The notes under the pieces: model-generated | Databases searched by the model: none | The model's input: the letters and a program-made list of their open reading frames with translations, nothing else | Told to the model about the DNA's origin: nothing | Position numbers and translations under genes: made by a program | Origin: Microcoleus sp. | GTDB taxonomy: Bacteria; Cyanobacteriota; Cyanobacteriia; Cyanobacteriales; Microcoleaceae | NCBI GenBank assembly: GCA_042408215.1 | Contig: JAYFMW010000005.1 | Span: 576,001-640,000 of the forward strand | Reading direction: 5' to 3' | Length of the DNA stretch: 64,000 nucleotides | Shown here: positions 1 to 64,000 of the stretch, piece after piece | How the letters are laid out: each line of letters starts with the position of its first letter | Numbering within the stretch: the first letter of the stretch is position 1

Positions 1-561
1 TAGGGCAATTGCCCCGCCCAAACTTAATTTTAGCAGGTAATCTGCAAAGCTCATATTAATAGCATCGCCGACAATAAATGTCGCCGGATCGCCCACGATT
101 GTCAGCAGTCCCGAACTGTTAGCTACAAATACCATTAAAATTAGTAATGGCACAAAATCTACACCGACTTCTTCTGCCATTGGCGGAATTAATGGTGCTA
201 GCAGCATGACGGTGGTAGCATTTGGCAAAACTGCACAAATCGGGGTAGTAATGGCGACAATACCCAGCAATAGATTTTTGCCTTTTCCTTTAGCTAAAAG
301 CACCATTTGAGTTGCCAAGTAGTCGAATACTTTGGTGGGTTCAAATGACCTTACCATTACCATGACTCCGAAGAATAAGCCCAACGTTCCGTGACTGCGA
401 TCGATATATTCGATCGCGTCGTTTAAAGTCATGACGTGGGTAAAAACCAGGATCAGCGCTCCTAAAAAAGCCGCAACCGTTAGGTGTATCCACTCTGTGA
501 TTATTAATACAATTACACCGACAAATGTTGCCGCAGCGATCGCAGCTTGCAAGTTTTCCAT
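1..561 (-). CDS. ArsB/NhaD (SLC13-like) permease, runs off the window edge
   Basis: Manual translation from ATG 561: MENLQAAIAAATFVGVIVLIITEWIHLT...PNATTVMLLAP...GLLTIVGDPATFIV; hydrophobic, with family-typical N-x-T-T and GDP motifs. Confidence 0.8.
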   Translation of the reverse strand, partial: MENLQAAIAAATFVGVIVLIITEWIHLTVAAFLGALILVFTHVMTLNDAIEYIDRSHGTLGLFFGVMVMVRSFEPTKVFDYLATQMVLLAKGKGKNLLLGIVAITTPICAVLPNATTVMLLAPLIPPMAEEVGVDFVPLLILMVFVANSSGLLTIVGDPATFIVGDAINMSFADYLLKLSLGGAIAL

Positions 562-837
562 GAATTTATTAAAAATAATTAAATTTTCAAAAGTTTCTGC
601 ATTGGCTGGCACAATAATACTACTTAATTGCCCTTATGTCAATAGGTTTAAGTGCAGTTTTTTGCCAGCCGTCGGAATCAAGTAATTCAGAGTGCCGGCA
701 CAGGGAAAAAATTAGAGGAAAACTATTTCTTTTGGCTGGGTTGCGATCGCCCAGACTTTGATATGTCAATTGAGCGATCGCTCCGCTACAATAAGACAAT
801 GGCAATATCTGTCAGACTCCACCCCTACGCAGACATC

Positions 838-2040
838 ATGGATTACAGCCAACTGCTCACCGACAAAACCGACACTATCCTCCAAAACTGGATTGAAGCA
901 GTTAGTCAGGATCGGAAAATTGAAAGTGCTGATGCCTTACCGCACTCAGCAATCAAAAATCACATACCTCACCTGCTGGCGGCGATGGCAACAGTGGTTT
1001 CCCAATATCAAAACAGCGAAATCGGCATCATCATCAAAGCCAGTTTGAATCACGGATTTCTCCGAGCAGAACAAGGCTATAACCCAGCAGAAGTAGCGCG
1101 GGAATACCATTTACTTCGTCAAGTAATATTCTCCCATATAGAAACAGAATTGCTAGCAGGAACAACCAGAGAAGTAGTCAGAACTTTTCGACTAATAGAT
1201 GCCGTAGTAGACGAAGCAATTGCCCAGTGTTTTAACAGTTACGTTTCCCAGCGGTTGAGCGAACTTCAACAAATCCAAACTCAGTTAATACTCACAAATC
1301 AAGAACTCAATCGCCTAGTCAGCGCCAACCAAGAAAATCTCTCCTATTTGGCTCACGAACTCAAAACACCTCTCAACTCAATCATCGGTTATTCTGAACT
1401 GTTTTTGCGTCAAGAAAAAAGGCAACCTGAAATCAAAGATACCCTAGCCGGCATCGAACACATAGAGCGAGTATTGCGTAACGGCAGACAATTGCTACGC
1501 CTGATTAACGACGCCCTAGAACTCTCCCGTGCAGACGCTGGAAAAATCCAACTCCAATTGAGGAAAACTAATGTACAATCTATAATTAATACAGTAGTAG
1601 AAGTGCTGCTGCCAATGGCTGATGCTAAGAGATTAAAGCTCACAATAACTACCGACCGCGCCCCAAAACAAGTAATCGCCGACTCCCAGCGACTGCAACA
1701 AATTGTTACCAATCTTCTGAGCAATGCTATTCGCTATACAGAAACTGGTAGCATCGAATTACATTGCTGTCAAGTCGGAGCCGAAAATTGGGCGATCGCA
1801 ATTACAGACACCGGAATTGGCATCGCCAACGAAGATAAACATCGCATATTTGACCCCTTCTTTCAAGCAGGAGAATCTAGGAAACAGCAATTTTCACCAG
1901 ACAGCACAGGCTTGGGATTAGCAATAGTATCGCGACTGGTAAAACTACTGCAAGGCAACATAGATGTAGTATCAGAAATTGGAGTAGGCTCCACTTTCAC
2001 AGTCATTTTACCCCTGGAAGTTCGGCAACGGATTCTGTAA
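838..2040 (+). CDS. Sensor histidine kinase with an RsbRD_N-like N-terminal domain
   Basis: H-box AHELKTPL, N-box NLLSNAIRYT, G-boxes DTGIGI and GLGLAI; N-terminal HGFLRAEQGY motif. Start is uncertain (ORF track 652; ATG 838 preferred). Confidence 0.9.
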   Translation: MDYSQLLTDKTDTILQNWIEAVSQDRKIESADALPHSAIKNHIPHLLAAMATVVSQYQNSEIGIIIKASLNHGFLRAEQGYNPAEVAREYHLLRQVIFSHIETELLAGTTREVVRTFRLIDAVVDEAIAQCFNSYVSQRLSELQQIQTQLILTNQELNRLVSANQENLSYLAHELKTPLNSIIGYSELFLRQEKRQPEIKDTLAGIEHIERVLRNGRQLLRLINDALELSRADAGKIQLQLRKTNVQSIINTVVEVLLPMADAKRLKLTITTDRAPKQVIADSQRLQQIVTNLLSNAIRYTETGSIELHCCQVGAENWAIAITDTGIGIANEDKHRIFDPFFQAGESRKQQFSPDSTGLGLAIVSRLVKLLQGNIDVVSEIGVGSTFTVILPLEVRQRIL

Positions 2041-2057
2041 CGGATTTAACGGATGTT

Positions 2058-2092
2058 AGCAATAAGCAATAAGCAATAAGCAATAAGCAATA
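2058..2092. repeat. Heptamer tandem repeat (AGCAATA)x5, STRR-like
   Basis: Seen directly. Confidence 0.9.
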
Positions 2093-2192
2093 AAATCAAT
2101 AGTCTCAAATTAAATCGGTCAGAAACACTCTGGGCATCCAATTAGTAGTATCATAAATCTATGAAAGCCTCTTTAACAAAAAGATTATTTCC

Positions 2193-4292
2193 ATGTCCGC
2201 CCTCTATACAACCCCTACCGTGACAGCCTTTCCCTTAACAGCCGTTGTCGGCCAAGAAGCCATTAAACTAGCCCTGCTCTTAGCAGCAGTCGATCCCGGA
2301 CTGGGAGGAGTTGCGATCGCAGGTCGTCGCGGCACCGCAAAATCAGTCATGGCCCGCGCCTTGCATTCCCTCCTGCCGCCCATTGAAGTTGTTAAAGGCT
2401 CTTTCTGCAACGCCAACCCTGAAGAACTGCTGGTGGAACAAGCATCTGGCCTGTTAGCAGAAAATAGCGGACAAGAGCCAGACATCACAAATACCAATCT
2501 CACCACCGAAATAATTCCCACACCCTTCCTCCAAATTCCCTTGGGTGTCACCGAAGACAGACTCTTAGGTTCAGTCGATGTCGAAAAATCAGTAAAATTA
2601 GGCCAAACCGTCTTTCAACCAGGACTGCTAGCTCAAGCAAATCGAGGCGTACTTTATGTAGACGAAATCAACCTCCTAGATGACAATATTTCCAACCAAT
2701 TGCTAACAGTATTAACAGAAGGACGAAATCAAATAGAGCGCGAAGGCATCAGCTTTCAACACCCATGCAAACCCCTATTTATTGCCACCTATAACCCCGA
2801 AGAAGGGCCGCTCAGAGAACATTTACTAGACAGAATTGCGATCGTACTTTCCGCCGACGCCGTACTCGAACTAGAACAAAGAGTCCAAGCCGTAGACCAA
2901 GCCCTATCCTACTCCAACTCCCCCCAAGAATTTCTCAACCAATACGCAGAAGACACCGACAACCTCAAAACCCAAATCATCCTAGCCAGAGAATGGCTCA
3001 AAGATGTCACCATCAAACGCGAACAAATTAGCTACCTAGTAGAAGAAGCCATCCGCGGCGCTGTTCAAGGACACCGCGCCGAAATATTCGCAGTGCGAGT
3101 CGCCAAAGCCTGCGCCGCCATCGAAGGACGCACAGAAGTCAACGCCGAAGACTTGCGCCGCGCCGTAGAATTAGTCATAGTACCCCGCGCCACCATCATC
3201 CAATCTCCCCCAGACGAAAACACTCCTCCTCCTCCCCCCCCACCGCCTCCCCAAACCAACTCAGAACAAGAACAAGAAGACGAACAACAAGACGAAGCAG
3301 AAGACGAAGATGAAGACAAAGACAAAGAAAACGAACCTCCAGAAGAACAAGAGGAGAATAGTATTCCCGAAGAATTTATCTTCGACCCCGAAGGAGTAAT
3401 TCTCGACCCCAGCGTCCTTTTCTTCACCCAAAACGCCAGCCGCCAAGGCAAATCGGGAAGCCGTAGCATCATTTTTTCAGAAGATAGAGGCCGTTACATC
3501 AAGCCAGTATTGCCCAAAGGCCCCGTCCGCCGCATCGCTGTTGACGCGACACTCAGAGCCGCCGCACCCTATCAAAAAGCCCGTCGCGACAGGAATCCTC
3601 AACCCCAAAGCATGGAGGGACAGGGGGAAGGGAAGCGCCGCGTATTTGTCGAACAGGGAGACATTCGGGCGAAGCGACTAGCCAGAAAAGCTGGAGCTTT
3701 AGTCGTATTTGTCGTCGATGCTTCCGGCTCGATGGCCCTCAACCGGATGCAGTCGGCCAAAGGTGCTGTGATGCAGCTACTCACAGAAGCCTACCAAAGC
3801 CGCGACCAAGTTGCTCTGATTCCCTTTCGCGGAGAACAAGCAGAAGTGCTGCTACCGCCAACTCGCTCCATCGCCCTAGCCCGCAAGCGTTTGGAAAGAC
3901 TACCCTGCGGTGGCGGTTCCCCCCTAGCTCACGGTTTGACGCAAGCCGTGCGGGTGGGAGTCAACGCGCGACAATCTGGAGATATCGGTCAAGTGGCCAT
4001 TGTCGCCATTACCGACGGGCGCGGGAATATTCCTCTGGCTCGTTCCTTGGGTGAACCCATTTTAGATGGAGAAAAGCCAGATATTAAGGGCGAATTGTTA
4101 GAAATTGCTGCCAAAATTCGTGGGCTGGGAATGCAATTGCTGGTGATAGATACGGAGAGTAAATTTATTTCTACTGGGTTTGCTAAGGAATTAGCCAAGA
4201 CTTCTGGGGGGAAATACTATCATTTGCCCAAAGCTACCGAACAGGCGATCGCAGCCATGACAAAAAATGCCCTCCGCGACGCCATCGGCTAA
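2193..4292 (+). CDS. chlD: Magnesium chelatase subunit D
   Basis: AAA domain ([17 protein letters not shown]), poly-Pro/acidic linker, C-terminal vWA domain (DASGSM). Confidence 0.97.
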
Positions 4293-4384
4293 AATTCTGA
4301 GATCCCCATTTATCCGCATTTATCCGTGTTTACCCGCGTTTATCTGCGGTTAAACAATCAAAAATTAGACTTTTTGCAAAAAGT

Positions 4385-4708
4385 CTAATTTTTCAATCGG
4401 CGCCGAGTTGTCACCACCAGCGAACTCGCAACTAAACCCAGCCCCCCCAGCATTGAAGGCTCAGGGATTTTCACAGGAAGAGGAGCCGGGCTTGCTGTTC
4501 CCGCATTCGGGTCATAGCAACTTCTACATGGGCTAGATTGAACAACCTGAGCCAGCAGCAAGTTTTCGGAAACCGACGATTTGGAAACCATTGAAACTGC
4601 TGAGAAATTGCCAGCAACTGCTGATTTGCCTCCGCATACAACAGTTGCTAAAGCCAAGACAATTCCGGCCGTAGGTGTCAAAAAAATCTTAGGAAAAAAG
4701 GTGGGCAT
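4385..4708 (-). CDS. Small PEP-CTERM sorting-domain protein
   Basis: Signal peptide plus C-terminal IPEPS-hydrophobic-RRRLKN. Confidence 0.8.
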   Translation of the reverse strand: MPTFFPKIFLTPTAGIVLALATVVCGGKSAVAGNFSAVSMVSKSSVSENLLLAQVVQSSPCRSCYDPNAGTASPAPLPVKIPEPSMLGGLGLVASSLVVTTRRRLKN

Positions 4709-5081
4709 TAGATATTACCTGTTTGGTATTTTGTCGATCGTAGCTCAATCTCTTAATCGTGAATTGTCTCGGCATCTCTTGTCTGAGCTACCTTAGCTAC
4801 TGACCTGAATCTGCAATTCTATCGACCTTGACTTTACCCTGTTGGCTTCAGCTAAATAATAGCCGGGGGGTGTTAGACAATCCTATGCAACCCTGCTGCT
4901 CTCGACAAGGCAGCGAGACCCCAAACTCTATGCTGTCGATTATAATCTATCATTGCCAGCCTTTTAGTGATTTGATCCCCATTTTCGAGCAAATCTTTAA
5001 ACTATGAGCGAGTTTTGCAAACAAACTGTAAAACTGTCAAAATATAGATAGCAATTCTCAGCCAAAATTAGGGGAATCATC

Positions 5082-5810
5082 GTGAGTAACACTTCCAACT
5101 TTCGAGAAGCCTGGGGCGAAGCCAAAAACCAGGCGCTGGTAGGCCCTAACGTCATCGCCAACGCCCTCCCCTTTGTCGGCGGTGGGCTGGTCTTAACTGC
5201 GGTAGGCACCTACGGCGGCCTCGGAGTGATCCGCAGCTATCCCGGAATCTTCTTTCCCACATTCATCGCTGCGATCGTCCTAGAATTAATTCTATTCTTT
5301 GTCGCACGCGGTGCCGCCGAACAAGGCAACAAAAATACCGCCTTACCGCTTCTGGCTACCTACAGCCTGCTATCCGGCTACACCCTCAGCGGATTAGTCT
5401 TTGTGGCCCTCAGAACCCAAGGCGTGGGCATCTCCGGCATCGGTTTTGCAGCCCTCGGCTGCGGCATTACCTTCATCGCCGCCCGCCAAATCGGCTCCAA
5501 CTTGTCCGAAACAGACGGCATGGCCCTCACCAAAACTATCAGTTTAGGTGTCATTGCTTTGTTAGTCGTCGTTGGCGGTCAATTTCTGCTATCTCTATTT
5601 GGTGTCTACACGCCAACTTGGTTGGAAATTGGCATTTCTGGCATCGGTGTATTTCTGTTTGCCGGCGCTGCAATTGTCGATTTTTACATTCTGCCGCGCA
5701 GCTACCGCGATGACCAGTATTTGCCCGCTGCTTTGTCGATGTATCTTACTTACATCAACTTGTTTATTTTCATTCTGCGACTGCTGATTGCGATTAACAG
5801 CCGGGATTAA
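5082..5810 (+). CDS. Bax inhibitor-1/YccA family membrane protein
   Basis: About seven hydrophobic segments; C-terminal AALSMYLTYINLFIFILRLL. Confidence 0.9.
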   Translation: MSNTSNFREAWGEAKNQALVGPNVIANALPFVGGGLVLTAVGTYGGLGVIRSYPGIFFPTFIAAIVLELILFFVARGAAEQGNKNTALPLLATYSLLSGYTLSGLVFVALRTQGVGISGIGFAALGCGITFIAARQIGSNLSETDGMALTKTISLGVIALLVVVGGQFLLSLFGVYTPTWLEIGISGIGVFLFAGAAIVDFYILPRSYRDDQYLPAALSMYLTYINLFIFILRLLIAINSRD

Positions 5811-5825
5811 TTACAACTGTAGGCT

Positions 5826-5858
5826 AAAAACCGCGGCTCGATCGAGCTGCGGTTTTTT
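5826..5858 (+). terminator. Rho-independent terminator
   Basis: aaaaaccgcggctcga/tcgagctgcggttttt hairpin with a T-tract just after the stop codon. Confidence 0.75.
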
Positions 5859-6137
5859 ATTTTTACAGTCCTGGACGCAACTTTTCAAGTTTTACACTAT
5901 CTGTAGTGGTAAGGTGCGCATTGCCCACCCTACAAGTAGAGTCTGTGCGTAAGTCTTATTTTATTAAGTTTAGGAACTAAGATAGCTATCATCGCGTCTC
6001 GTTTCAGAATTCATAAAAAATTAATTGGAGAACACTAATGTACTTAAAATATGATGGAGGATATTGAGAGAATTTTCCAAAAATAGTTTTGCTCTCAGTT
6101 CGATTTGGTATATATGTGCGGCAATTATGGGGATGCT

Positions 6138-6385
6138 GTCAACCACCCACCACTAATCGGAGTACCGATCTAGTGGGGGCTTGAAATTCGCCAAGTTGAC
6201 CAGTCTAAGTGGTTCGCCCACTACGTTTAAGGTAAGCGTTAAAGTACCTACCAGAAAATGCGTGCTAGTTTTCTGCTCTAGAAATTAAAAGTTAAACAGG
6301 TGTAAGGGTTAAGCCAGTGCTTTTAATATAGTTACCGACCTTAAACATTGACGAAGCAAACATTACCCCGTAAGGGAGGACTTAA
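6138..6385 (+). ncRNA. IscB omega-RNA (HEARO-like) scaffold
   Basis: Directly upstream of iscB; motifs TTGACCAG, AAATGCGTGCTAGTTT, TTAAACAG and GAAGCAAACATTACCCC are also present in the 19844 element. Confidence 0.82.
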
Positions 6386-7653
6386 ATGTCTAATTTTGTT
6401 TTTGTACTTGATACCCACAAACGACCGCTCAATCCAATTCGGGATTGGCTCGTAAATTGCTAAACAATGGCAAAGCTGCTGTGTTTAAAAGGTATCCGTT
6501 CACGCTAATTCTGAAAGTAGAGGTGACAGCAACCCAAAAATCAATCACTCTTAAAATAGACCCAGGCTCTAAGACTACGGAAATCGCATTAGTGCAAGGA
6601 GAGAACGTCATTTTTGGTGCAGAATTAACTCACCGAGGTCAAACAATCAAAGCCAGTTTGGAGTCTCGCCGTTCATTGCGTAGAGGTAGGAGAAATCGTC
6701 ACACTCGTTATCGTCAAGCGAGGTTTTTCAATCGCACCCGACAAAAGGGTTGGTTAGCACCATCCTTACAACATCGAGTAGAAACAACCCTAACTTGGGT
6801 TAAGAAATTTATCCGACTCGCACCCATTGGTTCAATTGTTCAAGAATTAGTAAGATTTGACTTACAACAACTATAAAATCCCGAAATATCAGGCGTTGAA
6901 TATCAGCAAGGAGAATTAGCTGGCTACGAAGTTCGGGAATATCTATTGAACAAATGGGACAGGAAATGCGCTTATTGCGGTGTTGAAAATGTACCTTTGC
7001 AAATTGAACATATTCATCCCAAAGCTAAAGGTGGCAGCGATCGCATTTCTAACCTTTGCCTTGCTTGTGAAAGATGTAATAAAAAGAAAGGAACTCAAGG
7101 TATTGAGCAATTCCTCTCTAAAAAGCCAGATATTTTGAAGCGGATTCTATCTCAAGCTCATCGTCCTCTAAAAGACGCGACAGCAGTCAATTCAACTCGT
7201 TGGGCATTATTTAATCGACTCCGTATGACTGGCTTACCAGTTTCTACTGGCAGTGGTGGCCTAACAAAGTTCAACCGCACTCGATTGAATTTAGCTAAAA
7301 CTCATTGGTTAGATGCAGCTTGTGTTGGGAATGTTGATTCGTTGGAAATCCTGACAAACAAGCCATTGTTAATTAAAGCGACTGGACATGGGACAGGTCA
7401 AATGTGTCGTACCGACAAGTTTGGATTTCCATCTCGCTATGTTCCCAGATTTAAATTTGTCAAAGGTTTTCAAACGGGGGATATCGTTAAAGCGATTGTA
7501 ACCTCCGGCAATAAAATTGGTAAATACGTTGGACGTGTTGCCGTAAGAACGAGTGGTTCATTCAATATTTCCGCATCCGAATTGGTATCGGGAATTAGTC
7601 ACAAATATTGTTCAGTTGTTCACCGAAAGGATGGTTATTCGTATGCAGCATAA
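6386..7653 (+). pseudogene. iscB: IscB RNA-guided endonuclease (RRXRR + HNH), inactivated
   Basis: PLMP-like start MSNFVFVLDTHKRPLNP, RuvC-I IDPGSK, RRSLRRGRR, HNH EHIHPKAKGGSDRISNL, RuvC-III HWLDA; frameshift near 6440 and an in-frame TAA at 6874-6876. Confidence 0.92.
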
Positions 7654-8925
7654 ACCTTGCCCCCCCTTTTCCTCTCGCCACTGACCAGGGTACAGGTACA
7701 GTGGGAGTCTCCAAGGGGGAAGACAGATGACTATCAATATCACAATTAGGGCGATCGAATATTGGGACCGCATGGGAGTTGCTCAAATCGGCTTATACAC
7801 GCTTTGGTAGCGGGCGCAATCCCGACTGGTGACAAGAAGAGACCAAGGCGATGACTGGAGAAAACGATCGCGTAATTTTTAGTATCGACAGCTTGGCTGA
7901 TACTAACAGCGTTTACCGCAACAATACTAACTGGGACAGGATAATGCAGTCGGTTAATTCCTTCATCCAAGCTGGCCCAAAAGCTGTATGGCACTACTTG
8001 ATTTTTGAACACAACCAACATCAAGTAGAATTAGCTCGCGCTTTGGCTGAAGAATTAGGATTTGTCGAGTTTGTACCGAAAGCTACCTCTCGTTTTGTGG
8101 CCAAAGAAATTTATGACAAAGAGTCTGAAATCAACAGCATGACTGAGGCAGAAAAATCTCAGGTAGATGCGGTGAGCGATCGCCCCAACCAACCGGCAAC
8201 AGAAGTCATGCTCTTTTCCCCTCAAAATCAAGCACAGACGGCTGTTGGGTTGCACCAACAAGCGGAGGACTGTTTGAGACAAGGACAGCTCTTTTAGGCG
8301 ATCGCAGCCAGCCAACAAGCCCTAAAAATTCAACGCTTCTCCTTTGGCGATCGCGCACCGCCTAATTTTCCAGGGCTTTTTCAGTGTATTCGCGATCGAC
8401 TATTTGTCGCTGCAATTCCAAGTTGAGGCGGTTTAAGTTTTGCAAGCTGTGCTTGGTCTGAGTGACATTGATCGAGCAGTAATTTGTCTCTTCGGCGGGT
8501 AGTTGTTGGTTGAAGTTTGAGCTGGAGAAGTGGCAATTAAGCGGGATTTGAAAGTTAGCGGAGTTTGGTGCTTGGTGTTCGACCGACTGTCTCTAAGTTT
8601 TTGTAATTCAAATCGACTTCTAATTGAGTCTCTCAAATTGACTCTTTTGCCAATAAATTCGGAATATTTATCAATGTTAAATTTGTCAGAAATTCGATCT
8701 AATTTGAGCGATAGTTGCTCATTTTCCGGGGGTAATTGCTCCCGATTCCTCCTTAAGCAGATTTAGCAATTAGGCGAGTTATTGCAACGGTCGAGGCGAT
8801 CGGCACGAGTTGCAAGGAAGCATCTCAAATTCTTGCAACACCGCCCGCTTTGTGCGTCCAGGACTGTTTCTGTGCGGTATTTGGTGGTGAGCGCGATCGG
8901 ATTTTTTGGGAGAAATCGGTTTTTT

Positions 8926-10056
8926 TCAATCCCACAACCGCCGCCCTGATTTGCCGCCTAGTCGCTGGTGAGTATCTTTCAGCAGGGTTGGGATGTCTAA
9001 CTTTTCGGGACACCGGGGTAAACATTCGCCGCAATCGGTGCAGCGATTGCCTTTTGTGCCCGGAAACCAATGTCCGGCATTTTCAAACATGGCGTAGCGG
9101 TATTTGCCAAAGTCTGTCATGTCGCAGCCGACGGCGAGATTGCGGAGTCGCAATATTTCGGGAATGTTGATGTTTTCTGGGCAGGGTAAACAGGCATAGC
9201 ATTGGCTGCATTTGTCTGTTTCTAAACGGGATGTCATACCAGATTCTATGCGATCGAATGCAGCGATTTCGTCGGGTGTGAGGGGAAAGTCGCGATCGCA
9301 ATATCTGAGTGGTTCCTCTAATTCCATCGGGTTTGCAGCCCCCACGCTCAAAGTCGTAATCCTAGTATCGCTCAATAAAAACCGATAGTTCAACTCTAGG
9401 GGCTCCAAAGGCTGACACATTTGTTTCAGGGTTTCGGGTGGCGTGTAGAGTTGCCCGCCTTTGTCCGCCGGGGAAATAATAAAAACGCCCAGATCTTTTT
9501 GGCTGGCTAGTTCAATAGCCGGGGCGTTGCGCTGAAAAAAATAGTAATAATGCAGATTGACAAATTCAAAAAAATCTGTATTGATAGCTGCCAAAATTAG
9601 CTCCAATGGGCCATGAGTGGAGAAGCCGACGTGCCGAATTCTGCGATCGGCAACAGCTTTTTGGACTGATTTCATGCAGCCTGTTTCTGCTTGAATAATC
9701 CCAAGCTGTTCCCAAGTATTCAAACCGTGAATTGCCAGACAGTCGATATAGTCTAAATTCAGGCGTTTTAGTGACCGATCGATGGAGCGATCCATTGCAG
9801 CAGCATCGGGAGTTGGGGCAATTTTCGTGGTGACGTACAGGCGCGATCGATCCACAGCCAACCCAGCCGACAGGGCTGCGCCGAGATATTCCTCGCTGCA
9901 ACCATAACCAGAGGCCGTTTCTAGGTGATTGATTCCCAGAGACACAGCCTGCTGTACAGTCTGGCAGGCTGTTTCCTCAGAATCCAAATAGCGCATAGTT
10001 CCCAAGGAAAACACGGACTGATTTAGGTTGGTTTTGCCAAACCTTCGATAGCGCAT
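8926..10056 (-). CDS. Aldo/keto reductase with a C-terminal 4Fe-4S dicluster
   Basis: MRYRRFGKT, LGTMR, ETASGYG; CSQCYACLPCP and CTDCGECLPRCP. Confidence 0.93.
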   Translation of the reverse strand: MRYRRFGKTNLNQSVFSLGTMRYLDSEETACQTVQQAVSLGINHLETASGYGCSEEYLGAALSAGLAVDRSRLYVTTKIAPTPDAAAMDRSIDRSLKRLNLDYIDCLAIHGLNTWEQLGIIQAETGCMKSVQKAVADRRIRHVGFSTHGPLELILAAINTDFFEFVNLHYYYFFQRNAPAIELASQKDLGVFIISPADKGGQLYTPPETLKQMCQPLEPLELNYRFLLSDTRITTLSVGAANPMELEEPLRYCDRDFPLTPDEIAAFDRIESGMTSRLETDKCSQCYACLPCPENINIPEILRLRNLAVGCDMTDFGKYRYAMFENAGHWFPGTKGNRCTDCGECLPRCPEKLDIPTLLKDTHQRLGGKSGRRLWD

Positions 10057-10194
10057 ATAGCAGATGTTGAAGGAAGAAGTCGATGCGATCGGGTAATAAA
10101 ATCAATGGGTTTCAGCAATTAAAAACATCCTAACTGCCGATCGTCGGGTTGCTATAAATAGCTTAGTTAACTTTCACTCGCACTTCGACTACGC

Positions 10195-10704
10195 TCAGTG
10201 ACCGGCTTCGTCTGGACTGAAGCCACCTCTTTTAATCAAATCCTCTGGACGTAGGTTTGAGATAAATTCCCGGAAAGCTCTGCGTTCGGCCTCATCAGCA
10301 TCTCGATCGACCGGTATGGAAGCGTCAGCTACGACTTCTTCCATCACCCAGATGGGGCAGTTCGTCCGCAGGGCCAGGGCGATCGCGTCACTGGGCCGGG
10401 CATCGATTTCTTTTTTAACTTCTCCTTGGCGGACGATCAGCACGGCATAGAAAGTGTTATCTTGCAGCGAGTGAATAACTATTCGCTCCAAGGTGACATT
10501 CCAGGCCTCTAAGAAATTGACCATTAAATCGTGAGTTAAAGGTCGAGGAGGCTTCTGGCCTTCCAAAGCGCCGATAATAGCTTTTGCCTGCTCCTGACCG
10601 ATGTAAATAGGCAAAGCACGTCGCTCTGTAGCGTCTCTCAATAAGACAATAGGACTGCGCGTGGCTGCATCTAAAGCAATTCCAGCGACTTTCATTTCAA
10701 TCAT
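10195..10704 (-). CDS. Bifunctional nuclease (DUF151) family protein
   Basis: LPIYIG, PRPLTHDL, DARPSDAIALA. Confidence 0.93.
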   Translation of the reverse strand: MIEMKVAGIALDAATRSPIVLLRDATERRALPIYIGQEQAKAIIGALEGQKPPRPLTHDLMVNFLEAWNVTLERIVIHSLQDNTFYAVLIVRQGEVKKEIDARPSDAIALALRTNCPIWVMEEVVADASIPVDRDADEAERRAFREFISNLRPEDLIKRGGFSPDEAGH

Positions 10705-10925
10705 TCGATCGGCCTCATACAATACTGTAAGGCGGTGGAGAACTTAGACATAAACATGACCTAAATCCAGTATGCCTCTATCTTCGCCTGAATCTACAAA
10801 GATCGGGGTCAAAATAATCTCCTGTAAGAGGTAAGACGGCAAGGATCACAAGGGAGCTCCTAAGTCTGGCTGATTTTTGCCCGTGATTTGATGTCAATCT
10901 GCGATCGAAATACTAGAAAATACCG

Positions 10926-11643
10926 ATGTTTACAGGACTAATTCAATCTCTGGGAAAGCTCAAGTCGATCGGAAACGACCGTTTTCAGATTTCCTGTACC
11001 TCAAGCAACTCACACCTGATTTTACAAGATTTGGCGATCGGCGACAGTGTAGCGGTAGATGGCGTGTGTTTAACAGTAGTGTCCGTTTTGCCGCAGGGTT
11101 TTGTCGCCATCGCTTCCCCCGAAACCCTGCGCCGCACGAATCTCGGAGCATTCCCCGATGCTTCAGTTAACCTAGAAACCTCCCTACGTGCCGGTAGCAA
11201 GTTGGGCGGACATTTTGTTACCGGGCACGTAGATGCGATCGGCACTTTAGCGAGTTCGGACACAAACCGCCAACGCCTGGGAAATGCGGTTTACAGCCCC
11301 AGCAACAGCCAATTCAGGATGGAAACGTCAAATTGCACCTTACCTTGTCCCCAAGGGCAGTATCGCCGTCAACGGCATCAGCCTGACTGTGGCAGATTGC
11401 GATGCTGATGGTAATTGGTTTGAAGTTGCCGTGATTCCCCACAGTTTTGATGAGACAAACCTCCGCTATTTGCAGCCAGGAAGTTTAGTTAATTTAGAAG
11501 CAGATATTCTCGCCAAATACGTCGCAAAATTTCTCCGTAGCGGCGGCTCTAAACAGCATCCAGAACCCTGGGAAGAAACCCCCGAAATTAACAGTTTGGC
11601 AGGCATTACCCCAGAATTTTTAGCAGAACACGGGTTTATTTAA
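10926..11643 (+). CDS. ribE: Riboflavin synthase, with an apparent +1 frameshift near 11260
   Basis: MFTGLI start, GDSVAVDGVCLTV, GGHFVTGHVD; the second repeat (KGSIAVNGISLTV, VNLEADILAKY) is in another frame. Confidence 0.9.
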
Positions 11644-11905
11644 TCTGATGACTTACGCACCGGCCAAGAAACCTGGTTTTTAATGATTAAACCGCGAATC
11701 CGCCAGCGCTTTCGTCAGAACAGCATCTTCTTCTTTCTCTGACTTCTCTTCCTTCGCGTCATGAGCGCCTTCGCGGTTCATTTAATCTGAGCTGATCCTT
11801 GGCTGTCTCTTCCACCAACTGTGTAAGTCCTGACTGCGAGGAGTGTAAGGTAGAGCCGCCAATCTAGAAAGCAACAAACATTTTGCAAAACCTTGTTAAA
11901 AGCCA

Positions 11906-13057
11906 ATGCAGCCAGATTCTCAAAAATCCCCCAATTTGCCTCTCGTCTCAGTCATTATCCCTGCATACAACGCTGAGCCATTTATTGAAGAAACTCTGAA
12001 ATCTGTTCTCGCTCAAACTTATCCAGCAATTGAAGTTTTAGTAGTCGATGACGGTTCCCAGGATCGAACCCCCGAAATTGTCGAAAAAATTGGCAAAAAA
12101 GATGCTCGCATCCAGCTTCTGAAACAGCCAAATGCTGGAGTCGCTGCTGCTCGAAACTTAGGAATTCAGAAGTCGAGAGGAGAATATATTGCCCCCATTG
12201 ATGCCGATGATATTTGGTATCCTGAAAACATAGAAAAACAAGTTCAATGTATGTTGGAGGGAGGGGAAAAAGTAGGGGTGGTCTATTCGTGGACAGTGGA
12301 CCTGGATGAAAAAGGATTGCTAACAGGAGGATTCCGGTCTTTTGCAATTGAAGGTGACGTGTACGCGACCCTAATCTGCCACAACTTTATAGGAAACGCG
12401 AGTGCTTCTCTGATCCGTCGCAGTTGTTTGGAAAAGGTAGGGGTTTATGACAAGACATTGAAGGAAAGGAATGCTCAAGGCTGTGAAGACTGGGACTTGT
12501 ACCTGCGGATAGCAGAGCTTTATCAATTTCGAGCCGTGGCGGAATTTTCAATTGGCTATCGCAGGATGTATAACACTATGTCTACCAACTATAAGACAAT
12601 GGCGAAGTCTCAATCTTTGATGCTGCAAGCTACCAAGCAAAGGCATCCCGAAATTCCCGATTTCCTGCACCGATTATCTACCAGTAATTTTTTGCTGTAC
12701 TTAGGGCACCAAAGCAGCCGCAACGGCGACGATCGCACCGCGCTCTTTTGGTTATTCCAAGCTTTAAAAACTGAGTGCATCTCACCCTTATCCCGTTCTG
12801 GCTTTTACAGAGTATTGGGAAAGAGCCTTTTCAACCTATTATCCCAGTCTTGGAAACATCAGGATGCTCTAGATACACCTGTGAGAGTAGAAGATACGCC
12901 ATACTCTGAGAACCAAATGCTCAGCCGGGAGGTGTTGGTAAAGATGCGGCGCAAAAAGATCGAATTAATGGTAACGATAGGGAACATTTTTCACCGCTCA
13001 ATTTCCATCCTTGTCAAGCGAAATCAAGCAAATATTGACAGGCTCCCCTTAAGTTAA
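11906..13057 (+). CDS. Glycosyltransferase family 2
   Basis: VSVIIPAYN, VVDDGSQD, DADD, EDWDL. Confidence 0.93.
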   Translation: MQPDSQKSPNLPLVSVIIPAYNAEPFIEETLKSVLAQTYPAIEVLVVDDGSQDRTPEIVEKIGKKDARIQLLKQPNAGVAAARNLGIQKSRGEYIAPIDADDIWYPENIEKQVQCMLEGGEKVGVVYSWTVDLDEKGLLTGGFRSFAIEGDVYATLICHNFIGNASASLIRRSCLEKVGVYDKTLKERNAQGCEDWDLYLRIAELYQFRAVAEFSIGYRRMYNTMSTNYKTMAKSQSLMLQATKQRHPEIPDFLHRLSTSNFLLYLGHQSSRNGDDRTALFWLFQALKTECISPLSRSGFYRVLGKSLFNLLSQSWKHQDALDTPVRVEDTPYSENQMLSREVLVKMRRKKIELMVTIGNIFHRSISILVKRNQANIDRLPLS

Positions 13058-13116
13058 CATTAGCGCCACGCCATCGGCCAAGGCAGATTTGTCTTAATGC
13101 AACACCCTGATATATT

Positions 13117-15417
13117 TCAATTTTTCAAGCGATAAAGCACTGATTCAGTCTTAAAATCTTTCCCAAAAACTGGTTCCAGCGGGCCCTCGGCACTTGTCAG
13201 CTTAGATAGAGCTTTTCTGGTATTTGCGTCTGTCGAATTCATGGGCCCGAATCCCACAATCCTAACTCTATTGTAGCGCAAGTTGTCAATCCATGCAGAA
13301 AGGCGATCGGCTCTAAAAGGCACATACAAAACTTGCCTATTCAAGTTTTTTCCATAAAAAAGGTAGCTACGATAACTTAAAAAGAATCCTATTATTTCAT
13401 CCGGTACTGTATTTTTGTCAATATATTCGTAAATACCGCGATACAGTTCTGTGCGAGCAACATCTCGCTGTTCCCTCCAATTACCAATTACGATCGATCC
13501 TATACAGACACCAATTATCACTATGTAACTGACTTTTTTTCTGGTTGAAAAGAGATTATTCAGCCATCCTAAGCCAGGATTTATTTTAAACAATATCCAA
13601 GCCAGCGTCATTGGCACAATATAAAATATCGATGGTATTAATATATCTGGCCAATAGGGGGCTAATATTTTTAGGACAGTCTGACTAGCTGCTACTGGAT
13701 TAGACTTAAAACTATCAATCAACGAACTCCCCCAAACAATACTATCTCCGGTAAAAGAAGCATTTCTAATAGTATCAAAAATTGTGTTGCTAGGAATTCC
13801 GCAAAGACTGCTAACCAAAACAAGTGTCACAACAACTGGATTGCGAGTTTTCAAGAGAGTTGCTGTAGCTGCGGCTGCGATGCCGAGTACGCTTAAAAAT
13901 GGAAATCCGTATCTGAGATTAAAACCGAGTAGAGGACTTATTTTACCGATCGACTCTCCCGCAGTACCGGAAGTATAAGGTGTAATTAGATACAGAATTC
14001 CTGTGCAGGCGAGCAGTACAGTCAGTATGATAGTATTTTCATTAATTATTTTAGTTTTACCTTTTGTGAAAGCAAGAGGTGCTGCTAATACCTGAAAGAC
14101 CAAAGCCATAAATGGCACTTGCAATCTAAGGATAATTTGCCAGCCGAGAGTTTTCCAGTGATCAATATTGCTAGGATTAAATTGAGCAGCTAAAGTGCTT
14201 TGCCAAATCTTGAAAAGCGGCGCAACTGGCGGCTTTTGTATCGAAGGTGTTGGCGGCTTTACCGGAGATGGTAATGGCTGTACAGGAGATGGTATGGTAA
14301 CTGGTTGTAAGGGAACTAGAATCTCTTTAGTGTCACCGACAGGATGATTGATGTGTAACAAGTTTCTGGTATACCAAAAACTTCCTAAAAGTAAGAAACA
14401 AGCTAGGCCGCACAGCAAGACTGGTTTGATAAAGTGGAGAATTCTAAATTGAGCTTGTGTGGATTTTTGATTAAATGCAAATCTTTTAATTTCTAATATT
14501 GCTAATCCTCCTAACAGTGATGCTGCATAGACTAAGCCGGTGATTTTGATTCCTGCTAGCATTCCCGTGGATGCCAAAAATAGGGATAGTTCGGATAATT
14601 CACGGCTTTTATAATAAGATAAACCCCAGTACAAAGCAACTGTAAATATTGCAGCCAGGGGTAAGTCTGGGTGCATCGTGTTAACCTGATTGAGCATCAT
14701 TGGCACTGTCAATACTAAAGATGACGCTGCCATGCCGTGAATTCTAGTTGCTCCAAATTTAATGCTCAAAAGATAGACTGAAATTCCTTCAATTACCCAG
14801 GCTATTAGCAGGGGAAAAGCTGTGAGAAAATCTTCTCTGAATGGGATTAAACATAAGGCCGATAAAACGTGCCAATTGTAAGGATATACTCTAGCTTGTT
14901 CGTGATCGAAAATCCAATTTCCAGCGGCATCTAATAAAGTCAATGAACCTGTTTGATACCATCTCGCAATTACAGGGAGATGAAACCACAATGAGTCATA
15001 ATTTGTTGTGGGTTTAGTGGCTAGATTTCCCAATAGCAGAAGTCCCACCAAAGCGACAGAAATAATAATTAGCAATTCCGATTTATTCAGAGGTTGCTTG
15101 AGTTGGGGGATTGGCCAATTTAAGGAGGAAATATCGCGGATTTTTTTGTAGTAAATTCGGATTGAGGCGATCGCAAAAATTAGGATTTCTGCTAAAATAA
15201 TAGCATAAATATTTAGGCGATCGCAACTTCCTAAAATTAAGCCCGTAGAGACTTGTACAATCGTCCAAGTTGTGAGGAGTACGAGGAGAAAATGGGCAAA
15301 TGAATAGTTATTGTTTTCTTGATGATTCCCGAAGGCAAGAGATAAACACAGGGGAATCGGGCCGATTAAAATAATCAGAAATAAGCTGAATTCCCACAGG
15401 TGTTGCGCGATTAGCAT
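13117..15417 (-). CDS. Polytopic membrane protein, possibly a GT-C-fold glycosyltransferase
   Basis: Many TM segments; YDSLWFHLP, YPYN, GIKITG and RYGFP motifs resemble GT-C-type proteins. Confidence 0.6.
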   Translation of the reverse strand: MLIAQHLWEFSLFLIILIGPIPLCLSLAFGNHQENNNYSFAHFLLVLLTTWTIVQVSTGLILGSCDRLNIYAIILAEILIFAIASIRIYYKKIRDISSLNWPIPQLKQPLNKSELLIIISVALVGLLLLGNLATKPTTNYDSLWFHLPVIARWYQTGSLTLLDAAGNWIFDHEQARVYPYNWHVLSALCLIPFREDFLTAFPLLIAWVIEGISVYLLSIKFGATRIHGMAASSLVLTVPMMLNQVNTMHPDLPLAAIFTVALYWGLSYYKSRELSELSLFLASTGMLAGIKITGLVYAASLLGGLAILEIKRFAFNQKSTQAQFRILHFIKPVLLCGLACFLLLGSFWYTRNLLHINHPVGDTKEILVPLQPVTIPSPVQPLPSPVKPPTPSIQKPPVAPLFKIWQSTLAAQFNPSNIDHWKTLGWQIILRLQVPFMALVFQVLAAPLAFTKGKTKIINENTIILTVLLACTGILYLITPYTSGTAGESIGKISPLLGFNLRYGFPFLSVLGIAAAATATLLKTRNPVVVTLVLVSSLCGIPSNTIFDTIRNASFTGDSIVWGSSLIDSFKSNPVAASQTVLKILAPYWPDILIPSIFYIVPMTLAWILFKINPGLGWLNNLFSTRKKVSYIVIIGVCIGSIVIGNWREQRDVARTELYRGIYEYIDKNTVPDEIIGFFLSYRSYLFYGKNLNRQVLYVPFRADRLSAWIDNLRYNRVRIVGFGPMNSTDANTRKALSKLTSAEGPLEPVFGKDFKTESVLYRLKN

Positions 15418-15577
15418 AAGCTATAGAAGAAGGAAGAAGGAAGTTCGGCAACGGATTATGTAACGGATTTAACGGATTTAATGCTCGTTCCTAGGCTCTG
15501 CTAGATATGCGTTACTAGGCACGAGGCAGAGTCTGTGAAGGAGGACGAGGGAGGACGATCGCGAAAATCTCCTGTTT

Positions 15578-17632
15578 TTACCTGCTAGCTTGCTTCTGGG
15601 TTTTGGGTTTGGTAACTTGGTTGTTTTTCGGCTGAGCAATCTCAGCTTTTAACAGTTCGGGGAATGGTGGCTGGAGGTTGTGAACTTCGATATCCATTCC
15701 CACGGGTAGAGGGGGAAGTTGGGGAAGATCGTTTTCTAAATCTTTGAGTCCCTTAACGTCTTTTGCTGCCATGATTTCGGGCAGTTGCGGTATTTTAGCG
15801 GTTTCCAAAGTGCCGAGCATTTTTGCTAGAGCAAATTCTAGCTGAGAGCCTGGGTCGATCGCCACCCAACCCCGGTCAGTCATTTGCCGGATCTCGAAGT
15901 GGAGGTGAGGCCCAGTGGACATTCCCGTATTACCGACGCGGCCGATGGTGTCTCCCTGTTTCACCCATTCTCCGGGTTTGACAAATAGTTCGGAAAGGTG
16001 TCCGTAGAGGGTTTCCTGAGACTGTTTATTATGATTGAGAACTACTGTCAAACCGTAACCGCCTAACCAATCTGCGATCGCCACTTGACCGGCATAAGCA
16101 GCTAGCACAGGCGTCCCCAAGTCGGCTCCTAAGTCAGTGCCGGTGTGAAACCTCCCGTAGCCCATCACTGGATGAGTCCGCCAACCAAAGGGCGAAGTAA
16201 TTGCCGACGCAATGGATAGGGGAAATAGCAGGCTGGTGTTGCCATTGCCGACTCTGCCAGCAGGACGTGGTGTGAGATTGTAGTAAGCAAAACCAGTATT
16301 GCTGCCACTGCTGACACTAATTGGGCCGACACTAATCGGGCCGAGTCCCATGCTGGGCGCGGGTGCTGGGCTGCCGCCCCCATAATATGCAGCGTCGGCA
16401 TAATAACCAGCGTCGGCGGAGTTGCCGGGGTTAGCGAAGTCGGCGGAGTTGGCCTGTTGAAGCTGCTTTCCGTAGACAGATTCTGGTGGCGGGTTTCCAG
16501 GCCCCCAAAGCTGACTGCCTATTTGTTGAACGGCTTCACCGACAGTACCAACAATGTTCCCGGCAGTATTTCCGGCAGTATTTCCGCCACTATTTCCGGC
16601 CGTATTCCAGCCCCTATTTCCGCCACTATTTCCGCCACTATTTCCGCCACTATTTCCGGCAGTATTTCCGGCAGTATTCCAGCCCCTATGCTCGGCACTA
16701 TGCTCGGCACTATTTCCGGCAGTATTCCAGCCCCTATGCTCGGCACTATTCTCGGCAGTATTTCCGGCACTATTCCAGCCCCTATGCTCGGCACTATTCT
16801 CGGCAGTATTTCCGGCAGTATTTCCGGCACTATTCTCGGCACTATTCCCAGGAGGAGGGGTAGCTATGTAGGGCTCGTCTGCGATCGGATTTTGAGGGTC
16901 TCCGTTGCCTCCTTCGGCATCTGCTGTCATCGGCTCTTGGGCATCAGAATACCCGCACAGGTCTCCTACTCCTTGTCCTGATGTCACAGTACCTTGGCAG
17001 CCGGTCGATCGTTCGGCAAACTCTATTGCTGTGGGCGATTCATAGCCGTTGGTAGCCCCTAGGCTGTAGTCTGTGTTGTCGATGTAAGCGTTGGCGGGGT
17101 TAATTGGCGCTTCAAAAGGAGGTTCCTGGGCCGTCGGTTCTGGCAGGGGAATCAGTGCGGGTTCTGGCAAATAATCTGGGGCCGGGGGGTGGTCGGTGGC
17201 CTGGGGTTCTGGAACGTATGCCGGTGCGGGGGCTAGTTCGATATAGGTAGATTGTTCCGGAATTTCGGCTGATGGTTCGACGTAGGGTTCTGGCTCCGCG
17301 ACAGGGGGTGGTGCCTCTTGGAAGGGATCGGGTTCTGGGGCTGGGGGCGGGGCTTCAAATGCTGCCTGGGGTTCTGGTTCGGCGGGGGGCGGGGCTTCAA
17401 ATGCTGCCTGGGGTTCTGGTTCGGCGGGGATGGTTAGTTCTGCTAGGGGTGTTTCGGTTTGTGCCCAAACTAGGCCGTGGCTCAGCAGTCCCAGACTGGT
17501 AAAGCAACTCAGTCCCACCAGCAGAGTGCGATCGGACAAAAGGCGTCCTCTTGTCCGGGCGCTTGTAGGCTGCTTTTTTTGCTCTTTGGTGTTCAAATCG
17601 GCTGTTTTTTGCTTGTCTGTGACTGGTTTCAC
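15578..17632 (-). CDS. M23 family peptidoglycan endopeptidase with long low-complexity/repeat regions
   Basis: ITSPFGWR, HTGTD, YGHL, STGPHLHFE. Confidence 0.9.
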   Translation of the reverse strand: MKPVTDKQKTADLNTKEQKKQPTSARTRGRLLSDRTLLVGLSCFTSLGLLSHGLVWAQTETPLAELTIPAEPEPQAAFEAPPPAEPEPQAAFEAPPPAPEPDPFQEAPPPVAEPEPYVEPSAEIPEQSTYIELAPAPAYVPEPQATDHPPAPDYLPEPALIPLPEPTAQEPPFEAPINPANAYIDNTDYSLGATNGYESPTAIEFAERSTGCQGTVTSGQGVGDLCGYSDAQEPMTADAEGGNGDPQNPIADEPYIATPPPGNSAENSAGNTAGNTAENSAEHRGWNSAGNTAENSAEHRGWNTAGNSAEHSAEHRGWNTAGNTAGNSGGNSGGNSGGNRGWNTAGNSGGNTAGNTAGNIVGTVGEAVQQIGSQLWGPGNPPPESVYGKQLQQANSADFANPGNSADAGYYADAAYYGGGSPAPAPSMGLGPISVGPISVSSGSNTGFAYYNLTPRPAGRVGNGNTSLLFPLSIASAITSPFGWRTHPVMGYGRFHTGTDLGADLGTPVLAAYAGQVAIADWLGGYGLTVVLNHNKQSQETLYGHLSELFVKPGEWVKQGDTIGRVGNTGMSTGPHLHFEIRQMTDRGWVAIDPGSQLEFALAKMLGTLETAKIPQLPEIMAAKDVKGLKDLENDLPQLPPLPVGMDIEVHNLQPPFPELLKAEIAQPKNNQVTKPKTQKQASR
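16555..16850. repeat. In-frame 12-bp/36-bp tandem repeat inside the M23 gene
   Basis: Units such as ggcagtatttcc and ccagcccctatg encode AGNT, AENS, GGNS and HRGWN. Confidence 0.9.
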
Positions 17633-17735
17633 GATTTTTTTTTCCCGAACTCTACAGGGGGCGCAAGGAGGTTGAAGCCTCGATCGAATGTATTGGAATC
17701 CTTGTATTTATACAGCCCAAATTGATTGTACCGGA

Positions 17736-17900
17736 TTGACACTCTGGGATCTTTCATAGACTGAGATTCTTGAATGGACTAGAATCTGATCTTCAAAGGC
17801 GCTGTCAAGAGGCCTCTACACGCTCAAAACAACTACCATTACCAGAGGTATTGCAATTGGGCTTACTTTTAATTCAGTTGTGCGGTTAAATTTGGTTGGC
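17736..17900 (-). ncRNA. Orphan TnpB-type omega-RNA / IS605 right-end remnant
   Basis: Reverse strand reads AAAAGTAAGC...TAGTTGTTTTGAGCGT.TAGAGG..TCTTGACAGC...AAGAATC...GAGTGTCAA, homologous to 19662-19816. Confidence 0.7.
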
Positions 17901-17959
17901 AAAACTGTTCAATGTTTAGAATACAACGCAAGTGACTCGGTTGGGGAAGGATGGATTGA

Positions 17960-18847
17960 ATGAGTTTAGCTGACGATCGCTCGACCAATTTTCCGGACTC
18001 TGAATCCGTTGGACTATCAGATGGTGTTACTTGGCAGTGGCAAAGTTGGGAAGGCTTGCCTTATCTGACTTGTAGCTTGCTTTCGATGTGCTCTCATGGC
18101 TTTTTTACTCAGGATTTTTCGCCCCGTGGGCCGATCGACTTGACGGATGTTCTCTCCCCCGGATCGCCGGTTTACCGCCTCCAGCAGGTGCATGGCAATG
18201 CTGTACTCAACACTGGTGTGGTACTGCCTGTTTCTGCTAGTTCTCCAGGCCCGGAAACTGCTGCTGAAAGTTATGCCTCAGCTGATGGCTTGGTGACTCA
18301 GTGTCCGTTTGAGGCGGTGTGGGTTTGTACGGCGGATTGTGTGCCGGTGCTGATTGCTGACGATCGCACTCTCCAAGTCGCCGCAGTTCACGCTGGTTGG
18401 CGCGGGACTGCTGCTAAGATCTTGCCAGAGGCGATCGCTCAACTTGTGGCACAAGGCAGTAAAAGAGAAAATCTGAGGATTGCTATGGGGCCGGCGATCG
18501 CTGGAGAGGTTTACCAGGTATCTGTGGAAGTGGCAGCGGAACTAGGGGCTACTGTTGCTCCTGAAGCTGCTGTTAGTACCGCAGCCGACATTCTGGAGTT
18601 TTTGCACCAACTGCCCGAAACGCCTGTATTTGCCGATCCAGAGCCGGGAAAGGTACGCTTGGACGTTCGTCGCTTGAATGCTCTGCAATTGCAGCAGTTG
18701 GGAATTAGTCTTTCTCAAGTGGCGATCGCTCCTTACTGTACTTATTCTGATTCGGCTCGCTTTTTTTCCTACCGTCGCGATCGACTCAAAAAAGTCCAAT
18801 GGTCAGGAATTGTGAGCGGCGGCGGGACAAGTCCCTCACGGGGGTAG
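17960..18847 (+). CDS. pgeF: Peptidoglycan editing factor PgeF (YfiH)
   Basis: QVHG, ADG, TADCVP, VHAGWRG, FFSYRR. Confidence 0.93.
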   Translation: MSLADDRSTNFPDSESVGLSDGVTWQWQSWEGLPYLTCSLLSMCSHGFFTQDFSPRGPIDLTDVLSPGSPVYRLQQVHGNAVLNTGVVLPVSASSPGPETAAESYASADGLVTQCPFEAVWVCTADCVPVLIADDRTLQVAAVHAGWRGTAAKILPEAIAQLVAQGSKRENLRIAMGPAIAGEVYQVSVEVAAELGATVAPEAAVSTAADILEFLHQLPETPVFADPEPGKVRLDVRRLNALQLQQLGISLSQVAIAPYCTYSDSARFFSYRRDRLKKVQWSGIVSGGGTSPSRG

Positions 18848-19256
18848 AAGGCAAAAGTCAGAAGGCAGAATTTTAGATTACCAAGTTAAAAATCAAAATC
18901 TTTGTATTCATGTTTTTTTCTTGACTTCTACCTTCTGTCTTTTGCCCTCAGATTGGAATTTTCATGAGTATGTGCAAAGGTTTGCTGGTTCCTAGCCCAA
19001 AGCACTAAAAACTAGCAGCTAAACTTTTGGGACAGCGGCGATCGCCCCCGCCCCGCTTTCCTCTGTTGTTAAGATTGCCCTATAACGCCTCGCGCGATCG
19101 CCCGGTCTTTCCTGCAGGGGATGAAACGCAGTTGCAGCCTTTAGGCTGCAACTATTCTGTGTTAAACTTGAATTATGCCGAACAAGTTTATCAACTACGT
19201 GATGAATTATCCTAGTGCGGTGAAATCCCGACCAGTAAGACACTGCCAGCTTTGAC

Positions 19257-19595
19257 CGAGAAAATGGGATGCAAGCCCCGTCCTTTTAGGACGGCTTTAT
19301 GCTATAGTTTAATTGGTTGAAATCCCCACCTAAGATTGCAGCGATATATACTCATCTTGAGTTGAAACCGGGACTGATCCAGTAATAGGGAAAGACTGAA
19401 GGGCAATGGTTAAAATCCAACCTGGAAGCAAAACAAAGTATTGTTAATGTTTTTTAAACAAAACGATACATATAGTCGGGATAGGGCATTGCCACGACTT
19501 AAAATGAACATGGAGGCGCTCGTAAGACTACTTCGGTAGCATTGGTCGATGAAGTGTTAAGAATCCTCTCGCCTTTAGGCAGGGGAGTATGTCAA
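19257..19595 (+). mobile_element. Non-autonomous IS605-group element with TnpB omega-RNA and no ORF
   Basis: Follows TTGAC; left-end hairpin GCAAGCCCCGTCCTTTTAGGACGGC; right end GAATCCTCTCGCCTTTAGGCAGGGGAGTATGTCAA. Confidence 0.82.
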
Positions 19596-19661
19596 TGAGT
19601 AAGACTAGGCACTGGTAAACAAAGGCAGGAGCAGGAGCGTACCTCATTGGCTACTGTTGAT

Positions 19662-19816
19662 GCCAGGGGAACGAAAGCATAAAACAAAAGTAAAAGTAAG
19701 CGCCATCACGGCATCGAAAGATAGTTGTTTTGAGCGTCTAGAGGTGTCTTGATAGCACCATTAAGAGTGTCAAAGCTTCTTAAGAATCCCCGTACCACCC
19801 GGTCGGGGAGTATCAA
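19662..19816 (+). ncRNA. Second orphan TnpB-type omega-RNA (different clade); left boundary uncertain
   Basis: Ends AAGAATCCCCGTACCACCCGGTCGGGGAGTATCAA, is preceded by TTGAT, and has a paralog at 17736-17900. Confidence 0.7.
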
Positions 19817-19843
19817 AATGAGAGTCTCCAGCGGGTTAGTAAA

Positions 19844-20342
19844 GTCAGTAACTCAGGTCTAAATACGCGCTCGCTTGCCAGAGTAATATCAAAACAAGCT
19901 GTACTGACCAGACCCCTCGTAAGAGGAGCCGTTATTTGAGTCAAGACACCTGGAAATGCGACGCTAGTTTCCCGCTCTGTCGCTTGCAATTAAACAGTCT
20001 TAAAGTCACGCTCGGCAGTGTTGCAAGCATAACAAGCTCGGATAACCAGGTCGAAGCGAACATTACCCCTCTCATGGAGGCTCTCGAAGAGCAAATCATT
20101 ATGCGTACAGGATTGCAGAGTTTGAAGTGGTAACTGTCGAGCTTGAAAGTGCATTACAACACTTCGACACTTCGACTACGCGAGCGTGCGACGCTTCGCG
20201 AGGGTGACCGACCGAATCAAGCAATCCCCGTGTAATGGTCACGGCGGTTGAAACCGCCCGTGCGATGCCCTTCCTCGTAGCCGAAGGGTCATTTCCCACG
20301 AGCGGTTTCAACCGCTGAGTTTCCCACTTACGGAGCTTTTTT
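19844..20342 (+). mobile_element. Internally deleted IsrB/IscB-type element: omega-RNA plus terminal hairpins, no nuclease
   Basis: Starts GTCAGTAACTCAGG and shares scaffold motifs with 6138-6385; residual ATGCGT...TGL ORF stub; ends immediately before ATGA. Confidence 0.78.
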
Positions 20343-20954
20343 ATGAGTGAGCCAACTCCCTATCAACTGCTTGAAGTCGATGAAGATGCTTCCTTTGATG
20401 AAGTACAAGAGGCACGTACTCGTCTGACCGAGCAGTACACCGGCGATCGGAAACGTTTAGAATCGATCGAAGCTGCTTATGATGCGATCCTCATGGACCG
20501 CTTGCGACAGCGACAGGAAGGTAAAATTAAAGTCCCCGAACGCATCCGCTTTCCAGAGCGCCTGGCTCCTTCGCCAGCCAGCTTTACTCCGGCTCCTCCA
20601 TCTGGGAGCCCGGCTTGGCTGCAACGGCTCATCGATACTCCGAGTCGATCGGATATTTTGTGGCCTGCTGGCGTGTATGCGAGCTTGGGCGGACTAAGTA
20701 TTTATCCAGCAGCTAATGATTCTCTACTACAGTTGACTCTGGCTCTGGGGGTCGGCTGTTGTCTTTATTTTGTTAATCGCAAGGAACAAAAATTTGGTCG
20801 GGCTGTGCTGCTGACTGTGGCTGGCTTGGTTATTGGCTTGGTGCTGGGAGGCCTTTTGGGTTCTTTGGTTAGTCCGGCATTTATAACAACAGAGAAATTT
20901 ATCGCTTTGTTTACGTTTTTTATTCTGTGGTTGGTAAGCTGTTTTCTGCGATAG
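20343..20954 (+). CDS. CPP1-like (DUF3353) J-like membrane protein
   Basis: PYQLLEVDEDASFDEVQEAR, IEAAYDAILMDRLRQRQEGKIKVPERIRF, C-terminal TM helices. Confidence 0.88.
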   Translation: MSEPTPYQLLEVDEDASFDEVQEARTRLTEQYTGDRKRLESIEAAYDAILMDRLRQRQEGKIKVPERIRFPERLAPSPASFTPAPPSGSPAWLQRLIDTPSRSDILWPAGVYASLGGLSIYPAANDSLLQLTLALGVGCCLYFVNRKEQKFGRAVLLTVAGLVIGLVLGGLLGSLVSPAFITTEKFIALFTFFILWLVSCFLR

Positions 20955-20957
20955 TCA

Positions 20958-21280
20958 ATAGTTATTAGTTATTAGTTATTAGTTATTAGTTACTGGTTGG
21001 TTGTTGGTTCGTCGGAGTTTTTAGCTGTTATTTATTAATTGTTGGTTAGTCGGAGTTTTTAGGTGTTATTCGTTAGTTGTTGATTGTTACCAATAACCAA
21101 TAACCAATAACCAATAACCAATAACCAATAACCAATAACCAATAACCAATAACCAATAACCAATAATCAATGACCAATAACTAATAACTAATGACTACTG
21201 ACCAATGACTAATAACCAATGACTAATGACTACTGACCAATGACTAATGACTACTGACCAATGACTACTGACTAATGACT
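20958..21280. repeat. STRR heptamer arrays (TAGTTAT, TAACCAA, TGACTAA/CTACTGA)
   Basis: Seen directly between convergent genes. Confidence 0.9.
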
Positions 21281-21955
21281 ATCTAGAATGATCTCAACTG
21301 CTTCGTCCAAATTGTTGGCGATTAAATCGGGTTGGTACTTGCCTAGTTGGGTGCGATCGCGAATCCCGCACAAAACACCAATTACCTTGACACCGTGCGT
21401 TTTAGCTGCTATAATATCTGCCTCCGTATCCCCCACCATCCAAATCTCAGAAGCTGATGGCAGTTCAGTCAGAGCTTTGGCCATCAGCAGGGGCTTGTCT
21501 TTGACATCCCCGGTTTTGACGTAATCGTTGGGGAGACAATAGCGACGGTTTTCTGGGAAAAATTCCCCTAAATTGCAGCGGTTGAAGGCTTCGTCAAGTT
21601 CCCGAACACGGCGCATGGTCATGACCACTAAGTCTACTCCAGCGCGCTGCACCTTTTCTAGGGTTTCCACCGCGCCGGAGGCTGGTCGATCGTAAATCAG
21701 GTAAGGTAGCGTGTGGACGGTTTGACGGCGTTTTTCGGCAAATTCCCTGGATTGGGCTGCATCTAATCCTGAGAGGATGCCGATTTCGGTTTCGGGAACG
21801 CGCGCGCGCTTCATTTGCCAAAACTCGGCTTTGGGGAGTACGCGCACTTTTTGGTCTGAACGTTGAGTCTCCGTCAGACAGTGCTCGTAAACTCGGTAAT
21901 AGCGATCGGACACATCCATTATGGGCCCGTCAAAGTCTGTAATCAGTCTCAGCAT
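21272..21955 (-). CDS. HAD-family hydrolase
   Basis: Motif I TDFDGPIMD, motif IV MVGDTEAD; start set at MLRLI. Confidence 0.9.
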   Translation of the reverse strand: MLRLITDFDGPIMDVSDRYYRVYEHCLTETQRSDQKVRVLPKAEFWQMKRARVPETEIGILSGLDAAQSREFAEKRRQTVHTLPYLIYDRPASGAVETLEKVQRAGVDLVVMTMRRVRELDEAFNRCNLGEFFPENRRYCLPNDYVKTGDVKDKPLLMAKALTELPSASEIWMVGDTEADIIAAKTHGVKVIGVLCGIRDRTQLGKYQPDLIANNLDEAVEIILDSH

Positions 21956-22156
21956 TGAGCAGAGTATTGTTAAGATTTTATACAAATTGTTCTCTACTGT
22001 ATCACTTAAAAGGTAACAGCTCAAGATCCAAAAATTGACACAATAGCCTTGGGAAAGATAAATTAGCCAGCAGTAACAGTTGCTTTCACCCACGAGGAGT
22101 AAAAACCCTGATGCTAAAATAGCAGTCAAATAACAACTAACTTGATCTGCTAACCT

Positions 22157-24271
22157 TTGAGAGTGATGCTCTACAATAACGAAATGCTTCCTACGTTAAG
22201 TTTACAAAGCAGCCCGAGAAGTATTAACATTCTTCTTTATAAGCTGTTATCCTTGCGTAGGCTTGAATACCTGGCAGTCGATCGACAACTCAATATTCAA
22301 GAAATATCTTTGAAAGTGCAAGAGTTTGCCGAGGTTCCTGATGCGGTAAAAATCGGAAAAGATGTGCGCGAAAGTTTTCCAGAATTAATAGGAATGGAAG
22401 AAATTCTTAATGATATCCTGGAAGAAAGGCAGCCAAATTTTCAGTTAAAATCAATTATGCGCGTTCTCAATAACGGTGCTTTTTTATATCTAGATTTGTA
22501 CATTTTTGGGGATAGAGAATATCAAAATCATGAGAGAATAATAATTGTTTACGAGGACGTAACAGACAGTATGGCAGCTCATCAAAGCATGGTTCAGCAC
22601 GCCAACGAAAACAGTATTAAAGTCGATAACTTAGCTACGGCTCGTGATTATATTGAGAAAATTATTAACTCGCTAGGTGATGTTTTATTAGTAACATCTG
22701 GATCTGGAAAAATCAAAAAAGTCAATCAATCTGCACAACTATTATTTGGCTATAGCGAATCGGAATTAATCGGTCAACCGATATCAATGATTACTACTGG
22801 CGAGGAATTGCTACGTCAATTCAGCCAGCTACCTCCTGCACTTAAAAGCGAATCTTGGCATCAGGTAAGGGTAGTTTGCCAAACTAAAACAAGTTCAAAG
22901 CTGACGATCGCCTTTTCCTGTTCTACTATCGAAACAAGTATAGAAAGCAAGAGCGCATCCAGCGCCGCCATACAAGATTTTGTCTATATCGGTAGGGATA
23001 TTACGGAGCAGCAGCGCACCAAAAATCGTCAGAAAGCACAGTATGCTCTCACTCGCATCTTGTCAGAATCGAATTCTCTAGAGAGCATAATTCAGAAAAT
23101 TTTGCAAGCTATATGCGAAAATTTGGGGTGGGATGTAGGCGAACTTTGGATGCCCGTTACAAATGAGAAAGAAACTAGATTTGGTCCAGAAAAAAGGTGT
23201 GAAAAACAGCCGTTATGCTCCCCAGTGTGCTGTCATGTTGAGAAAAATATTGTTTTGTGGCGGGTGGGAGTTTGGCAAGGAATAGCTGAAGTTGGAAGTT
23301 TTATTGAAAGTAGCGAGCAGATTACTTTTGCTCCGGGTATGGGTTTACCGGGAGCAGTTTGGAAAAGCGGTTATCCGCACTGGATTACTGATCTAGTTAA
23401 AGATAGCAATTTCGTGCGATCGCACTTAGCTAAGCAAGTGGGACTACGATCGGGTTTTGCTTTCCCCATTCACGCTAGCGGTCAAGTTGTGGGAGTAATG
23501 ACTTTTTTATGTCAAGAAGAAAAGCCCCCGGATCAAGATTTGCTTCAGATGATGGCTGCTGCGGGTTCCCAATTGGGCGAGTTTTTGAAGCGTAAATATG
23601 CCGAAAAAGAATTGCAGGAAGCAGAAGCTTCAATCCGAATTTTGTACGAACAGGAGAAACGGCAAAGCGAAGAATTGCAAGAGAAAAATTTAGCTTTAGA
23701 ACAGGCCAAATTAGAGTTAGAAGCTGCTAACCGGGAATTGCAGCGGATCGCGTCTGTAGACGGCTTGACTAAGATTGCCAACCGCCGCTGTTTTGACAAA
23801 ACATTGGAGTTGGAATGGCAGCAAATGAATAGAGATAAACAAGCCCTGTCTTTAATTTTGTGTGACCTCGATTTTTTCAAACTTTACAATGATAATTGTG
23901 GGCATCAAGCAGGTGACGAATGTTTAAAACAAGTGGCTGAGATTTTAAAGAGAAATGCTCAGCGGGCTGGAGATTTAGCGGCCCGCTACGGTGGCGAAGA
24001 ATTTGCGGTAATTTTGCCGCGGACTGATGCTAGTGGTGCCCGGCGGGTAGCTGAATCAATTCGTAGCGATTTGAAAGCCGCGGCAATTTATCACCCTGGT
24101 TCAAAAGTAAGTAAGTTTGTGACTATCAGTATGGGCGTTGCTAGTGCTGTGTCAGGTAATCAATTATCCGTTGAGGAGATAATTTTGGCTGCCGATCGCT
24201 CCCTTTACCAAGCTAAGCTAGAAGGGCGCGATCGCATAGTTGGCATCAATTATTCAAAGAGTTCTAAATAG
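22157..24271 (+). CDS. Diguanylate cyclase (PAS-GAF-coiled coil-GGDEF)
   Basis: DGLTKIANRR, DLDFFKLYND, RAGD I-site, RYGGEEF; start uncertain. Confidence 0.93.
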   Translation: MRVMLYNNEMLPTLSLQSSPRSINILLYKLLSLRRLEYLAVDRQLNIQEISLKVQEFAEVPDAVKIGKDVRESFPELIGMEEILNDILEERQPNFQLKSIMRVLNNGAFLYLDLYIFGDREYQNHERIIIVYEDVTDSMAAHQSMVQHANENSIKVDNLATARDYIEKIINSLGDVLLVTSGSGKIKKVNQSAQLLFGYSESELIGQPISMITTGEELLRQFSQLPPALKSESWHQVRVVCQTKTSSKLTIAFSCSTIETSIESKSASSAAIQDFVYIGRDITEQQRTKNRQKAQYALTRILSESNSLESIIQKILQAICENLGWDVGELWMPVTNEKETRFGPEKRCEKQPLCSPVCCHVEKNIVLWRVGVWQGIAEVGSFIESSEQITFAPGMGLPGAVWKSGYPHWITDLVKDSNFVRSHLAKQVGLRSGFAFPIHASGQVVGVMTFLCQEEKPPDQDLLQMMAAAGSQLGEFLKRKYAEKELQEAEASIRILYEQEKRQSEELQEKNLALEQAKLELEAANRELQRIASVDGLTKIANRRCFDKTLELEWQQMNRDKQALSLILCDLDFFKLYNDNCGHQAGDECLKQVAEILKRNAQRAGDLAARYGGEEFAVILPRTDASGARRVAESIRSDLKAAAIYHPGSKVSKFVTISMGVASAVSGNQLSVEEIILAADRSLYQAKLEGRDRIVGINYSKSSK

Positions 24272-24395
24272 TTAAGTTTTATGAAAAATAACTACTATAT
24301 TTATGGGAAAATGATCTTGGTAAAATAACCACAGAGACAGACAAAAAACCCAAAAATCTAAAAGTAATTTAAGCGAGGGAAAGGAGTATTTTTTG

Positions 24396-24923
24396 ATGAT
24401 TGTGAGACCTGCAAAAATCGCTGACGCACCTGCAATTGCACGGGTTAATATAGATACTTGGCGGACAGCTTACCGGACAATTGTACCAGCAGATTACCTG
24501 GAAAATTTTTCCTATGAACAGCGAGAAAGCAGTTGGCTAGAAATCCTTGTGAAAGCTGAAAATACCGTAAATTTTGTGTATGTTGCTGAGAACAAGTCAG
24601 GAAAAATTGTGGGTTTTGCTGCGGGCGGTCGGGAGCGAATGGGCAAATATATGTATCAAGGAGAATTATTTGCTATCTATATTTTGGAGGAATATCAACG
24701 TCAAGGTATCGGGCGCAAACTAGTGGGCTGCGTTGCAGCAAAATTAGCTGATTTAGATTTGAATTCGCTACTGGTTTGGGTGCTAGGAGACAATTCAGCC
24801 TGTAGGTTTTATGAAGTTTTAGGAGGTGAGAAAGTTGACGAACTGCAAACAAGCAGAGCCGGAGTTATACTTAAGGAAATTGCCTACGGGTGGACAGACA
24901 TAGCAGTGCTGAAAAGCACCTAA
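24396..24923 (+). CDS. GNAT N-acetyltransferase
   Basis: YQRQGIGRKL acetyl-CoA motif, ACRFYE. Confidence 0.9.
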   Translation: MIVRPAKIADAPAIARVNIDTWRTAYRTIVPADYLENFSYEQRESSWLEILVKAENTVNFVYVAENKSGKIVGFAAGGRERMGKYMYQGELFAIYILEEYQRQGIGRKLVGCVAAKLADLDLNSLLVWVLGDNSACRFYEVLGGEKVDELQTSRAGVILKEIAYGWTDIAVLKST

Positions 24924-24949
24924 AGGCAACCTAAAAATTTGATGTTGTG

Positions 24950-26011
24950 TCAACCATTTTTCAAACTGCCCCGTTTCATTTGTTCCCGTTCAATTGCTTC
25001 AAACAGAGCCCGAAAATTTCCAGCCCCAAAACCTCCAGCTTGTACCTGTTTACCATTAACTAAGGCAACTCGACGCTCAATTATTTCAAAAAAGAAAGTT
25101 GGTTCGGCAAAAATTGGCTGCGTAAAGATTTGCAGCAGCATCGCTTCGGGAGTATCTTTTTGCCAATCCACCAAAACTTGAGAATCTGCAATTTCCGGCC
25201 AATCTGCCGGCAAATAATTTTGTCGCTGTTGCAATTCGGAGTAGTAAGTCGAGGGAACTGGCAGAAAAGGCAAACCGCGCGATCGCAAATCAGCAACAAC
25301 CCCCACAATCCGATCGGTTTGCAAAGCCATATGCTGAATTCCCGGCCCCTGATTTGCATCCAAAAACTCTTGAATTTGAGAATTAGGCGATGCCGATTCA
25401 TTAATCGGCAATTGCACCCCACCTTCAGCATGAACCATAACCCGACTTCGCAAAGCCGATTTCTCAGTCTGAATATCAAAATTTTGCTGCGGCTGAAAAC
25501 CTAATATTTTTTGATACCAATTAACAGCACTGTCCAAATCGCCCGTTTCCACATTTAACACTACGTGGTCAATATTGGTGAACAGCGGGAGCTCAGAAGA
25601 ATTTGGTGGCAGTGGATTCTCGCCAATTCGCTCTATCAGCGTGTGACTTAAATCTCCCCAGCCAGCAATTTTTGCCCATTTAAAACGGCCTCCGACCTTT
25701 AGACCTTTTTGAATCGGTTCGAGAACTTTCGCCCCCTCAGCCGCCGCTCTAGCTATTGCTAATTCAATATTTTTGACCCGGAAACTCACATCGGCAATGC
25801 CAGGAGGATGCAATTTCAACCAACTAGCGACGGGACTAGCGGGTGTCAGGGGGGAAGACAAAACAAAACAGATATTGCCGCTGTTCACAACTTCAGTGTG
25901 AGTGTGACTGTTTGAATAACCTGTTGTTGATTGAAAGCCTAATTTCCTGACAAACCAGTCCCGCGATACTGCTGCATCTTCAGTGTAAAAGTGAATGCGA
26001 TCGAACTCCAT
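24950..26011 (-). CDS. hppD: 4-hydroxyphenylpyruvate dioxygenase
   Basis: IDHVVLNV, SQIQEFL, GIQHMAL, LLQIFT, FFEIIER, GFGAGNFRALFEAIE. Confidence 0.95.
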   Translation of the reverse strand: MEFDRIHFYTEDAAVSRDWFVRKLGFQSTTGYSNSHTHTEVVNSGNICFVLSSPLTPASPVASWLKLHPPGIADVSFRVKNIELAIARAAAEGAKVLEPIQKGLKVGGRFKWAKIAGWGDLSHTLIERIGENPLPPNSSELPLFTNIDHVVLNVETGDLDSAVNWYQKILGFQPQQNFDIQTEKSALRSRVMVHAEGGVQLPINESASPNSQIQEFLDANQGPGIQHMALQTDRIVGVVADLRSRGLPFLPVPSTYYSELQQRQNYLPADWPEIADSQVLVDWQKDTPEAMLLQIFTQPIFAEPTFFFEIIERRVALVNGKQVQAGGFGAGNFRALFEAIEREQMKRGSLKNG

Positions 26012-26195
26012 AATCAATAATTGAAAATGGCAAGTGGAAAATGGAAATTCAGCAGAGTTGCGACGAACAACCGCAAGGTATGGACTGAGGACTGGATAAT
26101 TTTCATGGGTTCCCGATCAATGCAACTAATAATAACCTAAAAATAGCAGCTCTGATGTCTTCCTGAAGACAGAATATCGGTGGGCTGCTTAATTT

Positions 26196-26903
26196 CTAGA
26201 AAAACAAATGACTTTCCGGCTGAATATTAATCTCCATTGGCACAGCTTGCGGGTCGGCAGAAAGAGCAAACATAATTGCATTAGCAGCAGTTTCTGTACT
26301 CAACATTTTTGACCTATCTACCTTCAAACTCACACGATCCCAAAAGGGAGAATCCACCCCACCAAAATAGAATAGCGTAAACTTAATGCCATAGCGCCGT
26401 AACTCATCGGCCATGCACTTGCTGAAACCAACTACGCCAAATTTTGAAGCACAATAAGCTGTTCCCATCGCCATCGAATGCTTGCCCAAAATTCCGATCA
26501 CATTGCAGATGTGGCCGACTTTGCGCTCTTTCATCACATTTGCTGCGGCTTGACAGGTGTAAAAACTGCCCTTCAAATTCAAGTCAAGCATGGCGTCTAA
26601 ATCAGCCGGTTCCAACTTGTTCCACTGTTTGAGAATGCCCGCACCGGCTGCATTTACCAGGGCGTCAATTTGTCCGAAATGCGCGACTGCTTTCTGCATC
26701 AGCGTCTCGACTTGCTGCAAATCGGTGATATCTGTAGGTACTGACAGCACCTCGGTTGTTGACAATTCGCCTGCTAAAGCGTCTAACCGACTGCTGTCTC
26801 TAGCTGCAAGCACTAGGGTTGCACCCGAAGAAGCCAGTTTGTGGGCCACCGCTGAACCGATGCCGCCCGTCGCACCCACAACAACCACAACTTTGTTCTG
26901 CAT
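26196..26903 (-). CDS. SDR family oxidoreductase
   Basis: GATGGIG, NAAG, YCASK. Confidence 0.93.
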   Translation of the reverse strand: MQNKVVVVVGATGGIGSAVAHKLASSGATLVLAARDSSRLDALAGELSTTEVLSVPTDITDLQQVETLMQKAVAHFGQIDALVNAAGAGILKQWNKLEPADLDAMLDLNLKGSFYTCQAAANVMKERKVGHICNVIGILGKHSMAMGTAYCASKFGVVGFSKCMADELRRYGIKFTLFYFGGVDSPFWDRVSLKVDRSKMLSTETAANAIMFALSADPQAVPMEINIQPESHLFF

Positions 26904-26949
26904 ATCCGTTTACATTTCTTTATATCCTGTTTGTATGATAACTCAAGTT

Positions 26950-27463
26950 ATGGGGAATGGGGAATGGGGAATGGGGCATGGCGAATTGGAGGCTGTTCCT
27001 CCAGATATGTATTCCCAGGAAAAACCTGGAAGACTACAACTAACTAATGACTAATGACTAATAACTAATGACTACTGACTCATGACTACTGACTCATGAC
27101 TACTGACTCATGACTACTGACTCATGACTACTGACTCATGACTACTGACTAATGACTAATGACTACTGACTACTGACTACTGACTACTGACTACTGACTA
27201 ATGACTACTGACTATTGACTATTGACTACTGACTACTGACTAATAACTACTGACTAATAACTAATAACTAATGACTAATGACTACTGACTAATGACTACT
27301 GACTAATGACTAATAACTAATGACTAATGACTACTGACTAATGACTAATGACTAATAACTAATGACTAATAACTAATAACTAATGACTAATGACTACTGA
27401 CTAATGACTACTGACTAATGACTAATAACTAATGACTAATGACTACTGACTACTGACTAATGA
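26950..27463. repeat. Long STRR heptamer array (ATGACTA/CTGACTA/CTGACTC/ATAACTA) preceded by GGGGAAT repeats
   Basis: Seen directly; about 420 bp of mixed heptamers from about 27040. Confidence 0.92.
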
Positions 27464-28876
27464 CTATTTTATAGAAACTTGCCAGCCTTTTTCGGCTTTT
27501 TTAAGCTGGAGAGAGTCGCAGGATTGTAAAAATTTAGGAAATTTTCTACTGAGATTAAAGTCCTTAATGATTTGGGTAATCTGTTGGCCGTATTGTTTGT
27601 GAAATTCGCTGCCTACATTTGAGAGAAATACATAATTTTCGGGAGAGTTGCCAGTTAAGTCTCTAACTATTTTGACAAGAGCTTTTTCCAAGTCTTCAAA
27701 AGAATTAATAGCTGTTAAGCTAGAAGGTGCTGCAATACTGTTGTTGAGAATCTCTGGATTGTTAAGGATTGGGGGTTTTGGGGACAATTTTACTTCAAAA
27801 ATAGTGACATAGGCTTGAGAAGTCTCTGAAGGTTTGTGAACGACAAACTCGGTCGGATATTTGAGAAAAATATCCCTGGTTTTAGTGCCTAGCAGGTGAG
27901 GAGCAACAACTTGATTGAGGGGTAAGCCGTAATTTTTTCTAAATAATGCTGAAATTGTCGAAAGTTTTACCCACTGATTTGAGGTGCGTTGTTGCTCTGT
28001 TTTGATTAACTGTTTTAACTGAATAACTAATTGTTCTATGGGGGGGATTTCTGGTTTAGATGTGAGGTAATGGGTTTCAAGTTGTCCGGTTCTGCTGTTT
28101 AAAACTATGATTTTATCTATTTGCTTGCGGACTTGATACACGGTTAATCCGTGGGCTTGAAGTGTATTGCTGAGGTGTGTTAGGGCTCGATCGGACGAAC
28201 AGACAAAAATTTCTTTGGCTGTGGGATAGTGTACGAAAATCGATGCTCCTACGGTAGCCATTTTTAAGTCGGCGCTGTCTTTTCCTGGGGGAACGTGAAT
28301 GAGTTGATAGCCACGTTCGTGAAATTCAGCATCTTTTTTGCCCATGCTGCGCCAATTGGCAAAGGCTACTTTGATTTGAATGGGATACAGGGAGATTCCC
28401 TCTAGGAATTTTTCTGTTTCGATGTTGAGTTGCAAGTTTTCGACATCTAGCAGCAGGATGGCAATCCCGACAGTAGGGGAGGCTGTTTGATGTGCTGGCG
28501 GATTTGGAAGTGTTGATGAAACTGAGTTATTTGATGTAGCTGCTGAATTTTGAGATTCGGCGAGTTGCTGAATTTTGGCAAATAATTTGCTGAATTGAGG
28601 CGAATTAATGAATTCTGGAATTAACAAAATTTCCAGGTATTTTTTGACCGTTAGCCGGAGCGAGTCTGTATCGATCGCTACTTTGAGGCGTTTTGTCAAT
28701 TTTCCAATCAAAATTGACTGAAAATCAGGTTTGGCCCACTGGGTTTTCCTGTATTTTTCAGCTATCCATTCGGGATGCTCGGACTGAATGGTAACTAGAG
28801 TGTGAGCGATATAGCGACTGATGGCGCTGACTGTGGCAGATTCTTGAGTCGCCAGCAAGGAGTTGTGAGCGGGCAT
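27464..28876 (-). CDS. NYN-domain protein with OST-HTH/LOTUS-like repeats
   Basis: LLLDVENL, GKDSADLKM, SSDRAL; C-terminal LSNVGSEFHKQYG. Confidence 0.82.
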   Translation of the reverse strand: MPAHNSLLATQESATVSAISRYIAHTLVTIQSEHPEWIAEKYRKTQWAKPDFQSILIGKLTKRLKVAIDTDSLRLTVKKYLEILLIPEFINSPQFSKLFAKIQQLAESQNSAATSNNSVSSTLPNPPAHQTASPTVGIAILLLDVENLQLNIETEKFLEGISLYPIQIKVAFANWRSMGKKDAEFHERGYQLIHVPPGKDSADLKMATVGASIFVHYPTAKEIFVCSSDRALTHLSNTLQAHGLTVYQVRKQIDKIIVLNSRTGQLETHYLTSKPEIPPIEQLVIQLKQLIKTEQQRTSNQWVKLSTISALFRKNYGLPLNQVVAPHLLGTKTRDIFLKYPTEFVVHKPSETSQAYVTIFEVKLSPKPPILNNPEILNNSIAAPSSLTAINSFEDLEKALVKIVRDLTGNSPENYVFLSNVGSEFHKQYGQQITQIIKDFNLSRKFPKFLQSCDSLQLKKAEKGWQVSIK

Positions 28877-28915
28877 GGCTCTCCACCGTGGATGGTTTCT
28901 AAATGTACCATAATT

Positions 28916-30187
28916 TTAGTTGTTCGCTAGCAGTTGGACGATCGCCCGCCAAATCAAACCAGCGATAATTAACGCTAACCCAATCAGCCAAATTTGCCTC
29001 TGGACCCAGAAAGCCAGAAACAGACAGGAAGCTAAACCTACCACAGCTAGCCACTGGGGGTAAAGCCTTTCGGTGGGGGAAAGTTGCAGGGCGGCGAAGT
29101 TGGTAATGGCGTAGTAGATCAGAACGTTAAAAGCGCTAAATGACCAAGTGGTTTTGACATCGCCGATGAGGATTAAAAGTGCGATCGCAACTTCCACAGC
29201 CACCACAGCCACGTAAGGAGTTGTCCCAGAAGGGTTTAGCCGCGCCAAGACTCTCGGCATATCCAGGCGACGTCCCATCGCCAGCAAGATCCGCGACAGC
29301 CCTAAAATTAAGTTCAGCAGCACTCCCAGCATGGCGGTAATGGCACCGACAGCTAGCAGTTGAGAAACTCCCGGAATTCGGAAACTGCGGGCGATGACTT
29401 CCAAAGGTGCAGCAGTGGTGGCTGTTTGCAGGGACAATTTATCAACACCCCCCACGCCAACAAACACTATTGCTACCGCCACGTAAAGCAGCATTGTCAG
29501 CACCAAAGTTAAAATTATGGCTTTGGGAATGGTTTGCTGCGGTTCCCGCACTTCTTCGCCCATTGTGGCGATGCGGCCGTAACCGGTGTAAGCGACAAAC
29601 ATCAGGGCGGTAGCGTGGAGGATGGAGCCGCTCGAACTATCATTCTGTACAGTGGGCATTTCCCAGCTTACCTCTGGTAAACCAGCCACAACAAACACAG
29701 CCAGAGATAGGAGTGTCACTGAGACTATGGCAATATTGGCGATATTCGATCGCCTCATCCCCGTCAATACAATTAAAGTGAGAGTGGCGAGGGCGACCAA
29801 AGCAGTTAGGATGAGATCAGTGCGATCGGCAACACCAACTACATTCAAAAAATACCCGGCAAAACCCAAAGCAGCAGTAGCCGCCGAAGCCGTTTTAGCT
29901 AACAGAAACAGCCACCCCGCCGTAAAACCCAGCCAAGGATTCAGATATTTGTAACCATATTCATAAGTACCACCGCTAACAGGATGATTTGCCGCTAATT
30001 GAGCGCTGTTGAGGCCATTGCACACAGCAACTAAAGCAGCAATAGCCACAGCAATAATCACTCCAGAACCAGCAATTTCCGCGGCCATCCCGATACTCAC
30101 AAATACCCCAGTACCAAGGATTGAACCCAGACCCATCAGAGTAGCGCCGAAAACATCTAACTCTCGCTTAAGAAGTGGTGAAGACAT
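28916..30187 (-). CDS. APC-family amino acid permease
   Basis: GSILGTGVF, SGGTYEY, AYTGYGRIATMGEEV. Confidence 0.92.
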   Translation of the reverse strand: MSSPLLKRELDVFGATLMGLGSILGTGVFVSIGMAAEIAGSGVIIAVAIAALVAVCNGLNSAQLAANHPVSGGTYEYGYKYLNPWLGFTAGWLFLLAKTASAATAALGFAGYFLNVVGVADRTDLILTALVALATLTLIVLTGMRRSNIANIAIVSVTLLSLAVFVVAGLPEVSWEMPTVQNDSSSGSILHATALMFVAYTGYGRIATMGEEVREPQQTIPKAIILTLVLTMLLYVAVAIVFVGVGGVDKLSLQTATTAAPLEVIARSFRIPGVSQLLAVGAITAMLGVLLNLILGLSRILLAMGRRLDMPRVLARLNPSGTTPYVAVVAVEVAIALLILIGDVKTTWSFSAFNVLIYYAITNFAALQLSPTERLYPQWLAVVGLASCLFLAFWVQRQIWLIGLALIIAGLIWRAIVQLLANN

Positions 30188-30373
30188 ATAGCCGAAGGAA
30201 GAAGGAAGAAGGAAATTGCAATTCCCCGTAATGGTATCAGGCCGGAAAGCCTGTTCGGTTCAAGATTAGATTTTGTGGTGTTAATCTGTAGGGTGCGTCG
30301 CTGTGAGATGTTGCATGGAACTTGCAGATTATCCGAGGGCGACGCACCTTACTTACCTAAGAAAGGCTATATA

Positions 30374-31225
30374 TTAACCGAAACGGCCTTGAATATAATC
30401 CCTGGTGCTCGAATTACTTGCAGAAGTAAAAATCCGACTTGTCGGCCCAAATTCAACCAGGCGGCCGATGCGACTTTCATCAGTATTAAAAAAAGCCGTG
30501 TAATCAGAAACGCGAGCCGCCTGCTGCATATTATGCGTCACAATCACAACAGTTAACTGCTGCCGCAGAGTCTGAAACAACTCCTCAATCTTCATAGTAG
30601 AAATCGGATCGAGAGCCGAACAAGGTTCATCCATCAGCAAAATTTTCGGCTTCACAGCTAGAGCGCGAGCAATGCAAAGTCGCTGCTGCTGTCCCCCCGA
30701 AATCCCCTGGGCAGATTTCTTTAAATTGTCTTTCACCTCATCCCAAAGCGCCGCACTTTTCAGTGCAGATTCCACAATTTCATCTAATTCTGCTTTGCTT
30801 TTGCGGCCAAAAATCCTGACTCCGTAAGCAATATTATCGTAGATGCTCAGGGGAAAAGGATTCGGTCTTTGAAACACCATCCCAATTTGGCGGCGCAAAC
30901 TATTAATGTTTACTTTCTGGCTGTAAATATCCTGTCCAAAAAACTCTACTCTTCCTTTAACTTGAACCTTTCCCTCCAATTCACCAATCCGGTTGAGAGC
31001 TTTGAGAAAAGTTGATTTTCCACAACCTGAAGGACCAATAATAGCCGTAACTTGCGGGTGAGGGATATTCATCGATAAATTTTCCAGAACTTTGTGAGTA
31101 CCATAATAAAAACTCAAGTCCTGAACCCGCAATGCTGGCATTGCATTGGGGTCAATTTCCGGGGTGGCATCTTCTAGGAATTGCTCTGTATATTTTTCGG
31201 ATTTCAAGTTAGTTTTAGGTTTCAT
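30374..31225 (-). CDS. pstB: Phosphate ABC transporter ATPase
   Basis: GPSGCGKS, SGGQQQRLCIARALA, DEPCSALDP. Confidence 0.96.
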   Translation of the reverse strand: MKPKTNLKSEKYTEQFLEDATPEIDPNAMPALRVQDLSFYYGTHKVLENLSMNIPHPQVTAIIGPSGCGKSTFLKALNRIGELEGKVQVKGRVEFFGQDIYSQKVNINSLRRQIGMVFQRPNPFPLSIYDNIAYGVRIFGRKSKAELDEIVESALKSAALWDEVKDNLKKSAQGISGGQQQRLCIARALAVKPKILLMDEPCSALDPISTMKIEELFQTLRQQLTVVIVTHNMQQAARVSDYTAFFNTDESRIGRLVEFGPTSRIFTSASNSSTRDYIQGRFG

Positions 31226-31396
31226 TATTTGCCTGGTTATAGTGTTAATAGTTGACTCAGAAGATGTACAAGATTACCCGATGGTTCCTCATAGGTTTGT
31301 AGTGAGGAATTTAGTCCTCCTCTTTCTTGGTTTTAGTCGGGACTAAAGTCCTGACTACCAACAAATTTTACTATGATTAATTAACCGGAATTGATC

Positions 31397-32380
31397 TTAT
31401 TTATCATCTTGCAAGCGTTTGCGTGTTACCGCACGGGATGCGACGCTAGCAATCAAAACCATGCCCAAAAGGACAGAAGCCGCAGTCCACGCCAATTCGT
31501 TCTGCTCCTTGTAGGGAGAGCTGGCGTAGCTATATATTAATACTGACATAGAAGGAGTCGGAGTCAGCATTGTCTCTGGAATTTCTTGTAGTTTTGAGAT
31601 AGTTTCTGCACCAATGGGAGACTGAATTATCTCGCCCAATTTATCAACTAAAGGAGGCCAAAATTGACTCGATAACGCAGTTACAATCAGCGGTGCGGTT
31701 TCGCCGGCGGCGCGGGAAGCGGCTAGCAAAACCCCTGTGGTAATTGTTGGTAGTGCCGAGGGAATTATCATCCGAAAAATAGTTTGAAATCGTCCGGATC
31801 CCAAACCTCCCGAAGCGAGACGATAAGAAGTAGGCACTAATTTTAATGCTTGTTCTGTTGTCAATGCGACAACTGGAAGCATGATGATGCCGAGGGCAAA
31901 ACCGCCTGCTACTCCTGAAAATGCTTTGGTGGTAACGACAATTAGGGAGTAGGAAAAGACGCCAACTACGATGGAGGGAACGCTACTGAGAATGACGGTG
32001 ATAAAGCGGATGGTATTTGCGATCGCCTTATTTTCTCGACCAAACTCTGACAAAAATATTCCCGTCATTACGCCGATTGGGACACTAAATAACGTAGCAA
32101 TTCCTACCATTAAAGCAGTGCCAATAATCGCATTTGCAAAGCCGTTGGGCTGGTCTTCAACTCCGACTGGTGCTGGCAGAGACACTAGCACTTCCCAGCT
32201 CAAATGTGAAAATCCCTCACCCAGAATTTTGTACAAAATAGCGAACAAAGGGAGCAGAGCCAAGGCTGTGAGAGCAAAGGCAATAACTGTCATTCCCCGG
32301 CTGAAAAAGCTTCTGCCCAAGGACAGAGGTTTGTAGATTTCTACATCCAGAATACTGTCTGAATTTTGTGCTTGAGTCAT
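31397..32380 (-). CDS. pstA: Phosphate ABC transporter permease
   Basis: VPSIVVG, RAAGETAP; operon position. Confidence 0.95.
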   Translation of the reverse strand: MTQAQNSDSILDVEIYKPLSLGRSFFSRGMTVIAFALTALALLPLFAILYKILGEGFSHLSWEVLVSLPAPVGVEDQPNGFANAIIGTALMVGIATLFSVPIGVMTGIFLSEFGRENKAIANTIRFITVILSSVPSIVVGVFSYSLIVVTTKAFSGVAGGFALGIIMLPVVALTTEQALKLVPTSYRLASGGLGSGRFQTIFRMIIPSALPTITTGVLLAASRAAGETAPLIVTALSSQFWPPLVDKLGEIIQSPIGAETISKLQEIPETMLTPTPSMSVLIYSYASSPYKEQNELAWTAASVLLGMVLIASVASRAVTRKRLQDDK

Positions 32381-32508
32381 CCGATTTTAGATTTTAGATT
32401 TTGGATTTTGGATTGTTTTGTTTTGTTTGTGGCTCTTGCGATTGCTTCGTTTCACTCGCAATGACAGGCTTATATATTTTACCGTCGATCGAATTACCTG
32501 ATAGGATA

Positions 32509-33510
32509 TTAATTTTTCGCTCCCTTGACGCCAATTAGCTGAACTAACAATACTGCGATCGCATTCACCAACAGAGTGATGACAAATAGAATTAGGGCTA
32601 AATACATCAAAGCGCCGATGTGCAGCGGTTCGAGAGCTTCCCGAAATTGACTTGCCAAAACAGCGGGAATTGAGTAGCTGGGAGCTAGCAGGGATTGGTT
32701 GATTTGAATCGAGTTACCAATGACCATTGTGACTGCCATTGTTTCGCCTAAAGCGCGTCCCAAGGCTAAGATGGTAGCTCCGATAATACCAGAACTAGCT
32801 GCTGGTAATAACAACTTAAATATCGTTTCCCAACGGGTTGCTCCAAGGGACATGGAAGCACTACGCAAATCTACGGGAACTGACATCAAAACATCGCGGC
32901 TGATGGCGGCTACTGTGGGCAAAATCATAATCGATAATAGTACCCCAGCCGGCAGCATTCCCGGCCCTAAAGGTTCGCTGCTGAACAGGGGAAACCAACT
33001 GAAATGATCGAACAAAGACTGCTGTAATGGTAGCAGAAAGGGAATCAGAACAAAGATTCCCCAAAGGCCAACTATCACGCTGGGAATGGCCGAGATTAAT
33101 TCAACCATGAATCCCAAGGGCGATCGCACCCAAAGAGGCAAAAAGTTCTCGCTGGTAACTATAGCTACTGAAAGTCCTAGAGGAATTGCGATGATTATGG
33201 CGATCGCAGAACTAATCACAGTACCGTAAATAAACGGCAAAGCCCCAAACTGCAACTCACCGATATCCCACTTGGGATTCCACAAAAATGAAAGGCCAAA
33301 TTTGCTAATAGCAGGCCAAGCATCTTTAAAAATTATCGCGCTCATCCAGAACAGCGTGCCCGCTGTCGCTAAAGCAAAAGCCCATACAAATAGTGTAAAT
33401 CCTGACTCGATCCATAAACCTTCACCATTCGTATCAGTCAAGTCTACTTCTGTGCTTTTTGCTGTCTGTTGCTTAGTCAATTTTTCCGGTTTCTTGGCAA
33501 AATTGGTCAT
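32509..33510 (-). CDS. pstC: Phosphate ABC transporter permease
   Basis: IPSVIVGLWG, GRALGETMAV. Confidence 0.95.
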   Translation of the reverse strand: MTNFAKKPEKLTKQQTAKSTEVDLTDTNGEGLWIESGFTLFVWAFALATAGTLFWMSAIIFKDAWPAISKFGLSFLWNPKWDIGELQFGALPFIYGTVISSAIAIIIAIPLGLSVAIVTSENFLPLWVRSPLGFMVELISAIPSVIVGLWGIFVLIPFLLPLQQSLFDHFSWFPLFSSEPLGPGMLPAGVLLSIMILPTVAAISRDVLMSVPVDLRSASMSLGATRWETIFKLLLPAASSGIIGATILALGRALGETMAVTMVIGNSIQINQSLLAPSYSIPAVLASQFREALEPLHIGALMYLALILFVITLLVNAIAVLLVQLIGVKGAKN

Positions 33511-33599
33511 ACCCTAGTTACTGCGTAAACAGTTAAATATTGGCTTGAAAGACGAGTAATTCTAATGCGCTGGTAGGGTGCACTTTGTATCGAAGCCTC

Positions 33600-33785
33600 G
33601 ATCCCCCTCGCATCCCCCTTAAGAAGGGGAGTAGGGGTTGACTTTGAGAGTATCCTAAATCCCCGTAAATCCTTCTCGCATCCCCCTTTTTAAGGGGGAC
33701 GCAAGAATGATCTTCCCCCTTTTTAAGGGGGACGCAAGAATGCTCTTGTTCCCCCCTTCTTAAGGGGGGTTAGGGGGGATCGAGG
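33600..33785. repeat. REP-like GC-rich palindromic repeat cluster (CCCCCTT..AAGGGGG)
   Basis: The same family occurs at 38320-39055 and 50480-50563. Confidence 0.8.
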
Positions 33786-33860
33786 AGCTAAAGAGAAGCC
33801 AGAGGAATGTAAAATTTAGATGCGGCTCAGCTTAACTCATAACTCCTGCGATCGCCCAAA

Positions 33861-34889
33861 TTAACCTTTAGCAACCACAGTCTGATTAACTGTTTGAATC
33901 ACCTTCTGAGCTGTAGCGGTCGGAATTGTAGTAAACTCTAGCTGTTTGTTGATACCTTGGCCTGTAGTCATCACCCAATTAACCATCTTTTTAATAGCCT
34001 CCGCTTTCGCAGCAGGATACTCTTTGTAGACTAACAGCCAAGTCAAACCAACAATCGGATAACCGTCGTTAGGATTGCCTTCTACTAAGCGGAAATCTGC
34101 CGGGAATGTTTCCCCTGCTAAAGCTTTTTCGGCTTCTGCCAAGTTAGCATCTACAAACCGGCCAGCTTTATTTTGAATAAATGCTGTTTGGAGGCTGTTT
34201 TGCCTCGCATAAGTATCTTGAACGTAGCCGATCGCACCCGCTGTATTCTTCACCAAAGCAGCGACGCCGGGGTTTCCTTGACCACTGACAGGGCTTCCTA
34301 GCCAACTCGGCTGAGCGGCTGCTTTGATGCTGCTGCCGATCGCCTGCAAGTGATTAGCAAAAATAAAGGTTGTACCACTGCTATCTGCCCGTACAACTAC
34401 TCGAATCGGAGTATTTGGCAAATTTTTAGCTTGTCCAGAAATAGCTGTTATTTTAGCATCATTCCAGCGAGTAATTTTACCTTCAAAGATGCCTTTCATC
34501 GCATCGGAATTCAAGCGTACATTGTTGATCCCAGGCAAATTGTAAACAACTGCAACAGCACCACCAGCCGTGGGAATAGCGATTACACCCCGCTTGACTT
34601 CAGCGATTTGTGCCGCAGTCATCAGCGCGTCGCTACCTGCGAAGTCAACAGTGCCTGAAATTAATGCTTTGATACCAGCACCACTGCCGGTTCCTTCGTA
34701 GTTTACAGTAATTTGATTTGCACTTCTCATCTGAGAGAAGTAGCGATCGTAAAGCGGTTTGGGAAAAGTAGCTCCCGAACCGTTGAGTGTGACGGCTGCT
34801 ACAGCAGAACTAATCAACGAGAGCGAAAATGCTGCTGCTGCTAGCGTAACGATAAAGGCACGTCGCCAACGTGCTGTGAAAAAAAACAT
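33861..34889 (-). CDS. pstS: Phosphate-binding periplasmic protein
   Basis: GSGATFP, GSGAG, DFAGSD, RADSSGTT, YPIVGLTW; start at MFFFT behind a GGAGGAG RBS. Confidence 0.95.
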   Translation of the reverse strand: MFFFTARWRRAFIVTLAAAAFSLSLISSAVAAVTLNGSGATFPKPLYDRYFSQMRSANQITVNYEGTGSGAGIKALISGTVDFAGSDALMTAAQIAEVKRGVIAIPTAGGAVAVVYNLPGINNVRLNSDAMKGIFEGKITRWNDAKITAISGQAKNLPNTPIRVVVRADSSGTTFIFANHLQAIGSSIKAAAQPSWLGSPVSGQGNPGVAALVKNTAGAIGYVQDTYARQNSLQTAFIQNKAGRFVDANLAEAEKALAGETFPADFRLVEGNPNDGYPIVGLTWLLVYKEYPAAKAEAIKKMVNWVMTTGQGINKQLEFTTIPTATAQKVIQTVNQTVVAKG

Positions 34890-34965
34890 ACTCCTCCTCC
34901 TTAAATAGCAGACTTTGCAAATCTCCTCCATAGGATAGACCGAAATCCCCAAGGAAAGAGATATC

Positions 34966-35057
34966 AAAGAATAAGCTTGTTTTAAATTTTGGTTAACATT
35001 AGATTAAATAATAAAAGAATAAGCTTGTCTTAAATTTTGGTTAAAAATAGATTAAAT
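34966..35057 (-). promoter_or_regulatory. Duplicated Pho box (SphR/PhoB) array upstream of pstS
   Basis: Minus strand TTTAATCT-N3-TTTAACCA-N3-TTTAAGAC and TTTAATCT-N3-GTTAACCA-N3-TTTAAAAC resemble the cyanobacterial PyTTAAPyPy(T/A) 11-bp-period box. Confidence 0.8.
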
Positions 35058-35097
35058 TTTAATACCCAAGACTAGGAGACCTGATTTATTAAATAAG

Positions 35098-36552
35098 TCA
35101 GGGAGCTGACTGTGCGATCGCCACTTCATAATTCTTACCGTTTTTCTTAACTTTAAATGTTTTGCATGACTGCAAAAAATCGAGAAACTTGCTGCCCAAA
35201 TTCAGCGATTGCAGCTTTTTAGTAATGGGTTGACCGTATTGCTTGTGAAATTCGGTGGCTACCTGGTTGATCGCAATGTAATTGCCTGGAGATTTAGCAG
35301 TTAATGCCAGTACAATATTTGCTATAGATACTTCCAGGGTGGCTGAGGACTCTGTTTTTGAAGCCGCTGCTGCTTTTGGAGCGATCGCCACTTGATGTTC
35401 GTTACCAACGAGCAATTCCATTTTGAAAACAGACGGACGCGATTGAAAAAAATTAATTAGATGAGAATCAGGCAAAAACTTTTTCACAAGTAAATCGGCA
35501 TGACACTGATATTTAGTATAAAATTGTTTCTTGATGTTTGTTACAGGAATAGCATTTTGTCTTAACTCAACTATCGCTTTCGCAATCATTTTTATAAGTA
35601 TCTTTTCTAAAGCATCCAGCGAATTAATCCCAATTGAATTGACTGACTTGGTTTCGGGAACTTTTTGGTATTCAATATCTAGAGCGACGACATCTAGAGC
35701 GAGGACAAGAGGAGTTACACACTCTTTAGTCCCAGAATAAATTTTGTTTTGTGCTGACTCCCACAGTGCTGCTGCATGAGAAGGTGTAGAATTAAAATCA
35801 ACAGTATGGCGCTCTTTAAAAAGCTGAGCAACACTAGAAAAACGAGCTATCCGCTCATCAATAGATTTGTGTTCAGCCTTCAACAACTCGGCAATTTGAT
35901 TAGCCAACTCCTCAAAACTAGGAATTTCCATTTCCCGATCGCAGGAATAGTGATTAGTATCACCATTCAGAAGATTTTCTACAGACAACACAGCATTTTT
36001 TCGCCGCACCCGAAAGACAGTCAATCCCTGATTTTGCAATTGATTGCAAAGGTGATTTAACAAACCATCCGAAGAACAGACAAAAACTTGTTTGACATCC
36101 CGATATCGGTATAAAATAGCAGCGCCAAAGGCAATCATCTTACCATCAGCACTATTAGAACCGCCCGGAACATGAATCAGTTCGTAACCGCGATCGTAAA
36201 GTTCAGCATCCAACTTGCTCGTACTCGGGTTTTTCCAGTTAGCAAAAGCAATTTTAACTTGCAAAGGATAGTCGCACAAACTGGCTAAAAATTGTTCTGT
36301 ATTAACGTTAAGTTTCAGATTTTCAGCATCTAACAGCAAAATCCCAATCCCGCCGGAATCTGTAGCGCTTACAGGGGTGATTTCCTGCGGGATAGCTGCG
36401 CTTAATTCACTTTCGGTGAATTTACAACTGAAAGACTGCGAGTCAGGCGACTCAAAGAATTGTTTGCGGCAAGCCTTGCAAAGATACCGCTGGCGACCGT
36501 TGGGACGGCCGTTTTTACGAAGTTGGTCAGATTCACATCTTGGACATTTCAT
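35098..36552 (-). CDS. NYN-domain/OST-HTH protein with an N-terminal IS1-InsA-like zinc ribbon
   Basis: MKCPRC...KNG...QRYLCKAC; LLLDAENL, NSADGKM, SSDGLL; paralog of 27464-28876. Confidence 0.8.
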   Translation of the reverse strand: MKCPRCESDQLRKNGRPNGRQRYLCKACRKQFFESPDSQSFSCKFTESELSAAIPQEITPVSATDSGGIGILLLDAENLKLNVNTEQFLASLCDYPLQVKIAFANWKNPSTSKLDAELYDRGYELIHVPGGSNSADGKMIAFGAAILYRYRDVKQVFVCSSDGLLNHLCNQLQNQGLTVFRVRRKNAVLSVENLLNGDTNHYSCDREMEIPSFEELANQIAELLKAEHKSIDERIARFSSVAQLFKERHTVDFNSTPSHAAALWESAQNKIYSGTKECVTPLVLALDVVALDIEYQKVPETKSVNSIGINSLDALEKILIKMIAKAIVELRQNAIPVTNIKKQFYTKYQCHADLLVKKFLPDSHLINFFQSRPSVFKMELLVGNEHQVAIAPKAAAASKTESSATLEVSIANIVLALTAKSPGNYIAINQVATEFHKQYGQPITKKLQSLNLGSKFLDFLQSCKTFKVKKNGKNYEVAIAQSAP

Positions 36553-36740
36553 GTAACTATTATTGCAGCTTGCTCCCTCAGCGGTAAAAAATCACCTATC
36601 TTCTTTTTTCTCTTCCTTCGCGCCCTACCCTACGGGAACGGCTTCGCCGAACGCGTCTTCGCGGTTCGTTAAACACATATCCCTTGAGCAGTTCAGAAGC
36701 CCCATAATAGTAAAAGCAACTTAACATTTATTTAAACACA

Positions 36741-38249
36741 ATGGCTAGAGACTTGCGGGGATTCCTAAAACTGCTCGAAGAACGGGGACAACTGCGCCGG
36801 ATTAGCGCCTTAGTCGATTCCGACCTAGAAATTGCCGAAATTTCCAACCAAATGCTGCAAAAAGGCGGCCCAGGCTTACTGTTTGAAAACGTCAAAGGGG
36901 CAGAATTCCCCGTAGCGATTAACCTGTTGGGCACGGAACAGCGCGTTTGCTGGGCGATGAACATGGAAAAGCCGATCGAATTAGAAGAACTCGGCAAAAA
37001 ATTAGGAATGCTACAACAGCCAAAACCCCCAAAAAAGATTTCCCAAGCCATAGAATTTGGCAAAGTGCTGTTTGACGTCGTGAAAGCCAAACCAGGCCGC
37101 GACTTTTTCCCAGCTTGTCAGCAAGTGGTAATTGAGGGAGAAGGACTGGATTTGAACAAAATCCCGATGATTCGCCCCTATCCGGGAGATGCGGGCAAAA
37201 TTATCACCCTCGGTTTAGTAATTACCAAAGATTGCGAAACCGGCACGCCAAATGTGGGGGTTTATCGGTTACAGTTGCAGTCAAAAAATACAATGACTGT
37301 ACACTGGTTATCGGTGCGGGGTGGCGCGCGACACTTGCGGAAAGCGGCGCAGGCTGGTAAAAAGTTGGAAGTTGCGATCGCCCTGGGAGTCGATCCTTTA
37401 ATCATTCTCGCCGCAGCAACCCCCATTCCTGTAGACTTATCCGAATGGTTATTCGCCGGACTTTATGGCGGTTCCGGCGTGAGTTTAGCGAAGTGCAAAA
37501 CAGTAGATTTGGAAGTACCGGCAGACTCAGAAATCGTGTTAGAAGGAACGATTACACCGGGGGAAGTTTTGCCAGACGGGCCCTTTGGAGATCACATGGG
37601 TTATTACGGCGGTGTCGAAGATTCGCCCTTGGTGCGTTTCAATTGCATGACACACCGCAAAGACCCGATTTATCTGACTACCTTTAGCGGGCGGCCGCCG
37701 AAAGAAGAAGCAATGATGGCGATCGCGCTTAACCGCATTTATACTCCTATTTTGCGGCAGCAAGTATCGGAAATTGTCGATTTTTTCCTACCGATGGAAG
37801 CCCTGAGTTACAAAGCAGCAATTATCTCCATTGATAAAGCATATCCCGGTCAAGCGCGGAGGGCTGCTTTAGCATTTTGGAGCGCATTACCACAGTTTAC
37901 TTACACTAAGTTTGTGATTGTTGTCGATAAAAGTATCAACATTCGCGACCCGCGTCAAGTAGTGTGGGCAATTAGTTCTAAAGTTGACCCTGTTCGGGAT
38001 GTATTTATTTTGCCGAATACGCCTTTTGATACGTTAGATTTTGCTAGTGAAAAGATTGGTTTGGGAGGCAGAATGGGGATTGATGCTACTACGAAGATGC
38101 CGCCGGAAACCGATCACGAATGGGGTGAAGTTTTGGAGTCAGATCCTGATATGGCGGCGATGGTTCAGCGGCGTTGGGCTGAGTATGGTTTGGCTGATTT
38201 GAATTTGGGAGAAGTCGATCCGAATTTGTTTGGATATGAGATGAGATAA
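36741..38249 (+). CDS. ubiD: UbiD-family (4-hydroxy-3-prenylbenzoate) decarboxylase
   Basis: NVGVYRLQ, DGPFGDHMGYY, GRPPKEE, MGIDAT. Confidence 0.93.
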   Translation: MARDLRGFLKLLEERGQLRRISALVDSDLEIAEISNQMLQKGGPGLLFENVKGAEFPVAINLLGTEQRVCWAMNMEKPIELEELGKKLGMLQQPKPPKKISQAIEFGKVLFDVVKAKPGRDFFPACQQVVIEGEGLDLNKIPMIRPYPGDAGKIITLGLVITKDCETGTPNVGVYRLQLQSKNTMTVHWLSVRGGARHLRKAAQAGKKLEVAIALGVDPLIILAAATPIPVDLSEWLFAGLYGGSGVSLAKCKTVDLEVPADSEIVLEGTITPGEVLPDGPFGDHMGYYGGVEDSPLVRFNCMTHRKDPIYLTTFSGRPPKEEAMMAIALNRIYTPILRQQVSEIVDFFLPMEALSYKAAIISIDKAYPGQARRAALAFWSALPQFTYTKFVIVVDKSINIRDPRQVVWAISSKVDPVRDVFILPNTPFDTLDFASEKIGLGGRMGIDATTKMPPETDHEWGEVLESDPDMAAMVQRRWAEYGLADLNLGEVDPNLFGYEMR

Positions 38250-38319
38250 GGGAAACGGCAGTGTCCATTAGTGTCAATTTAAGATTGAACCTTGAGTATC
38301 TCTTGTTTGTATCAAAGTC

Positions 38320-39233
38320 TAGATCCCCCCTAACCCCCCTTAATAAGGGGGGGACAAGAAATATCCTCAAAGTCACCCCCTACTCCCCTTCTTAAGGGGG
38401 ATTTAGGGGGATCTAGACTCAGGTAAAAACGAGATTTATCAAGGCTTTCAGGCTGGTTGTTGACACTAATGGGCAATGCCCTGTCCCTACAATTAATCGG
38501 GCGATCGTTACATCTCTCATAGAGGAAGATTGATTATTTTGGGCTAGGGAAACGGCATTTCCTTGTCCGACATTGCCGTGTTTTCGATACCAATAACCCA
38601 GTCACAGACTTCGGTTTGACTATTAAACTTAGATCCCCCCTAGCCCCCCTTAACAAGGGGGGGACAAGAGTCCGATCTTTCGTCACCCCCTACTCACACC
38701 CTACTCCCTTCTTAAGGGGGATTTAGGGGGATCTAGACTCAGGTAAAAACGAGATTTCTCAAGGCTTTCAGGCTGGTTGTTGACACTAATAGGCAATGCC
38801 CTGTCCCTACAATTAATCGGGCGATGGTTACATCTCTCATAGAGGAAGATTGATTATTTTGGGCTAGGGAAACGGCATTTCCTTGTCCGACATTGCCGTG
38901 TTTTCGATACCAATAACCCAGTCACAGACTTCGGTTTGACTATTAAACTTAGATCCCCCCTAGCCCCCCTTAACAAGGGGGGGACAAGAGTCCGATCTTT
39001 CGTCACCCCCTACTCACACCCTACTCCCTTCTTAAGGGGGATTTAGGGGGATCTAGACTCAGGTAAAAACGAGATTTATCAAGGCTTTCAGGCTGGTTGT
39101 TGACACTAATAGGCAATGCCCTGTCCCTACAATTAATCGGGCGATGGTTACATCTCTCATAGAGGAAGATTGATTATTTTGGGCTAGGGAAACGGCATTT
39201 CCTTGTCCGACATTGCCGTGTTTTCGATACCAA
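38320..39233. repeat. About 2.8 copies of a near-identical 320-bp tandem unit built from REP-like palindromes
   Basis: atctagactc recurs at 38411, 38731 and 39051. Confidence 0.92.
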
Positions 39234-39699
39234 AGAAACCGGGTTTTTTGCCGTTTATTCTGGCTGTAGCGCGTCTTCTCGCAAAAAACCCGGTTTCTGA
39301 CCACCCCTGCGTCCAGGCTAATTCTGTCATTCTGAGAGAAGCGAAGAATCTCGCTAGATGCTTCGTTGCACTGCGTTTCACTTAGCATGACATATAATTT
39401 TTGCGTAAGTCCTGATAACTTAGAGTCATGTTTTTTGCCTGGAGTCAAGTTTATTATGTCTCTTGCTAAAGATTTAGACTACGCTGAAAACAGCGTTCCA
39501 ATTATAACACAATTGTCCCTGGAAATTTCACCGTTGAAAAGTGCGATGGAAAAACAGGCTTTCCGGCCTGTTCCACAAACATTAAATTCTCTTGTGGGGT
39601 GGGCCGGAGTTCCCGCCCAGAAAACAGGTATCTTGCCTGTTTCACAAACATTAAAATGTTGCTAAACTGTAAATAGACTTGAGTCAAGGAGTCACATCA

Positions 39700-40488
39700 A
39701 TGCCATCTCCCTTTCCTGGTATGGACCCGTATTTAGAGCATCCCGAACTCTGGCCCGCCCTACACCACTTGTTAATTAGTGAAATTTTGAGATTTTTGTC
39801 TCCCCAACTGCGTCCTAAATATTTAGTCTCGTTGGAAGTGAGAATCTATGAAACCCTGGACGATAATTTATCAATTGGCATTCCTGATGTAAACGTGATT
39901 CACCCCAAAAATACTACCGAATTAATCACATCAAACGTAGCCGTTGCAGCGCCACCGACACAACCCTTAACAGTAACTATTCCCATGCCCTACCAGGTTC
40001 GGGAAGGCTATTTAGAAATTAGGGAAAGGGGAACCAAAGAATTAATCACAGTTCTTGAAATCCTCTCGCCTACGAATAAGCGGACAGGCAAAGGGCGGCA
40101 AATGTACGAAGAAAAGCGAGAAGAAATTTTAGGTAGCCGCACTCATTTAATTGAAATAGATCTATTGCGGCGCGGTCGAAAAATGCCAATTATTGGCAAT
40201 GATGTTGAAAGCCACTATAGCGTTTTGGTGTGTCGGGGAAATCGCCGTCCCAGAGCTGATTTGTACGCTTTTAATGTGCAGAACCCGATGCCTGCCTTTC
40301 CTCTGCCACTGCGATCCGGCGATACTGAACCTGTCATAAACTTGCAGGAATTATTTACTCAAATTTACGACATAGCAAGTTATGACCTGAAGATAGATTA
40401 TCGCAACTGGGAAGTCATACCAGCACTGTCAGAGGCTGATACAATTTGGGCAGATGCTTTGTTGCGCGATCGAGGATTGCGACCTTGA
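39700..40488 (+). CDS. DUF4058 family protein
   Basis: MPSPFPGMDPYLE, EILSPTNK, HLIEIDLLR. Confidence 0.9.
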   Translation: MPSPFPGMDPYLEHPELWPALHHLLISEILRFLSPQLRPKYLVSLEVRIYETLDDNLSIGIPDVNVIHPKNTTELITSNVAVAAPPTQPLTVTIPMPYQVREGYLEIRERGTKELITVLEILSPTNKRTGKGRQMYEEKREEILGSRTHLIEIDLLRRGRKMPIIGNDVESHYSVLVCRGNRRPRADLYAFNVQNPMPAFPLPLRSGDTEPVINLQELFTQIYDIASYDLKIDYRNWEVIPALSEADTIWADALLRDRGLRP

Positions 40489-40681
40489 TTTTGATACCAA
40501 ATCCGTTGGCATCGGAATTAATATTACCCACAGTCAGGGACAAGACAGTCGTTTCCCTACAATTAATCAGGGTAGGGAAACGGCATTACCCTGTCCGACT
40601 CGCGAGCGCTCATGATTATTTTGGGGTAGGGAAACGGCATTGCCGTGTCCGACCTTACTTGATTCTAAAATTGCTTGACTG

Positions 40682-41380
40682 CTAAACATCGGGATTTTGC
40701 ATCAACCGCTGCTTCAAACGCGCCGGCTCTCCCCGATCGACCACTTGGCCCTTCTCCAACAAAAAAGCCCCATCACAATAATTCAACTCATCCAAACGGT
40801 GAGTCACCCACAAAGCGGTAATTCCCCGATTTTTCACCAACCGCTGCACCGCCGCCACCAAATCCAACTGAGAATCAGGATCTAACAAAGCCGTCGGTTC
40901 ATCCAACAGCAAAACCTCGCAGTGACGGGCGATCGCCCCAGCAAGGGCAATACGCTGCTTCTGGCCTCCACTCAAAGCATAAATCGGCCGCCGCTGCAAA
41001 TCCAACAAATTCACAGCCTCCAAAGCCTCCGCCACCCTCTCCCGCACCTGAACGTTAGAAAGCTTTTCCTCCACCAAACCAAAAGCCACATCCGCACCCA
41101 CCGTCGGCATCACCAGTTGGTGATCGGGGTTTTGGAACACAAAACCCACCCGTCCACTCAGAGCAATTTCCCCCGACTGGGGGTGCAGCAGCCCAGCCAT
41201 CAGCCTCAGCAGCGTAGACTTGCCACTGCCGTTAGTACCCAAAAGCATCCAAAACTCGCCCTTGGGTACATCCAGAGAGCAACCTTGCAACACTCGATCG
41301 CCCGACGGCCAGCTAAAACACAAATCCCGCACAGCAACGGCTGACTGGTTCATATCGGCATCAACACCCCCAGCCCTCAT
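40682..41380 (-). CDS. ECF/CbiO-type ABC ATPase
   Basis: GTNGSGKS, FQNPDHQL, LSGGQKQR, LDEPT. Confidence 0.9.
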   Translation of the reverse strand: MRAGGVDADMNQSAVAVRDLCFSWPSGDRVLQGCSLDVPKGEFWMLLGTNGSGKSTLLRLMAGLLHPQSGEIALSGRVGFVFQNPDHQLVMPTVGADVAFGLVEEKLSNVQVRERVAEALEAVNLLDLQRRPIYALSGGQKQRIALAGAIARHCEVLLLDEPTALLDPDSQLDLVAAVQRLVKNRGITALWVTHRLDELNYCDGAFLLEKGQVVDRGEPARLKQRLMQNPDV

Positions 41381-41649
41381 TCTGCCGCCGACATCGAGAC
41401 AAAACCCGGGGATCTGCCTGTAGACGACGCCCCCGATTTCTGAGAAACCACCACCCCAGAAATCTCGCTGCTGAGCACAGCCACCTTTTTCTCAGGATTT
41501 TTCTCGCAGGTGAGTTCCAAAATTTGCGGTTGGGAGTTGCGAATCGCCTCCAGAACCTGCTGGTAAACAGTCTCAGCGTCCGCCTCCAACTTCCGCTGCA
41601 CCGACAGCGAGACGGGCGTGTTCTTCACAATGATGTCAATGCTGAACAT
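41377..41649 (-). CDS. Conserved cyanobacterial hypothetical protein
   Basis: Clean 90-aa ORF with a 4-nt overlap to the ATPase. Confidence 0.75.
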   Translation of the reverse strand: MFSIDIIVKNTPVSLSVQRKLEADAETVYQQVLEAIRNSQPQILELTCEKNPEKKVAVLSSEISGVVVSQKSGASSTGRSPGFVSMSAAE

Positions 41650-41951
41650 ATAGTCTTAAAAACCTAAATCTGGAACTCTATCCTCAGTATATATAGTAGA
41701 AGTTCCGAAATGTAGAGGATAGACTTTGGGGACGTCCGGGACTTCCGGGACTTAGGGAACCAGTGAAGAGCCGGAAAATCTTTAAGAAATACTTGCTATT
41801 GTAAAGAATTACCCCTATAATCGTGAATACGGTAAAGAAACGTAAACTCTATTCATAATCCATCTCATTTTCTGCTCAGCAAAAAATGAGAGCCAAAATT
41901 ATAGAATAGAAACTTGTCCGTTGTAATTATATCCATTTGGAGATTTGGGTA

Positions 41952-43010
41952 ATGACAATCGCAGTCGGACGCGCCCAGAACGAAAGAGGCATCTTTGATG
42001 TCCTCGATGACTGGCTCAAACGCGATCGCTTCGTCTTCGTAGGCTGGTCTGGCCTCCTCCTATTCCCCTGCGCCTACATGGCCATCGGTGGCTGGCTGAC
42101 CGGCACCACCTTCGTCACATCCTGGTACACCCACGGTTTGGCAAGCTCCTACCTCGAAGGAGCCAACTTCCTCACCGTCGCAGTCTCCACCCCAGCCAAC
42201 AGCCTCGGACACTCCCTGCTGTTCCTGTGGGGCCCCGAAGCACAGTGGGACTTCACCCGCTGGTTCCAACTCGGTGGCCTGTGGGCATTTGTCGCCCTCC
42301 ACGGCGCTTTCTCTCTGATCGGCTTTTGCTTGCGTCAGATTGAAATCTCCCGTTTAGTCGGCATCCGTCCTTACAACGCCTTGGCATTCACCGGCCCGAT
42401 CGCCGTGTTCGTTTCCGTGTTCCTGCTTTACCCCTTGGGTCAATCAGGCTGGTTCTTCGCCCCCAGCTTCGGCGTCGCAGCAATTTTCCGCTTCCTACTA
42501 TTCCTGCAAGGCTTCCACAACTGGACGCTCAACCCCTTCCACATGATGGGCGTTGCAGGCATCTTGGGCGGTGCACTACTGTGCGCCATTCACGGTGCTA
42601 CCGTAGAAAACACCCTGTTTGAAGACGGCGAAGGTGCTAACACCTTCCCCGCCTTCAACCCAACCCAGTCTGAAGAAACCTACTCGATGGTTACAGCCAA
42701 CCGCTTTTGGTCGCAAATCTTCGGAATTGCTTTCTCCAACAAGCGTTGGTTGCACTTCTTCATGCTCTTCGTGCCCGTCACAGGCTTGTGGATGAGCTCT
42801 TTGGGCATCGTCGGTTTAGCACTAAACCTGCGGGCCTATGACTTTGTATCCCAAGAATTGCGTGCAGCAGAAGATCCTGAGTTTGAAACGTTCTACACTA
42901 AGAATATTCTGTTGAACGAAGGTATTCGCGCTTGGATGGCTCCAACTGACCAACCACACGAAAACTTTATCTTCCCAGAAGAAGTTCTGCCTCGCGGTAA
43001 TGCTCTGTAA
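41952..43010 (+). CDS. psbD: Photosystem II D2 protein (stand-alone psbD2-type copy)
   Basis: MTIAVGR...[16 protein letters not shown]...[10 protein letters not shown]; followed by a terminator rather than psbC. Confidence 0.98.
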
Positions 43011-43052
43011 GCATCGCGAAGGCTAGAAAATTCAGATCTTTGAGAAAGCACA

Positions 43053-43083
43053 AAAGGCTCCTGTCTGTTGACAGGAGCTTTTT
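43053..43083 (+). terminator. Rho-independent terminator of psbD
   Basis: ggctcctgtc-tgtt-gacaggagct followed by a T-tract. Confidence 0.85.
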
Positions 43084-43410
43084 GTGCGATCGGATTAGAT
43101 TCCTGGGTGGTTTTTTTGAAGTGGACTTAAAATATAGCAACCTTTTCGACTTTTAGAAGATTCTGAATAGCTGAAAACATGACGGTGATTGCATTTCCCT
43201 TCTTGCTTCTTGCTTCTGCTTAATACTACAAAATTTTCAATCAGCATTCGTCCATTTCTGATTAGTTGTGTTATTCTAGTAATTGTGCATACCGGAATGA
43301 CACCCAGAACGCAGGTTCTTCTGGTAATGCTACCAATTGGTAGCACACAAATCTTCATACTAAATCTTGGATTTAGATGAAGTGCGTTCAAATATAAACC
43401 ATTTAGTAAA

Positions 43411-43672
43411 AACTGGAGGTGATGCTCATGATAGAAAGTAGTAAACGCATGGGTCATCAGATTGGAAACTACCGGCTGTGCGCCGGGGCCGCTCACTAGC
43501 AGTCAGCTGTCGTTCCCAATAGGAAGCGACTTTCCTCGGAAACCAGGCTGAGCTAGGGAATCTCCCGGCAGTCAGGTTCTAATCTGAAGATCCGCTAGAC
43601 CGCTCTCACCCCAAATAGTGTTACAGTTTGAGTGTTAAAACTTCAGCTTCAATACTATTGGTGAGAGCGGAT
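43411..43672 (+). ncRNA. Candidate PsrR1-like sRNA carrying a 23-aa micro-ORF (43428-43499)
   Basis: Strong RBS GGAGGTGAT and ORF MIESSKRMGHQIGNYRLCAGAAH; TTCCTCGGAAAC...TCCCGGCAGTCAGG segment recalled as PsrR1-like; long terminal hairpin ccgctctcacc/ggtgagagcgg. Confidence 0.5.
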
Positions 43673-43743
43673 AGTTTTTGGTAGGATTTTCGAGAGGCGA
43701 ACAGTTAATTTCCCTTTGCTGTATTCGAAATTTCAAAAAAATT

Positions 43744-44025
43744 ATGGCTTCAAGACTTAGCGATACTGAAATTAAAGAGCGCGTCATTCAATTGTCAGGT
43801 TGGATGGTTGAAGGCAAGCAACTTCGTTGTACCCGGAAATTTAAAGATTTTATTGAGGCGATCGCATGGGTGAATAAGTTGGTCGCACCCTCAGAAGCCG
43901 CAGCACATCATCCAGATATCGAAATCTCCTACAATAAAGTAACAGTTAACTTGACAACTCACGATGCAGGAGGCTTAACTGAGAAAGACTTTCCCCTAGC
44001 TCAAGAAATTTCTCAGCTCAATTAA
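43744..44025 (+). CDS. phhB: Pterin-4-alpha-carbinolamine dehydratase
   Basis: HHPDI, LTTHDAGGLTEKD. Confidence 0.92.
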   Translation: MASRLSDTEIKERVIQLSGWMVEGKQLRCTRKFKDFIEAIAWVNKLVAPSEAAAHHPDIEISYNKVTVNLTTHDAGGLTEKDFPLAQEISQLN

Positions 44026-44072
44026 AAGCGTTACCGCTCACCAGAAAGCAGCCGCTGCTAGATGTTTAGACC

Positions 44073-45719
44073 ATGATCGTATTTGAAAAGCCAGAGTTAT
44101 TGAACGAGTCTGCTGAAAGAACTGAGCTGATAGAAAAGCTTTTGGATATTGGCGCTGCTCTGTCGAGTGCCCAAGATTTGGGTGGTTTGTTAAATTTAAT
44201 TTTATCCAAAAGTAGGGAAATCACCTACAGCGATGCGGGCAGCGTTTACTTAGTAGATCACAGCGACGAAAAATCTAAATTGCTGTTCAAGGTAGCTCAA
44301 AATGCTTCTAAACCGGGACTGTCGTTTAAGGAGTTTGCGCTGCCGCTGACAGACAAAAGCTTGGCGGGATACGTGGCAATTACAGGTCAAAGTTTGAACC
44401 TGTCGGATGCTTACGACTTGCCCCCGGGCGTGCCATATCAGCTAGATACCAGTTTTGACAGGGATATTAATTATCGCACTTGCTCTGTAATGGTGCTGCC
44501 GATGCAAAACCGACAGGGGGAGACAATAGGTGTACTGCAACTGATCAACCGCAAAACAAAAGCAGAGACGGTGCTGACTGCGGAAAATGCCTGGGAATCG
44601 ACGCAGCATTATTCGGAGTGGGAAGAAAGGATAGTTCGATCGCTCGCTTCTCAAGCCGCAATCTCGATCGAGCGCAATCAACTACAAGACAGCATAGAAC
44701 AATTGTTTGAGGGCTTCGTCAAGGCCTCGGTGCAAGCAATAGAAGCCCGAGACCCCTGTACCTATGGCCACTCAGAGCGAGTAGCAGCCCTCGCCGTGCG
44801 CCTGTCAGAAGAAGTAAACGCCGTCAGCACCGGATGGCTACGCCCTATTTACTTTAACGATCGCCAAATTCAAGAAATTCGCTACGCCTCCCTGCTGCAC
44901 GATTTTGGCAAAATCGGAGTTCCAGAAGCAATTTTAACCAAGCAGAAAAAGCTCTACCCCTCACAGCTAGAAATCATTCGCCACCGTTTTGCCTTGGCTC
45001 AGCGGACAATGGAAATGGAATGCGTCCAGTCTAAATATCAATACTTGCTGTCCCATTCAGCGTACCGCAAACATCCTAGTCAAGAGCCAGAGTGTGCTCA
45101 ATGCCAGGAAATAGCACAGCTAGACACTAAGCTAGCAGAGGCAAAAACCGGATTGGCAGAATACTGGGAAGTGCTGCTAGAGGCAAATGAGCCTCACATT
45201 TTGGGATCAGAACCCCTAGCTCAACTGCGAGAAATTGCTCGACAAACTTACAGAGATATAGACGGCGCAATTAAACCCCTGCTGAGTCCAGACGAAATCC
45301 TACAATTGATGGTGTCGAGGGGCAGCCTGACGGTGGAAGAACGATCGGTCATAGAATCTCACGTAACCGACACCTACCAGTTTCTCAGCCAAATTCCTTG
45401 GACAAAAGATCTAAAAAATGTTCCCGGCATCGCCTATGGACATCACGAAAAACTGGACGGTACAGGGTATCCCCTAGGTCTAAAACAGTCAGAAATTCCA
45501 ATTCAAGCTCAACTGATGACGATCGCAGATATCTACGACGCCCTGACAGCAGGCGATCGCCCCTACAAGCGAGCTTTACACACAGAGGCCGCGATGAAAA
45601 TTTTGCGAGAAGAAGCGGCTCACGACAAAATCAATAGCGATTTATTGGAACTTTTCGATCGCCGGGAAGTCTTCAGCGTTCTGGGACACAGCTTGGATGT
45701 TAAAGCCGAATCAGTCTAG
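44073..45719 (+). CDS. GAF + HD-GYP phosphodiesterase
   Basis: GHSERVA, LHDFGKIG, HHEKLDGTGYP, ADIYDALT. Confidence 0.93.
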   Translation: MIVFEKPELLNESAERTELIEKLLDIGAALSSAQDLGGLLNLILSKSREITYSDAGSVYLVDHSDEKSKLLFKVAQNASKPGLSFKEFALPLTDKSLAGYVAITGQSLNLSDAYDLPPGVPYQLDTSFDRDINYRTCSVMVLPMQNRQGETIGVLQLINRKTKAETVLTAENAWESTQHYSEWEERIVRSLASQAAISIERNQLQDSIEQLFEGFVKASVQAIEARDPCTYGHSERVAALAVRLSEEVNAVSTGWLRPIYFNDRQIQEIRYASLLHDFGKIGVPEAILTKQKKLYPSQLEIIRHRFALAQRTMEMECVQSKYQYLLSHSAYRKHPSQEPECAQCQEIAQLDTKLAEAKTGLAEYWEVLLEANEPHILGSEPLAQLREIARQTYRDIDGAIKPLLSPDEILQLMVSRGSLTVEERSVIESHVTDTYQFLSQIPWTKDLKNVPGIAYGHHEKLDGTGYPLGLKQSEIPIQAQLMTIADIYDALTAGDRPYKRALHTEAAMKILREEAAHDKINSDLLELFDRREVFSVLGHSLDVKAESV

Positions 45720-45996
45720 ACGAGTCGGAGCGGCTGTGCTAAAAAGTAAATAGGCGATCGGGCACAGCATCGCAAGTGTCTGTCGCCAAATCAATCAATA
45801 GCCTACCTATTGTCTGGTTTACAGGCTCTGCTTAGTACAGAGCAAAAAACCAGCCAACCTAACAGCCAGTTACATCAATACACTCAGTCAGCCCAAAAGA
45901 ATCAAAAGAAAAAGTAAATTTTGGCTCTAGTTTTCAAGTATGCTAGTGTGGCAACTACTGACCACATAGAAAACTAAAAAAGTTTCTTTGTAATCG

Positions 45997-46006
45997 GTGT
46001 GAGGAG
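45997..46006 (+). promoter_or_regulatory. Putative Yfr1 sRNA target site overlapping the porin RBS
   Basis: GTGTGAGGAG is complementary to the Yfr1 core CTCCTCACAC. Confidence 0.65.
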
Positions 46007-46016
46007 GAGAGTGAAT

Positions 46017-48164
46017 ATGTCGAAATTTTTGTGGAGTTATCTACTGATCAGTCCAGCAGTCTTAGGAGCTACCCTAGTAGTTTCTTCGAGCGCGATCGCA
46101 GCAGACGCTCAGTCGGCTGCTGATCTTATTCAGCCTCAAACTGCAAAAACTGAAACCGCTGAAATCTCCGAAGCCAATCTCAATGATTTAGCTGCTGTTG
46201 CCGAAACAACCACAGCCCAGTCAGTCGCAGCAATTTCCCAATCTGCAGGCAGCGAAACCCAGCCAGCGAGTGCAGAGCCTGTAGAAATTGCTGCAACAGA
46301 AAGTGCGATCGCACCCAACACAGCCCCAGAAGCGGCAAACCCCTCATCGGCATCAGAACCGAAGAGCGAATCTTTAGCAGCAGTTGAACCCACAGTCGTT
46401 CAGCAACCAGAAACTCCGGCGGCGTTCGCGGCCCAACCAGAGCAAATCAGCGCCACTCAACCAGAAACAACCGTTCCCACAGTGGCAGAGTCGGCACAAC
46501 CAAGTTTGCCCAAACCCGCGGAAGCTTTAGCCCAAACCGCCACACCAGCAACTCAAAACCCAGGCGCTACACTAGAACAACTCAGCGAGTACAGCTCCGA
46601 AGGTGCAGCCGATGGCGAAACTCAGGGTCAAGTTACCTCAGTATCTCAACTTTCCGACGTGCGGCCCACAGACTGGGCATTCCAAGCACTGCAATCCCTA
46701 GTCGAGCGCTACGGCTGTATCGCCGGGTATCCCGACGGCACTTTCCGTGGCAACCGGGCCATGACCCGCTACGAATTTGCCGCCGGTTTAAATGCTTGCT
46801 TAGACAAGGTTAGCGAGCTAATTAGATCGGGCACTGGCAACTTAGCCACCAAAGAAGACTTGGCAGCCCTCCAACGGCTCCAAGAAGAATTTGCAGCGGA
46901 ACTGGCAACCCTGCGCGGCCGCGTCGATGTCTTGGAAGCTAAAACATCCGAACTCGAAGCCAACCAATTCTCCACCACTACCAAGCTGACTGGGGAAGCA
47001 ATTTTCGCCCTCAGCGACGACTTTGGCGACAAAAATAGCGGAGCTGTCTTCACAAATAACAACGAAGCTGTCTTCCAACAGCGGGTGCGTCTCAATTTAA
47101 ACACTAGCTTCACCGGCAGAGACTTGCTGCTGACCAGGCTGCAAGTCGGCAACGGTCAAAGGTTTAACTTGGGGGCTACCAGCGAAGGCACTCAAACTTG
47201 GAATGTAGTCGGCAGAACCGACAACGTTTTTGCCCTGGACAGCTTGCTGTACAAGTTCCCCGTCGGTCAGCGACTGAACGTTACCCTTGCAGCCAACGCT
47301 GGCGTTTGGGACGACATCATGCCGACAGCCAACCCTTACTTTGAAGACTTTGACGGCGGCAACGGGTCCTTGAGCGCCTTTGGACAGCGGAACCCGATTT
47401 ACCGCCTAGGTGGCGGTGCAGGTATCGGCTTTGACTACGCCTTCGGCGGCAGGGGCTTGCTGGGCGGCGTGTTCGGCCCGACTTCTCTGTCCTTCGGCTA
47501 CTTGGCATCAAATGCAGCCAATCCTAGCAAGGGCGCCGGCTTGTTCAACGGCGACTACACGGCGATGGGGCAGTTGACTTTTACCCCCGGACGCAATTTG
47601 CAAGTTGCTTTGAACTACAACCACGGTTACTTTAACAGAGGTAACTTTGGGTTTGACAATGGTTTAGGGAATGGGCCAGGCAATCTTGGCGGTTTCACTG
47701 GTACCGGCGTAGCGAACTCCATCAACGGCTTGAGTGACGGCTTTACCGGCTTCGGCGCTCGCAAAGTTGTCAGCAACTCCTACGGTGCTCAGGCTTCGTT
47801 GCGGCTGAACCCCAGGTTTATCCTTGGGGGCTGGGCTGGTTTAACCAATGCCCGCATTCTCGGCGTCGGCGATGCGAGAATTTGGAACTACGCAGTTACT
47901 TTGGCTTTGCCCGATTTAGGGAAAGAAGGCAACTTGCTGGGCTTTGTGGTAGGTCGTGAGCCTTACTTGGATAAACTTGAGGCTGCCAGCAGTTTGCGGA
48001 GCTTCAGAAATGACCAGTCGTGGCACATTGAAGGCTTCTACAAGTACCAGCTCACGGACAACATTTCTGTTACTCCTGGGGTGATTTGGGTGACAAATCC
48101 CAATCAAGATCGCAATAATGATGACATCATTATTGGTACTCTCAGAACGACTTTCATGTTCTAG
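46017..48164 (+). CDS. SLH-domain cyanobacterial outer-membrane porin (OprB-like)
   Basis: QVTSVSQLSDVRPTDWAFQALQSLVERYGC, QFSTTTKL, C-terminal GTLRTTFMF. Confidence 0.95.
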   Translation: MSKFLWSYLLISPAVLGATLVVSSSAIAADAQSAADLIQPQTAKTETAEISEANLNDLAAVAETTTAQSVAAISQSAGSETQPASAEPVEIAATESAIAPNTAPEAANPSSASEPKSESLAAVEPTVVQQPETPAAFAAQPEQISATQPETTVPTVAESAQPSLPKPAEALAQTATPATQNPGATLEQLSEYSSEGAADGETQGQVTSVSQLSDVRPTDWAFQALQSLVERYGCIAGYPDGTFRGNRAMTRYEFAAGLNACLDKVSELIRSGTGNLATKEDLAALQRLQEEFAAELATLRGRVDVLEAKTSELEANQFSTTTKLTGEAIFALSDDFGDKNSGAVFTNNNEAVFQQRVRLNLNTSFTGRDLLLTRLQVGNGQRFNLGATSEGTQTWNVVGRTDNVFALDSLLYKFPVGQRLNVTLAANAGVWDDIMPTANPYFEDFDGGNGSLSAFGQRNPIYRLGGGAGIGFDYAFGGRGLLGGVFGPTSLSFGYLASNAANPSKGAGLFNGDYTAMGQLTFTPGRNLQVALNYNHGYFNRGNFGFDNGLGNGPGNLGGFTGTGVANSINGLSDGFTGFGARKVVSNSYGAQASLRLNPRFILGGWAGLTNARILGVGDARIWNYAVTLALPDLGKEGNLLGFVVGREPYLDKLEAASSLRSFRNDQSWHIEGFYKYQLTDNISVTPGVIWVTNPNQDRNNDDIIIGTLRTTFMF

Positions 48165-48228
48165 GAACAGGTTCTAGAAGGCAGGATGGGTAATGCTTTT
48201 TCTGCCAAGAACTCTCAATTTTCAAGTT

Positions 48229-48254
48229 AGCCCTGTCTATGGCAGGGCTTTTTT
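48229..48254 (+). terminator. Rho-independent terminator
   Basis: agccctgtc-tat-ggcagggct followed by a T-tract. Confidence 0.75.
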
Positions 48255-48346
48255 GTGCGGTAGACGACGAATCAGGAAATTAAGCCCCTAAAAAGACTCG
48301 CCTGTACCCACTATTTGGCCTAGGGCTAAACGTTAAAGGTGACATC

Positions 48347-49039
48347 TTACTTAAAAGCCCTTTTCCCCACCTTCCTCTTCCACCAGCACCCCAAGCCAAA
48401 AGCTAAACCAACACCTGCGATCGTCCTAGGTTCCGGCACAGTGTTAGACTCGTACTCATAGGCGAGAGTAAGCTTTGAGTCAGTCGTGACAGTGCCCGCG
48501 TAAGTGACCGTTGCAGGCGTTCCTAAAACCTTAACATTGCCCGTAGCCACAATGCTAGCAGCAATTAAATCTCCCGCACATCCACTAAACATATTTAGAG
48601 ACTGCGGCGAACTATAACTCCTTGAAACAGCACCCTTCGCACTCCCACCTCTAGCCCCCGCAGCCCCCGACTCAATACTCATTTCCGGCGGATTTGCAAA
48701 CAAACTCAAAACCAAATTAGGGTCAGCTTTTAAACTCGGTAAATTGACAGCAATTTGAGCATTCGTGACCGCAGTACCAGTAAAATTGCTAGCAGGAACA
48801 ATACCGAGCTCGCTGTTAACCGTTGACTGAACTGTAACATAAGCCCTTAACAGCGTCCCCAACAGCGAATTAAACTTAGGAAACACCCCATTCAGCGTAC
48901 TATTAACTGGCTGCTGCTTCAAAGAAACCGTATAAGTTTGCGTAAGAACAGCAGCTTGTACAGGAATTACCAAGTCATTAAAAGTCAAACTAAGAACTCC
49001 AGAAACAACCGCCATTCCTAACTTTTGATATCCGTTCAT
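48347..49039 (-). CDS. PEP-CTERM protein with a choice-of-anchor E-like domain
   Basis: Signal peptide, FPKFNSLLGTL, VPEPRT-hydrophobic-WWKRK. Confidence 0.82.
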   Translation of the reverse strand: MNGYQKLGMAVVSGVLSLTFNDLVIPVQAAVLTQTYTVSLKQQPVNSTLNGVFPKFNSLLGTLLRAYVTVQSTVNSELGIVPASNFTGTAVTNAQIAVNLPSLKADPNLVLSLFANPPEMSIESGAAGARGGSAKGAVSRSYSSPQSLNMFSGCAGDLIAASIVATGNVKVLGTPATVTYAGTVTTDSKLTLAYEYESNTVPEPRTIAGVGLAFGLGCWWKRKVGKRAFK

Positions 49040-49188
49040 TGCGACACACTCCTAAATAATCACTTAACTTTCCCGCTGATTCTTAGGACTTACGCAAAAA
49101 CCCGGTTTCTACGAAAAATAGTCGATGGAGGCGAGAGATATTGACGCAGAAACCGGGTTTTTTGGCCCGTGCGTCCAGGACTGTTTTT

Positions 49189-50397
49189 TTAACTTCCAGA
49201 CAGCAGATTAAACTTATAAAAATCGATAAACATCGGCATATTTTGCACCGCCAAATGAACAACAATAGAGAACAAATAACCTAAAACCCAGACCGTATAA
49301 GCTATGCTAAAAGGAGCATAAGCAGCCAAAGTCCAGCAGTCTGAAGGTTCTGACCAAATCTGTTCACGCCGCAGCAAATGAGCGTAAAATTGAAACGACC
49401 TCGATCGCAAATTGTTAATCCCAGTCAAAGCAACCAGCAAATAATAGCCATCAAACTTATTCAAAGGGTTGAGATTAAAAACTACAGTGACAAGCGTAGC
49501 TACCATCAGCAAATAGCTAGCCAAATGCCATCCAGGGTTAGGCTTAGACAAAACCCAAACCCAAACCGATAATGCCCAGATAGCCACTTGCACCAACACG
49601 CCTGCTGCTACTACCAAAACGCGCTGTTTCCGCCTCACTAAACTGTACTGATCTGTGGTATCCGTATAGCATCCCGGTATCAAACACAAAAACAGCAGCC
49701 CCATTTCTGGGACAACACCACCGTAGTGCTTCAAAGTAAAAGCGTGACCTAATTCGTGCAGACAAACTACTAGCATAATCAGTAGCACAAATGTTACCAG
49801 AGTTGTAATTTCCCCTGTTGCCCAAACCTGTTGATTGGAAGCAGAAACCTCGTCAGCCAAAGCCAGCCACACAGCCAGAGAAGCACTGATTAAAACACAC
49901 AGAAAAAAGGCAAATTGCCAAGTCCAAATCCAGCGGAGTTTACCCGTATGTTTAGTTAGCCAAGCATCGGGATTGAACAGGGGAATTTGGAAACACAATA
50001 ATTGCTGAATGTTGAATTTATTTGGGGGTGGTTTTGGAGGTTGGGTTCCCTCTAACATTCCCGTTTCTGCCAGCATCCGCAGCAAGTATTGCATATCCTC
50101 CAAAGTAATGTCATAGATATCTGCGATATCGCCGATCGGCTGCAAGCCAAACTGTGAGATTACCTCTTTGTCAGAATTGTCAACTTGCAAGCAAGTAACG
50201 CCTTCTGAGTTGCGGAGTATCCAATAGCCGTCTGGGTGCGGTATCCACAGTACCGTTGATTTGAGTTTAGGGCCATAAAAGATTGTTCCAGAATCTTCAC
50301 TCCGATTTTGAGATATAGATTCCCCCTCTTCCTTAGTTAAGTCGGGGCACAATTTTTCTTGACTTTCTATGCGTGCAAATTTTTCACCATTTTGCAT
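49189..50397 (-). CDS. M50-like membrane zinc metallopeptidase
   Basis: HELGH, YTDTTD, NLNPLNKFDGY, several TM helices; start set at MQNGEK. Confidence 0.85.
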   Translation of the reverse strand: MQNGEKFARIESQEKLCPDLTKEEGESISQNRSEDSGTIFYGPKLKSTVLWIPHPDGYWILRNSEGVTCLQVDNSDKEVISQFGLQPIGDIADIYDITLEDMQYLLRMLAETGMLEGTQPPKPPPNKFNIQQLLCFQIPLFNPDAWLTKHTGKLRWIWTWQFAFFLCVLISASLAVWLALADEVSASNQQVWATGEITTLVTFVLLIMLVVCLHELGHAFTLKHYGGVVPEMGLLFLCLIPGCYTDTTDQYSLVRRKQRVLVVAAGVLVQVAIWALSVWVWVLSKPNPGWHLASYLLMVATLVTVVFNLNPLNKFDGYYLLVALTGINNLRSRSFQFYAHLLRREQIWSEPSDCWTLAAYAPFSIAYTVWVLGYLFSIVVHLAVQNMPMFIDFYKFNLLSGS

Positions 50398-50630
50398 GAT
50401 GTTGGGAGTTATAAATTGTAGGCTGCACAGAAAAACATTAGCAATGTAATACCAATTTTTTATGAGGCTGCATAGAATCTGATCCCCCCTAACCCCCCGC
50501 GAGTTCGGGGGGGACAATAGTCTTCTCAAAGTCCCCCTTATTAAGGGGGATTTAGGGGGATCGAAATATGTGCAACTTCACATTAAATTGGTATAAGCAG
50601 TTTTTATTTTGCCATACAGAAGACTGCGAG

Positions 50631-50648
50631 TTGTATTAATTAATACAA
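50631..50648. promoter_or_regulatory. Putative NtcA-type site GTA-N8-TAC
   Basis: Perfect palindrome TTGTATTAATTAATACAA between divergent genes; AT-rich context. Confidence 0.45.
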
Positions 50649-50796
50649 AAATTTACATTGTATTTACAAATTGCGATCGCTGCATGATTTACATGGTAAT
50701 GTTTAATTAGCTAATTTTCAAATCTACGTAGTTAACTAATATACTCAATTAACTGCCTGGGTTTTCAAGGTCACTACTAAACGGGGGCTTAAGTGT

Positions 50797-51174
50797 ATGG
50801 TCTGGCATTCAAAAGGCTTCAAAATCCGCAAGAATACAGGGGTTGAGAAATCGCCCCCAAAAACTCGCCGCCCACGAAAGACATTCATCCTGGAACGAAT
50901 TATCACCCCCAGCGCCCTAGTTCCTGGTGGTGTGGATGACCATGACGCGCTGCATCAGATTCTCAACTCTCTATCGCTGCTCAGTTTTGACTTTTCAGAC
51001 TGGGCCCAAAAATTTCATCACGCGACCAACTTACACTTATTTGCAGATAGCGGTGCGGGTACTTGCCCAACTTCCCCCGATGGCGACTTGCCACCAATTA
51101 TTGACTTTGACCCCTTGGGCTTGTACTCTCCCCCACAACCGACACTCTTAGCCCAACATTCAAGGAGCCTTTGA
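50797..51174 (+). CDS. N-terminal part of the large secreted protein (LEPR-XLL-like leader), frameshifted near 51151
   Basis: Basic stretch then TFILERIITPS; the downstream frame is open from 51152 into the 51368 ORF. Confidence 0.6.
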   Translation: MVWHSKGFKIRKNTGVEKSPPKTRRPRKTFILERIITPSALVPGGVDDHDALHQILNSLSLLSFDFSDWAQKFHHATNLHLFADSGAGTCPTSPDGDLPPIIDFDPLGLYSPPQPTLLAQHSRSL

Positions 51175-51367
51175 TACCCTACCGCCCCCAATTATACTGC
51201 CCGTAGATCCGCCTGGAACCAATAACAAAGTACCTACAGACTTAGGTGGCGCTTACAAATTTACAGGCCTAACGGCATCAGGTAATAACGATGCAGGTTC
51301 AGCGAACCAATACACCTTTGGCATTGCTAGTTCCGAACTCAATTCCACAGATTCAGACACCGTACTT

Positions 51368-54300
51368 GTGGGAGTTTCAGTAGCCTCAAAAGATAATCAA
51401 GGACTACCTGAACTACCAGAAATAGGTGGACTCACACCAATTCTCACATCAACCAATACAAATAGTACCTATTCCCTATTTTCCATCAATCGTTCAGGCT
51501 TAAACCTGCTTAACTTCAACAGTGCATTGAGTAGCGCATACACTCTCAAACTAAACGTAGCAGGCGATATCAACAGCGACGGCCGAATTGATACAACAGA
51601 CAGACAACTCCTAAACAACGCTCTAGGCAGCACAGCAACAGACCCCAATTATACAATTAACCTAGACCTCAACCGCGATGGAATCATCAACTCAGTAGAC
51701 CAAACTCTCCTCAACAACAACTTCGGCTTCATCACCAACAAACCACCAGTCACCTCCCCATTCTCAACCAACACCCATGCAGAATTAGAAACAATCATAC
51801 CCTTAATCGGTAAAGCAACAGACCCCGAAAACTACCCCATCTCCTACAACACGCTCAACCCAATTAACGGTACGGTAAAGTTCGATCCCATTACCAAAAC
51901 AGCAACCTTCAAGCCTACTCCGGGATTCTCAGGCATCGCCAGCTTTGACTTCATAGCTAGCGATGGTTATAACAGAGGAGTACCAGCAAAAGTAACAGTC
52001 AACGTCAGCGGAGCCCCGCTACTTTCCTTAGACTTCGCCAATCGCAACCCTCAGCTTTATCCAGGAGACAATACAAAATTAGTTGTGCTCGGAGACTTCG
52101 CCGACCAAAAAGGCGTAGTGCTGCCAGATTCTTACTTAACATACACATCATTAAATCCAGAAATAGCACCCATTGACGCTTTTGGAAAAATCACAGGATT
52201 AGCCAACGGAACCTCAATTTTTACAGCCTCCCACAATAACATTCAAGCCGTAACAGCAGCACGAGTAGGCGAAATGCCAATTCCTGCCAACGATGACGAG
52301 TGGAATGCGCTACTTGCAGAGATTTACGGTTTGGATGTTTACCCAAAAGCAGTAACATTAACAACAGGAGTAAAGCGCTCGTTACTGGTAGGAATTCAAG
52401 GACTTACCGACTCTCCAGACCTCAAATTCGGCTCTACCGGAACTCGCTACTTCGTCAGCAACCCCAATGTATTGCAAGTAAATTCAGACGGCGTAATTAC
52501 TGCTGTAGGTGAAGGAATTGCCAACGTCACCGTCATCGATGGAGCAGCAGAAAAAGTAGTTCCAGTGCGCGTAGAAAAGCCTTTGATAGGCCCTGCTACT
52601 TTAGGAGTTGATGGCGGAGTAGTACAAGGCAGCGACGGCTCAAAAGTAATGGTAGCTCCTACTGCCTTAACTCAAGATACAACAGTTAACATCACGTCGT
52701 TAAGCCGTGAAAGCTTGTCCCTGCCAATCCCAGCGGGATTTGAATTTGCCGGGGCCTTCAATCTGGACTTTAGCGGCGATAAAATGAATCAGCCCGCTCA
52801 ATTAGCCATTCCAGCACCATCGGGATTAGCAGTGGGGACTAAAGTGTACTTTATGCGAAAAGGGGCAATTCCCGATGAAACGGGTACTCCTAATCCCATG
52901 TGGCTGCAAGAAGAATCAGGCATCGTCGGCTCAGACGGCTTCATCCGCACCCAATCCCCACCCTATCCAGGTATAGTCAAACCAGGCGAATACATGGTAG
53001 CCTACGCCAACCCCGCTAATAGCGCTACCTTGGTCAAGGGTCAACTCACTTATGATTTTCCACTAGCGTTTTTGGGCATCATTGACCCCTTTGGAAATAT
53101 TGGTCAGTTATTAGAACCTGATAGCTTTGCCGCTACCCCGGCTTTTACAGTTTCCCATAAGATTTCTTCAGTCAAGGTAATTGCAGTTCCCAAGGAAGGA
53201 CTACCTATAGTGACTGAGTTGAAAGTCGAACCAAACGCGGAAGGGATTGCTACCTTTGAGGGGGATTTAACTCAGGCAAACTCAGGCTCTGGTGGCAGTG
53301 GTGGCGGTGCCTGGCCTCCTCCAAATATGGGTTCTTATTGGTTTTCTTACAATGGGTCGTTGAAGAAAACATCAGCAGAAAGACGGGCAATGTTTAAAAA
53401 CATTCTCGAAAATCCTTCGATCAAAAAAGTTTACTTGAATGTGTTATCGGCCTTTGGAGTTACTTTTAAACCGAGCGATACAACCGAGTTGCATCCTTCT
53501 GATATTGTTAACATGATTTCAAGTTTACAAGGGGAGGATATATTCACAGAATTTCAGCAGGAAATCCAGAAATACAATAAAGCTCACCCAAACAACCCAA
53601 GCCAGATTCAGGTAGTAGGCTGGTTCGAGGGAACAGGAATAGGCCGGAGCGGTAGTACACTTTTTGAGACAGCGGCTGATGCCAAGTATAGTAAGGCTGG
53701 CGCACAAAACTATAATGCCGTGCTGAAAAAAACAACTGATGGTGTAAATACCCTCGATTTACTCCATCCAGATGTCCATAATAAGTTAAAAGAAATAGTA
53801 TCCGACTTTTTGAAAAAGCATCGGGATGTTGTAAGTAGTATTATTTTTGACGATCGCTATGGAATTTTCAAGGATGCGATGTCGGAAATAGCAGCTCGGT
53901 ATGACATTCCTAATGGTTATCCAAACGGTCAGACTGCGTGGATTCGCGATCGACTCACCAACAACCTCAAAGATATCAAGAATACCGTAGCTAGTTTTGG
54001 TACAAAGCTGAGTATCTCAAGTCATAAATTTTCTTGGGCTGCGGACAAAAATAATCAAGATTTAGCCAGGTGGCTCCAAGAGGGAATTATTGATGGAGAA
54101 TACAACTTCCAACTTTATAAAAATGGTGCTCAATATCAAAGCTTTATTCAGGAATATAACGCTAATATGCAGTTGGCAAGCACAGTTTTATCAAAAAACA
54201 AAACTGGTGTTATCCCATCGCTGTCTGTAAGTCTTGGTTACACGGCAGGGAGGGATGAAGAGGGCAAGCCTATTTTATTGAGTAAAGAAGATATTAAGAA

Positions 54301-54439
54301 ACAAGTAAACTATATTATCACTAGAATCCCTAAAAAAGGAGAGAATTTTCCAGTCCTTAATAGCGAAAATATTTTAGGATTTGACTACGGCAACCTTGTT
54401 ACGAAGGTTCCACCAGATCAAACCCCAAAACTAGCATGA
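51368..54439 (+). CDS. Putative polymorphic toxin: dockerin-like, Ig-like and ZU5-like stalk with a C-terminal GHL10 (DUF187) glycoside hydrolase
   Basis: GDINSDGRIDTTD/DLNRDGIINSVD; Ig-like FKPTPGFSGIASFDF; tip motifs GWFEG, LDLLHPDV, IIFDDRY, QDLARWLQEG, QLY. Confidence 0.72.
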   Translation: MGVSVASKDNQGLPELPEIGGLTPILTSTNTNSTYSLFSINRSGLNLLNFNSALSSAYTLKLNVAGDINSDGRIDTTDRQLLNNALGSTATDPNYTINLDLNRDGIINSVDQTLLNNNFGFITNKPPVTSPFSTNTHAELETIIPLIGKATDPENYPISYNTLNPINGTVKFDPITKTATFKPTPGFSGIASFDFIASDGYNRGVPAKVTVNVSGAPLLSLDFANRNPQLYPGDNTKLVVLGDFADQKGVVLPDSYLTYTSLNPEIAPIDAFGKITGLANGTSIFTASHNNIQAVTAARVGEMPIPANDDEWNALLAEIYGLDVYPKAVTLTTGVKRSLLVGIQGLTDSPDLKFGSTGTRYFVSNPNVLQVNSDGVITAVGEGIANVTVIDGAAEKVVPVRVEKPLIGPATLGVDGGVVQGSDGSKVMVAPTALTQDTTVNITSLSRESLSLPIPAGFEFAGAFNLDFSGDKMNQPAQLAIPAPSGLAVGTKVYFMRKGAIPDETGTPNPMWLQEESGIVGSDGFIRTQSPPYPGIVKPGEYMVAYANPANSATLVKGQLTYDFPLAFLGIIDPFGNIGQLLEPDSFAATPAFTVSHKISSVKVIAVPKEGLPIVTELKVEPNAEGIATFEGDLTQANSGSGGSGGGAWPPPNMGSYWFSYNGSLKKTSAERRAMFKNILENPSIKKVYLNVLSAFGVTFKPSDTTELHPSDIVNMISSLQGEDIFTEFQQEIQKYNKAHPNNPSQIQVVGWFEGTGIGRSGSTLFETAADAKYSKAGAQNYNAVLKKTTDGVNTLDLLHPDVHNKLKEIVSDFLKKHRDVVSSIIFDDRYGIFKDAMSEIAARYDIPNGYPNGQTAWIRDRLTNNLKDIKNTVASFGTKLSISSHKFSWAADKNNQDLARWLQEGIIDGEYNFQLYKNGAQYQSFIQEYNANMQLASTVLSKNKTGVIPSLSVSLGYTAGRDEEGKPILLSKEDIKKQVNYIITRIPKKGENFPVLNSENILGFDYGNLVTKVPPDQTPKLA

Positions 54440-55983
54440 AATCAAAAACTACTATGCCTAAATATAAAATTAGCCTCTTCCTGAGTCTCTGTTCAGTTTG
54501 TTTCCTGTTGTTAATTGGTCAACCTACCATGTCTACTACTTCTTTTCAAAATACCGAATCGAAAACTGTCTACAAGTATGGCTTCATTAACAAGAAAGGT
54601 CAGTATGTAGTTCCACCTCAATTTGATACAACATTTTATAGTTTTTCCGAAGGGCTAGCCGTAGTAGAGAGAGAAGGGGAACATGGATATGTAGACCAAA
54701 CAGGAAAAATTGTTATCCCCCTTAAATGTGAAAGTGTTACTTGGAATTTTTCAGAAGGATTGGCTAGAGCGATACTCAAGCGTGGCGACAAGATAGGTTA
54801 TATTGACAAGACAGGTAATTATGTCATCCCACCTCAATTCGATGATGCAGAAGATTTTGCGGGAGGACTAGCAGTCGTCAAAATCAAGGATAAACATGGC
54901 TACGATCAATATGGCTACATTGACAAAAAAGGTAAGTATGTAATTCAACCTCAATTTGATTATGCTACTAGATTTAATCTAGGTCTAGCTTTAGTAGAAA
55001 TTAGGAACGACAAGACTGCTATTAACAAGTATGGCTTAATTGACAAGACAGGCAAATACAGGCTCAAACCTAGTTTCGATTATATTCAAGATCCTGACAG
55101 TCAGGGCATATCTGCTCTTGTTGCTGAATTCAAAGAAGGACTAATGCGAGTTGGTGTAGTGGACGAGTCTTGTCCTAAAAAAAATGACACCTCTGATTAT
55201 GTGAAAAAGAAGTTCGGCTTTATTGACAGGACGGGAAAGATTGTAATCCCCCTCAAATTTGAGAGTGTGGGCGATTTTTATAATGGGCGAGCAGTAGCTT
55301 TATTTCGTACTGGAACCACAGCTAAAAGTTGCGATGCTAAGGGTGGCAAATACGGTTACATAGATAAAACAGGAGAGGTTGTCATTCCCCCTCAATTTGA
55401 TGAGGCTAGCGATTTTTCAGAAGGGTTAGCAGTAGTAACAATGGGGGGAAAATCCGGTTATATCGATGTGTCAGGTAACTTGGTTATTCCTTTTGGTGGT
55501 TCTAAGTTTTCTGAAGGATTGGCTTCTGTAAGAGCTAGCGATAGCAAATTGGTGGGTTATATTGACAAAACGGGTAAATTTGTGATTTCGCCTCGTTTTT
55601 ACAGTGCTTATGAATTTGAGAACGGCTTAGCAGACGTGGAAGCAATGAATGGTAAGAGAGGTTTGATTGACAAAACTGGGAAATATGTAATCGAACCAAA
55701 ATTTGAAACTTACACTACCTTTTCTGAAGGATTGGCAATAGTAGGAGTCCGTGAAAACGGAGAACAAAAATACGGCTATGTTGACCAAACAGGAAAGATA
55801 GTAATAGAGCCTCAATTTGAGAGAGCTGGGTTCTTCGATCAAGGATTGGCAGTAGTAGGGGTGAAAACTGAAGTGAAAATACAAAAAGATTGTGAGAACG
55901 CTGAGTGTAACAACCAGAGTAAGCTTTCTGGGTCTTCACCGTACAAGTCTTGTAAACTGTTGAATTTCATGCGGCGCGGATAG
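54436..55983 (+). CDS. Secreted WG-repeat protein 1 (candidate immunity)
   Basis: Signal peptide; repeated YGYIDKTGxxVIxPQF/FSEGLA; ATGA overlap with the toxin stop. Confidence 0.85.
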   Translation: MKSKTTMPKYKISLFLSLCSVCFLLLIGQPTMSTTSFQNTESKTVYKYGFINKKGQYVVPPQFDTTFYSFSEGLAVVEREGEHGYVDQTGKIVIPLKCESVTWNFSEGLARAILKRGDKIGYIDKTGNYVIPPQFDDAEDFAGGLAVVKIKDKHGYDQYGYIDKKGKYVIQPQFDYATRFNLGLALVEIRNDKTAINKYGLIDKTGKYRLKPSFDYIQDPDSQGISALVAEFKEGLMRVGVVDESCPKKNDTSDYVKKKFGFIDRTGKIVIPLKFESVGDFYNGRAVALFRTGTTAKSCDAKGGKYGYIDKTGEVVIPPQFDEASDFSEGLAVVTMGGKSGYIDVSGNLVIPFGGSKFSEGLASVRASDSKLVGYIDKTGKFVISPRFYSAYEFENGLADVEAMNGKRGLIDKTGKYVIEPKFETYTTFSEGLAIVGVRENGEQKYGYVDQTGKIVIEPQFERAGFFDQGLAVVGVKTEVKIQKDCENAECNNQSKLSGSSPYKSCKLLNFMRRG

Positions 55984-56113
55984 AAATCTTTGAGCTGGAT
56001 GTTTACCCGCAAGCCGTGACTTTAACAACAGGAGTAAAGCGATCGTTACTGGTGGGATAGGTTTTGACTATGGCAATCTTTTAATCAATATTCCTCCCAT
56101 TAAGACCACTTAA
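55983..56113 (+). pseudogene. Collapsed toxin-cassette relic
   Basis: EIFELDVYPQAVTLTTGVKRSLLVG (matches 52319-52393) joined to GFDYGNL (matches the toxin C-terminus near 54376). Confidence 0.8.
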
Positions 56114-56127
56114 TTAAAAAAAATATT

Positions 56128-57657
56128 ATGCAAAAGAAGGCTATTTTCTTTGGTATATGTTTAATTTGTTTCCTGTTGTTAATTGCTCAACCTACAATGT
56201 CTACTACTTACTCCCAAAATACCGAATCAAAAACCGTCTACAAGTATGGCTTCATTAACAAGAAAGGTCAGTATGTAGTTCCACCTCAATTTGATACATT
56301 TTATGGTTTTTCCGAAGGGTTAGCCGTAGTAGAGAGAGAAGGAAAACAAGGATATGTAGACACAACTGGCAAAATTGTTATCCCCTTTAAATTTGAAGGT
56401 GTTACTCATAATTTTTCAGAAGGATTGGCAACAGCGACACTCAAGCGTGACGACAAGATAGGTTATATTGACAAGACAGGTAATTATGTCATCTCCCCCC
56501 AATTTGATGAAGCACGAGATTTTGTAGAAGGACTGGCTGTCGTCAAAATCAAGGATAAATATGGCTACGATAAATATGGCTACATTGACAAAAAAGGTAA
56601 GTATGCAGTTCAACCTCAATTTGATTATGCTACTAGATTTTATCAAGGTCTAGCTCTAGTAGAAATTAGGAACGACAAGACTTCTATTAACAAGTATGGC
56701 TTAATTGACAAGACAGGCAAATACAGGCTCAAACCTAGTTTCGATTATATTCAAGATCCTGACAGTCAGGGCATATCTGCTCTTGTTGCTGAATTCAAAG
56801 AAGGACTAATGCGAGTTGGTGTAGTGGACGAGTCTTGTCCTAAAAAAAATGACACCTCTGATTATGTGAAAAAGAAGTTCGGCTTTATTGACAGGACGGG
56901 AAAGATTGTAATCCCCCTCAAATTTGAGAGTGTGGGCGATTTTTATAATGGGCGAGCAGTAGCTTTATTTCGTACTGGAACCACAGCTAAAACTTGCGAT
57001 GCTAAGGGTGGCAAATACGGTTACATAGATCGAACAGGAGAGGTTGTCATTCCACCTCAATTTGATGAGGCTAGCGATTTCTCAGAAGGGTTAGCAGCCG
57101 TAACAATCGGGAAAAAATCAGGTTATATTGATGTGTCAGGAAAATTTGTAATTAATGAGCCTAAATTTTCAGAAGGATTAGCTATTGTTAGAAGTCGTGA
57201 CAACGGATTATACGGCTATATCAACAAGACAGGTAAATTTGTCATTCCCCCTCGTTTTTCCTTTACTCTTGGCTTTAATAACGGCTGGGCTATCGTGGAA
57301 ATTAACGGTAAGAGAGGTATGATTGACAAGACGGGGAAATATATAATCGAACCAAAGTTTGATAGTGTTACTACATTTTCCGAAGGACTGGCGATAGTAG
57401 GAGTCCATGAAAACGGAGAACAAAAATACGGCTATGTTGACCAAACAGGAAAGATAGTAATAGAGCCTCAATTTGATGAGGCTGGGTTCTTTGAGCAAGG
57501 ATTGGCAGTAGTAAGGGTGAAAATTGAAGTGAAAATACAAAAAGATTGTGAGAACGCTGAGTGTAATAATCAGAGTCAGCCTTCTGGGTCTTCACCGCAC
57601 TTATCCTGTAAGCTAAGGAGTGCGATTAAGGCTTTATTCACCGATACAAAGAAGTGA
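56128..57657 (+). CDS. Secreted WG-repeat protein 2 (candidate immunity)
   Basis: Paralog of 54436-55983. Confidence 0.85.
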   Translation: MQKKAIFFGICLICFLLLIAQPTMSTTYSQNTESKTVYKYGFINKKGQYVVPPQFDTFYGFSEGLAVVEREGKQGYVDTTGKIVIPFKFEGVTHNFSEGLATATLKRDDKIGYIDKTGNYVISPQFDEARDFVEGLAVVKIKDKYGYDKYGYIDKKGKYAVQPQFDYATRFYQGLALVEIRNDKTSINKYGLIDKTGKYRLKPSFDYIQDPDSQGISALVAEFKEGLMRVGVVDESCPKKNDTSDYVKKKFGFIDRTGKIVIPLKFESVGDFYNGRAVALFRTGTTAKTCDAKGGKYGYIDRTGEVVIPPQFDEASDFSEGLAAVTIGKKSGYIDVSGKFVINEPKFSEGLAIVRSRDNGLYGYINKTGKFVIPPRFSFTLGFNNGWAIVEINGKRGMIDKTGKYIIEPKFDSVTTFSEGLAIVGVHENGEQKYGYVDQTGKIVIEPQFDEAGFFEQGLAVVRVKIEVKIQKDCENAECNNQSQPSGSSPHLSCKLRSAIKALFTDTKK

Positions 57658-57709
57658 GAGGTCATTGTTATAAAGGTTTCACCACATTAGAATACAAAAC
57701 AAAACTAGC

Positions 57710-59278
57710 ATGAGCTCAAAAACTACTATGCCTAAGTATAAAATACTCATCTTTATGAGTATCTTTTTAATTTATTTTTTCTTGTCAATTAGTCAGCCTA
57801 ATATGTTTACTAAATTATCGGAAGATACATATTCAAAAATTTTTTCACAAACTGTATATAAGTATGGATTCATTAACAAGACAGGTAAGTATGTAGTTCC
57901 ACCTCAATTTGATAGCATTGGCGATTTTTCAGAAGGACTGGCATTAGTAATTGTTGGCAATAAAAGTGGCTATATAAACAAAACTGGCCAACTTGTTATC
58001 CCTTTGAAATTTGAAGTTCTCGCTCTTGCTAGGCTATTTTCAGTGGGAAGCGAGAATTTTTCAGAAGGATTTGCAGCAGCTATAAGCGAAACCGAAGGCA
58101 AGTCAGGTTATATTGACAAGAAAGGTAATTATGTCATATCCCCGCAATTTGATGAAACAAAAATTTTTTCAGAAGGACTAGCAGCCGTTAAAATCAACGA
58201 GAAATATGGCTACATTAATAAACAGGGCAATTATGTAATTCAACCTCAATTTGAGTACGCTAGTAATTTTTTAAAAGGTATAGCCATAGTACAACTTTAC
58301 GAAGTAAAAATTAATAACGAAAAAAAATACTACAAGTATGGATTAATTGACAAAAGAGGCAAATACATAGCCAATCCCAAGTTCGATCGTATTAGCGATA
58401 CTGATACTAATCGCAGCTTTACTTCTATTGCTGAATTCAAAGAAGGACTAATGCGGGTTGGTATGGGGGGTGACTATTATCGCATGGTGGGTTACATTAA
58501 TGCGAAGTGGGGTTTTATTGATAGGACGGGAAAGATTGTCATCCCCATTAAGTTTGATGGGGTTAGCAACTTTTCTAATGGGCGGGCATTGGCTTTCTTT
58601 CCTACTGGAACCCCCGACGAAAATGGCTTTATAGTTGGCAAAAGTGGTTACATTGATCGGACAGGAAAGGTTGTTATCTCCCCTCAATTTGACGAGGCTA
58701 GCGATTTCTCAAAAGGGTTAGCAAAAGTAAAAATAGGTGAAAAGTCAAGTTATATCGATTTGTCAGGAAAATTTGTACTCCCTCCTGTTAGTGAGCATAC
58801 ATTTTCAGAAGGGTTAGCCCTTGTTATAAGTCGTGATAACGGATTATACGGATATATTAACAAGACGGGTAAATTTGTCATTCCCCCTCGTTTTTCCTTT
58901 GCTTTTGACTTTGATAACGGCTCGGCCATCGTGGAAATTAACGGTAAGAGAGGTATGATTGACAAGACGGGGAAGTATATAATCGAACCAAAATTTTACA
59001 GTATTACTAAATTTTCCGAAGGGCTGGCGATAGTAAGAGTCGGCGAAGATGGAGAAAAATACGGCTATGTTGACCAAACAGGAAAGATAGTAATAGAGCC
59101 TCAATTCGATTGGGCTGGGTTCTTTGAGCAAGGATTGGCAGTAGTAAGGGTGAAAACAGAAGTGAAGGTACAAAAAGATTGTGAGAACGCTGAGTGTAAT
59201 AATCAGAGTCAGCCTTCTGAACCTTCACCGCACTCATCCTGTAAGCTAATGAGTGCAATTAAAGGGTTTGTTCACTAA
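57710..59278 (+). CDS. Secreted WG-repeat protein 3 (candidate immunity)
   Basis: Paralog; preceded by about 50 bp resembling the toxin 3' end. Confidence 0.85.
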   Translation: MSSKTTMPKYKILIFMSIFLIYFFLSISQPNMFTKLSEDTYSKIFSQTVYKYGFINKTGKYVVPPQFDSIGDFSEGLALVIVGNKSGYINKTGQLVIPLKFEVLALARLFSVGSENFSEGFAAAISETEGKSGYIDKKGNYVISPQFDETKIFSEGLAAVKINEKYGYINKQGNYVIQPQFEYASNFLKGIAIVQLYEVKINNEKKYYKYGLIDKRGKYIANPKFDRISDTDTNRSFTSIAEFKEGLMRVGMGGDYYRMVGYINAKWGFIDRTGKIVIPIKFDGVSNFSNGRALAFFPTGTPDENGFIVGKSGYIDRTGKVVISPQFDEASDFSKGLAKVKIGEKSSYIDLSGKFVLPPVSEHTFSEGLALVISRDNGLYGYINKTGKFVIPPRFSFAFDFDNGSAIVEINGKRGMIDKTGKYIIEPKFYSITKFSEGLAIVRVGEDGEKYGYVDQTGKIVIEPQFDWAGFFEQGLAVVRVKTEVKVQKDCENAECNNQSQPSEPSPHSSCKLMSAIKGFVH

Positions 59279-59287
59279 TACCGTGAG

Positions 59288-62188
59288 TTGGTTTTTGGAA
59301 TACCAAAACTTTTTGATACCCATTCCATTACTTCTCATAGAGCGATTGTAGTGGGTGCAGACGGCTACATCCGCACCACTTCGCCACCCTTTCCAGGTGT
59401 GACAGAGAGCGGTACTTATACAATTGGATTATTACCCGCAGGAATGCCATCAGTTAGTTCAATTGTTAACGCCAGCACAAAAGCTAATTCAGGACTAATT
59501 AACCTTTCGACTAACCTCAACTTTGAGAATAGTTATTTAGGAGCAAAAACGAGTGGAATTGGTGCAGTAGCAGCCACAGAAAATCAATTCGAGGCGACAA
59601 CATCACTATTAGCTTACTTAGCCCAATCTTCAAACAAGCCACTGGAAATAATCGGAATTCCCAAAGTTGGAGAAACTGTCGTTACTACCGCTCAGGTACA
59701 ACTCAATACACAAGGAGTTCCTACAGTCTCAGCAGTTCTCTTAGGGCCAGACACTGGGCTAGCAGTCCCTCTTGAACCGCCATCGCTGGAGTCGGCGCAA
59801 CTGGAGTTCTCCAACAGCGAACCTGTGATATTCTTAACAGGCAGCAATTTCCTCAATGGACTCAACGGCAATCTGGGTGCTAGTTTCGGGGATTTGAAGG
59901 TTGACTTCAAGGTGTCCGGTAAGAGCTACTCAGGCACTGTTGTACCGGGACTCAGTAGTTCCCTGGGAGAAAACCGCTATAAAGTGGCGATAAAAGCTCC
60001 TATCAGCGTACCTCTGGGCGAGTCGGAAATTGTGCTGTCGCGACCGCAAAAGGAGCGTTTTGGCCCAGGCCCTCTTGATTCTGATGTGGTCAAACGTTCG
60101 AGTTTTGAAGACCTCCAATTAAAGCCTGTATTTTCTGACCTAATACTGGTAGCACAGCGCTCTAGTGACAAAATTCAGGTAATCGACGCTCTCAGTTCAG
60201 TTCAGAGTCCGTCGAACCCGCAACAGAAGCCACCCAAGGATTTATCGGTGGGGATACCGGGGACAACGGCGGGGACAACCTTAGACCGTCCGGGACTGTT
60301 AGCTGTGACCAGTAATGCGACTCGCGCCTATGTACCTTTGGAATATACGGGGCGGGTGGCGATGGTGGATTTGTTGGCGCGGCGTCCGGTTGATGCTGAT
60401 GCTTCTACGGCGACTGTCGATGATATTAATTTGCCGAGTGGTGCATCTCCTGGAGCAATATCTATTGACCCTTGGGATAATTATGCTTACATCACGGACT
60501 CTAAACGGGGTAGCATTTATGTTCTGGATGTTAATCCAGACTCGCCCAGTTATAACCAAGTTGTTCGGACTATCCCAGTTAATGCGACATCAGGACTGCG
60601 CCAGATTGCGATTAGCAGTGACGGGCGCAAGCTGTTTGCTACTGCGACTGATGGTTATATTTATGCTGTGAATATTGACCCAGAAGACAAACCGACGGTT
60701 CCGAATTCTAATCCTAATAAGTGGTGGGAGCAAATTGGAAAGGTTTTGACTCCTACGGGAGCTTTTGGGTTGGCTGCAACTCCTGACCCGCTCAAAATGG
60801 TTTTTACTAATGGTAATAGGGAAACAGACGGCAGCGGTTTTGGGGTGTTGACTGTGAGTGATGACCCTCTGAATTTTGCTCCGACAACTCGTTACACGAA
60901 TTTAACGCTGACTGATAATAACAATGTCTTTGAGGTGAATGAGGGGGTGGCTGTCACGATGACGGCTGATGGGAAGTATGCGTTTGTGGCTGGTCGTAAT
61001 AGTAAAAAAATCCTTGAACCTAATGCTAATCCGCTGGCGGGGGGGAATATTGGGATTATTAAAGATCCGTTGGGGCCTAATCCGAAATTAGTTGCTGCTA
61101 CTGAACCGGTGCCGGGGATTTTAACTAATAATGTGACTCTTTCTGGTGATGGTAAGTATCTGATTGGTTCTTATCCTACTCTGGGTGGTGGTGGAAGTGC
61201 TTATGTCTTTGATGTGGGGGAAATTATTAAGACTGTTGAAAATCCTGGTGGTAAAGATTTGACGAAGGTGGCTGTTGATAAGATCGATCCGAAGGTTGTT
61301 TCTAAGAGTTTTGCGACGGGTGGTAATCCTTTGGGGTTGCTTGTAGCGCAAAATTTTGAGGACATTCTGCTCAGAGAATTAGAACAGTTTGAAAGGCTAC
61401 TCAGCGAACCGAATAATCTCAAACAAATAGACGATTTTCTTAAGCGTTGGATACTACCACACATACAGGGGAAATATCCTACCATAGAGCGAATACTGCG
61501 TCGGTTCGGGGAAACGGGTGATTGGACGGTGGCAGATACAGAAATCATAGCGTTACTTAATAAGGCAGTTGATAGGTATCGGTTTGATTCTTCTCGAGTA
61601 GATGGATCGGGACCTCATGGTGTCAGAGCACCAATTCCAGAAGATCGGGAAATTCATCTCATATTTCGTGGGGTGGCTGGGGGTGCTAATTTTGCTTGGT
61701 TTGCGCGTTTAGTAGGGTTAGGCAATTTTGAAAATTTGCCTAATGCAAGCCGACACATGAATCATTATTTGGAGAATTCTGGACAACCATTAACTATTGA
61801 CATGAATGAATTTAGGAAAGTCCCTACTGTCAAACAAAACATAGATAAAGCAGTGGAAGAGGCTAAAAAAATCATCGCGAGAGCCAGAAAAAATAGCAAA
61901 AATCTACATCCAAACACATTGATTAGTGGTGTCCGACAACCTGGTCAGGTAAGAAGAGATGAATCGGAGGATTGGTTCTTTGCAGTGGGTGATTACAGCT
62001 ACTGGTGGCAAGCCGATCCAGTTAGTGGTGAGATTACCGTACAAATCAGGGACAAATACAATTGGGATCAAACTAAAGACGTACAGATTCTGGGAGTTCC
62101 AATCAAGGATGAAATTCTGGGAAGTCTTCATCAAGCTGGGCTTGCCCAGGAATATGAAGTAAGAGGAGAATATAAGCAGCGTATTTAG
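59288..62188 (+). CDS. Orphan toxin cassette lacking the N-terminus: shared stalk, YVTN-like beta-propeller, colicin-M-like tip
   Basis: Homology to toxin 1 starts at VGADGYIRTTSPPFPG; propeller motifs (AISSDGRKLFA, MTADGKYAFV); tip HYLENSG...DKYNW...EYEVRGE. Confidence 0.7.
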   Translation: MVFGIPKLFDTHSITSHRAIVVGADGYIRTTSPPFPGVTESGTYTIGLLPAGMPSVSSIVNASTKANSGLINLSTNLNFENSYLGAKTSGIGAVAATENQFEATTSLLAYLAQSSNKPLEIIGIPKVGETVVTTAQVQLNTQGVPTVSAVLLGPDTGLAVPLEPPSLESAQLEFSNSEPVIFLTGSNFLNGLNGNLGASFGDLKVDFKVSGKSYSGTVVPGLSSSLGENRYKVAIKAPISVPLGESEIVLSRPQKERFGPGPLDSDVVKRSSFEDLQLKPVFSDLILVAQRSSDKIQVIDALSSVQSPSNPQQKPPKDLSVGIPGTTAGTTLDRPGLLAVTSNATRAYVPLEYTGRVAMVDLLARRPVDADASTATVDDINLPSGASPGAISIDPWDNYAYITDSKRGSIYVLDVNPDSPSYNQVVRTIPVNATSGLRQIAISSDGRKLFATATDGYIYAVNIDPEDKPTVPNSNPNKWWEQIGKVLTPTGAFGLAATPDPLKMVFTNGNRETDGSGFGVLTVSDDPLNFAPTTRYTNLTLTDNNNVFEVNEGVAVTMTADGKYAFVAGRNSKKILEPNANPLAGGNIGIIKDPLGPNPKLVAATEPVPGILTNNVTLSGDGKYLIGSYPTLGGGGSAYVFDVGEIIKTVENPGGKDLTKVAVDKIDPKVVSKSFATGGNPLGLLVAQNFEDILLRELEQFERLLSEPNNLKQIDDFLKRWILPHIQGKYPTIERILRRFGETGDWTVADTEIIALLNKAVDRYRFDSSRVDGSGPHGVRAPIPEDREIHLIFRGVAGGANFAWFARLVGLGNFENLPNASRHMNHYLENSGQPLTIDMNEFRKVPTVKQNIDKAVEEAKKIIARARKNSKNLHPNTLISGVRQPGQVRRDESEDWFFAVGDYSYWWQADPVSGEITVQIRDKYNWDQTKDVQILGVPIKDEILGSLHQAGLAQEYEVRGEYKQRI

Positions 62189-62200
62189 GAGGATTATGTT

Positions 62201-62692
62201 ATGAATAAAGCAGCGATTATTGCTATTGTTATGCTGACTTTATTACAGTTAGGTAGTTGTTCAAATGCAAATTCTACCAAAGTCTCTGAACCAGAGACTC
62301 AAGCATCCCAAATGCCTGTTGATATTGAAGAAGTACAGTCATTTACTCGGATTATCCTACCCAAAAGCTATCGAGATTTGCACGTTGACGATGACAAAGA
62401 GCGTAGCCGTATGATATCCATGCGATTCACAATGGATCGCTCTGAATTGGAAAAGTTTTTAACAACAGCAGGTTACAAGGGGAAGGTAAAACTTAATGAT
62501 ACTCGTGAACTGGGAACCGCTAACCTTGCCTGGAAACGGTGGTGGACACCAGACAAAGCCAAAAATTACTTGTCAGGTAGAATTAACCAGCAGAGCCAAG
62601 GTAAGCTTTGGCAAAGCCAAATTTTGATAGACCTAGTAAGTGAGCAAACTGTTACTGTCTATCTTCAAGTATTAGAGATATATGGAAGTTAA
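62201..62692 (+). CDS. Lipoprotein 1 (candidate immunity)
   Basis: Lipobox LGSC; WKRWWTPD motif; 12 bp after the toxin stop. Confidence 0.8.
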   Translation: MNKAAIIAIVMLTLLQLGSCSNANSTKVSEPETQASQMPVDIEEVQSFTRIILPKSYRDLHVDDDKERSRMISMRFTMDRSELEKFLTTAGYKGKVKLNDTRELGTANLAWKRWWTPDKAKNYLSGRINQQSQGKLWQSQILIDLVSEQTVTVYLQVLEIYGS

Positions 62693-62742
62693 TTGCTCCG
62701 GGAAAGACATGAATCTTTGATAGTCCCTTTTACGAGGATTAT

Positions 62743-63237
62743 GTGATAAAAAAAGGAGCGATTATTACCAGTGTTATTCTGACTTTATTTCAGTTAAGTA
62801 GTTGTTCAATTGCAACTTCTACCAAAGTCTCTGAACCAGAGACTCAAGCATCTCAAATGCCTGTTGATATTGAAGAAGTGCAATCATTCACTCGGATTAT
62901 TTTGCCCAAAAGCTATCGAGATTTGCACGTTGACGATGACAAAGAGCGTGGCCGTCTGATTTCTGTGCGGTTCACGATGAACCGCATAGAATTAGATAAG
63001 TTCTTAACAGAAGCAGGTTATGAGGGGAAGGCAAAACTTAATGATGGCCGTGAACTGGGAACCGCTCACTTGGCGTGGAAACGCTGGTGGACGCCAGACA
63101 ATGCAAAGAACTACTTATCAGGTATAATTCGTGAGGATAACTCAGGTAAAGTCTGGCAAAGTCAGATACTGGTAGACCTGGTAAGTGAAAAAACTGTTAT
63201 TGTGTACCTTCGGGTATTAGAGGTATACGGAAGTTAA
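62743..63237 (+). CDS. Lipoprotein 2 (paralog)
   Basis: Lipobox LSSC; highly similar to lipoprotein 1. Confidence 0.8.
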   Translation: MIKKGAIITSVILTLFQLSSCSIATSTKVSEPETQASQMPVDIEEVQSFTRIILPKSYRDLHVDDDKERGRLISVRFTMNRIELDKFLTEAGYEGKAKLNDGRELGTAHLAWKRWWTPDNAKNYLSGIIREDNSGKVWQSQILVDLVSEKTVIVYLRVLEVYGS

Positions 63238-63290
63238 TTTATCTGGGAAAAACATCGAACTTTGATAGTCCCTTTGAGGAGCTTTAGGTT

Positions 63291-63776
63291 ATGAAGAAAG
63301 CAGCGCTTATGGCCAGTATGATGCTGACTTTATTTCAGTTAGGTAGTTGTTCAAACGCAACTTTTACCAAAGTCTCTGAGCCAGAGACTCAAGCATCTGA
63401 AATGCCGGTTGATATTGAAGAAGTGCAATCATTTACTCGGATTACTCTACCCAAAAGTTACCGAGACTTGCACGTTTATGACAACAAAGAGCGCGGACGG
63501 CTGATGGCTGTGCGATTTACAATGGATCGTTCTGAATTGGAAGAGTTTTTGATAGCAGCAGGTTACAAGGGAAAGGTAAAACTTAATGATAGCCGTGAGC
63601 TGGGAAACGGTCAGCTTTCATGGAAAAAGTGGTGGACGCCAGACAATGCAAAGAACTACTTATCAGGTATAATTCGTGAGGAGAACTCAGGTCTAGTCTG
63701 GCAAAGTAAGATGCGGGTAGACCTTGCAAGTGAGCAAACCGTTATTGTATATCTTCTGGTATTAGAGGCATCTTGA
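63291..63776 (+). CDS. Lipoprotein 3 (paralog)
   Basis: Lipobox LGSC; highly similar to lipoproteins 1 and 2. Confidence 0.8.
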   Translation: MKKAALMASMMLTLFQLGSCSNATFTKVSEPETQASEMPVDIEEVQSFTRITLPKSYRDLHVYDNKERGRLMAVRFTMDRSELEEFLIAAGYKGKVKLNDSRELGNGQLSWKKWWTPDNAKNYLSGIIREENSGLVWQSKMRVDLASEQTVIVYLLVLEAS

Positions 63777-63923
63777 TCTGTATGTGGACGATTCGGATGG
63801 GATCAAGGTAAAGAGGTAAACTTTTTAGCAGTGCCAATCAAAGATGAGGTTCTGGGAAGTCTTCATCAAGCGGGTCTTGCCCAGGAATATGAAGTAAAAG
63901 GAGAATATAAGTCGCGTATTTAG
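63777..63923 (+). pseudogene. Relic of a variant toxin 3' end
   Basis: WDQGKEVNFLAVPIKDEVLGSLHQAGLAQEYEVKGEYKSRI* matches the end of 59288-62188. Confidence 0.88.
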
Positions 63924-63935
63924 GAGAGTTACCTT

Positions 63936-64000
63936 ATGATGAATAAAAAAGCACTTATTGCCAGTTTTTTACTGATTTTGTTTCAGTTAATGGGTTGTTC
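63936..64000 (+). CDS. Lipoprotein 4 (partial, window edge)
   Basis: MMNKKALIASFLLILFQLMGC; same signal peptide and lipobox pattern. Confidence 0.7.
   Translation, partial: MMNKKALIASFLLILFQLMGC

Follow-up and report, generated by a model that had tools for sequence, protein, structure and literature searches.

Several guide units can be carried by one transcript in omega-RNA and CRISPR arrays, and in IStrons an RNA domain is fused to the omega-RNA. Close counterparts of the locus considered here are found among mobile elements of the IS200/IS605 group. TnpA moves such elements as single strands, and TnpB or IscB charged with the element RNA cuts the empty site, upon which repair restores the element (10.1101/2023.03.14.532601; PMC10691335). 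PATE-like elements bearing omega-RNAs were documented in Geobacillus stearothermophilus (Meers et al., 10.1101/2023.03.14.532601), and the same source states that IscB guides need outside transcription. Standalone omega-RNAs work in trans (PMC10691335). The ISC (IscB) transposons, e.g., ISC1-1_MA of Microcystis aeruginosa, are hallmarked by the N|ATGA target (Kapitonov et al., PMC4810608).

The window, i.e., the whole stretch of DNA analysed here, comprises 64,000 nt of a Microcoleus sp. genome (assembly GCA_042408215.1, contig JAYFMW010000005.1, positions 576,001 to 640,000); its features lie on the + strand unless stated otherwise. The locus is situated between a pgeF-like gene (17960–18847; TIGR00726, 178.7 bits), retained as the upstream neighbour in 22/22 genus relatives, and an intact CPP1-like gene encoding 203 aa (20343–20954; PF11833, 244.8 bits), whose orthologues in 22 of 24 genus genomes are 78–94% identical. 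Three protein-less IS200/IS605 elements, E1, E2 and E3, are present at this locus. They are real, and their arrangement is nested: E1 resides within E2, and E3 lies beside E2, directly 5' of the ATG of the CPP1-like gene. The first-pass annotation had described three elements in a row separated by 66 and 27 nt; of these gaps, the former is the interior of E2 and the latter is the native leader of the CPP1-like gene. All three scaffolds do read on the + strand, as annotated. The elements contain short ORFs only, lacking Pfam matches, and possess subterminal hairpins at both ends as judged by profile matches, the right end closing with TCAA (in the IscB type, GTCA on the opposite strand). Probably, three unrelated non-autonomous IS200/IS605 elements inserted here separately at their own four-base targets, each of them likely holding its place via guide RNA lent to TnpB or IscB made elsewhere. 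Most likely, the locus is an insertion hotspot of selfish elements, probably co-transcribed, and not a selected mixed array.

The host genome (7.36 Mb) is recognisable as cyanobacterial from genes such as those for petL, petM, CemA and a subunit of protochlorophyllide reductase. IS200/IS605 elements are abundant in it: 150 scored matches to OrfB_IS605 were obtained out of 253 candidates, together with 31 matches to RRXRR, 20 to the Y1 transposase and 69–70 to HEARO; the profiles built in this analysis recognised 211 TnpB-type right ends and 253 left ends in the whole genome. The stack is not an assembly artefact, since its junctions are spanned by contigs of one DNA run and three RNA runs, and a metagenome contig contains 19252–20056 at 98.8%. 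The findings named in the first-pass annotation as refuting it did not materialise: covariance-model matches, cognate nucleases and junction-spanning RNA-library contigs are all present.

Other elements occur nearby. The E2 family has one more, partial member of the TnpB type here, the fourth element (17736–17876, - strand). It consists of a scaffold and a right end (34.6 bits, model R2) and sits in the divergent region that separates pgeF from an M23 peptidase gene; searches for it revealed neither a 5' domain nor a left end. The M23 peptidase gene (15578–17632, - strand) includes a long internal run of short repeated peptides (NTAGNSAE-like). A second HEARO of the window (6138–6366, 134 bits) is followed by a broken iscB with one stop within the RRXRR match.

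E2 (19084–19816), the outer element, is interrupted by E1. Its parts 19077–19243 and 19597–19821 match adjoining parts of a single protein-less uninterrupted copy at C30:560081–559676 (82% and 76%, respectively), hence E1 is nested in E2; the E2 ends match TnpA- and TnpB-bearing elements at C20 and C1. The second TnpB-type scaffold of the first-pass annotation is real (56.5 bits, 19648–19816), whereas its element starts at 19084 instead of the annotated 19662 and contains E1. The target motif CTAT (19080–19083) coincides in part with the native -10-like box, namely with its 5' half (TAT^AAT), as seen from empty sites in relatives, and precedes 15 of the 15 left ends found among 30 E2-family loci. 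An extended -10-like motif, TGTTAAACT (19160–19168), was read from the sequence just 5' of the family RNA start at about 19178. It is followed by the first half of a conserved 5' RNA domain (19178–19256; profile positions 12–74; model R3, 19.3 bits) with helix strands, a kink-turn-like bulge and a GGTGAAATCC hairpin, and, past E1, by the second half (19596–19689; profile positions 94–207; model R3, 15.4 bits). Between the halves, helices P1a and P1b are complementary at 5/5 positions each and P2 at 5/7, with 2 mismatches of 7. The TnpB omega-RNA scaffold with the right end occupies 19690–19816 and was recognised by model R2, built from 23 sequences of tnpB-bearing elements only, with the window copies left out. 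Its single-sequence fold beats shuffles (z = -2.67), and the predicted pseudoknot displays a two-sided compensated change (TTGATA/TATCAA vs. TTGACA/TGTCAA in relatives). In runs X15 and X18, the match of the contigs breaks off at 19073 and resumes at 19101. The unmatched bases, numbering up to 1064, may represent a further insertion near the E2 left end in those strains.

The E2-family RNA is itself the less ordinary part of the locus. In the genome, a profile derived from three other copies revealed 22 full-length protein-less members, whose left ends are of at least four kinds. The same profile picked up the two halves of E2, which are in register across E1. The family was detected by DNA search in 45/301 genomes, representing 21 of the 119 genera of the order, and by covariance model in 14/151 genomes of a draw from the phylum. 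Outside this genome, a -10-like motif directly precedes the conserved start in 22/26 loci (background 4%), the right end is encountered 264–335 nt downstream of this start in 17/26 under a strict pattern, and a same-strand tnpB accompanies none of the 26. The E2-family RNA appears to be promoter-led and about 290 nt long. For 15 members, Rfam was searched up to E 2 without any match.

The 5' domain of this RNA, about 170 nt long and not in Rfam, comprises three covarying helices, in which 91.5% of cells pair in 20 members. Two-sided changes are found in 18/31 pairs of the whole RNA, a number reached by 0/500 shuffles, and slid controls pair at 33–46%. A further 28 members, not used for training and including some close kin of those that were, were aligned to the model; here 93.2% pair and 12/17 pairs exhibit two-sided changes. 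Since single-sequence folding yields the 5' helices in 3/20 members and favours them neither in E2 nor in the other 17, it is covariation alone that they rest on. Between two of the covarying helices, 20/20 aligned members show the pattern of a kink-turn, the 3D fold being predicted; this motif, as defined in PMC5435971, has a helix on either side and consists of a 3-nt bulge and, after it, tandem G.A and A.G pairs. E1 landed in a length-variable segment enclosed by the 5'-domain helices.

A covariance model of the 5' domain gave no match in 25 intact tnpB loci, and neither a nucleotide profile nor a covariance model revealed a straightforward derivation of the entire domain from the 3' end of tnpB. 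The domain and tnpB have only two features in common, namely the GG-N-GARA-N-CC hairpin, which we take to be T-loop-like, and AAAGTA; these coincide with islands of synonymous constraint in 22 E2-type tnpB genes (codons 347–355 and 390–391, respectively). No description of the domain was found in literature listings and abstract openings, which do not suffice to establish its absence from print.

It is possible, albeit somewhat doubtful, that the RNA of E2, about 290 nt long and under its own promoter, is a guide with two domains of a kind not described before and carried by gene-less IS605 elements of many cyanobacteria, in which the TnpB scaffold is fused to a 170-nt domain with its own job, and that one read-through transcript at this locus gives rise to three RNPs, the 27-nt leader guiding both TnpB and IscB. 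The job of the 5' domain might be to stabilise or mature the guide, to help it compete for borrowed TnpB, or to bind a second protein. More widely, the E2 family consists of free-standing guide-RNA genes that were released from coding constraint and kept a structured 5' domain across 21 genera, which points to an RNA element possibly overlooked by TnpB biochemistry and guide engineering.

E1 (19257–19595), delimited by left-end and right-end profiles, is a complete protein-less element located in the variable segment of the E2 RNA. It was correctly annotated as an IS605 mini-element with a TnpB-type end: its 3' part, the TnpB omega-RNA scaffold (19474–19595), scores 111.8 bits with model R1, derived from 25 tnpB-bearing elements only, the window copies being left out. 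The left-end hairpin follows the target motif TGAC (19253–19256, within E2), which precedes 11/11 left ends found among 30 E1-family loci, and the right end closes with TCAA. For the empty-site comparison there is only a diverged uninterrupted E2-type copy, where the site is not TGAC. E1 is 79% identical to the 3' ends of tnpB elements at C3, C6 and C20. In the E1 family, right-end ATGTC/ATTTC covaries with a segment of the GGCAT/GGAAT type (4 and 21 of 25 rows, respectively), and E1 retains the matched GGCAT/ATGTC pair; the single-sequence fold of its scaffold is no better than shuffles (z = 0.57). The predicted guide of E1 corresponds to 19596–19611, i.e., to the E2 interior. The idea that this guide is aimed at sister copies of E2 was ruled out, no site having fewer than 4 mismatches.

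The extended -10-like motif noticed earlier near 19300 was pinpointed as TGCTATAGT at 19300–19308. In the genome, 21 left ends are followed by such a motif, usually 5–8 nt before the scaffold, and it is a promoter motif built into E1-type elements. The 5' extension of the E1 RNA (19309–19473) gave no match in an Rfam search and is weakly common to 3 other mini-elements (C14:9739, C30:248694 and C6:457085; E 0.02–0.06), where it likewise precedes an E1-type scaffold. It is distinct from the E2-family domain, yet also holds a GTTGAAAC motif. The metagenome contig mentioned above (L112) features the same sequence of E1, the right half of E2, the leader and E3 (98.8%). Upstream of the E1 left end (L112:1–70), it bears a different flank, again ending with TTGAC and absent from the host genome, which places a change in another strain exactly at the E1 cut site.

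E3 (19844–20342) is a protein-less IscB-type (HEARO) element, as shown by the family ends and by a match at 19844–20066 scoring 124.2 bits against a gathering score of 83 (RF02033). It comprises a small-repeat insert (about 20155–20205), whose core motif occurs 112 times in the genome, also inside other elements, and a left-end hairpin (about 20285–20342). The roughly 90 bases after the Rfam match (20067–20160) are conserved among orphan HEARO elements and not evident in the aligned stretch of an IscB-bearing copy at C3. The target motif ATGA (20343–20346) is at the same time the start codon of the CPP1-like gene. In this genome, ATGA abuts 39/43 IscB-type left ends, and 23 of the 39 ATGA sites start an ORF of at least 100 codons (background 15%, P = 6e-10). 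Together with CPP1, 25/30 tested ORFs at ATGA sites match Pfam families, hence 26/39 such sites start a Pfam-matched gene; the term "start codon" is absent from the accessible text of PMC4810608. Ten bases 5' of the ATG, E3 ends with GGAG, where most family members have CGAG; it is regarded solely as a candidate replacement ribosome site.

Cognate enzymes for all three elements are encoded in the genome. Elements with TnpB and TnpA and with ends of the E1 and E2 types were found (C20, C3, C1), the TnpBs of both types passing NF040570 and the adjoining genes NF033573. The E2-type TnpBs have a glycine in RuvC-II and an NADxN motif. In this they are like the RIIr-5 clade, described in the accessible part of PMC10691335 as having the RuvC-II glutamate replaced by glycine along with NADxN; the clade is assigned by motif, not by tree, and activity is predicted. 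The end type of E3 is common to two intact 423-aa IscBs with HNH (C3:407314, C8:38316). Among 26 RRXRR loci of the genome, 16 are intact IscB by motif and 22 have the HNH motif; of the four lacking it, two are fragments, and the other two have the length of IscB and escaped the pattern. No IsrB-type protein was found. The earlier label "IsrB/IscB-type" could thus be narrowed: the HEARO scaffold stands, it is of the IscB kind, and E3 as an IsrB element was ruled out, its subfamily pairing with HNH-bearing IscB.

In terms of known classes, all three elements fit non-autonomous IS200/IS605 elements (PATE) by their ends, fixed target, lack of a gene and matching TnpA elsewhere, excision in trans being predicted. 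E1 and E2 fit standalone TnpB omega-RNAs, with a right-end scaffold as in tnpB-bearing elements and the pseudoknot kept; their loading is predicted. E3 fits HEARO/IscB omega-RNA elements by its RF02033 match above the gathering score, the N|ATGA site and the presence of an intact IscB whose ends are of the same type.

The CPP1-like gene has a native leader of 27 nt (19817–19843). The same sequence separates the ATG from the -10-like box in relatives with empty sites, where the locus reads ...CTAT^AA(C/T)GAGAGTC..GCGGGTTA..^ATGAG. E2 split the -10-like box and E3 entered just ahead of the start codon. Together they enclose the entire native leader, whose 27 nt are predicted to provide both the 3' guide of E2 and the 5' guide of E3. 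The insertions took place at a fixed four-base target with no target duplication, empty sites being seen in relatives for E2 and E3. A search for the guides beside target motifs, covering this genome, showed 4, 4 and 3 mismatches per 16 nt at the best other sites; within it, the predicted guides have no target beyond their own empty sites. Close sister copies of E1, E2 and E3 are lacking in the genome (best 79%, 82% and 87%, respectively).

Among the 24 genus genomes searched, the CPP1-like gene was found in 22, and the comparison of empty sites did not recover the stack: E1, E2 and the whole stack occur in 0/22. The ATG site is empty in 15/22 relatives and occupied by an IscB-type left end in 7/22, of at least three different makes. 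In L003, the element at the ATG is a HEARO of 88.7 bits, the 3' half of which resembles that of E3, so the two are possibly of common origin; in L012, it is a HEARO of 145.8 bits with a different left end; five relatives carry a third make, without a HEARO match in the one tested. In L003, the -10-like box that E2 split is occupied as well, by a TnpB-type element in the opposite orientation and two bases away from the E2 site. Although these relatives are kin and not independent, both ends of the leader were struck more than once. The other insertions at the ATG, the reversed element in the box and the absence of E1 and E2 from all relatives uphold the insertion hotspot that the first-pass annotation had mentioned as the simpler alternative. 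In L015 and L017, just a remnant of an IscB-type left end is left before the CPP1-like ATG, and the native promoter region is missing.

At least half of the stretch is held by 19 of the 23 listed sequencing runs, six of the 19 being RNA, and X20–X23 share almost no words with it; four runs were compared over 18000–20950. In the RNA runs, a contig covering 19191–20190 in X7 has a depth of 57 (neighbours: 5 upstream and 6.6–26 on the gene), a contig covering 19759–20191 in X15 a depth of 276 (pgeF 14, gene 35) and a contig covering 19748–19938 in X18 a depth of 54 (gene 11); contigs of the DNA run display depths of 3.3–5.3 throughout. The E2–leader–E3 junction is spanned in three RNA libraries from three studies. 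This is a weak hint at a transcript across the junction, because the contigs show no strand, ends or level, the runs were chosen for having the stretch, and DNA is possible in the libraries. The earlier suggestion that a single transcript with all the scaffolds also serves as the leader of the CPP1-like gene is nonetheless plausible, as contigs from RNA libraries span the junctions. Run X18 also holds an empty leader of a related type. A promoter scan returned no full sigma-70 match on the + strand, as expected for motifs of the extended -10 type.

When 268 element anchors were placed randomly in the non-coding DNA, 0.21 triples within 300 nt were expected vs. one observed (P = 0.19), and 7.6 pairs within 300 nt vs. 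at least 8 observed. Overall, clusters of elements are no commoner than chance; other nestings in the genome are found at C23 and C28. All 11 of 11 neighbouring anchors lie on one strand, and co-direction was rejected as evidence of an array. It is uninformative, since element bodies cannot overlap and the 5' end of a HEARO comes close to a right end solely in co-directional pairs; no array is therefore needed to account for it. Likewise, E3 reads with the gene because an ATGA-targeting element at a start codon always does.

The exception is the tandem of a right end and an orphan HEARO 20–35 nt further on, which occurs in this genome 4 times vs. 0.14 expected (3 without this locus, P = 4e-4). 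Right ends followed by left ends (1 vs. 0.52) and convergent right ends (0 vs. 0.22) show no excess. Right ends are not enriched just before gene starts (9/210 at 15–40 nt) and, given this and the tandem excess, the adjacency of E2 and E3 is not fully explained by the geometry of the leader. Other right-end/orphan-HEARO tandems, 17–35 nt apart, are located at C1:90967 (in the petL leader), C26:114589, C8:83915, L051:1512 and L069; that of L051 consists of an uninterrupted E2-family element and a HEARO. The last two are the only confirmed tandems of up to 40 nt in 78 genus relatives, with looser ones (41–102 nt) in L082 (truncated HEARO) and L091 (right end by eye only); in this check, 30 of 38 pattern matches were inspected, and control matches to the looser pattern were not counted. 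Two large collections yielded 35 pattern loci, nearly all of them chance, one being this same locus and one a truncated case. For this genome the excess is therefore real, but for others it is not established; such stacks may be concealed by the fragmentation of assemblies.

Two further candidates were discarded. A "conserved tandem" in many genus genomes (20/38 matches) falls inside a long coding sequence on the opposite strand. The equal spacing of right-end pairs (217–221 nt) does not reflect a common unit: the segments are unrelated, two are one duplicated nesting, and one is a local duplication. The nesting concerned is a TTAT-target mini-element of another family in two duplicated copies with different nested insertions at the same inner position (C23:21451–21927, C28:257658–258300). 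At C6:578430–578647, the last part of the scaffold of a tnpB element has a second copy 217 nt further downstream, next to a new flank, in the manner of a guide array of two units.

The tandem excess is one of the points that sit uneasily with separate insertion of unrelated elements, and it gives rise to a rather unlikely alternative, in which IscB-type copies just behind a promoter-carrying TnpB-type mini-element are kept more often by piggy-backing on its promoter, so the E2–E3 pair would be favoured and still selfish. The restriction of the excess to this pair type agrees with such an advantage, as do the need of IscB guides for outside transcription, stated in the accessible text of 10.1101/2023.03.14.532601, and, as a weak hint, the depth of the E2–E3 junction contigs exceeding that of the flanking-gene contigs in three studies. 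This idea has to cope with the paucity of tandems in the 78 relatives and among the 35 matches of the large collections, with the host promoter, which already supplies transcription at the start codon, and with the opposite orientation of the L003 pair.

The other counterpoints are the lack of close sisters, the E1 fold at z = 0.57 and the mismatches in P2 of E2, in view of which some of the elements may be decaying. Carried further, these features, together with the interruption of E2 by E1 and the small-repeat insert in E3, would suggest inert relics, i.e., elements piled in a tolerated spot whose RNAs no longer load nucleases. This is unlikely against the high covariance scores, the compensated pair in the E2 pseudoknot, the promoter motifs in place, the intact cognates and the strain with a sequence change exactly at the E1 cut site. 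Very improbable is the selected mixed guide array put forward in the first-pass annotation, in which one transcript would be processed to supply two TnpBs and one IscB with guides, the 27-nt leader acting as a shared double one, kept by the host for defence or control of the CPP1-like gene: for all the co-oriented scaffolds, available cognates, junction-spanning RNA contigs and tandem excess in this genome, nothing points to selection, as the stack is a strain-level feature absent from 22/22 relatives, the scaffolds are unrelated and not repeats, the guides are simply the flanks and find no further target in the genome, E2 is broken up by E1, a linked nuclease gene is lacking, and clustering is at the level of chance.

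Returning to the preferred reading of separately inserted selfish elements, E2 would have inserted before E1, and TnpB or IscB with the element RNA would cut an empty site, upon which repair would copy the element back. A read-through RNA of up to about 1.2 kb could be the guide-RNA precursor and the leader of the gene. The survival of the CPP1-like gene is accounted for by its untouched frame and by the three promoter motifs, those of the host, E2 and E1, that point toward it. Selfish guide-RNA elements have thereby lengthened a 27-nt leader to about 1.26 kb and left the gene untouched, since their targets coincide with the -10-like box and the start codon. For trans loading of two types of TnpB and IscB from a single site, the locus offers a compact test system made by nature.

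Compared with omega-RNA and CRISPR arrays, the stack lacks a repeated scaffold, foreign spacers and a linked effector. Unlike IStrons, the E2 family was seen at intergenic insertion sites, and the core of the IStron group I intron had no match in 15 uninterrupted members of the family (Rfam up to E 2). E3 is like the ISC transposons, as presented in the accessible text of PMC4810608, in its 5' GTCA end, insertion directly before ATGA without duplication and HEARO scaffold (RF02033), and differs from them in having no iscB. With the standalone omega-RNAs in the accessible part of PMC10691335, the elements share mobilised effector-less scaffolds and compatible effectors in the genome, loading being predicted in our case. 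At the same time, the E2-family 5' domain is not part of the scaffold in intact tnpB elements. In the accessible text on PATEs (10.1101/2023.03.14.532601), neither three families nested or adjacent in one leader nor a promoter motif with 165–170 nt of extra 5' RNA, as added in E1 and E2, is described. Otherwise, E1–E3 resemble PATEs in the lack of an ORF, the hairpin ends, the four-base target at the left end, the omega-RNA at the right end and the need for TnpA along with TnpB or IscB in trans.
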